64,000 nucleotides of DNA from Lytechinus pictus (GCF_037042905.1 NC_087251.1:31622001-31686000), one strand, 5' to 3'. Shown: positions 1-64,000, counted from the stretch's first letter. Notes: a model not told the origin generated them from the letters alone. Program-made: numbers and translations.

Positions 1-300
1 TGCTTTAGTACGACCCCACCTTCCACACCTCGTGCAAATCGGACTCTAAACAAAAAGTGTTGGGGCAAAAAGGACATCCTTTATAAAACATTTTAATTTT
101 GTTTTATCATCCCCGCAAATTTGACCCTAAACACGTAACTTTCCTAGCGAAATAGATACCCTTTTTTCATTATTTTTGTGTTTTTGACACCCTTATCACG
201 TTACGTACGTAACGTGCCCTATCTTGAAAAAGACATCCCCTTTACGTGTTTTTTTTGTCGCGCATGGTATCCACTCGTCAATGTAAGTGGCCCCTCCGGG
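1..300. mobile_element. Terminal part of a CCCGGG-ended MITE, same family as 54428-55014 (opposite orientation)
   Basis: Reverse-complement similarity to 54428-54740, including the TIR ...GTCGCGCATGGTATCCACTCGTCAATGTAAGTG..CCGGG. Confidence 0.85.
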
Positions 301-673
301 GAAACTACCGGTAACCCTCACTCATTTTCAAGCTTAATACATCTCCAAAGTTTTAAAATAGATTCTGTACATACATGTATGATACTTCGAAACGTTTGGA
401 CTGGTATTTTTACAGCTTAAGCCTAACATTTAGCCCATTTCCAAGAACCAAAATGAGAATTTTTTAAATCAGAACAAAGTGAAACAAACACTAATAACCT
501 CATGACCCCAAAATCTAATCAGATCATTGTCACTCACATTAACCAAGATTGAAGTTTGAAGAAGAGGATTCTTTAGTTACATGTATCTCACAATATTTTC
601 AGTTAAGTAACCTCTGTGACCCCTGACCTTTGACTTTATGATCCTCAAAACCATCAATATGCATGTAGTCTAA

Positions 674-1133
674 GAGGCCGTTCTCATTACGCTTTCTTAA
701 ACTAGTTTACTGGAAACCGATTCAGGAAACCAGTTTGGAAGATCGCTTTGCTAGCGTTCCCACTTGATCACACGAAAGTGGTTTTCAAAATCACTTCACG
801 TAAAGCGCTCTTGTTGCTATGGAAACGCTCTCATAGGGGTGACATGTTTCGCGCGAAATTCGAAACCGCAGCATAGGCATTCTACACCTGTCGTGTGGAG
901 TAGCGCGCTCAAAATGTGCGAAGATCGCTTCCCGAAGAACGGTTGTGTCCTCACGCTAAAACCAGTTTAACAAGGCAAAGCTGTCTTGAAAACTACATCG
1001 CGAGGTGGTTTTCCAAACTGGTTTGGAAGATCGCTTCCAAGACCACTTCGACCGTTCTCACTACGCGTTAAACTAGTTTCCACTAAACTAGTTTCCAGTA
1101 AACTAGTTTTAGTAACGTAGTGAGAACAGCCTC
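674..1133. mobile_element. Harbinger/PIF-like MITE, copy 1
   Basis: TIR GAGGCCGTTCTCATTAC / GTAGTGAGAACAGCCTC; TAA/TTA flanks; AAACTAGTTT subterminal repeats. Confidence 0.8.
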
Positions 1134-1136
1134 TTA

Positions 1137-1583
1137 GACACCATTCTCACTACCTTCCTAAAACTAGTTTACTGGAAACTAGTTTTAGTGGAAACTAGTT
1201 TAACGTGTAATGAGAACGGTCGAAGTGATCTTCCAAACCGGTTCATAAAAACCACCTCGCGATGTAATTTTCACTTTGCCTCGTTAAACTGGTTTTAGCG
1301 TAAGTGAGGTCACAACCATTCTTCGGAAAGCGATCTTTGCACATTTTGAGCGCGCTTCTCCACACACTGTGTGTAGAATGCCTACGCTGCGGTTCCGAAT
1401 TTCACGCGAAATGTGTCACACCACTGAGAACGTTCCCATAGCAACAAGATTGCTTTACGTGAAGTGATTTTGAAAACCAATTTCGGGTGATCAAATGGGA
1501 ACGCTACCAAAGCGATCTTCCAGACTGGTTTCCTGAACGCTTTCCAGTAAAATAGTGTCAGAAAGTGTAATGAGAACGGAGTC
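1137..1583. mobile_element. Harbinger/PIF-like MITE, copy 2, inverted relative to copy 1
   Basis: Interior is the reverse complement of 674-1133 with scattered substitutions; separated from it by a single TTA. Confidence 0.8.
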
Positions 1584-2127
1584 TATGAACCAAGTTTGAA
1601 GTCCATTTGTAAAGTGGTTATTTACATAAAGCAAGAACAAATATGGGACACACAAACTGAACACCGCTGAACATGCCTCCGGCAACCACCTGGGCATGAA
1701 AACATAGATGGTATTTGAAAATAGGATGAAATATCAATTTCATCAAATTTTTTACCTGGATCCAATAACCTGAAATATTTATCACAAAATTACTAATACT
1801 TGATCCTCTAAAAAAAAAAGGGTTCATGAAATATGGAAACAAAGCACAACAAGTCATGTTTTACACCAAAAGAAAATTGCTTGGACTGGTATAGTGATGG
1901 AGAATAGATGGTTGTGGAAATGGCTTGAATATGTGGAAGAAGCCTAATATTGTAGCATAAAAAGTGTATGTTTTAAATGAATGGGATTTAGTGTAAGCAA
2001 ACAAACAAAAAGTAAAGAAGAATAATTGAAAATGAATGAAAATAAGGCAATTGTGCCCTTGAGGCATTAATACAAAAATGTATTTTATGGAATATAGGAT
2101 GCAATCATACAGAAGCATTTATATTTT

Positions 2128-2504
2128 GGGCCATTCTTGGTCATGTGTGTGACAGAAATTATGACAAATCTTGAATTTAACTAGTTATCAATCTAAATTT
2201 TTTTAGATAGATTTAGTAATTCAAAGGTTATTTTAGTCAGCTATCGTTTGGAAATATTTTTTGCTGTCTCCAATGTATGCAGTTTCAAGGTCAGAGGTCA
2301 ATAGGAGTGGGTTACATGCGACTTCACACAGAAGCATGATTTTGAAGAAAAAAAAATTAATTTTGAAATTACTGTGAATTTCAAAATGAAATTACACTTT
2401 CAAAATCATCAAAATTAGTTATAAACCTCTAACAGTTTAGATTATAACTAATTAAAGTCAAGTTTTGTCATAATTTTGGTCACACACGTGACCAAGAATG
2501 GCCC
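2128..2504. mobile_element. MITE with ~60-bp TIRs (GGGCCATTCTTGGTCA...)
   Basis: GGGCCATTCTTGGTCATGTGTGTGAC / GTCACACACGTGACCAAGAATGGCCC; T-run flanks. Confidence 0.8.
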
Positions 2505-2536
2505 TTTTGACAAACGATGGAATATGTAAGACTTAC

Positions 2537-2655
2537 CCAAAGGAGAACCTGTGTTTGAAGCTGGCCCCCCACTCTTTGACAGGTGTTGAAGGAGGAGTGG
2601 ACTCATGCTGACGGCCAGGACGATAGTGAACCTTAGAAGAATCTCTAACTTTCAT
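2537..2655 (-). CDS. Probable first coding exon of a gene continuing left of the window (MKVRDSSKVHYRPGRQHESTPPSTPVKEWGASFKHRFSF|G); whole exon about 2995-2537
   Basis: Non-repetitive, GC-elevated block bounded by acceptor TTTTTCAG|G (2995) and a consensus donor TGG|GTAAGT (2537/2536); ATG in AAGATGA context, open to the donor. Confidence 0.55.
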
Positions 2656-3865
2656 CTTTTCTCTCTTTTTACTCTTCAGTCAATCTTAAAGAGGACTTCC
2701 ACCACTGACAGAGGAAATAGCTAGACTCTCAGCCTCTCAAAAAGACCTATTTCTCTCTTGTTGGAGGAATGGAAAGATTCAGAAGGGTGATGCAACAATG
2801 TGTCACTATGTTTCCTTGAGGTAATCGACGCCTGTGAGACGATTTGGCAGGAAAGATTACTTGGCAATGGTTGATAACACACATCTTGCTGGAACCCTGC
2901 AATGTTGCTATTCCCCTTTCTCTTCTGAGTGCAACAGGTCACTTGCTCCCGTTGGCCTGGCTAGATTCTGATGGTCTTGACACTTTGTTTAACACCTGAA
3001 AAACATTATTTAACACCAAAAAGAATGGATGAGATTCATGTGTTGATGACATAGACCTGTTTTCTAGCATATGCTCAAAGTTGTAAACAAATGATGTTCT
3101 CGACAGCTTGCCAGTGGTTTACTAGGCAGAGCAACAAAGATATGAAGTATTTAATTATTTTATTCATTAGTCTTCTTTTCAGTAGGGTGGCTAAATCATT
3201 AACAGGAGGCATAATAACAAAATACACAAATTTTACAAACAAAAATAAGAAATGTACATGTAAAGATATTTTCAAACAAATGAGAAGAAACTTATTAACA
3301 TTAAGGGCCAGCTCACTGAAAGAGAAAACTATGGATAAAATAAAAGAGTAAATCCAAAATAAAAGAGTAAATCAAGAATCTGAGCATCAGATACTATAGA
3401 CAGGAGAGGGGGTATATTATCGGCTTGTCAAATTGACGAGGTTTATATGCTAGCTACTCCACAGGCAAACACGTATGACATTGTTTGCTGCGCTGATGGT
3501 CCAAAGATGGCGGTCGGTGGCTTCAGTCCACACAATACCTGTAAGACCGCCCACCCAGTTAAGTATACAGAGCAGCAGGGCTAGCCCACTCAAAACAGAA
3601 GAGAAAGATGGATTGGGTAGTTTGGTACACTGTTGTGCTTAAGGAGAAAAATTAGAATTTTTTCTTTCTTTTAGCTGCAGAGGCCATGGAATGATTTTGA
3701 AAGTGTGTGTGGGGGAGGGCTTACCATATACAAGAAAATCATAATCATATGGTCATTTTTACATTTTTGTAAACAGCCCCAGTGCTGTATCTCAAATAGA
3801 GGTTATATTTTGGGCTTCACATTTTTCTTACATCATCAGTTCATGGGGAGATGTAGAATATTCAA

Positions 3866-4482
3866 AGGTCAAGTCCACCCCAGAAAAAAGTTGATTTGAA
3901 TAAATAGAGAAAAATCAAACTAGTACTAGCTTAAAAATAGTATAGACAAATTTCATCAAAATCGGATGTAAAATAAGAAAATTATGACACTTTAAATTTT
4001 CGCTTATTTTTCACAAAACAGTTATATGCACAACTTAGAAGCATGCAAATGAGACAGTTGATGATGTCCCTCACTATTTCTTTTGTTTTTTATTGTTTGA
4101 ATTATACAATATTTAATTTTTTTACAGATTTGACAATAAGGATCAACCTGACTGAACCATATACATGTAGTATTAAAACAATGCTAATTCCACAAGTTCA
4201 GAGATGAATTAATCTTTGTTTCACTTGACAATGAATAAATTAGAATATTTCATATTTCATATAATGAAATACAAAAGAAATAGTGAGTGGATGGCGTTAT
4301 CAGTCTCCTTATTTGCATTCTGACCAGGATGTGCATATAACTGTTTTGTGAAATTCAGCAAAACTTTAAAATGTCTTAACTTTCTTATTTTACATCTGAT
4401 TTTGATGAAACTTTCAGTGTTATGCTTGTTGGATTTTTTTCTTTTTATTCAAATCAACTTTTTGTAGGGGTGGACTTGTCCT
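3866..4482. mobile_element. Kolobok-like MITE (AGG termini, TTAA target)
   Basis: TIR AGGTCAAGTCCACCCC / GGGGTGGACTTGTCCT followed by TTAA; long imperfect palindromic interior; relatives at about 28370-28900 and 48523-48725. Confidence 0.8.
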
Positions 4483-6290
4483 TTAACCTTTGACTTTTAA
4501 TACTTTACCATTATTAAAAATTCTTGTTATTATACGAAAATTATTTTACATTTCTAACTAAAGATATGACTTCTTTTATGATTTCTCTATGTTAATTAGG
4601 TCTATTTCTTAGTAGATACCTTTCTTCTTTTATACTTAGCTGTTACATGAGAGATAACAGCCTTAACAAGTCTGAGAATACACCCATTACTTGTAACATG
4701 AGTTACCTGGAATGGCCCCTTCACGGATGTAATGAATTCAGACATCACTCTCGTTTTCATGCAAGTTAATCAGCGGCAAATGATATAAACTCAGCAGTAT
4801 AGGAGTTCTCCCTGTATTTTCATATTTGACATGAAACACCGTACTACTAGATTTGGATTCATACCCAAGAGCATTACTTTGCAACTCTCTTCCATTATTC
4901 ATGGACAATGAGAACTCATGACACAGGCGATTTAATCATCCTTCTCTGCTTCAACCTCCCTTCCCCCACCCTCCCTTCATTTATATTCAGCCTGCGTACA
5001 ACAGCTGACGTGAGATGCTGCTAGACACATGTAAACAGGCTGCACAGCCCTGGAACTTGCGGAATGTACGATGGCGTCAAGGAGGAAATAGATAATGTCC
5101 AAAACAATCTCAAATGAGGAGATGAGCGTCTTGTGCTTGCCTTGTTTTTTTTTTATAATAAGAATTTAGATCATCGTACAAATAACATCGAGTTTATTCC
5201 ATGACTATGTTCTGTTTTGAAAAGATGGCACAGAAAATCTGATGGTTGAGACAGTTTACACGATAATACAAATTATCTTCTAAAATTCAGAAGAAAAAAT
5301 AACCTGGTTTTCATCAATAGATCTTTATTGTCAGAGAAGATATTACACTAAAAATTCAGTTTAACATTTATTCCTGTTGACATAGAATGGAAAGCATGGA
5401 TATATATTACATTATCTACATTTGTGATGTCATGGTCAAGGTACAGGTTATAGTAAAGTGAAAGATGAAAACAAAAAATAAAGAGATAAAAATTGTGATA
5501 CTTTCGAAATAACGACCATGAGGACCAAACAAAAGCGTGTGACAAATTTGGGCCTGTGTCAAGGTTAGGCACCAAATTTTTACATTTTTTTCAGGTATTG
5601 ATCTGCTGCTAAATAGGAGTAGCTAGATGAAATGATATGCAACACAACCCACATTTGGGTTTACCCAACACAAAGCATAACAGAAGTCAAACTCCAAGAT
5701 GTTTGTGCACGGTAGTGCATGGTGTGTCCAAATTGAATAAATTGAATACAGGACTTCATTCATTGCTTTTTTTTAACCGATTACGATCATGATTGACTGT
5801 GATTACATGCATACAGTAAAGCATTTTTAGCTGTAAAAACCAAGTTTTCATCACGAAAAAACCCTTAAAAAAACCATAATCTTAATAGTTATTTTGCTGA
5901 TAATGTAAAAAGAAACGTTATAAAGAACATTTTTAATCAAAACTTTGCAAAATATACTCTCTGTTTTTAGTAACCAACAAATAATTGTTTCTTGATTGTT
6001 CCTAAATTTTCAACGAGGAAGAAATGAGTCATATTACTGATGGCAACTGAATTTTTCTTTGAAGAAACCGCACCTGATTTTTCAAGTTTAAGAGGGAAAA
6101 AAGATGTGGTTCATTTACCAGAAAATACAGTAGTTTTTACAAAAAGAACAATTTATTGACCTCAAATGACCTTTGAATAGAGACCTGAAATTTCATTCAA
6201 TCTATTTGCAAATACTTGATCATGAAAATTTGCAAATTTTATGCAACAGGGACTTATACTCTCAAAATCATCTTCAAAATCCTAGACTAT

Positions 6291-6793
6291 TATGCTTTTC
6301 ACACTGTACCTTTCTCCCTTAACCCCAGGAAATGGTGGGGCTAAGGGGGGGCCTTAGCCCCACCAATTTCAAGGGGTTAAGCTTAGCCCACTTCGTTTTC
6401 ACACTACGTTTTAGCAAAGTGGGCTAGCACGGTAAATAGTACGGTACTATCTGGCCCTGCAAAAAAGCAGGGTTAGCCGGCTTATTGTGGTGCTAGCACC
6501 ACAATTGCGGTGCTAAGAGATGCAGTGTTAAACGAAACTGGGCTAAGGAAAAGTGGGGCTAAGCAATAGCCAATCACAGAAGTCGAAATTTCACGTTAAT
6601 CACGCTCTGTATGGTAAAATCATCAATATTCATGAGCTGTGGGATAGTCCGGGGTTAAGGCATTAACCCCGGCTAAGCAGATAGTATGGGGTTAAGAAAG
6701 ACAGTGTGAATCCAAAAAAAGAAAGTATGGGGTTAAGGATAGTCCGGGGTTAGGGATAGTATGGGGTTAAGGAAATGCAATGTGAAAAGCACA
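6291..6793. mobile_element. MITE with TGCTTTTCACA termini and GGGGTTAAG/GGGCTAAG internal repeats
   Basis: Inverted termini TATGCTTTTCACACTG / ATGTGAAAAGCACA; many short internal direct and inverted repeats. Confidence 0.65.
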
Positions 6794-9166
6794 TAAGTGT
6801 TAGCAACATTTGATGAGAATAGGTTGACAACTGATGAAGTAGTTTGGATCCCAATGTGTTTACCTTATTTTTACCATATGTTGTTACAATGGTAACATGA
6901 TTTAAGACACACACACAAAATGTGTCTTGTGCATCTTTACCTCAAGACAAATGTGTGGCCATACTTAATGAGAATTGGTTAAAAACTAAGGAAGTAGTTC
7001 GAACCGCAAGATTTTTACCTATTTTTTGCCATAATATACAGTTACCATGGCAAACCAATTTCAGACACAAGCAAAAAAAATGTATTGCACATCTTTTCCC
7101 CCTAGACCAATGTGCGTTCCAAATTTCATGAAATTTGGTTAAAAACTCATGAAGTAGTTTGCAATGGACCGACCAACCGCCACTCCGCCAGACCACTTGC
7201 CAATTTCTACATTATACACCCCACCAAACTTTGTTTGGTGGTGGTATAAACAAGGAATTACATGTATGAGGTAGTATCAAGTAAAACAAAATTAATCCAA
7301 TGCATTACCAATTACCGATTGCTTGTTATTCTTCACTCCAACATCAATCAATCAATATTACATCAACGACTCTTCCAACCAATATAGATAGAGGTGATGT
7401 ATCTAACTTGCACTGGCAGTGTCAAAATCATCACAAAACAGCACTCGTCCCAGCCCAACCTGACCCAAGAACAGGTGCTAGATAACACCATCGTCACACC
7501 TGGCTGGAATGCCACGCTCAATATTTTGTCCTTTCTCAGCAATTTCATGCTTTCTACCAAATTAATTTGGTTCATATTCTCATTCCAACACACAATGATG
7601 TCATTGGTCATTAATATTCTAATTCTGTTTACAACGCCACTACTGACAAAATACAAATGTTTCCAATTTAATCAGTCCAAAACATATACATGTAGATCTG
7701 AAAATTATCGCCAATATCTTTGAGTGATGGTCTTCCATCATATCCAGTCAACACCTCAATAGAAATCCATTAAATATTACAATTAAATATGACACCAACT
7801 GTGCAATCCATCTTTCAGACTTAGCAAACGGGAGCAAAAGGCTCTCGATCATACATCATTCGCATATACATGTAAATTGCATTCAAAAGCCAATATTTCA
7901 CTTCAAACAATACAATTACATTAACACTCACTGAGAATGTCAGGAAAAAAATATATTTCTATTCCTTGAGCTGTGTGGTTTCCTCCTCGGCCAGTAGTGC
8001 TCCTGCTGTTCAGGCGGCATAGTGTCTTGCATTGATATCATAGTACCAAGCTAGCGCAGTTCAAGTGATGGGGACCTCAGGCTGTAACTAAATTAACACT
8101 CCACGCATATTGGTTGACACACACAGTGAAATCTTACGGTGCACACAGGTTGAGGGGGAGAGACGGTGAGAGTGAGAGAGAGGGAGAGAGAGGAGAGGAA
8201 AGGGGACGAAGTAAAAAAACAGAGATGGAGAGTGAGGGAGTTACATGTAGAAGGGAAGGGAGACGGGTATTAAAATATCATAAGAAAAGAATATGCAAAC
8301 ATTTCTCTTCTGCACACTAAGTAACGGAAACGTATACCGGTATATACATTACATGTATACAATGTAATTCTATTCAAATTTGGACATATGTTGTTTGCTC
8401 GGTGCAAAATTTATAATCTGTACAGGTGTACAAGTGTAATTTTCCCTTCATTAGCAAACCTAAACATAACCAAAGATGGAATTGAAAAACGTCATCTTTC
8501 AATTTCACTTCAACATTTGAGAAAATACATATTCTCACGCTTTCCTAGTCAAAAAGGGTGTCAGATCACCCTCTCTTTAGAGCTAATAATTATGAGTAGA
8601 TTTAAATTAACATTGCCTCAATATATTCTCACCAACTGATAATTAAATGATCTTACGTTATCTGAATATATTCTCACTGACTGATAATTAAATGATACGT
8701 TATCTGATTGCAATATAATGTGGGAAGGCACCGCATTTTATTTATTTAAAAAATGTGCAATAATAATAATTTCTAATTTCAACATATCTTGCCCATTTTC
8801 AGACCCATTGTTTCGGAAGCATATGGGGAACTGTTGGTATATATTCCCAGCTAGATTTAGAACCAATGTTTGCAAAATATTAGCTTTAGGTTTATCTTTG
8901 ATTGTTAAATCATTGGATTTCGACACATCTTCTGGCATTACTGATTAAAGAATACTCCGCACATCATTCTGTGTATCTGTCAGCAATAGTTTATCCATTT
9001 TATAAAGGATTGTTTCCTTATTTTACTTGAGAGTAGACCAAATTATGCAATTTCATATCTGTTCCACAGTTCACTGTACTTCCTCTCCAGAAATTTTCTT
9101 TTGGATTCCATTGTTTCACTCAAGATGATATATTGAACTGTCATTTTATAAACTTTACAATTTCAG

Positions 9167-9935
9167 GGGCCATATTCTGAAAATTGTCTTAAGAGAAATA
9201 TTCTTGTATCTTTAGAGTTACAATAAAATCCGTATTCCGAAAATTCTTGTATCTTTTCTTGTAACTTTCGCTGAGCGCATATATGATGTCAGAGCTAGAA
9301 TTATGTGTAAAGTTAAAAACGGAGCATAAATATCCCTTTGCGCAAGGTAACATATCGAGATAAAAGGTATTCTGAGAATTCTCTTATCTTTGCGTTCTGT
9401 GTTAACTTCCTTGCAAAATAAAAGAAAATTTACAAGAGGTAGGGGGCTATTGTAACTTATTGTTGCATGCGATATTTGTCCATTAGCAATAATCATTTCT
9501 TGCTGCATCCCGCAAGAACATCATGTTTTCCAAAGGAGACATTCCAAAGACATTATAACAATGGATTGGTAGACTTTTCAGCAATAAAAAATTGGTGTTT
9601 GAGACGATGAATCTTTTCAGAGAAAATATGTCTTTGAGAAGAGCCACATGTATTTTTAGCACAGAAGCGCACAAGCATAAGTGTCTGGGGCGCAAAGGAG
9701 ATTACGCCTCATATCAACAATGCGCTTCATTATTTTTCAGAAGAGACGCTTCTATTGGTTGACCTAAGCATATAACAAGTTTAATGATTGGTTAATGATT
9801 AAATATTGGGAGTGTCGGAGATTAAATAAGGGACGTCCTTACAGAAATAAGACAATTTTCCAGAATACCAATTTAAGTGCTCTGTTATCTTGCTGACTTA
9901 CAAGAAAAGTTAAGACAATTTTCATAACACCACCC
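9167..9935. mobile_element. Harbinger-like MITE with CAG target duplication
   Basis: CAG|GGGCCATATTCTGAAAATTGTCTTAA ... TTAAGACAATTTTCATAACACCACCC|CAG. Confidence 0.65.
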
Positions 9936-10499
9936 CAGGTCACATCCAGGAGGAGGATTCGTTTTTGACAAGTTTTTCACAGATTGTCATATGTTTGTTG
10001 ATAACTTTGGTAAAGAGATTCTCCCATACCTTAACAGCGTCATCATAAACGTCTTTATCAGAGACAAGTTGCCCGGGTTGTGATTTTAATTCATCAATAA
10101 ATGCACTTGGATCAAATTATTTTCTATACGTTATGGTCAGAGGTGCATTATTTATAGTGATTTGTTGTTTTCCATATATGAAACAATGGGAATGGTCAGG
10201 AGTATTACCATGAATTGCAACTATGTCAAAACAAAGAATATATGGTCTATGAGACTACACAAATCTTTTGACATCCTTGTATCATATTCAGGGTAAATCT
10301 GAGATAAGTATTTATGATTATTCAAAATCTTATAAAATAAAATTAAGTCCCATTGCTTTAATGTTGCTTTTATAATGTCAAAATTCAAATCACCAACGTT
10401 TTTTTTGGGGGGGAGGGGTGTCAAAAGTCAATCATTTTTTTTTTCTCACAAACATTTTAGCCCTTTTAATACCCTACTGCACTTTTTAGGCCATTTTAA

Positions 10500-11108
10500 A
10501 GGGATGGTCTGGGCTGAAAATATTTATATCTAAATAAATAGAGTAAACTTCACAGAGAAAAATGCTGAAAATTTCATCAAAATCAGATAACAAATAACGA
10601 AGTTATTGAATTTTAAAGTTTATCAATATTTTGTGAAATCAGTCAAATGCACATCGTCATGAATATTCATTAGGTGGGCTGATTATGTCACATCCCCACT
10701 TTCCCTTTTCTTATGTTATTACATGAAATCATAAATGTTTCATTTTTTCATACATACATGTGTAAATGTTGTGTCTCCATTATGATGAAATAAGTTGCGG
10801 CAATGAATAACTAATGCACTTTAATCAGTTGTCAATCCAATTGTTTTAGTTCTTGGTAGAAACATTTTGAATAAAACTAATTTCATATAATAAAATACAA
10901 AAGAACAAGTGGGGATATAACATCATCAGCCCACCTAATGAATATTCATAACGACATGCCTAGAACTGTTTCACCAGAATAATGCAAATCTTTAAAATTC
11001 AATAACTTTGTTATTTGTTATCCGATTTTTATCATATTTTCAGCATTTTGTTTTGTGAATTTTACTCTATTCATTGAGATATAAATATCTCCAGCCTGGA
11101 CCATCCCT
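10500..11108. mobile_element. Kolobok-like MITE (TTAA target)
   Basis: TTAA|AGGGATGGTCTGGGCTG ... CAGCCTGGACCATCCC TTAA; ~200-bp inverted arms. Confidence 0.85.
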
Positions 11109-11201
11109 TAATGTCCTCCTGAAAAATTTCCTTCCTGAAAATTTCCTTTCAGAAAATTATACTTCCTAGTGGACAGAGCAAACTATTTTGATACTAATAC
11201 A

Positions 11202-12020
<819 letters not shown>

Positions 12021-12372
12021 CTAATACATGTGTGCCATACCATTTCATATGGGTAATATAACACAAATAATTAAAGGCAAGTTTGAAATGAATTGCCCAA
12101 TGTTAGAAATTCATTGTCAGAAATAATGAATGAATTGTCAAATGACCTTGCACCTAATGTATCTTTATCTCCAAAATTATGCCAACAATTACCACGAGTA
12201 ATAAGTTCCAGGTCAATATCACTTTCAAATCTTTTGATCAACCCTACTTTGTTTGTCCTGGTGCCAAGTTATTGATAATTTAAGGATTTGCGCAAAAATG
12301 CGCAAACTGATGGTAACAGATGTTCTTGCCATGTGCAATGAATCTCCCATTTGTTAATAATTGAAAGAGGAG

Positions 12373-12938
12373 AAACAAGTGAAACGCATATGGCAGTCTC
12401 GCCTGCGATTCAACATATTATCAGCTGTGCTGTCTTTGAAAACTACTGAAATAGAAATTTACAAAAAACAAATTACCCTGATGATCTTGATCATGTGACC
12501 TGAAACTTGCAAAAAATGATCAGTGATACTTGGGACTGCTTGTGTACCCTAATGTTCAAGCTAAATGAAATAGGTCCATATAATTTCAATGTTATCATAC
12601 TGGTATTTCAAAAACTTAACCTTGGTGAAGTTTCCAATGTTTTTTTCTTTATACAATATTAATACAATGTACCCCAAGTCAAACATGGTAAATTTCATTG
12701 AACTTATATGACCTTTGACCTTTATCATATGAATCGAAACTCATGAAATATGGTCAGGGATACTTGATTACCCTTATATCCAAGTTTCATGAACTACATG
12801 TAGGTCTATATACTTTCTAAGTTATGATGAAAATCAAAAACTTTCAACCTTGTTGATAAGATTTTACTGTTGACGATGCGGGCATGCGGCCATCAGAAAA
12901 GTGATGCCTTTTGTCTTCCTCTACTATGCAGGCGAGAC
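12373..12938 (-). mobile_element. Degenerate Helentron-associated (HINE/DINE-1-like) element
   Basis: SubTIRs GTCTCGCCTGC / GCAGGCGAGAC, A-run ends and TGACCTTTGACC repeat units; a further truncated copy starts at about 12947. Confidence 0.7.
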
Positions 12939-13059
12939 AAAAAGGAAAACGAGTGGAATACCTCTGGCAGTCTTGCCTGCATTACACATTTTCATTTATA
13001 GCACCAGTGCTGCCTCTAAAAACAGCTAAGATTTGCCGTGCGCCTCTAAAAACAGCTAA

Positions 13060-13213
13060 GATTCGCCGTGCGCCGTAATGTTGATATGGACTGAACTTGA
13101 AGTTATGCGACCAAAAGATTCGCCTGCAGCATGCTGGCAGTTTGTTTGCCACATGTTCGCATGATTTGGTTGCTAACTTCAGTTCATATCAACATTACGG
13201 CACACGGCGAATC
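13060..13213. mobile_element. Small MITE with ~35-bp TIRs
   Basis: GATTCGCCGTGCGCCGTAATGTTGATATG / CATATCAACATTACGGCACACGGCGAATC. Confidence 0.75.
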
Positions 13214-13685
13214 CAAGCGATCCGCGAAGTGATGTCTGAGGATTCGAACGACATCGAGATCAATCCCGATCGCAATATTTGGAAAAGAGGTGGGTATATT
13301 TACCTCGAAATGTGACTGAGAGACTTGTCAAGACATTTGGGAACAAGTATTGGTGATGAGGTATGCTGGTATTCGGCCGTTGCGAAACTGCATTAGCGTC
13401 CTAGGATGATAGTAAAATGTCAGAAATTGTTAAATAAATCCCTAGAAACGACGGTTATTCCGGTCTAACTTTTCCTTAGACCAAAAGCTTCAGTCTCTGT
13501 ATTTTGGTTGTTCCGCTGAACTACGTTGGCTCCACTCACCAATACATAGACTGAAGAGCTTGGAGGCCGTACGTACAGCCAACGTATAAGTGAACTAACG
13601 TTTTATAGGTCGCGATTTAAAACTGTTTTTAAGCGAAATTTACAGTTTCATGGTTTCCATTATCAGGGAAATATAAATAACTTAA

Positions 13686-14270
13686 AGGAGAATGAAACCT
13701 TTGAAACCAGCTGAATCCATATCAAAGAAAAAAATAAAAGAAACATATTGTTGAAAGTTTGAGGAAGATTGAATGAATAATAAGAAAGTTATGAGCATTT
13801 GAATATTGAGATCACTAATGCCATGTAGATCCCCTCTTTGGCATTGCGACCAAGATCTGTGATGTCACACACGTACAACTCCCTCATTACTTTAGTACTT
13901 ATTTCACTTTATATTCTCACTTTTATAGAGTCTATCACAAGGTGAGGTGTTCTCTTTATGAGAGGACAAGTGCAGAGGTTCCACAACATTATATCATTGA
14001 TGAATCGTTTGTCATATGATTAGAATGAGCAAAAAGAGATGTTCTGGGGTATATTTTCAGTGTCCAAAAGGGGAGAGTTGTTCATCTGTGACATCATAGA
14101 TCTTGGTCGCATTGCCAATGGGAGGATCTCCATAGCATTAGTGATCTCGACATTCAAATGCTCGTAACTCTTCTATTGCTAGTCCTATTTTACTCAAACT
14201 TTTGTTGATCTTATTCTTTGATTTTTCTGCTTTCACAAAAGCTAAGGTACTCCAAGAGTTTCATTCTCCT
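13686..14270. mobile_element. Kolobok-like MITE with TTAA TSD
   Basis: TTAA|AGGAGAATGAAAC ... GTTTCATTCTCCT|TTAA; inverted interior arms. Confidence 0.9.
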
Positions 14271-14939
14271 TTAAGTAATTGCATACCTTGGACCGGAGTT
14301 ATTGAAAAAAATCCTCTGGATAATTGAGAAATCTTTCATCGAAGACATTTTCACCTGAGCTGACGGTTTTTCTTGCAAGTTGCCATCTTGAATGTCTCGA
14401 TATATCGCGATTATAACTAGTATCGTTTGTCTTCGTGTAGTGTATCGTATCGTATTATTGTATTTACTTTTATAAGTTATACTTATAAAAGTATATACGC
14501 ATATACTTTTATAAGTTTTTTCTCTGATATTTGTTTGTTAAACTCATCTGGTAGTGGTACGATGCAGTGTCTTAGAATATTATTTCATGATGTGCATAAT
14601 GTATGAGTTTAAGAAATTTGTTCGAATTATTATTTACAATTGTTACTTTGTAAACTGCCTTAATGAAATTTGATTTGAGAGAAAAACCATAAAACATCTT
14701 TTGAAAAAAAGTATTCGTATATTGTAGGTGTGCTGGTGGTAATTCAATTGTTAAACTGATTGCTGGTGGTAATTTTGTTATTTGATTCATTAATTTATTT
14801 TAGTAATTATGGCTGACTACTGGTGTTGTAATTGTGACTGTAATTTGACTGATTATCCTAAAAGAAGAACTTTAAATGCAAAAATGAATCACCGAGATTA
14901 TACAACTGCTGATGCAATTAAATCATTAGGAATTGAAAT

Positions 14940-16326
14940 CAGGGGCGTAACAGGGGTCAGTGGCCAGGGGGGGGGCAAGATCAAAAAAATTTCCGGTCAT
15001 ATCATGGAACAGGCAATGGCGTCATAAAGCAACAACAAAAAATTTGAGGGGTGATATGGTATATTGGGCAAAAATTTTGACATTTTTATTGCAAAAATCA
15101 AATTTTTCGATAGATTTTGACATTTAATGTTAAGAAGATAATATCACATTTCACCCTTCTCTCTTTCCTTTTCTCTCTCTTTTTTTGTACGCCACGGTGA
15201 ACAGGATTTTTGTTATGATTGTGCGCATCAGGGCGAAGCTCTATATGCTTGAGGGGGCCCAGTATGGCGCTTGTGGCAAGAAATAGCTAAATGTAAGTCC
15301 CGATCGAGCGAGCGAGATAGTAAAAAAAATCACCTTTTGCTTTGCTTTACTTTCATTCCTCCTTTTTTTTTGGTTGTAGACCTTTTGGGGCCATAGTCCA
15401 AACTCATCCATACAACAGTGCTTTATGGGTGGGGTCCGGGGCCGAGCCCCGGAACCTCTTGAGAGGCACACCATAGCAAATGTGGGCAGATTTGTAAAAA
15501 GTCGCCAGCGAGCGAAGCGAGCCAGAAAGAAAAATTGCTTTTTTAAATGAAATTCTAATTATCGATTTTTACATCATAGCAAATATCATGTCATATATAT
15601 TTTTTGTTCAAGATCATCTCATTTCGCTGCCTCCTTTATTTTCTTTTATTTCCCCTTGGCTATGGAACCCCCCCCCCCCCCGTACGCTAGTGTTTCAACG
15701 CAAAGCTTAATGCAGGAAGGGTCCATATAGGGGCCCGTTATAGAGCCCTTTAAAGGTTACAGATGAAGAGCCCCCACTGCACGGGGTCTTGACTCTTGGA
15801 CAGAGCCCCCGGTAACTTTGGAGATTTAGCAAGTTTATGACAGACTTTCATACGACATTGTGCTATATATACCATCCATCTTTCTTTCCGCTCGTTATCT
15901 TCAATCCTCGGCAGCCCGGTCATGTTATCTTGTCCCTTTTCTTTATTTTCCAATTCAGATCTTGGCTCATTCCATTCTACCTTAATTTCCCGCTTTTGTT
16001 TGCCTTTTTGTCATCTTTAATTTATTTCCCTAATCATGCTAATGTATTTGTATATCGGGGAGAATTGTTCTTTCTCTCATGTTCTTCTTTCCATCCTTTA
16101 CCCGTTTTCTTTCCGTTTTCCCTTTTTATGTTTTTTCTTAGTTTTATTTTCCCTTTCCCTTTCCTTTCCCTCTTTCCCTTTCCTTTTCCCCCTTTCCTCT
16201 TTTTTTTTCTTTCTTTTCCCCTTCCCTTTCTTTCTCCCCCTTTTTTTCTTTTTCCCGTTTTTTTTTTATTTTCCCGGTGAACTCCAACAGGGGGGGCAGC
16301 TTGCCCCCCTGCCTGTTACGCCACTG
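14940..16326. mobile_element. hAT-like non-autonomous element with 8-bp TSD ATTGAAAT
   Basis: TIR CAGGGGCGTAACAGG / CCTGTTACGCCACTG; identical 8-bp flanks. Confidence 0.9.
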
Positions 16327-17938
16327 ATTGAAATGAGCCCTGATCAAGGATAAAAAAAAATCATTTGCAACAGATGCTCCAAAATAATTTTGAAATTAGC
16401 TGAAAGTAATTCAAGTGTAATAAAAAATAAATCAAAATTAAAGAAAATCAGTAAAATCAATGTCTACTTGGGGAGGAAGGTGAACAGTGTCCATGCATCA
16501 CCTTTTTCTTCGAAGGAAACGGAGACGATTGTCGTCTGCTACCTGTGATCGTAGCGGTTTTGCTCGCATATTTTTTTTTTGGTAATAATATTTATTAATC
16601 ATTCAGTTCAAAATCAAAGTGATGGTACATTGTAAAATATTACAATTCAATATTAACAAAACACTGTTCACAAAAGACAAATAATTATCCATAATACAAA
16701 TAATCGTACAAAATGTCATGGTATTAACATATTCATATAGTGGATAAATTCAGTAACAAAAATTAACCATTTATAACCAATATAAATTCACAAAATCATA
16801 CAATAGTTATGCAGAAAATTGATTGCTCAACATTGATTTGAATGAAATTTATAATATAAAAAAAAAACGGAAAAAGGGTTCGAGTGCTCACTCCCCACAC
16901 ACGCCCATAAAAGAACGAAATCGCTCTCACACCCAACCCCCCCCCCCCACACACACACAGACAAGACACAAAACAATTAGACAGTACAAAAAAGCAAAAC
17001 AATACAAAAAAATAAGAAAAGCAGAAGGAAAGAAAGAGAGAGAGAAGAGAAAAAAGAAAAAAAAAAGAAAAAGAAAAAAAAAAAAAAGAAAGACAGAAAG
17101 GAGAGAAGTAACATGCAAAGTAAAGAAGACAGTTTATAGTGACAGACAAGACCAGCCAACCCCGCACGTGTGCAAACCGGCTAAAGCCATCCCTTCCTCA
17201 TCCTCCTTAATTAATTTTTTAGGTGTTCCCACTTTTTATAGTGCTGTGTTAATGTTTTTAGCTCTATAGCAATTTTCTTTTCTTCTTTACTTTTAAAAAG
17301 CTTTACTTGTATCTCTTCAGCAGTTGGTAGTTTATGATTCCCCCCTTCCATGATATATAAAAAATTTGATAAGTAAAATGATATGATTTAATAATCGTCT
17401 ATTTTCTGTTGTCTCTAATTCTAATCCAACATGGATATCCTTCCACTGTAAGCTTTTAAGAATCGAAAATTTTAATATATATTGCTACACAGTCTCCATA
17501 ATACTTTAACCATTTCACATTCATAAAAAATATGTCTACAAGTTTCTTCATCTTTACCGCACAGGGCTCCACACTAACCCTTTTTTTCTACTGGTCCAAC
17601 CTATTCATGTCGGACCAGTAGATACCCAGTTTTTCAATTTTTTACTGGTCCGAACCTAAAATCTACTGGTCCCAAAAAATAAAGAAAACATTAAAAAAAG
17701 GCGTGAGTTTATTTTGCTGTCCTTTCTTGTTACCCCCCCCCCAAAAAAAAATGAAGGAATGAATGAATGAAAGACAAAAAGAAAGAAAGGAAGAAAGAAT
17801 AAAAGAAAGGAAGGAAGGAAGAAAAAAGCAAAGGTAAAGAAAGGATAGATGTGAAGGAAGGAAAAAAAGAAAGAACTAAAGAAAGAAAGAAGGAAAGGAA
17901 GGAAAGAAAGAACAAAAATAAGAAAGAAAGGACAAAAG

Positions 17939-18892
17939 AAACAAGTGGAATGCCTCTGGCCGTCTCACCTGCATCACGCGATTCAATATAGCAGCAGTGC
18001 TGATTTTGAAAACTACTATAACTCGCACAAGATGTTCAGTGATACTTGGTTACTCTTATTTCCACGTTTTATGAACTAGACCAATACACTTATAGAGATA
18101 TGATGGCAATTCAACAAATACCTCCAACGTGGCCAAAGTTCTTTGACCTTACATGACCTTTGACCTTGATCATGTGACCTGAAACTCGCACAGGATGTTC
18201 AGTGATACTTGATTACTATTATGTCCAAGTTTTATGAACTAGACCAACACACTTTCAAATTTATGGCTGTAATTCAACAAATACCCCAATTTGGCCAAAG
18301 TTCATTGACCCTAAATGACCTTTGACCTTGATCATGTGACCTGAAACTTGCACAGGATGTTCAGTAATACTTGATTACTATTATGTCCAAGTTTCATGAA
18401 TCAGATCCATAAACTTTCAAAGTTATGATGGTAATTCAACAGATACCCCCAATTCGGCCAAAGTTCATTGACCCTAAATGACCTTTGACCTTGGTCATGT
18501 GATGTGAAACTCATGCAGGATGTTCAGTGATACTTGATTAACCTTATGTATAAGTTTCATGAACTAGGTCCATATATTTTCTAAGTTATGATGACATTTC
18601 AAAAACTTAACCTTAGGTTAAGATTTTGATGTTGATTCCCCCAACATGGTCTAAGTTCATTGACCCTAAATGACCTTTGACCTTGGTCATGTGACATGAA
18701 ACTCAGGCAGGATGTTCAGTAATACTTGATTAACCTTATGGCCAAGTTTCATGAACTAGGTCCATATACTTTCTAAGTTATGCTGTCATTTCAAAAACTT
18801 AACCTCAGGTTAAGATTTGGTGTTGACGCCGCCGCCGCCGTCGCCGTCGGAAAAGCGGCGCCTATAGTCTCACTCTGCTATGCAGGTGAGAC
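17939..18892 (-). mobile_element. Helentron-associated (HINE/DINE-1-like) element with ~162-bp internal tandem array
   Basis: SubTIRs GTCTCACCTGCAT / ATGCAGGTGAGAC, short GCC-AGA-GGC stem near the end, insertion in an A-run, (GCC)n tract, about five TGACCTTTGACC units. Confidence 0.8.
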
Positions 18893-19990
18893 AAAAAAAG
18901 GAAGGAAAGAAAGAAAGAAAGAAAGAAAGAAAAAAAAAAGAAGGAAAGAAATGATGCAAGCAATAAAGAAAGAAAAAACAAAAGACAGAAAGTAATGAAA
19001 AAAGAAAAAGAAAGAAGGAAAGAAGCAATAAAACAAGAAAGAAAGGGTAAAAGGAGAGATGGAAAGAAGGAAAAAAGAAAGAATAAAAGAAACGAAGGAA
19101 AAAAAAAGTAAAGAAAAAATGTGAAGGAAGGAAAAAAAAAACCAAAGAAGGAAAGGAAGGAAAGAAAGAACAAAAGAAAAAAAGAATGAAGGAAAGAAGG
19201 AAAGAAATGAAGCAAGCAATATAGAAAGAAAGAACAAAAGACAAAGTAATGAAAGAAAGAAGGAAAGAAGGAATAAAAAAAGAAAGAAAGGGTAAAAGGA
19301 GAGATGGAAAGAAGGAAAACAGAAAGAAAGGATTGAAGAAGGAAGAAATCAAGAAAAGGGAAAATGATAGAAGGAAAAAAGAATGTTGGGAAGGAATAAA
19401 GAAGGAAGGAAGCAAGCAAGCAATATAAAAAAAAAGAAAATGTAAAAGAATAAATGAAAGGAAGAACAAAAAAGAAATACCAAACTTCAAAGAAAGAAAG
19501 GAAAGGAAGCAAGCAGTAAATAAAAGGAAGAAAGAAAAGGTAAAAGGATAGATGGAACAAAGGGGAAAAAGAAAGAACAAAAGACAAAGAAGAAAGGAAG
19601 GAATGAAAGAGAGAAAGGGCTGAAAGAAGGAATAAAAACAAGAAAGGGTAAAGAAAGGATGGATGGAATGAGGAAAGAAAGAAAGTAACAAAGAATGAAG
19701 GAAAGAAAGGGGAAAAGAAGGAAGGAAATGAAGAAAGAAAGAAGAGATAAATATAGGATGGATGGACTCAAGAATTAAAGAAAGAAGGAAATCAAAAAAG
19801 AAAGAAAAAGAAAGAGCATTAGAAATAGAGAAAAATATTAACAGGACAGAAAGAATGAAAGAACGAAAGACAAAGAAAAAGGGAAAATTAAAAAAGAAAG
19901 ACAGTAAAAGAAGAGAGGGAAGAAACAAAGAAAGATTGAAAAGAAAGAAGAAAAGAAAGATTGAAAGAAAACAAAGGAAGAAAGCTAAAA
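18893..19990. repeat. GA-rich low-complexity (GAAA/GGAA)n tract
   Basis: ~1.1 kb of purine-rich degenerate microsatellite; also at 17745-17938. Confidence 0.95.
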
Positions 19991-21888
19991 CTATCATCAT
20001 AAATAAATTATCAGTTTCTTTTTGGCTCAATTAAAATATACTAGTACTAGCTACGAAAGAAACCAAGTGTATCAACACACACACAAATGCATATGTGGGG
20101 CTATCATGTATTCAGACGATATCACTCGAAACCCGATCTCTTTGAACTAAAACAGAAGTGAAAATTTCTCCTTTTACTGCTTACAAATGACAGAGTTACC
20201 CCGATTTTGGCAAATTTTTAGGAAATATGGACATTATAAGAGCTTTTCATTAGTGTGAAATGTGAATTTTGACAGTTCTGTGAGAGATTTCTGCCAGAGG
20301 TTAGCCAAGCTTCGTTCGTGCAGCCAGTAGGAAATTTACCATGTGGGCTATGTGGCTGGCTAGCCATGTGTACACTGTATGTTACCCTATTAAAAATTGC
20401 ATGCGATTCATTCTGTGTGTGTTCTGTGTGTGAATGCCAGAATTTAACGGGAGGAAAATGGTTCGCAATTTGAGTCATGGAATATTTTTCATGTTTATGT
20501 TGGACTAGCGAATTTGACCATTTCTGAAAAAGTTACTGGCCCAACAATAGTTTTTATTACTGTTTATGTCGGACCCATAAATCTTGCTATTTTTGGAAAA
20601 ATTACTGGCCCGACAATGATATTTTTTACTGGTCATGTCGGACCAGTAAATCTTGCTATTTCTGAAAATCTACTGGCCCGACAGTGATTTTTACCGGTCT
20701 GGGACCGTCGGACCGGCGCTAGTGTCGAGCCCTGCGCAAAAAGAACATTCATTACTCGATACGAATCGAAACCTATGTAAATGGTGGTTAGCAAAGATAT
20801 TATTGTATTATAATTTATATTGAAAATCTCTAAGCTTATTATCTAATGTGCAAAATCTTGGACGATAAAATACATTTTCGATTTCTTTTTTCAGGCATGT
20901 TATATGACGATTCGAGATTGTAAAAACTGACAAGAGTGTCGGCAATCTTGTTTACATGATCTATACAGCTGTTTTGAACAAACTAACTCAAACTGGAAAA
21001 CATTTTTAAAGAAAATAAATTCAATCTTCAAACCATCAACTAAGGTATTATTTTTTAATTCGACTTTCCATTCTACAGGAACATGTGCAAATATTTCATT
21101 AATTGTTACTATATCGTCGTCATTTAGACCCATAGATCTAAAATTGATTTAAGTTCACCATGTTCATCTACAATATGGTGCAATTTGTATGTGTTTTTTA
21201 AGAAAATATTTTCATGAAAATACGCTTTTCCTTCATTTTTAATATGGAGCAGATCGTATAATATCGAAAGCAATATCGATATCACATTCGTAAATTGTTG
21301 ACACCCTCTCCGTTCGTGGGTAAATATCTCATATTTTGGCTGCCATTTTGGGGGTGATGCTGGAGACCAAGACAAGTAAACATCGGTAAAGTACCTTTTT
21401 CATACCTTTTGATCTATTTCGTTGACATTTAATTATTTATTATACCGGTATTTAAGATAGAATGTTTGTAGTTTATAAATCCTAAGGCTAAGACTGTAAA
21501 TTCGATTATAAAAAAGTATATTGAAGTCTGGACAGTTAATCGGCAAATGGGAGGATGTGATAACACATGCGAGCTCACACTAACACACTACCGTCGGTGA
21601 ATGGGGATGATAGTAAAATGTCAGAAATTGTTGAATAAATCCCCAGAAACGACGGTTATTCCTGTCTAACTTTTCCTTAGCTTTTTTGAGGGTCCAGTTT
21701 GTGCCTCGCCCTCGACGCAATGTCAGGATTCTGCGTCCCGATAGACCTTCATCCATATAGTCGAGGTAAGTGCATAACTTATTTTTCCCCTTTTATTTGG
21801 AGTGCTATTGCGACCCCATTCTACCCCATTTTGGAGAGTAGTCTGCCTCGTATTACACAGACGATCGAGTCCCGGGCTCCCTGGTTCC

Positions 21889-22416
21889 TAACCCAGAGAG
21901 CTCCCGTCCGCGCAGCGGGCGGGAGCCCAGAAGCTCACAGTGTATTCTACCATTGCCACCGGACAAGGGTGATTTATGGTCTAAATATTTCTCCAAATGA
22001 ATTGTGAAAACAAAAAGTGTACAATTACCACGATTATATGGATGAAGGTCTAGCGAGTGGCAGATTCCTGACATCTGAGCACAGTCTGGAACCTCAAAAA
22101 AACGAAAAGTTCTCTGCTTCTACCCCGTCTCGATCGGCCATTTTTGTTAAAAATCGTAACAAAACGGCCGATCGAGACTGGGTAGAAGGAGAGAACTTTT
22201 GGTTTTTTTGAGGTTCCAGACTGTGCTCAGATGTCAGGAATCTGCCACTCGCTAGACCTTCATCCATATAATCGTGGTAATTGTACACTTTTTGTTTTCA
22301 CAATTCATTTGGAGAAATATTTAGACCATAAATCACCCTTGTTCGGTGGCAATGGTAGAATACACTGTGAGCTTCTGGGCTCCCGCCCGCTGCGCGGGCG
22401 GGAGCTCTCTGGGTTA
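21889..22416. mobile_element. 528-bp near-perfect palindromic element (AcademH-like) with 9-bp TSD CCTGGTTCC
   Basis: Arms symmetric about 22152/22153; TAACCCAG...CTGGGTTA termini; CCTGGTTCC at 21880-21888 and 22417-22425. Confidence 0.85.
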
Positions 22417-23879
22417 CCTGGTTCCCTGGGTTAACACCATGGCATTTGTGCCCCGCGCACAGCTCAGCCGGCGTGCCGTGGGGCGAGCGGTGCTTAGAAA
22501 GCGGACAAGCTAGCCTTAATTTTCATAATCAGCTTAAAAAAAATAGTATTGATGGTTTTTTTTAGCAACTTACCGGTGACCCAAAGCGAATTTGTTACTT
22601 CCAGTTTGTGCGTGAATATGTGACTGTCTAATCAATCCCAAACTGCAAAGATTTAATTCATAAACTGACCCGACGATTTTCAGCATAACAAATTTCATCA
22701 TAGCGACGACAGAGGGCGATATCACTCAATTTTTCACCTTTTCGTCAACTTTTGACTGTTTCATCCACTGATCTGAATAGTATTCAGTGGTTTCATCTTT
22801 GCGCTAGATTTCCTTCGTAGTGTTTCATTAAGGTATCACACCTGAAAATATTTCCCCATACATACGCGTGTTAAATAGCAGAAGACAAAAAATCATATGA
22901 ATTAAAGATAGAATTAGGGGCACTAATACTCCCAGTAGACAGGAAATATATCTGAGATCTGCTGACCTGCCCATTAAAAAATAAAAAAATCAACATCATG
23001 GAAACACCTCCTGATGAGATCTCATTCATCTTCTGAAACAATATTGAGCAAAATTTGTTGAGGTGGTCGCTCATGGTGAAAGGGCAAAATTTCGCAAGCG
23101 AGCACAATATTGACATTTCTATTACAAAATCTAAGTTTGTGATAGAGTTTGACATAATATTAAGAGAATAATATATTTCACCTCTTTTCCTTTATTTTCT
23201 TTCTTGTTCATGAATGGGGGGAGGGGGTCATCCCCCCCCCCCCCCCCCCCAGCATCAGCCCTGATTCATCCACCATTCCTCAGTCAAAAAGTTTCAAAAG
23301 TAAAGTAATATTTCTTTGCCATTTGGATGTTAAATGATTTTGCTCTTACTATAAAATCAATAGGTTGCGAATTATAAATGCAGTATGTACTGTCGATCAG
23401 ATTTATAACAAATGATAAAATCTTGCGGTTGAGTCAAATTAATATTTAACATAATAAATTAATATATAAGTTCTAACAAACAAAATGAAAAAAAATGATT
23501 CTAGAAAGCAAATTATTACAAAAGCTGTATAGAGCATAGATCAACCACAAACATATATTAGACAGTTGAAATCCACCTGTTTCGAGTTTTTAAACATTTT
23601 GTTTTACTAGTTTCACTTTTGGAACAAGATGTATCAGTGAAACAATCAAAGAAAGAGAGACTGAAGCTTACAGTCTAAGAAATCTTTCTACAGAAGAGTC
23701 ATTAGAGTGAAAACATAATAGGCATTGATCAAGACTGAGCTTGAGGCCTTGAAATTTCAGTTGAAAAGGTTTTCAGAAGTTGGCTCGCAGATTATTCTTT
23801 TTGCTTCCTATTTGTACAAAGCTAGAGAGCTTTGATCCCCCTATCTCTCTCTCCCCCCTTCATCCTCCTTATCATCCAC

Positions 23880-26060
23880 TCATTCATCCTTTCTGAGCTC
23901 ATATATCTCTCTCTCCTTTTCAATCCATCTCAGTCTCACCCTAACCCCTCCGCCCTCCCTCAATCAACTTTTCTATCATCTGTTTCTCTTCCCCCTTTCT
24001 CTCTCCTCATTCCATCTCAGTCTGACCCTGACCCCCTCCCTCAATTTGCTAGCTGTTCTACATTTTGTTTCTCTCTCCGGCCCTCCTCATTCCATCTCAA
24101 TCTCACCCTGACCCCCTCCCAATATACTTTCCTATCATTCTCCACGGACTCCACCCGCCTCTCTCTCCTCATTCCATCTCAGTCTCACCCTGACCCCCTC
24201 CATCAATTTACTTGTCTATGTTTCTCTTCACCCCCCCTCTCTCTCTCTGCTCATCATCCATCTCAGCCTCACCCTGACCCCTCCCTCAATCTACTTCTCT
24301 ATCATCAGTCTGTTTCTCTCCCCACCCTCCTCTCTCTCCCCATTCCATCTCAGTCTCATCTGTTTATCGACCCGTCTCACCCTGACTTCTCTCTCAATCT
24401 ACTTTTCTATCATATGTTTCTCTCTCCACCCCTCCCCCTCTCTCCTCATTCCATCTCAGTCTCACCTTGACCCCCTCCATCAATTTACTTTTCTATCATA
24501 TGTTTTTCTCTCCACCCCTCCCCTCTCTCCTCATTCCATCTCAGTCTCACACTGACCCCCTCCATCAATTTACTTTTCTATGTTTCTCTCCACCCCCTCT
24601 CTCTCCTCACTCTGTCTCACCCTGACCCCTCCCTCAATCTACTTTTCAATCTCCTGTTACTCTCTCCAATATCCACCCCCCCGTATTCCATCTCTGTCTC
24701 ACCCTGAACCCCCCGACTCTCCCTTAATCTACTTTTCTATCATCTGTTTCTCTTCACCCCCTCCTCATTCCATCTCAGTCTCACCCCGACCCCTCCCTCA
24801 ATCTACTTTTCTATTATTATTCTGTTTCTCTCTCTACGCCCAACCCCCTCCTCCTTCCATCTCAGTCTCATCCTGACCCCTCCCTCAATCTAATTTTCAA
24901 TCTCCTGTTTCTCTTTCCACCCCCTCTCTCTCCTAATTCCATCTGTCTCCTCCGTCAATCTACTTTTCAATCTTCTGTTTCTCTCTCCACCTCTCTCTAT
25001 CTCTTCTCATAGAAAATACTTTTCTATTATCATTCTGTTTCTCTCTCTACGCCCAACCATCTCTCTCTCCTCCTTCCATCTCAGTCTCATCCTGACCCCT
25101 CCCTCAATTAATCTACTTTTCTATCATCTGTTTTTCTCTCTCCACCCCCCTCTCTCCTCATTCCATCTCAGTCTCATCCTGACCCCTCCCTCAATTAATC
25201 TACTTTTCTATCATCTGTTTTTCTCTCTCCACCCCCCTCTCTCCTCATTCCATCTCAGTCTCATCCTGACCCCTCCCTTCGCTCAATCTACTTTTCTATC
25301 ATCTGTTTCTCTCTCCACTCCCCCTCTATCTCTCCTCATTCCATCTCAGTCTCACCCTGACCCCTCCCTTCGCTCAATCTACTTTTCTATCATCCGTTTC
25401 TCTCTCCACTCCCCCTCTCTCTCCTCATTCCATCTCAGTCTGACCCCCTCCCTCAATTTGCTAGCTGTTCTACATTTTGTTTCTCTCTCCGGCCCTCCTC
25501 ATTCCATCTCAATCTCACCCTGACCCCCTCCCAATATACTTTCCTATCATTCTCTACGGACTCCTCCCGCCTCTCTCTCCTCATTCCATCTCAGTCTCAC
25601 CCTGACCCCTCCCTTCGCTCAATCTACTTTTCTATCATCTGTTTCTCTCTCCACTTTCCATCTCTCCTCATTCCATCTCAGTCTCATCCTGACCCCTCCT
25701 TTTGCTCAATCTACTTTTCTATCATCTGTTTCTCTCTCCACTCCCCCTCTCTCTCCTCATTCCATCTGTCTCACCCTGACCCCTCCCTTCGCTCAATCTA
25801 CTTTTCTATCATCTGTTTCTCTCTCCACTCCCCCTCTATCTCTCCTCATTCCATCTCAGTCTCACCCTGACCCCTCCCTTTGCTCAATCTACTTTTCTAT
25901 CATCTGTTTCTCTCTCCACTCCCCCTCTCTCTCCTCATTCCATCTCGATCTCACCCTGACCCCCTCCCAATATATTTTCCTATCATTCTCCATGGACTCC
26001 ACCCGCCTCTCTCTCCTCATTCCATCTCAGTCTCACCCTGACCCACTCCTTCTATTTTTC
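23880..26060. repeat. CT-rich minisatellite, ~75-80-bp unit
   Basis: Repeating CTCCTCATTCCATCTCAGTCTCACCCTGACCCCTCCCTCAATCTACTTTTCTATCATCTGTTTCTCTCTCCAC, roughly 25-30 copies. Confidence 0.95.
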
Positions 26061-28479
26061 TATCTCCTATTAATGCTAAGTGTGTGTGTGTCTCCCTGCT
26101 CATTACTGGCAGTTAATTACACATTTGATTTGTTTAAAGTACAGGCCTATTTAATTCATACATTATAATTGGTCTTACCCCCAAAGTGATTGACACACAC
26201 GGGGATCTTTTTTTTTTTTTGGGGGGGGGGCATCGGAAAACCAGTAACACAAGTTTTTTTGGCAGGTCTGGATAAGATATGCCAATGCATAAGTGACATT
26301 CTCTCTTTTTTTTAATTGTAGCACTTGTGTGATGTAAGATGGTGTGGTTTGAACTTAAACTACTTCTTTAATTTTTTTTCTTCTAGTTGTTGCAAGGAAC
26401 GAAATGCTAAAGCAACACCCTTCAAACATATGGACCACAATCCTCTTTAATGCTCTTCTTCCTTCTTATTTCTCTCTTTTTCCCCCTTTTTTTTTCTTCA
26501 CTTTTTCTTAGCTGCACTGGTGTTGACACATACTTAAAACAAAAATTATTTAGGGTAACTACACGAACACCTTCAAATTGAATATCGATATTCAGTCAAA
26601 ATGGCAAATAAATATGACAGCTCAAAGAAAACATGATTTTGAATGTTAGTTATCATAAACTTTATTATTTTCAAATCACCACAAAAAATTGCAATACTTA
26701 GCCCAAAGTACAATGATTGATTGATTGCACAATAATTTTTAACTTTCTGTGTGTTGTGACACTATAAAACATTTAATTTCATGTTGATTACATTTATATT
26801 AAAAAAAAAAAAAAGAATCAAGGCAGCAAGGGATATAGTCACAGATATCCTTCTCATTTTGCATTGATAATAATTGTTTTATCCAAATATGCCATGTCTA
26901 CAAAGAAATTTGCTGTATCAAAAACAGTATTGTCCTAAAAATATTTGAATCTAAAACATGAAATTTGATCTTAATGACTAAATGTATGCCCGATGTATAC
27001 ATATAAAGACATCACACAGGGAATGATAAGGCTAGAGTTTTGATATTTGACGCTCCACATTTGGCAAGAATATTGATAAAATTGACCAGTGTTTACTGTT
27101 GTTGTTTTTTTGTATAGTGGGTTGCCCAGATAGCTGACACTTATTAGATATTTTTCTATGTAATACAAAATCAATTCATTTACCTCATTTGGTAACATTG
27201 AAGAACCAAACCCTAGGTTAAGATTTCAATGTTGAGAATGCTACTGCCATCATTGGAAAAGCAGCACCTATGTTTTACTTCTGCTTTGCAGGTGAAATGA
27301 AAATTATTCTGCTGCAACAATTATAAGTAATACACATAGAGGTTTATGGTTGACCATATGGCTAGTCCTCAATTGGTGGAAAAGAACAAGAATGAGGAAT
27401 GAAAATGAAAGAGAGATGAAGTGGTCACTTTATCTCCCATTAAATCCCATTCCTCCATTGCTTTTTACTCCACCAACTCAAAGAGACTGTTTCAGGATTG
27501 ACCACATGTCAAAATGAGAATCTCCTTTACATTATAAGGATCATATAGCACCTTGTAAACATTCGAATATCAATAATTTATAGAGTTACTGAGCTCTTAA
27601 TCAAATGATATATCATTACTTTGTAATGAATAAAATCCTATCTTCATATACAAATTTAAAGTATACAATTATTTTGCAGCATATGCAGATGCACGTAATG
27701 GATTATTTAAATTATTAAATACTTGTGGGCTAATTATTACAATCAATAAAACATAATTTAGAATTGCAATTACATTACACACACCCAATCTCCCTCATAC
27801 AGCCACCCATTAATTAATTGTAATTAATAAAATCTTATCTTTTATATGCAAATTTAAAGTACACAATTCTTTTGCATCATATGCGGACACATGCAATTAA
27901 TTATTTGCAATTAAAACCATATTATTATTCCAATACTTGTAGACTGAATCAACAAGACGTAAGTTAGAATTGCATTTACGTTTCGCACACCCAATTTCCC
28001 TCATAATTCCACCTGTCAACACAGAAACCCAAATAAAAATTTGTGCCACTCCTGGTATTTTGCTGAATCAACGATACAGATACAGAAAGATTAACATGCA
28101 TACTACTCACATTCACAAATGGAAATAGAGCTTTAGAACTGCAATGCAACTTCTGTGGCATTCCTATTAGACACGAGATGTTGCTATTTGGAGGCAAAAG
28201 CCCTCCCTTCTCAATAATGTTCTAGGTCTTTATCATCTTGTCAGACTTATGTAGCATCACCCGAGCTGCATATGCTGGATGATGGTTATTCATTATAGCT
28301 CAATTTAATTCATTAAAAAGACAAATACCTAAAAATACACAGTGATAGAATAGGCATATAATGTGTAAGATTACAAGCATAACGCTGGAAATTTCATCAA
28401 AATCAGAGGTGAAATCAGAAATTAACGGAAAAAAAATCGCTAATTTTTCACAAAATTTTCATATGCAAAATTATAAATT

Positions 28480-28757
28480 GTATTACAGGCAAATAATCCC
28501 TCTTGGCTTGAGGTCTTTTACTGGCCTTACTTACACTAACTTCCCTTTGTGTCTGCCTACTTCTTTTCTTTTATCCCCTTCACTAACCTGATTGGTCTTC
28601 TCTACTCACTAATGCCCCTTTTGTCTCCTTGTTTCTAGTGTTGCTGTAGCTTGTTTGTGGTCTATATTATGGTTGTTCCACTTTATATGTTTGTCATTTT
28701 GCCTCCGACGAAGATTCTGCTAGGATCGAAAGCTTAGGCCCCTTTTTGACTTTCTAA
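28480..28757 (+). mobile_element. Penelope-like retroelement terminal-repeat fragment inserted in a Kolobok-like MITE
   Basis: Pyrimidine-rich block splitting a MITE related to 3866-4482; it ends in a hammerhead-like motif typical of PLE repeats. Confidence 0.55.
28701..28739 (+). ncRNA. Minimal type I hammerhead ribozyme-like motif (PLE type)
   Basis: GCCT-CCGACGA-A-GATTC tgcta GGATC-GAAA-GC-TT-AGGC: stem I GCCU/AGGC, CYGANGA core, stem II, GAAA, palindromic AAGCUU stem III. Confidence 0.55.
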
Positions 28758-28971
28758 TGCAAATAAGAGAGCGACTCTCATTTGATGTCACTCATTCACC
28801 ATTTGTTTTGTTTTTTATTGATGAATTATACATTTCAATTTTTACAGATTTGACAAGAAGGACCCTCTTGGCACAAAAACAGAGAATAAAAAATAAATAT
28901 GTGGAATTTAACAAAAATTTGACAAATTCAATTTTGGTAATCGCAGACAAATCACAAAGGGTTGCCAACAG

Positions 28972-29675
28972 AAAACAAGGTGGTTCACGAACCACAAGTC
29001 TCGCCTGATTTCGCACTCAATAAAACATGGAATATGATCTTTTGACCCTTAGATGACCTTTGACCTTATCACTATCATGAATACATGTGTAGTATTATTA
29101 CCCAATTATTTGTACCAAGTGTGATGCAGAAATTACGAAATGAGAGCAAGTTGAACAAAAGCTTTAAAAAAGTATGACGATCTCATACCATTCAACCTTT
29201 TGACCCCTAGATGAGCCCATACCAAGGGTATGTATGACATATTTGATGCAGAAATTAAGAAATGAGAGCAAGTTGGACAAAAACTTGACCTTTTGGTCCC
29301 TAGACGACCTTTGACCCCATCTTCCTCGACAACACACATGTTGTACTACCCAAGGATCATTTTGACCAAGTGTGATCAAAATTGATGAAGAAGTAAAGAA
29401 ATGAGAGCAAGTTGAACAAATACTTCAAAAAGGATGAACAGGACTTCATATCATTTGACCTTTTGACCCCTACATGACCTTCGAACCCATCATTCTCATG
29501 TGCTCACATGTGATATTACCCAAGGATCATATGTACAAGTATGAACATAATTGATGCTGAAATAAAGAAATGAGTGCAGGTTGAACAAAATTTTTGTAAC
29601 AGACTAACAGATTAACAAACAGACCAACAGGAAATGTGATTACTAGGTCTCTGCCGAACTTTGTACAGGCGAGAC
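28972..29675 (-). mobile_element. Helentron-associated element, second family
   Basis: Perfect hairpin GTGGTTC-AC-GAACCAC next to subTIR GTCTCGCCTG; matching CAGGCGAGAC at the other end; A-run flanks; internal GACCTTTGACC repeats. Confidence 0.8.
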
Positions 29676-31197
29676 AAAAATGATAAAAACATAATTAACC
29701 TGGGCAAAATACAAAAGGTAAAGCAAAATGGCTTCAAGAAGCAATTCACAAGCTCATATTACTTTTATATTTAAATTCAAAGAAGTTGAGTTAACAGCAA
29801 GATTAGAATCAATGGGTAAACTATTCCAGAGAGTGGGTCGAGTATATTTGAACCTATTGTTGAATAACACTGGGAAGCATACACACTTGATAATACAATG
29901 GTTCCCTCCTGTATAAACTAGGGCTGTGTTTTCCAAAGTTTCATCTTCACAAACTTGAAAGCAAGTTTACATAGTTCTACCACCAAGTTTCCACGTCAAA
30001 TAAGTCTGTAAAGCTGCCTAATAGGGCATTAATTAATCCCATAACTTGCTATACCTATACAGGTCTATGTGAACGCCACACACAGTAAGTTTGGAAGAAA
30101 AAAAAACTGCAACACACTTTTATCATGTTTCTATCAATAATTTGCTGGGCGTTGCATTTAATCTATTCATCAAAATATAGTGAAAGACACATAAGACATA
30201 TATGTGTAGTACATTGCAGACTATTGTCAAGCAATTAATTTCTTATCAAAAATGCATCTTATTATCAATTAGTGTCATATTATTCTAGGTTATGATCTGG
30301 AAGTTGAACATTTATGATCATACACCAATTCATGCTCTAAATAGAAAGATCACTGAAGGTGATTAAAACCCCTGTTATGGTTGTGCAATTTCCAAACCAT
30401 TTGAAATATGAATCATGCATGTTTTTACCCCGAAATGAACACTGGTTCCAACTTCCACAAGTACTGGTCAAAAACTCAGGAAGTAGTTTGATCCCTAATG
30501 AGTTTCCCCTGAGGCTTCAACAATAAGCACATTTAGGCAGGTTGTGAAAAGTATCCCCCCCAAAAAAAAAAAATTTAAATGACTGCTGTGTATAAATGGG
30601 GCCAGTTCAGTATGACACACAAAAAAACTGCTAATAGTGTCACATTAGGTGAGCTACAACATAAAAGAGGGGTGTGGCTTCAACAAGCATGACAAGCTCA
30701 TCATCAAAGATTCACATTTCTTTAGAACCCTGATCAAATAAAGTAAATGAAAGAAGTCTGCAAAAATAATATTTTCAGGCACCAACCTATCACCCGTTAT
30801 AAAAACCTGGAATCTTGAACAAGTGTCAAGCAAGTCACAATAAATGGCACCAACATCTCATTAAGTCAAAGTCGGTAGTATAATATTGATCTTAACTACT
30901 GTACTTAAATGCTGTATTGTAGTGCAATGTAGGTGGGTTTTAAATTCCCCAATCCTTTTAAGGCCTCCATCAATTTCAAGCTCCAAGCTTGAGATGGCGG
31001 TCTCCCACATTTTAATTGAAGATATCATATATATACCGGTATATATATATTTTTAGTTAATATACAGGTTTTAAAAAAGATAAAATTTCTAGGAATAATC
31101 AATATTACAATAATGTTACTTATATGTCAAACAATATATTGCAAAGTGTTTGCTTATTGATATACCAATGTTTAAAAATGATTATACTTGTATAAAC

Positions 31198-31203
31198 TTT
31201 TAT
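31198..31203 (-). promoter_or_regulatory. Candidate polyadenylation signal (AATAAA) of the GH31 gene
   Basis: TTTATT on + strand ~580 nt downstream of the stop codon; AT-rich context makes it non-unique. Confidence 0.35.
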
Positions 31204-31780
31204 TATTGAAAAGTAGAAATAGAATAAACTCAACTCAAATGTAGTGTACAATAATGCACATTGTAAAAAAACTACTTCTGTACAATTTTGCAAAATTACC
31301 CGATATTTTACTGGCTGACTAAAAACAAGAAACTGTAGCTAATAATTTTTGAGGTATTTTGTTCCAAACTAAGAATACCCTGTTAAAAAGACAATGATGA
31401 AGATCAATTTCCTTAATACCACTTCCTTTTTAAAATTAGTATTGCTCAACACACAGTAGGAAAATGCACAATGTAAAAAGTATGCTGGAAAGTACAAGGA
31501 AAAAAAATAAAACATTGCTGCTCGACAAATTGAAAAAATATATTCATTTTTAGTTGAATGAAATGATGAAAGTGAAAATGTCATGTGATTTATGACTTGA
31601 TATTGATGATTAGAATGATAGGACAGTAAAATGTAAAATGAGTATTTGAAGGATAATATCTGTGCAGTAAGTAGTACATAGTACATATTTCAAGAGCATT
31701 TCAAGGAATTCAAACTTCATTATGTCACTGATAAACATCACAAAATCAAATTGTTGTGACAAATCGATAAAGATAAATGT

Positions 31781-33052
31781 CTATGAGCATGGTTTATCTT
31801 TTAAGCAGTGCCCATTCTCAAAATCAAAATTATTCCAGATATCCCTAACTTCTTCGAACAGGTCTGCCCATTGTGACTTACGTCGATAGAAGACAGGGAT
31901 TTTACCAATGGGCGCTTCGACCGTTACGGTCTCACCACCCATAGATGTAATGGTCTCATCCCACAGGAAGACCCAGTCATCGGGAGGAAGGTAGACGTCC
32001 CAGGTTTCCACTTTTGATTCATACACAGGGGCAACAAGCAGATCAGGACCAAACATGTACTGGTACTTCACGCTGTAAGAATTAGGGTCAGACTCGTAAT
32101 GCAAGAAGAGTGGTCGCTGGACAGGTATGCCGTGTTCTGCATTTTCTTGGATGACCACGCGCCTGTACTTGTTCAGAGAACAGAAAATATGTGTATGATA
32201 GGCAAGCTGGGAGAGGGTGCGTTCGTTGGAGTAGAACTGGAGATTTTCGTCAGGGCGATTGCCCTCGTGGGTTCGCATCATGGTTGAAAAGGCGGCCATT
32301 TCTCCGTACCTGAATAGCAGTTCTTCGGTGCGTGTGTAGTTGAAGAGAGAGGTGAATGCTCCAATGTCGAAATGAAACAATCCAAAACCTGACAAACCAA
32401 GAGACAGGGCAGCTGGAATGACGGAGGCAATGCCATCACTCAAACTAAAATCAACAAACTGATCCCCTGCCCATGTCATTACACCATACTTCTGAGCACC
32501 GCTGAACCCTGCTCGCATCCAGTAAAGAACTTCTCCCAACATGCCGGCTTCCTCTATTCCTTCCCTGTTGACTTGAGCCCACAGTGTTGGCCATACATTG
32601 TGTAGTTCCATACCTGACTTACCATTGCTGAAATAGGCATCAGTTGGTAAATACTCCCCAAAGTCTGCCATCCACCCACTGATTCCCAATTCCAATACAT
32701 TCTTCTTGATGATACGGTCTTTGTACCACTGAGCAGCTTGAGGGTTGGTGATGTCTACAATGCCACAGATGAACTCGCCATAGTCCAATAGATAAGACTT
32801 TCCATCTTTGTCCAGGATAAGATAGCCAAGATTTTCAGCTTCCTTGAAGAGGTTCCCTTCCTGATTGAGATTGAGATTTATGTAAACCAAAACCTGGATA
32901 CCTTGTTCTTTGAGCTCAGCGATAACTGTATCAAGGCCTGGGTAGTGTTTGGAATCCCACTCCCAGTTCCAGAAGATGCGCCTCCCAAAGGAAGTCTTGA
33001 TTCGTCCTGCCCAGTCTTGGATCCAAACAGCACTGACCTTTATGCCACTGTC
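31781..33052 (-). CDS. yihQ: Sulfoquinovosidase-like gene, terminal exon 4 (423 aa + stop; catalytic barrel and C-terminal domain)
   Basis: Acceptor CTCTTAG|GAC; open frame through the GH31 catalytic motifs to TAG at 31783-31781. Confidence 0.95.
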   Translation of the reverse strand, partial: DSGIKVSAVWIQDWAGRIKTSFGRRIFWNWEWDSKHYPGLDTVIAELKEQGIQVLVYINLNLNQEGNLFKEAENLGYLILDKDGKSYLLDYGEFICGIVDITNPQAAQWYKDRIIKKNVLELGISGWMADFGEYLPTDAYFSNGKSGMELHNVWPTLWAQVNREGIEEAGMLGEVLYWMRAGFSGAQKYGVMTWAGDQFVDFSLSDGIASVIPAALSLGLSGFGLFHFDIGAFTSLFNYTRTEELLFRYGEMAAFSTMMRTHEGNRPDENLQFYSNERTLSQLAYHTHIFCSLNKYRRVVIQENAEHGIPVQRPLFLHYESDPNSYSVKYQYMFGPDLLVAPVYESKVETWDVYLPPDDWVFLWDETITSMGGETVTVEAPIGKIPVFYRRKSQWADLFEEVRDIWNNFDFENGHCLKDKPCS

Positions 33053-36000
33053 CTAAGAGCAAAAAAAAAAAAATCATAAAGAAGTCTTTGATTGATAGAG
33101 AAATGTGTTAAAAAAGTTAACAAATGGATGACAAGAAAAAAGTTGCTTCTAAATGATTCAACAACAACAACAAAATTCTAGTGGTTTATTTCTCTTGGTG
33201 ATGCTATTGATAAACCTGCTACATGTTCTTCACTTTTGGGGAGGGGCATGAAAGTGATCTTTCAGTCATGATGGGGAGACAATAGAATGTTCCAAGTTTG
33301 AAATGTAATCAAACATACCATACATTTAAGTTATCAAAAGATATATAAGTTTCTTGAGTAGTTTGAATGTCATCTGAAATGAAAGCTGTTCCAATGTTAT
33401 AACATTTACCATTGCCATTTTCAAGTATGTCAGCATTCTTTCTGTACCGCCCTGTAGACCAAGAACCACTCCGTTGTACACCCAGTCCGGGACAGGTGGC
33501 TGTCTACCCTGGAAGCCTGTAAACTGACTGACGACATCCACATAAGATGGCCCGGTGAAGAAATGGACCTTCCCTGGGGAACCATTCAGAATGTACACCT
33601 CGTGGAAGTCATCGAAGCGGAAGTCAAACTCTGCATAGCTTGTGGTTGTAAAATGGGCGTAGTACTTTCTGGATGAAAGGAAGGTTGGTTGAGCCCAGTA
33701 GGTTGTGTAGTAATCGCCTCCACCATTATCATTGTTGTTGGAAAGCAGTGTTATCAGTGAACTCTTGTTCCTACCAACTCCCTATAGATAACAGCAAGCA
33801 TTGAAAACATATAATTAATTATAAAATAAACAACAACAGAAAATGTTAATAATGTAGAGAATAGAGTACTCTTTTAAATATGGACCATTCACATTAATTT
33901 TGAACATGATTACTATGTGATGAGGAGCATTTTATCTGACAGGTTGTCTGAGCTGACAGCTTTCCTTTATTTTGATTGGCTAAGAATCATTGTTACTATG
34001 GCAACTGTTGGACAAATCACTTTGTCAGACAAAGCATCTAACAGGTCACTGCATAAAATGCTTACCTGATTCATAACCACCAACTCATGGGTAAAAATTG
34101 CAATATCTATATAAACTTAAAATAACATAAAATGTCAATAAAAAATTAAAAACATAGATTTTTGTGAAATCTAGATATGAAAACCCATATAGACTACGTT
34201 ATTTTCTATTTTACAAATTTTTTCTGCAATAACATGATGCATAGCCGAGACCTTGGGAGATAACAGTTCCCCTAGGACTAATAAGAATAAAAATAACCTA
34301 GGGGGTATATCATAAAAGATAAGATCACAACAAAATAAATATGATCGAAATTTATAATTGACTGTAAATTTTTGTACATTGTTTGCTATCAACTTATACC
34401 GGTACTCATTGTAGCGGCATGAATATAATTTGGTATATATACTCAACTGGTATTACATATTGTGTGGGGTAGTGAGGTCTCCTAGCTCAGGCATGAGATC
34501 ATTCGGTTATTACTCTATGATTGTATTATGTTATTATAAACATATCCACTAGCGTATCCAGCATCAACTACGACAAAGAAATGTATGGGCCCATGCACAA
34601 GCATAATAGAGTCACTATTGTCCACTATTGTCCCCAGACAATTGGGCATGAAATGCTTTGTAGGATCTGATGCTGGATACACACCTGATATCTGAATACT
34701 GTTTGGTTTAGTTTAGGAATCACATATATGATTCATCATAGTTTACCGTTAGTTAACCAGTTCTTGTTATTAATTGTCTGTTAAATATTTTCTGTTTACT
34801 TATATCAATTTCAATAATATTTGCTTTAAGATAACTAAGGTCATTAAAGAAGGGGTGATGATGTTTATTCATTACATTACAATTATTAGGCCAACAAGTT
34901 AATGAATTTATATTGCACAAATTCAGATTAATTATCATATAAATTACAATCATTGATTACCAATCATTATTGTTTACCAAACAACAGTCATTCAACTCAA
35001 ATACTATATTATTCAGGTTTCCTTTAATCATGTTAATATCCTTATCCATTGTACATTTCATTAGTATCATTGAGACTTATTCCTAGTGGGTATATTTGAA
35101 GTTATTTACAAGTTGTTCAGTCATTTTTTAATTATGTTATTGTTGAAAAATGAATATTAACACTGTGTTTATGTTGGTTTGTTAAGCGAACTGCACTGGT
35201 TGTTGACAGTTGATGCTTGTCGCTGGTTAAAAGGTTTCTTCGCTTGTCATTGGCTATGTCGACCTAGAAACTTCATTACAAGGCCATATTTGGTGTCAAG
35301 CTGTTGACTTATGCGTCATCATTATTACGGAAGAAGTTGAAGAAGGAATAAACAGACAAGTAACTGTAAAGCCGTTGTTTGAGTCTTCAATTAGCGTGTT
35401 CGAACTAAGCAATTAAGAATTTCCATGTGTAGTTTAAGAAAGGCAGCCAAACTTATGCTACAGGATCCTGGACTATTAAGGTAAATTTATTTCTAACAAT
35501 TCTCTATCATAAGGAGACAAAACTCACCTGCTCTTGAACCCAGAGAGGGAAAGTGCGCCCTCTCATGTCAAAGTATGTAAACTGCTCCCCACCTCCATAC
35601 ACCTTTTCTCCCTCTTCGGCATAAAGGCGGATCCATACTCTGTCAACATAAGATGGAATCCCAGCAAACTCAAGGTACATAGCTTCTGGGGAGGACACAA
35701 AGTCCACAGCAACAGCTCCCTGAAGATAACAAAATAATAACAATTCTACAATTTATTCATTAGAATAAAAATAATAAAACACTAGTATTAAATGCATGTA
35801 GCAATCTAACAATGCATTTTAAGAGCAGAAAATAATTTTGAATATTATGCCTTATTTCAGAGCACTATTTCAGACCAGAATATGCAAAGCATTTATTTAT
35901 TCCAATTTGATTTTTGCCAAAGTCAAAGAGATTAGTGTAGTTGCACAAGATTTGCCTAAGGCACAGTCACCTGTATGTTCATGATTGCACACATTCAAAT

Positions 36001-36634
36001 CCACTGTGGTGCTGATATACTTTCATGAAAATGGCTAGCGGACAAGAAGCATTGATTTTGTTGCAAAACAATTAGAGCTGAATTAGGGTCCACATGTAAC
36101 TTTGGCATGTATGGCAAACATGTTTAGGTAAATATGCAATCTGGTGAAATTCCGTACAAATAAAATGATTTTTTCAACAATTCATCTTGCAATTTCATTA
36201 TAAATACTAAGAGTAGCAGAAGAATCAGTGAATCCAAAGGAAGCATTTAAATTAAATAATGAAAATTGCTTGATCTGTCATGATGTCTATTACTTTACCT
36301 GTTCATCACACCCTGAAACACTGAACGTGACCCTCTGTGTAACAATGTTTTGTTCTCCTCTTTCTTCCTTTCCAACAAAGAATTTCTGCAATGGGATCCT
36401 GCTTTTAACAAAATCGTTGATTTTGTAATTACCATGCAGACTGCAAGTTGTGACTGATCCTGTGCCGATGAAAATGAAGGGAGAAGGTGGTTTGTGGTCT
36501 ATGATCAGGACATCATTGGCTCTCACGGACAGGCGGTTGTCACTTTCATCAAAATGAAATGAACCGCAAGAAGCCAAAGAGGCACAGGTGGTAAAAGCGA
36601 AGACTATCGTGCAAACTTTGTTGATAAGACCCAT
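31781..36634 (-). CDS. yihQ: GH31 sulfoquinovosidase-like (YihQ-like) glycosidase with signal peptide; spliced CDS join(36634-36299,35719-35528,33781-33410,33052-31781), 723 aa
   Basis: Four exons join in frame with GT-AG phase-0 introns. Motifs match E. coli YihQ as recalled: YGGGEQFTYFDMRG, PLWVQEQ/GVGRNK, GGDYYTTYWAQPTF, GRQPPVPDW, GLQGG, WIQDW..SFGRRIFWNW, GWMADFGEYLP (nucleophile, 32665-32663), WAGDQ (acid/base, 32464-32462), MMRTHEGNRP, RPLFLHY, QYMFGPDLLVAPV, APIGKIPVFYR. Kozak ACCATGG; hydrophobic N-terminus. Confidence 0.93.
33410..33781 (-). CDS. yihQ: Sulfoquinovosidase-like gene, coding exon 3 (124 aa)
   Basis: Acceptor CTATAG|GGA, donor ATG|GTAAAT; encodes GVGRNKSS...GGDYYTTYWAQPTF...GRQPPVPDWVYNGVVLGLQGGTE. 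Confidence 0.93.
35528..35719 (-). CDS. yihQ: Sulfoquinovosidase-like gene, coding exon 2 (64 aa)
   Basis: Acceptor TTCAG|GGA, donor CAG|GTGAGT; encodes RVWIRLYAEEGEKVYGGGEQFTYFDMRGRTFPLWVQEQ. Confidence 0.92.
36299..36634 (-). CDS. yihQ: Sulfoquinovosidase-like gene, coding exon 1 (112 aa, signal peptide MGLINKVCTIVFAFTTCASLASCG)
   Basis: ATG in ACCATGG context; donor CAG|GTAAAG at 36299/36298. An acceptor-like TTTGCAG near 36649 suggests an upstream 5' UTR intron. Confidence 0.85.
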
Positions 36635-38257
36635 GGTGACTGTGTAATCTGCAAATTTTTGTGCAAAACAAATTGAATTTCAAGATCATTATTAGTTTGT
36701 TTTTTGTTTCAATCTGCATTACGTTTCCCAACGAGGGGCACTCAACTCTTATGGTATAAACATGCATGACAGAGAAACAAGACATGTAAAATGGGCAGCT
36801 TTTCTGGTAAAGACCTTATGTGCATCTACATGTAGGTGTCAAAGGTTGTTTTTTTTTAATTAGAAAATTGGTTCATTCACTCACTTTTCCCCCAAGTAAG
36901 TATGGCATTTCATAGAATAGAGAAGCATGATTTGTAAACTTGTAAAGAACATAAAATACACACAGAAAGCAGAGGGAATTCAATTTCATATGTTCTCATG
37001 AGAATAGCATGGCAAAAAACATATTTCTCATTGTTGTATGAATGAGGTGGAGAAACAGAGTGAAAACCCATATTTTCAGAAACATTTAAGTTCTTTAAAG
37101 TAACAGTAGCCTATACAATAATACATTCATGCAAGTGCCAATAAGCACACTAGGCTTTAAAAAAAAGGCACAAATGGAAAATGAGGAATTTCATTGACAT
37201 TGATGAGAATTAAATCTTGTTTTAAGTCAATACATTCTGTAACCAAAACTAAACGGTATAGATATATTGTTTAATTTTCTTTCATTTAAGAAATATTATG
37301 CCTTGTGATATTGTCATTGGCATTCAATGTGATTTGTGTCTGGAGACAATAGTTGTACATTAAATATAAATAATGAATATATTGTTTATATACTATCATT
37401 CTGATCAACATAATTATTAAGCCCATATCAGTAGAATATATAGTCTATAGCATCCATGAGCTGCAACAGGGATTATTTCTTCAAGGATCCAGGTTTAAGT
37501 TTCAGTTGTGTTTTAATCATTTTCACTGACATTCCTTTATGATTGAAATTAATATTATCAACATTATTATTGTTGTTGTTAATACTATCATTATTCTTAT
37601 CATCAGTAGTACTACTTTTATTAATGCAAATATATATATATATATTATTATTACTGTTTATATACATTGTACTCTTTGCAACAAAAGGGGTCACATTTTT
37701 CCCCACTTGTAATTGTATACCTTCTCAGTGTCATCATAAATGCCTGCATTTTAATTTTATTTATAATTTTAAGTGAGTTTTGCTGTAGATTTCTCCTGTA
37801 TGTCTCAACTCTCAACCTTACCTTCTCTCTACCCTTTTTAACCCTAATTTTGCTTTCAAATAATTCCCAATGGAACACAACATGCCATCATGTACCCTGC
37901 TTTTAAATCCTTCATAAACCCACTAGTGCATTCAGACAGAAAGGGATGGTTGTTTCACAAACTTTCAAGGATTCTCAATTGAAAACAACACTGCTCACTG
38001 CACAGTAGGTCCACAAAAGACTGACAATAGATAAAAGGTTTAATATTATGAGAGTATTTTTCTTCTCACTAGACAGAATACGCAGAAAAGACCACTGTTG
38101 AAGACTGGTTAGGGCTTACAAGTTACAATTTATGTGATAGATATGTTGCTTGAAAGACTCTAAACTGGGATATCTGAGTTCCAGGCATTTGATACTGACC
38201 TACATATATAAGTATGAAATTAGATGAATGAAGAAAAATAAAAACAAAATGAAAAAT

Positions 38258-39436
38258 AAACAAGTGGAACGCCTCTGGCAGTCTCGCCTGCATTACGCGA
38301 TTTAATATAGCAGCAGTGCTAACTTTGAAAACTACTATAAAATAATCATTCACAAAAACACCATTCATATAATGACATAATACCACGTTCATTGACCATA
38401 AATGACATTTGAACGGTGACTTAAGACTTGCCAACTACATCCATGTCCACATTTCATTCACTCTCTCTATAAACTTTCAAAGTTATGATGGCAATTCAAC
38501 AATTACCCGAACATGGCCTAAGTTTATTGACCTTAACTGACCTTTGACCTTGGTTTTGTGACCTGAAACTCACAGGGGATGTTCAGTGATACTTGATTAC
38601 TCTTATATCCCAAGTTTTATGAACTAGATCCATAAACTTTCAGTTAGGATGGTAATTTAACAAATACCCCCAACACGGCCAAAATTCATTGACCTTTAAT
38701 GACCTTTGACCATGGTCATGTGACCTGAAACTCGTACAGGATGTTTAGTGATACTTGATTACTCTTATGTCCAAGTTTTAAGAACTAAATCCGTAAACTT
38801 TCAGAGTTAGGATGGTAATTTAACAAATACCCCCAACATGGCCAAAGTTCATTGACCTTAAATGACCATTGACCATGGTCATGTGACCTGAAACTCGCAC
38901 ATGATGTTTGCTAATACTTGATTAACCTTATGTCCAAGTTTCATGAACTAGATCCATAAATTTTCAAAGTTATGATAGTAATTCAACAAATACCCCCAAC
39001 TTGACCAAAGTTCATTGACCCTAAATGACCTTTGACCTTGGTCACGTGACCTGAAACTCGAGCAGGATGTTCACTAATACTTGATTAACCTTATGCCCAA
39101 GTTACATGAACTAGGTCCATATACTTTCTAAGTTATGATGTCATTTCAAAAACTTAACCTTCGGTTAAGATTTTGAAAATAATTCTCCCAACATGGTCAA
39201 AGTTCATTGACCCTAAATGACCTTTGACCTTGGTCATGTGACCTGAAACTCAGGCAGGATGTTCAGTAATACTTGATTAACCTTATGTCCAAGTTTCATG
39301 AACTAGGTCCATATACTTTCTAAGTTATGATGTCATTTCAAAAACTTAACCTTAGGTTAAGATTTGATGTTGACGCCGCCGCCGCCGCCGTCGGAAAAGC
39401 GGCGCCTCTAGTCTCGCTCTGCTATGCAGGCGAGAC
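38258..39436 (-). mobile_element. Helentron-associated element, paralog of 17939-18892
   Basis: Same termini (AAACAAGTGGAACGCCTCTGGCAGTCTCGCCTGCAT ... ATGCAGGCGAGAC) and ~162-bp repeats. Confidence 0.85.
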
Positions 39437-39718
39437 AAAAAGTACAAGACAAGTCAAACTGATTCATTGAGAAATAGCATCACAAGATATCCCAGCTCAC
39501 AAAAAAGTTTACAAAACTTCTTACAGGAAAAATTACCGAACTTGAAGAAAACGTATGAGTTTCAAAAGAGCAAGGCGCACAAAAGGGGACTTTTTTCACT
39601 TCCCACTGTTGTAAATTTGATTTTTTTTTCTTGTAAATTGTATTATCTTCTTTCTCAAATTCTAGTTGAAATGATGCTATTTTTTAATTTTAATACTTAA
39701 TTCCAGTTATACATGTTG

Positions 39719-39881
39719 TATTTGCATATGGTGTAATGTGTATGTTTCACTCTACTTATGCCAACTTGTCTTAAGTACTCTTTTCTCTCTCTACTCATGC
39801 ATTTGCATATGGTGTAATGTGAATGTTTCACTCTACTTATGCCAACTTGTCTTAAGTACTCTTTTCTCTCTCTACTCATGC
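39719..39881. repeat. Near-perfect ~81-bp tandem duplication
   Basis: ATTTGCATATGGTGTAATGTG...CTCTACTCATGC occurs twice. Confidence 0.9.
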
Positions 39882-40443
39882 CAAATTTGTCCTAGTTCTC
39901 TTTTCCCTCTCTGCCATTGACCAATTGTTTAGGAGCTCTGCTTCCTCCTCTTTGTTCATTGGTCAATTACTTACTACCTTTTCAGGGTTATCACTAATCC
40001 AGGTACCCCCTTAAGGGATTGATTTGTACTTGGATGTGCACCATTGCAGTCAGACCGCAGGTCTCTATGCTAATGAGCAAAAAGGCCAGATTCATCCAAA
40101 TCATCTCGTGGCTGAATCCTCCTCCTTGCAAAATCTCGTGATTCGTGAGATTTTCTTTCTCTAAGAATTTACTTGTTTTAACCCCAAATTAAATGAAATA
40201 TTATTGGACCATCATATAGAGTAAATGTTACTCTTTCATATTGGTCATTTATTTTTTATACAATATTTTGTTAAATAAGTAAATTTCTGGCCTGAAAATG
40301 TGCCTCAAAACTGAATTTTCTTCCTCTGTTTTCTTTTGCAAATTGTGCAAAATTTTTTATTTTGAGCCTCAATGGTATCAATATCACCATAAAGCTGAAT
40401 TTCTGTACTTTCTCACAATGCCACTCTTGATATGCGGCACCTT

Positions 40444-40737
40444 TTAATCGGGTCAAGATCACACTTTTCCCACCGAGGTACAAGACGAGATTTCTCAAAT
40501 TTTGTACTTGCACGAAATCCAGAGTTCTGATTGGCTGGATAAGGTTCACAGAACAACAGGCGCGGGGTATTTGAGGAGATTACCACATGGGAAGTGTGAC
40601 CTTCCCATGAACCCAGGCACTGGAGCCGTTGGAATTTGCCATTGTGTGGTCTCTCTGACCAATCAGAGTGCAGTATTCTTGTTTTCAAGCTGCTTTATGT
40701 ACTTGGCAAATGAAAAGTGTGATCTTGACCCGATTAA
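40444..40737. mobile_element. Small MITE with TTAATCGGGTCAAGATCACACTTTT termini
   Basis: Perfect ~26-bp inverted termini; nested in an older degenerate inverted-repeat element (about 40030-41140). Confidence 0.75.
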
Positions 40738-41298
40738 ACCAATTCCTATTTTGAAACATTTATCATTTTAAAGCATACATATTCAGCTTTATCATGGTCT
40801 AAAAATCATTAGGGCTCAAACAAAAATAAAGTGTGAAAATAGCAGCTTTTGTCAGGTGAAAATAATTATTTTGTAGCATATTTTAGATCAAAATTTTAAC
40901 CTATATTACAAAATCTTTGAATAAATTCAAACATGTGACCTGAAAGGATTATTCTTCTTCTTTACAATGATACCAAATTCATGAAATTCGATGCACAATT
41001 AGAGCAGCAATGACCGAATGAAAAGAGGTGTTTTGGTCCGCATCAAGCTCATTAAATATGCAAAACATCTCAAGTCATGAATATCACTTGGATGAAAGAA
41101 GCCACTTTCTTGGGACCTGCCATCTGACTGATTGCACTTTGTTATAAATTGGCTAGGGAGAGTGTCCGGTTACTCATGACTATAAAATATATGTGCTTTA
41201 AAGCAAGAATGAAACAATATGATTTTAGTAGTGATGAAAAAATATAATTCTATATATTTTTGTTGTCCTCTTAACAATAACAGTAAGGAAGAAATTGA

Positions 41299-42042
41299 GG
41301 GTGTGTTTATGCTTCCATTGCGAGGACAGAATCAGCGCTTTCAAACGTTGTTTCAAAACGCCGATCGTAAACGTGGTTCTGGGAGTGCTGTTTATGCTTA
41401 ACTTTTCATAGGCAAAATCACGAACTCCAGCTGGCTTTGCATCGTAATTTTCGTCTAGCAGGAAAGCGAGGTCAAATTGGGCGCGCCCTTTTTCAAAAGT
41501 TTTTTTTTGAGTGTTGTTATGGGGAAGGTACGTCGACTGTTATTCAAACATCGAACAATTTCCGATATTTTAGTCATTGCATGGAGCTACTTGACATAGC
41601 CATATAATTTTCACCATGATGAGGATAATAATAAGAAAAAATAAAGAATATTAAAGTATATGTAGTAAAATAATAAAACATATTTGTTTATGCTACTGGG
41701 GTATCTGGCGATGTCTCCTCATTATAACTCATGTTCCAGGTTTTTTTTTTTGTAAATCCCTCAACATTCATCGTGATGACAAATTGGAAGAGTAATACTA
41801 GTGATAAAAATTAAATCAATTATCACACATGCAAATGTAATAAATTAGCTAAGAGGTAATTACGTGGAGATAACATGCGACCATGGAGCAATGCGACTGT
41901 ATTTGCCCGCAGATTTTCATCTCACCAGAAGCATGTACCAAATGACATCATTTAAACGTGTTTACGATCGTGGTTCTGTTTAGGGTTAATCACGTATGGA
42001 AACACTGATTCTGTCCTGAAAAGTGGAAGCATAAACAAGGCC
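41299..42042. mobile_element. Harbinger-like MITE
   Basis: TGTTTATGCTTCCA..GGACAGAATCAG / CTGATTCTGTCC..TGGAAGCATAAACA inverted termini. Confidence 0.7.
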
Positions 42043-42186
42043 ATAGATTATTCACTTGATGATAATGTAAATCCTTTATTTATTCACTTTGAATTACATT
42101 ACGTCGCGTAACGTTGGGGAAGTACAATAAGAAACAAGGCTATGGGTACCCACTCATCCTACGAACGCCCCGACCCAGGGAGCTCC

Positions 42187-42351
42187 TAGTCTGCAGGCAC
42201 AGACCCTCATTGGAACTTTGATCAACAAGTGTGCCTCCACGCAAAGACTAGCACATACAAAACCTTCGCGAGAGAGCCTTCAGTACACAAGGCATGAGTA
42301 GGCTGCACATTCAGACCCTTAACTCGAGCGAAGGGTTTGCCCAGCAGACTA
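42187..42351. mobile_element. 165-bp AcademH-like element, 9-bp TSD GGGAGCTCC
   Basis: TAGTCTGC...GCAGACTA termini; paralog at 57138-57300. Confidence 0.85.
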
Positions 42352-42594
42352 GGGAGCTCCGGCCCGCTTCACACTTCACTGCACCGCTACCCGCTATATA
42401 CGGTACCATTCCGTACCTTGGCTTGGGCGAAGTTCGTGCGAAGGATTCATATGCTGACCTAACCCTAGCGCAGCGGGCCGGAGCCCAGGGGCTTACCGTG
42501 TAATTCACCATACCCACGGTAGTAGCATGAAGTATGATCTAAATAATTTTAAGAATAAATAGTTAAAACAGAAATTAAGCACTTACCACGATTA

Positions 42595-45500
42595 GGCCAA
42601 GTAAAAAAAGTTAGTAGTTGATCGTCCGGGTTTTTTTAGAGCAGTGATGAGGGAGGTCTTTACTATTTGCTATCTTACTATTTTTTTTAAAAACAAGGAG
42701 GCATTTTCTCGGCCCGTTTTTTGACTTCAGTAATGAGGGAGGTCCTTACTATTTACTATTTTTTTTGCTATTTTTTAATCAAATGATTGTCAGGCCATGT
42801 CAAGCTTGAATTATGTGATCGATGCATGCTCAATATTAATAATAAATGAGTAGAAATATATATATATATACAATTGATTGGAAATCTATGGAAAACGCAA
42901 GGCTCGACATTAGCGGTGGCCCGGTGGCCCAGGGCCACCAAAAATTCACCTCGGGCAACCATTATTGATAAAATATTAAGTTTTGGTGGCCCGAATCGGG
43001 CAACCAATAATTTTCAAAGTAGCGCAATTTTTCTCCCAATTTTGCACGCATTTATCAACTTTCTACAGCTCAAATTGCAAGCCAGTTCGTCATGCGCCCT
43101 TTTTGTTGATCTACACACAAATACACACACACGAAGTTTGCATATTAGGCCTACAGCTATAGCATACAGTAGCTATTATCCAGCCAGCCGCGCCGGCCGG
43201 CTGGCGTGAGCTTTGCATGAAGCCACTGCATACAGCTGTGCTCTAGATCTAGCTCAGACCATTCAGACTCAGGGAGCTGCGATAAAAAATGTTGCTGCTG
43301 AGAAATCTTCCACAGAACTTTGAAAATCTAAGTCAAAGTCACCTTTTACCCCAATGAAATGCAATTCTACCGTCTATAATACGAAAATCTGGTGTACCCT
43401 GATTATTTGCAAGTATTAAGAAGAGGAATTATGACCTCTCTTTTGACTCAAAAAGACCGATTTCCACATGAATTAATACACATAAAAACACATAGGCAAG
43501 TACATCACAGTCCCACGTGTGCATTTGTATGTATGTTGATACTTGGTTTATATCGAAGCTGTGTATTTTCTAGCCTTAAACAGACAGACAGTTTCTTTCT
43601 TTCTTGTTTATATAAAATGACTTCTTAAACCACTCTTGAGAAAGTAAATACTTTGGGAAGGCATTTCATTGATATGAAATGTTATTTTTTTTCCAACATT
43701 TTGGCAAATATAGGGAAGGACTTTTCTCACACTTTTTCCAGATATAGTTTTTGCCGTTTTCTTTCTTTATTTTTTCATTTTTTTTTTACAGTGGTTAAAC
43801 CATTTATACCCCTTCCCATTGAATATGCCTGATTAAAAAATATGTTTCTACTGAAAATAAAATAATACAAACTAAAGGATATAAAAATAGAAATGTGCCA
43901 TTCCCAAAAGGTAAGTGAAAATTATTTGCCTAGCTTTTAATTATATTCCAGTCAGAATAGACTGTTGCCACAGCTGTTAAAAAATATATGTAATGGCTTC
44001 TTAATTTTCCCCTTTTCCCAATTTTTATATTAACTTTGTTTTATTAATTTTTCTTTCATTTTCTTTTCTTTTTTCTCTCTAATTTTTTTCTTTTTTCCCT
44101 GTTCTTTGTTTTTTTCTTTCTTCATTTTCTTTCTTTTGTTTTATTTCACTAATTTCTTTTATTATTTTTGTTTTCTTTTTGTTATATACTTTTTGAAAAT
44201 TATTATTTTCTGTGATTTTCTCCTATAATATGCTGCAAAAGAGAAAACAGAAATAAACTGGATTTGGGGCATGCATAATCTAGGTTTTAGGATTCAAAGA
44301 GGAAGGAAGGAAAAACCATTGTTTTGTACATCTATCTGAGTTTGCTATGCACTATTTATTTACTTTACCATTATCTCTATACAGAGATTTCAAAAAAAGT
44401 CCACACAACCTGCGAACAATACAATTCATTTATTCACTTTCAATCATTTCATTTTTACAACGATAGAAACAATTATCAATTAGCAAAGTAAAATAACAGC
44501 AAACAAGGTTTACATACAAGATGTATAAAGTGAAAGTAACTTAGTGGTAGTGGCTGCAGAATTAATATTTCAGAAGTTTGTTTTATTCATTTTTAATGTT
44601 TTTCTTTATATTTTTCGGGCCACCAAACTTTAATATCGGGCCACCAAAAAAAATGATTTGATGGTTTTGGTGGCCCGAACGGGCCACCACCAAAAAAAGT
44701 TAATGTGGAGCCTTGGAAAACGTATTATGCGATAAAAATCTATTGATGTATTAATTACTGATGTATACCGGTACTGTATTGTTGTAAAACAAAATGTTCA
44801 TGTCAAGTGAATGATTTAAACATTATACTATATTAATATATGTAACAATTATGTAAGGGTAAAAATGCATGGGGGGTCATTTTTATTACCATGGAGCCAT
44901 GTTCAGTTTTCCAGAGCCAATCTCTTTTTTAGCTCTGGGTATGGTTTTGCATCGCAGTTTCCAGCTGCTTGTATATTCGTTTAAATAATGTTTAATACTG
45001 TTCAATTTTTATTCATTCTTTAATTGATATCAAATGTTAAATGATTATTGAATTAATTGTTAATTGTACACATAAATGTTTATTGTTTCAATATTTGTAA
45101 CTGTTAGTGTTAGATCTATTTACTATTTAATACTAACTATTTTTTTTACAATTGTCCATCAAATTGAATAGCTCAAGGAAGAATGAAGTTGATCAAATTT
45201 GAACAGAATTGGCACTTTATACTGGAATCCCATTAATGATTTTCAATCTTGATAATGAATAACCCACTTGAAATTATTATTTTTTTAAATATTCAATGCA
45301 TTGCCTGCTGACGTTAGAAAACTCGCCAGAAAATTCAATTCATTTCACCAATTCACATGTCGCGCCATCACAGTCAATCATATCATCCCAACACACATGC
45401 ACAGTCAATCACTGTACCAACACACATCTAAGTACAGGCCCCGTACAGGCGCTATCACTCACCAAAATACCCCGCTGAAATACAAATTACGTCATTAAAA

Positions 45501-46002
45501 TTGATTCATCTGCGCCATATTTCCAAAGCATGCGACGGATTAGTTCAGATTCAGGAAGCGGGGTCCCCGAAAATGCACTAAATATGAAGAAATCTGTGAT
45601 CTTTTCCGAGTTTGCAAACTTTATTTTCTCGCTAATTTATGATGGTATCTTAAAAATTCCAATAAAAAAACAAATCAGAATTTTTTTTCTTTCTTGCAGT
45701 TACGGCGATATCGGACTTTGTAATTGTTTTTGAAGTTGCGAGAGAGATTCCAGAGCACATGAGAGCAAATTGCTCACCAATCTTGTGATTTTTTTTCGCT
45801 ATTCAGCAGCCATAAAAATAGTAAATATCAAGAAAATTGATGCTGCAATCAAAAAGGGAAGCAGGCGCGAACGAAAAACATCACAATTTTTTTTTTTTTT
45901 TTTTTGCCAATTTTGGAAAATAGTAAATAGTAAAAAATTTCATGCGGCGGCAAAAATAGATGCGCGCGAGGACGATCAACTACTTTCTTTTTTTACTTGG
46001 CC
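42595..46002. mobile_element. Zator/Harbinger-like non-autonomous element, 33-bp TIR, TTA TSD
   Basis: TTA|GGCCAAGTAAAAAAAGTTAGTAGTTGATCGTCC ... GGACGATCAACTACTTTCTTTTTTTACTTGGCC|TTA. Confidence 0.85.
42898..44715. mobile_element. P-element-like non-autonomous transposon, 7-bp TSD GAAAACG
   Basis: TIR CAAGGCTCGACATTA / TAATGTGGAGCCTTG; GGGCCACC subterminal repeats. Confidence 0.85.
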
Positions 46003-46453
46003 TTATATGGATGAAGGTCTAACGAGTGGCAGCTTCCTGACATCGAGGCACAGACTGGAACCTCAAAAAACGAAAAGTTAGGTCGCGAAACAAAATGGCC
46101 GATCGAGACCGAGGCTATATAGCACTAGCGCATATAGACTTTGTCAAATTCGCGCATGCCGCAAAACAAAATGGCCGATCGAGACCGAGGCTATATAGCA
46201 CTAGCGCATATAGACTTTGTCAAATTCGCGCATGCGCCCTACACCCTCGGTACTGGTCTCGAACGGCCATTTTGCTATGAATTCTGAAAGAAGGAGAGCT
46301 ACCGCGACAGAACTTTTCGTTTTTTGAGGTTCCAGTCTGTGCCTCGATGTCAGGAAGCTGCCACTCGTTAGACCTCCATCCATATAATCGTGGTAAGTGC
46401 TTAATTTCTGTTTTAACTATTTATTCTTAAAATTATCTAGACCATACTTCACG

Positions 46454-46903
46454 TAGACCAAAAGCTTCGGTCTCTCTTAATGTTGGTTGTTCAGCTGAAC
46501 TCCGTTGGCTTCACTCACCAAATACATGCAGAGACCGAAGTTCTAGCGCGATCTGTACAGGGGACTCAATGGCCATGTTTATGTATTAAGTTTGGATAAA
46601 ACAGGGAAGTGCAGTTGCGCGACAGCCGAGGTAAGTCACTGTTTTCGTTTCTTTTAACTTGATTTTTCCCTGTTTTTTGGCAATTAATGCCAAGAGGGAA
46701 TATTAATTTGCATTTCGGTCGTGTTAATTTTCAAAATTTGATTCATTAAACAGTTAAAAGACAAAAATTGAAGAGCCCCGACGGGGGGATTCTGCATGGT
46801 AAGTCCCCTAATGGTGGCTGCACGATAGTGAGCCGTCTGTGTACGAGGGAAACAAAAAAAAAAGTTAAAAAACTCCTCGAAACAGACGGCTGCCAGCTGT
46901 CTA
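46454..46903. mobile_element. AcademH-like element, 9-bp TSD TACTTCACG
   Basis: TAGAC...GTCTA termini; its 5' hairpin module also occurs at 13477-13562. Confidence 0.75.
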
Positions 46904-47010
46904 TACTTCACGCTACTACTACAGTGGGTATGGTGAATTACACTGTAAGCCTCTGGCTCTGGGCTCCGGCCCGCTGCGCGGGCCGGAGCTCCCTGACCCT
47001 GAGACTGGGT

Positions 47011-47828
47011 GCGCGTTTCCGTTTTACACCCTGGCGAAGGCAATCTCCGTAAAAATAGCTACAAAGCGACTAGTGAAGAGTCTACACACGTCGCTGGTGC
47101 CTCCCCACACCACCGCATCTACACCACAGAGTTATGATCTACACTTAACTCCTGCACAGAGTTCAGTGGCCAGTGGCCACACGGCCAAGGATGTTCATGT
47201 ACAGAGAACAGTCATGAATTAAATCCCCTTTAAATCCGCACATGCTTTTGCGGTAGCGTTTGTATAGACAAGGAGGTGAACAATTCGGGCAATAACCAAA
47301 ACTAATTTAGTTAGCAGTACAGCATGTAGAGTTGTTTCCACTTATAATTGATTCATATAATGATTCTAAACGATGAATTAAAACATACTAGTTAGTAGCT
47401 GTAGTAGTAGTACTCGGTGGTAGTAGGATTAGTAGAACTCAAGACTAGAACTAGTCTCAACTAGTAATTTAATTCATCGCTTAGAATCATTATGAAACAA
47501 TTATTATAAGAGGAAACAACTAGACTTCGATCTACATGCTGTAGATTCTCCTTTGTTTTGTACTATTATTATTCTTGTCTTATCATTATTATTACCGCTT
47601 ACTAGATTTATTTTGTCTATTGCCCGAATTTTAGGTTTTCACCTCCTTGTGCTACAAACGCCACTGACGGTAGCCACTTTACTCTGTGCTGGTGTTCAGT
47701 GGCTGTGTAGATTGCATGCGGTGGTGTGGGGAGAAACCAAACCAGCGACGTGTGTAGACTCTTCACTAGTCGCTTTGTAGCTATTTTTGCGGAGATTGCC
47801 TTCGCCAGGGTGTAAAACGGAAACGCGC
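47011..47828. mobile_element. MULE-like foldback MITE, 9-bp TSD AGACTGGGT
   Basis: >100-bp near-perfect TIR GCGCGTTTCCGTTTTACACCCTGGCGAAGG...; the whole element is an imperfect palindrome. Confidence 0.85.
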
Positions 47829-48522
47829 AGACTGGGTTAATGCTGACCTGGACGGTGGCTGGTGCACGAGAATCTTTAATCACACCCTTTTTGCTCAAAT
47901 AACAATGACATACCGGTACCATTATAGCTAAGATTTATAATTGTGCTATGACACTTACCGAACCATATGGATCGTTTGTTGAATTCTCTTTGCTGTTTTT
48001 TTAATAAAAAAAAAACATTTTTGCTTGATCTTCACGTTGATGCCTCCTGATCAGCGTGGATATCAATTTTTGCCTAAAGAGGGCGCGCGATATTTTGTAC
48101 CGTTTGTCTGCAGCTTGTATGGCAGTGTATCCTATCGCCGGACACCTTTATTTCAGTGCTTTAAAAATGACAACTAGAGGAAATACAATCAAGAAAAATT
48201 CGCACTTGCTATTCCAAATATTATGAAAATTATGGATATGGTAAAATTATTTTATATTTACCAACCATTTTCTTTGCATCGCACTTGCCGCATACCCCTC
48301 CACGAAAAACAGTTATTATCGTGCGTGACAAATTACATCATGATTCCGGACGCGCGCCGGACGGGTAAAGATATTCAACATAAATTTTAGGGGGGGGGGG
48401 GGGGTCCGTCCCCCACCTAAAATTTAGGGCGGACAGGTCCGCCGCCTATGCTATATGAACAAACTGGGGAGAGGATACTTGAAGAGGGTGGGTGTGACGG
48501 AGGGGGAGAGACACACTCTTAA

Positions 48523-48725
48523 AAGGGCGAGTCCACCTCATGGAAAAGATTTGAATAGAGAGAAAAAACACACAACAATACTGAAAATTTATTCAAAATC
48601 GGAAGTAAAATATGAAAGTTATGACACTTTAAAGTTTCACTTAAGCGATGAAATATTTAGTGTTATGCTTGTTTGATTTTTCTCTATTTATTCAAATCAA
48701 TTTTCTTTTGGGGTGGACTTGTTCT
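48523..48725. mobile_element. Internally deleted Kolobok-like MITE
   Basis: Ends similar to 3866-4482, with TTAA flanks. Confidence 0.7.
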
Positions 48726-49004
48726 TTAAATAAAAGGGGTTTCAAGCCCACGTGTTATATAAGCCTGCATAACCTAGAAAGTCCTCGCCCTATCCTTAAG
48801 ATGTTATTTGGCAATGCCTCCAAAATACCCCAAGACAAGTCAAGGATTTCATCCATTCTTCCTCGGGTGAGAAAAACACCAACCCCTTCAAAATTATGTT
48901 TCCGAAATGTACTGGGAGTCTGGGACAGTACTATGTTTTCAAGAAAATTGAGTATTGTGGCACCTGGCACCTTAAATATGTGAAGTTTTGTATCAAGTAA
49001 TGAG

Positions 49005-49868
49005 GGGCCCGGCCCCCCCCCCCCCTATTGGCGGAGCAAAAAAAAGGGAAAGAAAGAAAAAAAGGGAAAGAGAGGAGAAAAAAGAAGAGGAGGAAGAAGA
49101 TTGAATAAAAAAGATTAAAATGAGGGGAAGACTTGGAAAATAAAAAGAATCTTTCATTAGGCCTATATAAAATTTTCGCTCGCGCTTCGCGCTCGCATTG
49201 CCTGTTAGGTTATTTACATAACTTGTTCAATATGGAGCTTAAAAATCAAGTTTGGAAGTTAATATACAAAACATATTTCACCTCGGAAATCGAACTTTCA
49301 TTATTTTGTGTGATTTACAAACTGATTTTTATAAAGTGCTCTGTAAAAAATGTCAGTTCTATGGTTAGAATATAAACATTTTCTGCTCGCGCGGCGCGCT
49401 CGCAAATTTTGATTTATCAGGTACTTATCAATTTTCGTGTATTCCATAAAGTTTTCAAAATATCCCTTTTCATGCCTGATTGTCAAAACGTATCAGCTTG
49501 TGCTGCACGCTCGCATTTTGATTGGCGAGCTATGTACTATGTGACAATATTGATTACACAATAAACTACTTAAAATCCCCTTTTCATGACAGTGTATCAA
49601 AAATTTCGGCTCGCGATTTGCACTCGCATTAATTCGGTGCCCTCATTATGCACTGAGATCAATTTAATAATTAAATTGTCCCTTCTGTTTCATCTCGCGC
49701 TTAATTAGCAAGAGGAATAGAAAGATAGTCATCAGTTTCATATGATGACATGTCCTAAGGATGTCCCGGTCCTATATGTCAAAACTCAAAGTAATAATAA
49801 TGAAAAATATCAGCTCTTTATTAAGTGCGATCCATCCACCTCACAAGCGAAGGCTGGATCCGCCCCTG
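49005..49868. mobile_element. Deleted copy of the GGCGGATCC-TIR (hAT-like) family
   Basis: Colinear with 50293-51480; ends GGCTGGATCCGCCCCTG. Confidence 0.8.
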
Positions 49869-50292
49869 AATATTGGCGATTATATTTCGAACTGAGTATC
49901 TTCTGCTCATTATTGGATTGGTATAATGGTCAAATGGAGGCATGTTTCTTTTTTCTTTCAAATGAATGAGTTGTAATGAATAAGCTTGTAAATATTGTGC
50001 ATTGGTCATATATGTTGGCAGGGCGAGTGTATGAGTGATTGATTAATTTGGCCATGGGCGAAAATCCCAGGGGGGACAGGGGGGACGTGTCCCCCCTACT
50101 CAAAAAAGTAGGGGGGGGGGGGACACAATATCAAATGTCCCCCCTACTATTTCTTGTCTTTTATGATGGTAAGAAATACATCATTCTAAATCGAAATAAA
50201 ACATGTATTTTGGGACGAGTTGGGACGAGATGACCGTACTTTTGGGATGATAACCTTTTTTTTCCTTGTCAAATTTCCCCGCACGTTGTCCC

Positions 50293-52588
50293 CATAGGCG
50301 GATCCAGGGGGCCAAGGCCCCCCCTATTGGCGTAGCAAAAAAAAAGAAAAAAAGGGAAAGAAAGAAGGAAAAAGGGAAAAAGGAGGGAAAAGAGAGGAGA
50401 AAAGAATAAAAGGACGACGCGTGCATAAAATAAGATGAGGGGAAGACTTGGAAAATAAAAAGAATCTTTCGTGGCACTATATAAAATTTTCGCTCGCGCT
50501 TCGCGCTCGCATTGCCTGTTAGGTGATTTACATATCTTGTTCAATATGGAGCTCAAATATCAAGTTTGGAAGTCAATATACAAAACATATTTCACCTCGG
50601 AAATCGAACTTTCATTATTTTGTGTGATTTACAAATTGATTTTAAAAAGTGCTCTGTAAAAATGTCACTTTTATGGTCTGAATAATTTTATCAACATTTG
50701 CTGCTTGCTCGCAAATTTTGATTTATCAGGTACCTATTATTTTCGTGTATTCCATAAAGTTTTCAAAATATCCCTTTTCATGTCTGATTGTCAAGACGTA
50801 TCATCTAGCGCTGCACGCTGGCATTTTGATTGGCGAGTTATGTATGTTTCAATATTGATTATACAACAAACTACTTAAAATCCCCTTTTTATGACAGTTT
50901 ATCAAAAATTTTAGCTCGCGATTTGCGCTCGCATTAATGGTTAAAAATATATTAACTGATGCATCCAATTCATAATTACAAAGGTGAAATGTCTTGTTTT
51001 TATGCCATAATATCATCAGATTTCGCGCCCTCATTAGGCATTTAATAAATATGATATTAATTTAATAATTAAATTGTCCCTTTTGTTTTATCTCGCGCTT
51101 AGCAAGAAGAATAGGAAGATAGTCATCATTTTCATGACATGTTTCTGTTTCTGTTTGTGGTAAACTCCCGTAGGAACTCGGCAGGACAGCATTTTTTGCT
51201 GGTAAACGCCAAGCTGGTATATAACCAATTGCCTTGGAAACATTTTACGTCTAGGTTAATCAGTCATAGTGGCTGACGTAATAGACGACAGATATCACTC
51301 TTGGGCCTTTTTATCAAAGTGGAGACAATGGCAGAGTTGGGATTCAAACTCACAACCTTGCGATTATGAGTCCAATGCTCTAACCACTGGACCACACGAC
51401 CCTTACATGTCGTAAGGATGTCCCGGTCCTATGTCAAAACTCAAAGTAATAATAATTAAAATTTTAGCTCTTTTTTTTAAGTGCTATCCATATCCACCTT
51501 ACAATTTTCCTACAAAGTGCTTGAAATATAAAGCTGTAATTGACTCTTTTTTTCAGATCGGAATATCAAAGTTTCATGATTTTTCATGATTAAAGATGTA
51601 TTTAGAATGCCTAGATTCTAGGTCTAAATATGAAACACGCGCGCGCATGTTTATTCAAATACTCAACTTGTTCTCTATTTAAATCATTATCCAGTTTCAG
51701 ATCACAATATCAAAATTTTTCTGCTCGCACTTTGTGCTCGCATTATTAATGTAGGAAGCCCGGGATAGGAAGACCCCCTATTACTCATCCTTTTCATGAT
51801 TTACAAAACATTGATTTTGATTTATTTATTTTATTTAAACACGGTAAAAAGCCCTCGATCAGCCTATGGCTGTTTACAAAACATGAACAGAGTGGCCCAT
51901 TTTTAGGTCTAACTAAATCTCGATTTTTTTTCTGCTCGCGCTTCGCGCTCGCATCAATTGTTGAATTATATAGCTATCCTGTTCACGATTACAAAAATTG
52001 ATTAAAATTTTCCATTCTTTCTTTAGAAATTTTCAAAAATTTTCAGCTCGCGCTTCGCACTCGCATTTTTTGATTGTTGAAATATGTAACACCTTCATGG
52101 CTAAGTGCAAGCAGTCCTTAACAGGTACCTTTTCAACAGGTACCAGTTCAAAATGTATATAAACAAATTTTGCTCGCGCTTTGCGCTCGCATTATTAATA
52201 CTCATCCTTTTCATGATTTACAAAACATGAATAGAGTGTCTCGTTCAGAAAATATTATAGGACTAAATCTCGAAATTTTCCGCTCGCGCTTGCATCAATT
52301 GTCTACTTATATACCTATTCTGCTTGAGTTACAAAAAGTGCTTAGAATTTCCATTTTTTAGGTGAAAAGGTCACCAAAGAAAATTAGCTCGCGTTTCGCG
52401 CTCGCATCATATCAAGAAGGATTATGATATTATATATGAATTTATAAAAATAAAGCTAAGAAGTGACTAATGAGGACTACCCCTTCAAAGAAACAAACAC
52501 AAACCATATTCGAGCTGCCGATCGGGGAAAATATGGCTGAAACAAATTTCCGCCCCCCCCCTATTGGTGAAGACTGGATCCGCCCCTG
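50293..52588. mobile_element. ~2.2-kb non-autonomous hAT-like element with GCTCGCGCTTCGCGCTCGC repeats
   Basis: TIR CATAGGCGGATCCAG / CTGGATCCGCCCCTG; full-length paralog at 59855-62032. Confidence 0.85.
51143..51404 (-). mobile_element. tRNA-derived SINE
   Basis: Minus-strand head GGGTCGTGTGGTCCAGTGGTTAGAGC (A box)...CTCATAA...GTTTGAATCC (B-box-like); (AAACAG)n tail; ACATGT flanks; absent from the paralog at about 60695. Confidence 0.8.
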
Positions 52589-53492
52589 TGTCCCCCTTAC
52601 CTTTTGGGAGAGATTTCCGCCCCTGAATTTGGCCGATTCCCGGGGCTGCATTGATTATTGATTGATTGACTGATTTTGCTTTATTGATTTATTTTGAATA
52701 ATATGAATTGATTTGATTTTTTTTCATTTATATCTTCCTTATATTCATTAATGATTTATTTTGAATAAGAGGAATTCGATCGTGTTTGAATTTTATTTTG
52801 TTTGCATTTCCTTTCAGTGCGTCAACTATATTACTGCCATTTTATGTGATATTTTATATCTTTTGAAAACTTTATAAATATCATTCATTTTCAAACTTCC
52901 TCATTCTCACACGTATCACTGCATTTGAATTTCATGAATATGATGCCCCCCCCTCTGTCTCTCTCTCGATCTGCCCGCCCCGCCCCTCCCCGATCCAGCT
53001 CCCCTCTCCAGTCTTATTTATTTTCTCTTTATACAAAAAATGGAATAATAATCCTTTTGCACCAAACTCAATTCATATCTTTATAAATTGCAATAAAATT
53101 ATAACAAGATGAGTGCAAACCAAAAAATAAACATATTAATTCTTATTTCTTTAATTAAAAAGTTGCATACAGGCACATGCAGAAATTTTGTCATATGTAT
53201 TCACATATATACATGTATATATATATATTTACATAATTAAATAATTGCATATCTACAATATATTTACATATTCACATATTTATATATTCACATATTTATA
53301 TATAGGCATATTTACATATGTTTACAGACTATCATATATTTACATATTAATATAATTACTATTATTTCAAGTCTTGTCAATTAATCTGAAAATCATTGAT
53401 TCACATGTATTATACCTGCAAAAGCAAACAGGAAAAACATAAAATGTTGAAAATGCCTAGACTCAGACATCATAATATCAATCAATATTCAA

Positions 53493-54222
53493 TTAAGGTT
53501 CATTCTTGCAGCATAGACACAAGAATGGTTCTTCAAGGTTTCCACAACAGTCCAGATGCTCCCAATGTTGACAAACTTCGTTCTCACATTGAGCCCAGTC
53601 AATAATATCAGCAGAAGGTGAGGGTGGTTTATCCTGATGACATCTACAACACTGGCTTATGTTGTCTTCGTTCACATTGACTCGACTGAATTCTGATGTT
53701 TCTGCTCTGTAAATCCTGAGGAAAATGCCGTTCTCAGTAATAGCAACCCCTCCTGATTCGTAGACTGGTGCTGAACGACGCTTTTTTTTCAACTTGGAAG
53801 GTGGAGTAGGCATCTTCTTCTCCAAGAAAGCCCCGATGTTTGAAGATGCCGATGAAGAGGGACCTGCATGGGATGGATGGTGCTTCTTCGTGAACTGCTG
53901 TCACAGAACTTGGTCTGGTGATCGACCCTCTCGACATCAACTGCTGCCACATTGAATGGGTAGATTCCGGCCTTCTTGAATGCAGTTTTTAGATTGTCCT
54001 CCTTCATTGACTGAAGGAAGGACTGGCAGATGAGAGATGCCATATCATACCTTGTGATGGACTGCCCGGGTTGAGAGATGAGGAAGTCTGTGCAGGCCCT
54101 GTTATACAGTAGTGTGCCTTCATGGGTCCAAAACAGCCAATGTCAAGAGGTTGCAGAATATGGCTTGTATGGGGTGGCAAAAGGAAGAGTATGATGTTAT
54201 GGCGGCGTGCTTCTTCAATGAA
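53493..54222 (-). pseudogene. pogo/Fot1/Tigger-like (DDE_1) transposase remnant with C-terminal PHD finger
   Basis: LFLLPPHTSHILQPLDIGCFGPMK ... AFKKAGIYPFN, then CCRC...WAQCENEVCQHWEHLDC...FLCLCC; frameshifted and 5'-truncated. Confidence 0.85.
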
Positions 54223-54427
54223 ATGAAATTTTTAGAAAAATAGTGATTCGTTGGCTATTTCGTATGTTTAGAAAATATTACCGTTACTCACAAAATATCT
54301 TGATCCGAGGGACGTCTTCGTGTCGACCGGCCGAGGATACCGGTACCCAATTACGGTACCCACAATTTTCATAATACCGGTACGGTATACAAAACATGAA
54401 TAGAGTGACCCGTTTTTAGGTCCAAAT

Positions 54428-55014
54428 CCCGGGGGGGGCACTTACATTGACGAGTGGATACCATGCGCGACCAAAAAAAAACACGTAAAAGGGATGTCTT
54501 ATTTAAGATAGGGCATGTTACGTACGTAACGTAATAAATAAGGGTGTCAAAAACACTAAAATTATGAAAAAAAGGGTATCTAGTTTCGCTAGGAAAGCTA
54601 CGAGTTTAGGGTTAGAATTTGCGAGGGTATAAAAAATTAAGACTAAAATGTTTTATAAAGGATGTACTTTTTGCCCCAAGAGTCAACACTACGTGTTTAG
54701 AGTACGATTTGCGCGAGGTGTGGGAGGTAGGGCTGTACAAAACTCAATGATGTAGGTACAGGTAAAACCGACGACCGATCGCGACGTCCCTGACATAACA
54801 ATTGAATTATCGCTGTACTTGTTTAGGGGTTCGATTCAGGGAATACTTGCCAATAATATCGTTTTGTTTCCAATACTTGTTAAGGGTAGGGTTTCACACG
54901 CCAATACTTGTTAAGGGGTGCATTTTCAGAATATGGAAAATACGTGTTTAGGGTGCTTTTCGAGACCCCTTGGTCGCGCATGGTATCCACTCGTCAATGA
55001 AATTGCCCCCCGGG
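54428..55014. mobile_element. MITE with CCCGGG termini and 6-bp TSD CCAAAT
   Basis: ~45-bp TIR CCCGGGGG..CATTGACGAGTGGATACCATGCGCGACC; CCAAAT at 54422-54427 and 55015-55020. Confidence 0.9.
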
Positions 55015-55789
55015 CCAAATCCATAGACAAATAAACACTACTAGCAATGCTTGTGTCTTCTGTGATAAAAATGAAGAAAACTATAAACATTTATGTTTCA
55101 AGTGCGAAAAAATAAGAGATCTACGGAAAAACTGACATGTGGTGTTCTTTTAATCTTAATTTATATTAAAAATATAAATTGGGATCGAGGGAATTCATAT
55201 TGGTATATATATATATCTAATGTAGGGAAGGAACAGTTGGTTAATCATGTAATACTGTCAATCAAATACATGTTTTTTGTTTATAGTAGGAATGAAAATA
55301 AACCCGGCCCTCACCTCAAAAAATAAAACAAAAAATTATAGAAAATGAACATGAGGAGAAAAAACTAACAGAAGAGACGGGCACTTTAGTGCACCATCTC
55401 AGAAAATGGGGAATTTTCACCAATAGAGGTGACGAGGCAGACACGGATATCATGGATTGATAATAGTACAGGGGGCTGTGTACTTCCAAGGGTGTGTGTG
55501 TGCATGGGGGGGGGGGGGGCTGTGCGGGTGTTGGGATTGTGTGCGGTGTGTGTGGATGTGTATATGTGTTTTGTTTGTACTGGCCGTGCTTTAGATGACG
55601 GGGGAGGGGGTGTTTTGAAGACAGATTAAACTTCTCTCAGACCTTCAGTTAAATTATGCTGTATGTTCATTATGTTTAAACACTTATCAATGATGTATTT
55701 CTTTTAATATGAAAAATGAAAATGTTGTGTTGATTGTACTTTAATATATATTTTTTTTATTTTGGAGAAAAATAAAATACTGCAAACAT

Positions 55790-56105
55790 TCCTTAACACG
55801 GCCCCTTTTTGATCAGTATACGCATCGTGTTCAGGATCACAAACATTGGCATGATAGAATGTTCAATTTTCAGGTTAAAATACATGAAATTTCAAAAAAT
55901 AAATTAGCTCGCGCATCGTGCTCGCACTATTGAAATATGGCTTGTGATATTATCATATATGCTGTTTTATAAGAATATAGCTAAGAAGTGACTGTTAGGA
56001 ATACCCCTTCAAAGAAACGAAGAAAACTCAACTTTGAGCGGCCGATCGGGAAATGGGTGAAAAAAAAAATCGCCCCCCCCCCCCTATTGGCGGAAAATGG
56101 ATCCG
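55790..56105. mobile_element. 3' fragment of the GGCGGATCC-TIR family
   Basis: Colinear with 61720-62030. Confidence 0.7.
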
Positions 56106-56588
56106 AAACTGATAAAGTACATCATCTTCACAAATTCTTTGAAGAAGACGACATGGCGGCATAAAATCAACCACAAACTTTCATCCAGCAGCATTTGAGC
56201 ACATCAGAGTATAAGTCTCTTTAAAAAAAACCCGGCACCCTCGTGATGAGGGGATGATTATAACAGCTGTAAATTTGGAGTTGCTGTATAAATTTTGATA
56301 AAATATTCGTATATATATTAATCATAAAGATATCAACGTTATAGACGCGCATTTTTGCATGCCTTCTTTGCTTCAGGGATTTGCACAAAAACCTTTTATA
56401 AGAAAATACGCCATTGGGGTAAAATGGACTATAATTAAACGTATAAGGGACAAACTAAAACAGGTTTCCGTTTTGCCCTAATCCATTGGACCATTTTGCT
56501 CCAAGTACCGGTATGCATTTTACCCCAGTTGAATTTTTTTAATCGCACGCTTTAAGATCAATTGTTACGTTTGTGGTAGTTGGCAGGC

Positions 56589-56627
<39 letters not shown>

Positions 56628-57137
56628 GGGGGGGGGGGGGCCTTCGGGTCTGAAGCCCCCCCCCCCAAGAAAAAAATTATAAATATTTTTATACGGGGGA
56701 GGGGGGGGGTAGCTGCTTGTTCAGCATAAGGCTAACCACAAAAGATCATTTTCATTGTATTATAATAAACCAATGTCGAAAATTTCTCAAGCCCCCTGAA
56801 CCCCCCCCCCCCAAAAAAAAAAAAGTTTATTCTAGAACCGCGCCTGGTAGTTGGATCCTCAATATGTTCAGGTGTATTGTTCGCAGGTCGTCATAAAGCC
56901 AAGGTGGTCACTAACTATACAAGCGAAAAATTACAAGACATACACATGGAATGAAGAGGCAATGAAGAATAAATTCGAGTTTCTCTGGAATTTACACCTG
57001 GGAAATCATGAATTGTCGTTGAATTAAAAAAGTACAAACAATATTTATCTGAAATTGTCAGTGTCGTTTGAATTGTGTCGTTGATGACGGATAATGCAAG
57101 TTTTAAATGAAGTATTCCATTATGCTCCACCTACCGC

Positions 57138-57300
57138 TAGTCTGCAGGCCCACACCCTGATTGGAACTTTAATCAACAAGTGTGCCTCCACGCAAAGACT
57201 AGCACATGCAAAACTTGCTGTGAGGGCCTTCAGTCCACAAGGCATGAGTAGGCTGCAATTCAGACCCTTCACTCGAGTGAAGGTTTTGCACAGCAGACTA
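57138..57300. mobile_element. AcademH-like short element, 9-bp TSD ACCTACCGC
   Basis: TAGTCTGC...GCAGACTA termini; paralog of 42187-42351. Confidence 0.85.
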
Positions 57301-58959
57301 ACCTACCGCCGTACCGGACCGCGCCCACTCTTCAGCTTTCGGATGTCACCACCCACAATAGGGGCCTGTCTCAGAAGATCATGCGTCCATTTTTTTTTAA
57401 TACTGAAAATTATGTAACAAAATTAACCGCCAACGCCTCAACATATTAGAGATGGATGAATAAATAATGAAATGTGTTCTCCGTCACGGAAAGAAGATAA
57501 AACTATAATTGAAGAAAGGTTGAAGAAAAACTCACGAACTCCTACTTAAGTTTCATAAAATATGATCCGAATAATGCACAAACATTTTCATTTTCTATTT
57601 TTAATTTATAAAATGGTTAAACACGATTTCTTTACTTATTCCTTTCGCACATAATTGATATATGTTGATTACATTAAGAATTTGATTTTTTTCTCTTTTA
57701 TCCGTAGTCGGCACAATCGATAAGGGCGCGCTTTACATATCGTTTTGTTACCCTACGTGCTTCTAATAATGTATTTGTCAATATATATCCATATTTATTC
57801 CAAATAAAGACCTTTTGTTCTACTTCATCCTTTTCAGGATGACATCATACTCAAAGGAGCATTGACTGTTTGATAGAATTGGACAAATCTCTACCATTTA
57901 CATTAGTGTTAAAACGAACAAAAATATCAAATTGATCAGTCTTCTCTGTTTGTCTCAGAATATTTTACAACGTGCTTTCTGTATGCCTGAACTTTATAAT
58001 GAGATCCTTTTGATATTTCCGAAGGATAATATTAACTCCAATTCTTTCAATCTTTTTTCCTTGATTTCTACATTGTACAGATTCTTCTTTCTAGGTTACA
58101 GTATATCATAATCATGGACCTGCAACTATAATAGTCCGTCAGTCTCTTCTGTATATCTATCGCCTTTCTCTTGTTTGTTTTTCGTTTTCTCTTTTCCATG
58201 TTTTCCTTTCATTACTCCCCCGATCTTATTTATTTTTCATCTTTATTTCTTTTCTGTCTATGCTATTCTCATCTCTACCCTCTCTTTATTTCTTTCTTTC
58301 ATGTGGCCGGGGTCCAGCTCTTAGCTCTAAAGGGTTCTGCTAGATGCTCTCTCGTGATATCTCGGTCTAATTTTTCAATGTGATATGATGGCACTAAGTA
58401 AATAATGCAATGAATCAAATCATACATTTTTGGCTTAATAGAACTTCTTTTCATATATAATTATTCATGCATGCATATGAAATTGATAAGCCTCTATACA
58501 AAACCATACATTTTTGCGATACCTTTCGTATACAAGTGAATACATCTTATAAATACTAGGGCCTCACCTTAAAATTGACATTTCCATATCCATCTTTCCC
58601 TGGAGTAAGATTGCTCCACGTTGGTTATCAATTTAACTACTTTCTCCAATTATTTCACATAGTATTCCCAGAAACCAAAATCAAGAAAATTATAATTTTT
58701 AAATTCTAATCATGTATAGTAATCAATTCAATAAAAAAATGTAACAATATAATGTGTAGTTAGTATATTGCAAGCCTTACATGTCCTCTCCTTTTTCTAT
58801 AGAAGTAGGCCTATATTTTTTTATTATTATTCATGCATGCATGTCAAACATTTACGAGATTGCGCACAGCGTTTAAATCTCAAGTGGGAGAACTGAGATT
58901 TTGCGAAAATGGGCTTTCAGCGGGAGATCTCCCGCCAAACGCGGGAGAATTGGAGTCTC

Positions 58960-61900
58960 GATCTGCTAAACCATGTAATAGACGGGTCAATGTATGGTTT
59001 GACCCGGAACAAATTGCGACATATGATTTTTCAACTGTTTCTGGCAGTATTTGACCTCAGGAATAACATACTAAAAATCTACCAAAATCTGCATACGGGA
59101 AAGTAGTTTTTTTAAGGTGGCGTCCAAGATGGCCGCCATTCACTGAAAATGGATATAACTCACTCATTATCCACCCTAGAATCCGATTTCGGTTCATATT
59201 CCATGGTCCAGTCGGTAAACGAATTGATACAAGTTAGAGTGAATATTAGCACTCCAGGATACCAGAAAAATCCAAAATGGCTGCCGTAGGCTAAAAAATC
59301 CACAATTCATCTATTACTTAAGTGGCTTTAATTTGGTTTCTATTTAATGGTTTTGATGATGAAGTAGTACATCGGGACAAGTTACAAGGACAGCCAGTGG
59401 TCTGGTGTGTCCAAAAATCCAAGATTGTGGTTTCAAAAATTGAGTTTAAAATGGCTGTTAATACTTAAAACGGACAACCCCCCCCCCCCAACATAGTTTG
59501 TTCAATATCCGGGAATATGATTTTTGTGCCTATACCATGGCTAAATGGATCGAGACGTTGGCATAAGTTACAAGGACGATGGGTGGTCTAGTATGTCCAA
59601 AAGTCCACGGTGGCTTTAAAAAATAGTATAAATTAGCCGCTGGTATTTACAAATGGACATAGTTCATGTAATATCCGTCAAGGGCATATGATTTTGATGT
59701 CTATATACCATGGTTTTAAAAGTCAGAAAATTAGTTATAAGGACAGTCAGTGGTCCAGTTTGTCGAAAATCCAAGATGGCTTCCAAAAATCGGAGTCTAA
59801 AATGACTGCTGTTACTTCAGAAATGGACATAGTTTATTTAAAATCCACAAAGGACATAGGCGGATCCAGGGGGGGGGGGGCCGAGGAGCCCGCCCCCCCC
59901 TATTGGCGGAGCAAAAAAAAGAAAAAATGAAAAAAAAAAAAGGGGGGAAAGGAGTGAAAAGAGAGGAGAAAAAAGAAGAGGAGGAAGATGAGTGAATAAA
60001 ATAAGATGAGGGGAAGACTTGGAAAATAAAAAGAATCTTTCATGTCACTGTATACAATTTTCGCGCTCGCATTGCCTGTTAGGTGATTTTCATATCTTGT
60101 TCAATATGGAGTTTAAATATCAAGTTCGGAAGTCAATATATAATACATATTTCACCTCGGAAATCGAACTTTCATTATTTTGTGTTATATACAAATTGTT
60201 TAAAAAGTGCTTTGTAAAATGTCAGTTTTATGGTCTGAATATAAGTTTTCTGCTCGTGATGCGAGCTCGCAAATTTTGATTTATCCCCGGATTTATCAGG
60301 TACCTATTATTTTTGTGAATTCTATTAAGTTTTCAAAATATCCTTTTCAGGTCTGAAAGTCAAAACGTATCAGCTAGCGCTGCACGCTCGCATTTTGATT
60401 GGCGAGTTATGTATGTCTCAATATTGATTATACAACAAACTACTTAAAATCCCCTTTTCATGACAGTTTATCAAAAATTTTGGCTCGCGATTTGCGCTCG
60501 CATTAATGGTTAAAATATATTAACTTGGTGCATCCTATTTATAATTACACAAGTGCTTGAAATGTCCAGTTTTCAGGCCATAATATCAGATTTTGCGCCC
60601 TCAGGCATTAATAAATAAGATACTAATTCAATGATTAAATTGTTCATTTTGTTTTCAGAAGAGGAATATGAAGACAGTCATCATTTATATATGCATGTCC
60701 TATGATGTCCCGGTCCTATGTTAAAACTCAAAGTAATAATAATTAAAAGTATCAGCTCTTTATTAAGTGCGATCCATATCCACCTCACAATTTTCCTACA
60801 AAGTGCTTGAAATATAGAGCTGAAATTGACATTTTTTTCAGATCGGAATATCAAATAGTTTAAACTCGCGCTTCGCGCTCGCTTTGATTTTCATTATAAA
60901 AGATGTATTAAGAATGCCTAGATTCTATAGGTCTAAATATGAAACACGAGCGCGCATGTTTATTCAGATAGTCAACTTGTTCTCTATTTAAATCATTTTC
61001 CAGTTTCAGATCACAATATCAAAAATTTTCCGCTCACGCTTTGTGCTCGCATTATTAATGTAGGTAGACCCCCTATTACTCATTCGTTTCATGATTTACA
61101 AAACATGAATACAGTGTCCCGTTTTTAGGTCTAAATTTCGATTTTTTTTCCGCTCGCGCTTCGCGCTCGCATCAATTGTTTAGTCATATACCTATCCTGT
61201 TCACGATTACAAAAATTGATTAAAATTTTACATTCTTTTTGTTGAAAAGTCAAAAATTTTCAGCTCGCGCTTCGCGCTCACATTATTTGATTGTTGAAAT
61301 ATGTAACGTCTTCATGGCTAAGTGCAAGCAGTCCTTAACAGGTACATTTTCGATCAGTTCAAAACGTATATAAACAATATCTGCTCGAATTATTAATGTA
61401 AGGAAGATCCCCACTTACTCATCCTTTTCATGATTTACAAAACCTGAATAGAGTGTCTCGTTAAGTAGGTTTAAATCTCGAATTTTTCCGCTCGCGCATC
61501 ATTATTGTTTAGTTATACACCTATTCTGTTTAAGTTACAAAAGTGCTTAGAATTTCCATTCCGTAGGTAAAATTGTCAAAAAATTTCAGCTCGCGCTTCG
61601 CGCTCGCATTATTCAATTTTTGAAATATGTAGCGTCTTCATGGCTAACTGCAAGCAGTCTTTAATAGTACCTTTTCCATCAGTTCGTTTCTGCTCGCGCT
61701 TCACGTTCGTAGTAATTTTTCATTTGCATACGCATCTTTTTCAGGATAACAAACATTGCCCAGAATGTTCAAGATTTTAGAAAAAAAAACATAATATTTC
61801 CCCAAAAAAAATTAGCTCGCGCTTCGCGCTCGCATTGCATATATAAGGATTATGGTATTATATATTTATGTTTATTCATAAGAATAAAGCTAAGAAGTGA

Positions 61901-64000
61901 CTATTAGGACTACCCCTTCAAAGAAACCAAAAATCCCGGCAAAAATCATCTTCGAGCGGTCGATCGGGGAAAGTATTGCTGAAAAAAAATTCCGGCCCCC
62001 CCCCCTATTGGCGAAGGCTGGATCCGCCCCTGAAGGAGATATGATTCCGGTGTCCACACTATGGTTTTATGATTGAAATAATACGTTTGGACTGGTTACA
62101 TTGATATGCAGTTGTCCAGTTTGCCTGAAATTCCAAGAGGGTTTTCAAAAATGGCATCTTATCAAATCACTCAATAGTGGTCAGAGTTCTACAATATCTA
62201 TCTGGTTAGTATTCCATTTTGTCAACAAATCCACGGTGGATTCTAATTTTTTATCAAAATGGGTGCTGTTACCAACTCATTAAACAATATGATAACTTAT
62301 CCCCATGCATTTAAGTGTAGGCACCAAGATTATTTCTCACATGTGGATATTGTATGAACTATGTCAATTTTCAAGTAACAGCTGTCACTTTAGAACCCAT
62401 TTTTAAAAGCCAACTTGGATTTTAAGGCAAAATGGATAACTGCATATCATGGTAACCAGTCCCAAAGTATTTTTATTACCATTGAAACCCTAGTGCAGAC
62501 ACAAAATTAATATCCCCAAGGTGTATTTGTAATGTTCTATATCCACTTTTAAGTAACAACAGTCATTTAAGACCCCCATTTTTAATGCCATCTTCGATTT
62601 TTTGACACACCTGACACCTGACTGTCCTTTCAACTTAACCCAATTTATTACTTGACCCTTTAAACTCTAGCGTAGACACCAAAATCATACCCCCAAGGTG
62701 TATTTCTAATAAACTAGGTATACTTTTAAGTATCAACAGTCAATTTACACCCCATTTTTTTTTAGTCATATTGGATTTTTTAACATACAGACAACTGACT
62801 GGTCTTGTAACTTACCCTTGTGTAAGACACCAAACTCATATTTCCCAGACAGATATTGAACAAATGTTACTTATAAAGGACATAGTATGTCCTTTATAAG
62901 TAACATCAGAACTTTTTTACTCCATTTTTTGGAAGCCAAGACTGTCATTGTAACTTGTCCTAATATATAATTTGACCCTTGAAACCATAGTTGAGACGCC
63001 GAAATCATATCTCACAGGCGGATATAAAATGAGCTATGCCACTTTTACGTATCAGCAGTTAAGTTAGAATCATTTTTTGGAAGCCAATTAACTTAGATTT
63101 TTTGACATACCAAGCCACTGACTGTCCTTGTAACTTGCCCAATGTATTAATTTACCCTGAAACCAGTGGTTTAGATACCAAAATCACATCTCACATGCCG
63201 TTATGAAATGAGCTATGTCCGCTTTAAGTATCAGCTGCCTATTTTTAAGATCAATTTTTTTAATCCATCGCGGATTTTTACACATAATACCAGATCACTG
63301 ACTTTCCTGGTAACTTGTCCCAATGTATTATTTGACCCATTTTACCATGCTATAGACACAAAAATCATATTTCTGGATATTAAGCAAACTATGTCGGTTT
63401 TTTTTTAAGTAGCAACAGCAATTTTAGACTCCATTTTTTGGAAGCCATCTTGGATATTTCACATAATGGACCACTGACTGTCCTTGTAACTTGTCCCAAT
63501 GTCTTATTTAACCATTGAGAACATGGTCTAGACACCAAAATGTCCCAGGCGGATATGAAATGAACTATGTCCATTTTAATTGTCAACAGCCATTTTAAAC
63601 TCCATTTTTAGAATCCATCTTGGATTTTTGGACACACCAGACCACTGGCTGTCCTTTTAACTTGTTCCATATACTACTCCACCCTTAAAACCATTGAATG
63701 AAAAAAAATTAAAGCCACTTAGATGAATATTGTAGATTTTCAGCCTACGGCAGCCATTTTGGGCACCATCTTGGATTTGCCAGGTACACTGGATGGCTTA
63801 CAATTCACTCTAGCCTGTATCAACAATTTTTGTTTTACCCCCTAGACCATGAAATATGAATCGAAATAGGATTCTAGGGTGGATAATTAGTCAGTTGGAT
63901 CCATTTTCAGTGATGGCGGCCATCTTGGACGCCATCTTAAAAATAACCACTTTCCCGGATGCAGATTTTGGTAGATTTTTAGTATGTTATTCCTGAGGTC
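58960..64000. mobile_element. Large foldback element with modular long inverted arms (~175-180-bp subrepeats), running off the window
   Basis: 59054-59450 is the reverse complement of 63600-64000; TCCAAGATGGC / GCCATCTTGGA repeats; left boundary approximate. Confidence 0.8.
59855..62032. mobile_element. Full-length copy of the ~2.2-kb GGCGGATCC-TIR element nested in the foldback
   Basis: CATAGGCGGATCCAG ... CTGGATCCGCCCCTG; AAGGA on both flanks. Confidence 0.85.

Follow-up and report, generated by a model that had tools for sequence, protein, structure and literature searches.

This locus raises the question of whether a sea urchin encodes its own sulfoquinovosidase and whether that protein still grips the sulfonate of sulfoquinovose (SQ). 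We analysed a 64,000-nt window of the Lytechinus pictus genome, in which a minus-strand gene occupies 31781..36634. The sequence-only reading had proposed an animal-encoded, secretory-pathway enzyme of the YihQ type. The idea was anticipated. The protein is identical to NCBI XP_063958585.1, 'sulfoquinovosidase-like', from L. pictus, and Uchida et al. (bioRxiv 10.64898/2026.02.11.705467, February 2026) describe secretory-pathway homologues in 65 animals, in a text without assays, and make the same argument, down to expression in the gut and a role for bacteria as users of the SQ set free. Their homologues resemble ours: they come from aquatic invertebrates including echinoderms, have a signal peptide and a variable GPI or transmembrane tail, and lack a downstream SQ pathway in the host; they are proposed to digest algal SQDG, with the SQ going to bacteria. 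The preprint's text does not mention Lytechinus, urchins, paralogs, duplication, phenylalanine, KDEL or ER retention, although its figures or supplements may show Lytechinus; its filter admits single substitutions, so the phenylalanine forms discussed below may be in its figures or tables. A review from July 2026 on SQ cycling in aquatic systems says nothing of animals. Sulfoquinovosidase genes of animals are on record in annotation and in print, and the discovery of one is ordinary. What sets the present gene apart is that, by alignment, one member of an urchin gene pair has lost one of the three sulfonate-gripping residues.

Gene structure and transcription

Joining of four coding exons gives 2172 nt, that is 723 amino acids plus stop, with zero internal stops. 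Introns 1-3 are all GT-AG and phase 0, and GC content is 43-50% in the exons versus 31% in the introns. The features, all on the minus strand, are as follows.

36635..36648, minus: 5' UTR at the head of the first coding exon, preceded by a CAG acceptor at 36651-36649 (from spliced contigs and sequence)
36299..36634, minus: coding exon 1, aa 1-112
36566..36634, minus: probable signal peptide (predicted), roughly aa 1-23, of moderate hydrophobicity
35720..36298, minus: intron 1, 579 nt, GT-AG, phase 0
35528..35719, minus: coding exon 2, aa 113-176, PF13802
33782..35527, minus: intron 2, 1746 nt, GT-AG, phase 0
33410..33781, minus: coding exon 3, aa 177-300
33454-33452, minus: Gln286 (YihQ Gln262), in coding exon 3
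33053..33409, minus: intron 3, 357 nt, GT-AG, phase 0
31781..33052, minus: coding exon 4, aa 301-723 plus stop, with the barrel that carries the catalytic residues (PF01055) and the C-terminal domain (PF21365)
32969..33019, minus: Gln312, Arg325 and Trp328 (YihQ Gln288, Arg301 and Trp304), retained
32663..32665, minus: Asp430, catalytic nucleophile (YihQ Asp405)
32462..32464, minus: Asp497, acid/base (YihQ Asp472)
32354..32359, minus: Ala532-Phe533 replacing YihQ Gly507-Tyr508, the changed sulfonate-pocket position
32267..32269, minus: His562 (YihQ His537), retained
30966..31780, minus: 3' UTR, span covered by spliced contigs, with AATAAA at 31204 and ATTAAA at 31016

All three introns were skipped in three of three contig sets, and single contigs spanned the four exons in runs X1 and X15 (one organism) and X6 (a second organism); none of the source runs is on record as RNA. 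Raw stranded RNA reads from one run, X19, covered the exons at a low depth of about 1-4. Two of these reads spanned intron 1, and first mates on the plus strand place the RNA on the minus strand under the usual library type. The exon joining, splice sites and spliced contigs bear out the intact, spliced 723-aa GH31 gene that had been read from the sequence, and by the contigs and X19 reads it is transcribed, so the idea of a silent gene fails. Since the contigs extend 4, 29 and 154 letters past 36648-36649, where the CAG acceptor sits, a further 5' exon probably lies upstream of the first coding exon. The spliced transcripts of the gene contained no alternative last exon.

The N-terminus is plausibly a signal peptide. 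Its best 11-residue hydropathy of 2.11 is reached in 4 of the 138 non-animal rows, the YihQ family model starts only at residue 24, and residues 5-20 are of low confidence in the structure model. The protein has the sequons NKS181, NGS242 and NYT538, of which NKS181 is common to 8 of the 12 animal rows shown. Sequons had been cited in favour of secretion, but by count they are not evidence for it, as E. coli YihQ likewise has three. The protein ends in CLKDKPCS, with neither an anchor nor KDEL. Three base changes would separate KDKPCS from a KDEL-stop, and its reading as a decayed form of one is speculative.

Placement within the YihQ clade

The best matches among solved structures were four sulfoquinovosidases (E 3e-152 to 8e-133), followed by the next GH31 at 2e-41, a gap of more than 90 orders. 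E-values were 3e-147 for YihQ, against 3e-11 for MYORG and 5e-12 for the lysosomal or intestinal alpha-glucosidases. The YihQ family model NCBIfam NF007746 (PRK10426) scored 868 bits against a cut-off of 553, and PF01055 (one stretch), PF13802 and PF21365 were all at or above their Pfam cut-offs. Identity to E. coli YihQ is 45.5% over 677 columns. The predicted, alignment-based structure (pLDDT 92) has the YihQ fold, with a TM of 0.87-0.91 to sulfoquinovosidase structures and at most 0.69 to the other GH31s listed.

In a quick tree of 37 rows the protein grouped with YihQ, apart from YicI and from MYORG-like and glucosidase-like GH31s (SH-aLRT 99). This outgroup tree carries a long-branch warning and roots inside the animals, and it was used for membership alone, not origin; the first tree was a quick tree as well. 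MYORG (7QQF) and the lysosomal and intestinal alpha-glucosidases have the GH31 barrel and catalytic pair in common with the urchin protein but sit on separate branches with far poorer E-values. MYORG-like genes of the same genome share 23-28% identity with the window gene and group separately. E-values, TM and tree position thus contradict a MYORG or alpha-glucosidase identity and, with the family model, support the YihQ-clade placement of the sequence-only reading.

The protein matches the GH31 pair of catalytic aspartates, Asp430 and Asp497 aligning with YihQ Asp405 and Asp472. The bacterial GH31_13 enzymes, namely E. coli YihQ (5AED, 5AEG, 5OHT), BmSQase (8R56), E. rectale SQase (6PNR) and A. 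tumefaciens SQase (5OHY, 5OHS, 7OFX), are alike in fold, in both aspartates and in the equivalents of Gln262, Gln288, Arg301, Trp304 and His537. The urchin protein differs from them in having Phe for Tyr508 and Ala for Gly507, and its gene in having an N-terminal signal-like extension, introns and no sulfoglycolysis operon. Six of the seven key residues used by Uchida et al., whose filter allows at most one change, are retained; the protein also agrees with that study's other requirements of a place in the YihQ clade and a single PF01055 domain. All seven motifs first quoted for the family are present in the protein, but only six occur in E. coli YihQ as quoted, which has IQGG instead of LQGG. 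Moreover, the motif set passes over the Tyr508 site, at which each of the four solved sulfoquinovosidases differs from the urchin protein.

The sulfonate pocket and the urchin gene pair

Tyr508 of YihQ belongs to the Arg-Trp-Tyr triad that binds the sulfonate, and its counterpart here is Phe533 (codon TTC at 32356-32354); the remaining seven of eight key residues are retained. The pocket motif reads DIGAF, compared with DIGGY in all four solved sulfoquinovosidases. From the canonical QQRWY/KERWY signature the protein keeps the Gln pair, Arg and Trp and departs at Tyr508. The X1 and X15 contigs agree with the window throughout the coding part of exon 4.

Tyrosine occupies this position in 4/4 solved enzymes, 80/80 bacterial loci and 137 of 138 mostly bacterial proteins, so in those enzymes it is evidently under strong constraint. 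Among animals, three urchin species have Phe, and on the tree the change from Tyr to Phe arose at least four separate times with Gln, Arg and Trp unchanged. No Tyr-type copy was seen among the matches listed for Asterias, Babylonia, Batillaria and Nucella. This repeated appearance of Phe beside intact Gln, Arg and Trp, together with the lack of a listed Tyr copy in these four genera, suggests that Phe is compatible with the family's function. Gene context cannot show such tolerance, since no bacterial SQ operon combined Phe with intact Arg and Trp (80/80 loci have Tyr). One Nucella copy has changed further, to Q-M-K-W-F. Phe is also the residue at this site in GH31s that do not act on SQ, such as YicI and an urchin lysosomal-glucosidase-like protein (DICGF). 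Our literature search found no Y508F or Y491F mutants, although published kinetics may exist, and no paper on the Tyr to Phe variant or on the urchin gene ids.

The same genome holds a second copy, paralog B (P0009, XP_054758413.2; G000:C7:31687677-31722860, plus strand), which is 57% identical to the window gene and lies head to head with it, 29 kb from its start. Both have the same three intron positions and phases. Paralog B keeps all eight key residues including Tyr, has a stronger signal peptide (hydropathy 3.05 versus 2.11) and carries a fifth exon encoding a hydrophobic GPI- or membrane-like tail, whereas the window gene has Phe and is anchorless. A genome profile search with PF13802 missed both paralogs and is not informative on copy number.

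Orthologues of the window gene occur in five urchin species, within the echinoderm part of the tree, and animal and bacterial rows lie on opposite sides of a 100/100 branch. By this comparison the duplication predates the Diadema-camarodont split; the two urchin genes are an old pair, in which the window gene is the copy without an anchor. The change to Phe falls on the camarodont branch of paralog A, the window gene's side, after the duplication; the NYT538 sequon, five residues away, belongs to the same branch. Gly507 to Ala532 followed, in Lytechinus only. The Phe form stands next to a Tyr paralog in both urchins and amphioxus. Diadema orthologues of the window gene end in KDEL, and elsewhere an Antedon homologue ends in HEEL and one Ptychodera isoform in ADEL. 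The window protein is 96% identical to its L. variegatus and 82% to its S. purpuratus counterpart (97% and 85% for the Tyr paralog). It keeps 210 of the 255 columns conserved in non-animal rows, and paralog B keeps 208.

Proposed function and its alternatives

The analysis shows an intact gene that is spliced and transcribed, is conserved among urchins and encodes both catalytic aspartates as well as Gln286, Gln312, Arg325, Trp328 and His562. We consider it probable that it encodes a soluble, secretory-pathway sulfoquinovosidase of the YihQ clade with weaker sulfonate binding. Asp430 would attack an alpha-sulfoquinovoside (SQDG, lyso-SQDG or SQ-glycerol) at its anomeric carbon and Asp497 would serve as acid and then as base, releasing alpha-SQ and diacylglycerol or glycerol with configuration retained. 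With the pocket geometry read from alignments, Arg325 and Trp328 would grip the sulfonate directly. In YihQ the tyrosine meets the sulfonate through water, 'Arg301-Trp304-Tyr508(H2O)' (PMC8006165). Phe533 would keep the ring and lose this water-bridged hydrogen bond, so that sulfonate binding is probably weaker but not abolished.

After signal-peptide cleavage the enzyme would act on algal sulfolipid, in soluble form, either in the gut lumen or inside vesicles of digestive cells, with the membrane-anchored Tyr-type paralog alongside. In molluscs and amphioxus the expression of homologues is concentrated in digestive organs (bioRxiv 10.64898/2026.02.11.705467), and SQDG and lyso-SQDG have been isolated from urchin intestine (PMC2063370). 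The glyceride would be kept by the urchin and SQ left to microbes or excreted. Sulfoglycolysis genes, noted before as absent from the neighbourhood, were likewise not found genome-wide in L. pictus with the E. coli YihS, YihT and YihV queries, in searches that had no positive control. The YihU query matched a single NAD-binding exon, presumably of 3-hydroxyisobutyrate dehydrogenase. The literature search found no assays of animal homologues, and it is as yet a prediction that grazers themselves open an organosulfur pool that ranks among the largest. The urchin pair puts a Tyr-type anchored and a Phe-type soluble protein into one genome of a laboratory animal, where it could be cleanly tested whether the predictive Arg-Trp-Tyr signature depends on its Tyr and whether a duplicate has been put to another use in animals.

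Such another use is the first alternative. The Tyr-type paralog would free the window gene to diverge, and the duplicate could have an altered or broader specificity, acting on other alpha-glycosides with a C6 anion (glucose 6-sulfate, a glucuronide) or on neutral alpha-glucosides or xylosides, while paralog B keeps the SQ job. With Phe the site returns to the residue that non-SQ GH31s have, the change came after the duplication together with the nearby sequon and before the Ala, a Tyr paralog accompanies the Phe form in urchins and amphioxus, and the Nucella copy has drifted further. Diet points both ways: the Phe carriers Asterias, Nucella and Babylonia are predators or scavengers, but Lytechinus, Strongylocentrotus and Batillaria eat algae. 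Against a new specificity, Gln312, Arg325 and Trp328 have not changed, the protein as a whole is as conserved as the Tyr paralog, and GH31_13 enzymes are inactive on pNP-glucoside and pNP-xyloside (PMC12780224). On balance we regard it as unlikely. A wider version, which we rate lower still, holds that animals repeatedly retuned the sulfoquinovosidase pocket (the recurrent Phe) and that urchins pair a membrane-anchored Tyr enzyme with a soluble copy, which stays in the ER in Diadema and carries Phe in camarodonts. The soluble copy might then handle another anionic alpha-glycoside, or transfer SQ to host lipid and so build or remodel urchin tissue sulfolipid rather than destroy it.

It is quite improbable that the protein handles sulfolipid inside the cell, in the ER or endo-lysosomes, after the sulfolipid has been absorbed, where it would detoxify lyso-SQDG or move SQ onto diacylglycerol of the host. 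Retaining GH31s are capable of transglycosylation, and the KDEL, HEEL and ADEL endings in relatives would fit such a role. It would also help to explain urchin sulfolipid: SQDG 14:0/16:0 and 16:0/22:1 are reported in edible urchins (PMC12248970), and titles in a reference list, which do not state the lipid's identity, concern sulfolipid in urchin gametes. However, the window protein itself has no retention signal, its transcripts offer no other last exon, and diet simply explains tissue SQDG.

Finally, a gene that is no working host YihQ type at all, whether a GH31 of MYORG/alpha-glucosidase type, contaminating bacterial DNA, a recently transferred gene or a duplicate in decay, could draw on the low read depth and on an identity to E. 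coli YihQ that is high for an animal gene, but can be set aside as very improbable: E-values, splicing and trees contradict this reading, the three spliceosomal introns share their positions with paralog B and are spliced in two organisms, the gene lies on a 49.7-Mb contig, and its orthologues in five urchin species fall on the animal side of the tree, apart from the MYORG-like genes.

Gene structure, transcription and family

The gene under study, which encodes a 723-aa YihQ-type GH31 protein and is copy A of an urchin pair, consists of four coding exons:

36634-36299, minus strand, first coding exon
35719-35528, minus strand, second coding exon
33781-33410, minus strand, third coding exon
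33052-31781, minus strand, fourth coding exon

The exons join to an open frame of 723 codons plus a stop, which bears out the intact spliced gene proposed in the sequence-only reading. The three introns (579, 1746 and 357 nt) are all GT-AG and in phase 0. All seven quoted motifs were found in the protein; six are identical in the E. coli sulfoquinovosidase YihQ, which has IQGG where the gene has LQGG. Short high-copy repeat elements with very deep read and contig coverage lie at 33950-34010 and 34540-34690 (intron 2) and at 38256-38298 (upstream).

For transcript evidence, we compared four sequencing runs with positions 30200-38300. Three of them are contig sets (X1 and X15 from organism A, X6 from organism B), and each contained one contig in which all three introns were skipped. 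The RNA origin of these sets is guessed or unlabelled, and we read them as transcripts because exact removal of three introns is a transcript pattern. Reads of the raw stranded RNA run X19 lay on the expected strand and covered the exons at a depth of about 1-4; 2 of them spanned intron 1. Together, these contigs and reads confirm that the gene is transcribed and spliced. The spliced contigs extend 4 to 154 letters beyond 36648, and there, 14 nt ahead of the ATG, lies a CAG acceptor, so the gene probably has an additional 5' exon. No piece was listed for it within 30200-38300, and it may be placed in the 29 kb separating the two divergent paralogs. The start Met is supported since the S. purpuratus and Diadema orthologues begin at the equivalent Met.

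The protein shows 0 differences to XP_063958585.1, 'sulfoquinovosidase-like [Lytechinus pictus]'. Its best six PDB sequence matches were sulfoquinovosidases only (E 3e-152 to 8e-133), with YicI next at 2e-41 and MYORG at 3e-11. The YihQ family model NF007746 scored 868 bits (cut-off 553). An alignment-based structure model (137 rows, pLDDT 92) gave a predicted fold matching solved sulfoquinovosidases with TM 0.87-0.91 and the other GH31s listed with at most 0.69. A tree that included E. coli YicI as well as three other GH31 frames of the same genome placed the gene with YihQ (SH-aLRT 99, with a long-branch warning). These results uphold the assignment to the YihQ clade instead of the MYORG or alpha-glucosidase clades; the gene is real and its placement correct. 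In a careful 24-row tree with an unresolved root, a 100/100 branch split 21 animal from 3 bacterial rows. We rejected a bacterial contaminant; this is an old host gene.

Elsewhere in the L. pictus genome, long open frames mark four more GH31 genes (L007, L008, L009 and L012, on contigs C1, C20 and C5), three with a DMIGG motif, and there is the gene L011 (C11) with the motif DICGF. By these motifs, we take the three to be MYORG-like and L011 to be lysosomal-glucosidase-like. A ciliate homologue from Paramecium sonneborni (P0081) has the full signature and clusters with bacterial rows rather than animals.

The Tyr508 position

Gln262, Gln288, Arg301, Trp304, Asp405, Asp472 and His537 of E. coli YihQ are kept as Gln286, Gln312, Arg325, Trp328, Asp430, Asp497 and His562. 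Tyr508 is changed to Phe533 and the adjacent Gly507 to Ala532; all four solved sulfoquinovosidases have DIGGY, whereas the gene has Ala532-Phe533 in place of GY. Excerpts of published work give the YihQ sulfonate pocket as 'Arg301-Trp304-Tyr508(H2O)' (PMC8006165) and describe the Q/E-RWY motif as important in sulfonate recognition (PMC12780224).

From a 196-row alignment we tabulated 38 animal, 1 Paramecium and 138 other, mostly bacterial rows, with 18 cluster members left out. Position 508 was Phe in 15 and Tyr in 23 animal rows (alleles and old models counted), Tyr in 137 and Phe in 1 of the mostly bacterial rows, and Tyr in Paramecium. Tyr was also present in 36 of 37 additional rows, the remaining one being a second Nucella copy with Q-M-K-W-F, and in 80/80 bacterial loci. 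Among 147 distant representatives (P0238-P0384) we counted 110 Tyr and 15 Phe, and an intact Q-Q-R-W occurred with Phe in only 2 and with Tyr in 28. The commonest signature there was Q-Q-Q-W-Y, without the Arg (60 rows; canonical, 28 rows). On the 24-row tree, Tyr changed to Phe at least four times (camarodont paralog A, Asterias, one amphioxus paralog, caenogastropods), and a single origin of Phe was rejected (AU p 0.002).

Since one feature of the canonical signature fails, we class the gene as a variant, which most likely acts like a sulfoquinovosidase. A changed specificity of its product would fit with YicI and an urchin glucosidase-like gene (DICGF), which carry Phe at the 508 position as the gene does. 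We consider such a change unlikely. The gene is intact, spliced and transcribed, and its product has the predicted YihQ fold, the catalytic pair and seven of the eight key residues. As a sulfoquinovosidase, the enzyme would use Asp430 and Asp497 in a retaining double displacement on alpha-SQ (sulfoquinovose) glycosides, while Arg325 and Trp328 would grip the sulfonate and the water bridge of the Tyr would be lost. In the literature searched, we found no Y508F or Y491F mutant. Nucella lapillus has two Phe-type copies with consecutive locus tags (P0099 and P0227). In one of them Gln288 is also replaced by Met and Arg301 by Lys, which makes it a stronger candidate than the urchin gene for a change of specificity.

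Paralog pair, targeting and proposed role

Copy B (P0009; loci L013 and L014) lies head to head with the gene and is 57% identical to it:

G000:C7:31687677-31722860, plus strand, copy B
31687677, plus strand, first coding exon of copy B, 1.7 kb past the window
31718719-31722860, plus strand, other exons of copy B, separated from the first by an intron of about 31 kb

Copy B keeps 8/8 key residues and has three intron positions in common with copy A. Its extra fifth exon encodes a hydrophobic tail, found in copy B of all three urchin genera and in copy A of none. The duplication is older than the Diadema/Strongylocentrotus/Lytechinus split because all three have both copies.

The folded domain of the gene product is preceded by a moderately hydrophobic extension, residues 1-23 (best 11-mer 2.11; 2.0 is reached by 4/138 non-animal rows). 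The quoted sequons are present, but their count gives nothing extra, three being also the number in E. coli YihQ. NKS181 is common to 8/12 animal rows shown and NYT538 occurs only in camarodont A rows. Diadema copy A (P0007, P0188, P0189) is Tyr-type and ends in KDEL, the Antedon homologue P0014 in HEEL and the Ptychodera isoform P0018 in ADEL, which look like ER-retention signals. The gene product ends in CLKDKPCS and lacks both an anchor and a retention signal. We regard an intracellular or transferring role as improbable. Copy A is 96% identical to its L. variegatus and 82% to its S. purpuratus counterpart (copy B, 97% and 85%); with conservation about equal to that of copy B it is not decaying. 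It is very improbable that the gene is dead, a contaminant or of a non-YihQ type.

We think it probable that the product is a soluble YihQ-type SQ hydrolase. It may act in the lumen of the gut or in digestive vesicles, where the host might gain the glyceride and microbes the SQ. The substrate is on hand in urchins: according to excerpts of published work, urchin intestine yielded the sulfolipid SQDG as well as lyso-SQDG (PMC2063370), and SQDG was reported in edible urchins (PMC12248970). Queries with E. coli YihS, YihT and YihV gave no match in the genome, and YihU matched a single NAD-binding exon (one pathway, without positive control).

The idea itself did not prove new. The gene is already annotated and the argument of the sequence-only reading already in print, matched almost point for point in the accessible text of Uchida et al. 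(bioRxiv 10.64898/2026.02.11.705467). That text describes SQase homologues from 65 species of animals, echinoderms among them, with signal peptides and variable GPI or transmembrane tails, expression of mollusc and amphioxus homologues in digestive organs, and no host SQ pathway in Tridacna. Passing of SQ to bacteria is argued there, as are all its points, without an assay, and Speciale et al. 2016 is credited with noting animal homologues earlier. The same text has no mention of Lytechinus, urchin, paralog, phenylalanine, KDEL, retention, endoplasmic or duplication; the accessible part of a review published in 2026 on the cycling of SQ in aquatic systems (PMC13436972) has none of animal, invertebrate or grazer, and no paper with the urchin gene ids was found in the literature searched. 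We add two small points, the repeated replacement of Tyr by Phe and the pairing of an anchored with a soluble copy, which make a clear assay possible.

Surroundings in the window

The window contains 25 frames of at least 110 aa, three of them from this gene. Eight of the 22 others were scanned and had no Pfam match; most of the remaining ones lie inside simple repeats. Two overlapping frames without a Pfam match resemble what we take to be a pogo-type transposase end and a PHD-like Cys/His finger. These frames and the tandem repeats are:

53493-54142, minus strand, two overlapping frames
18020-18826 and 38469-39365, two copies of a 163/192-bp tandem repeat family
25061-26051, 87-bp CT-rich array
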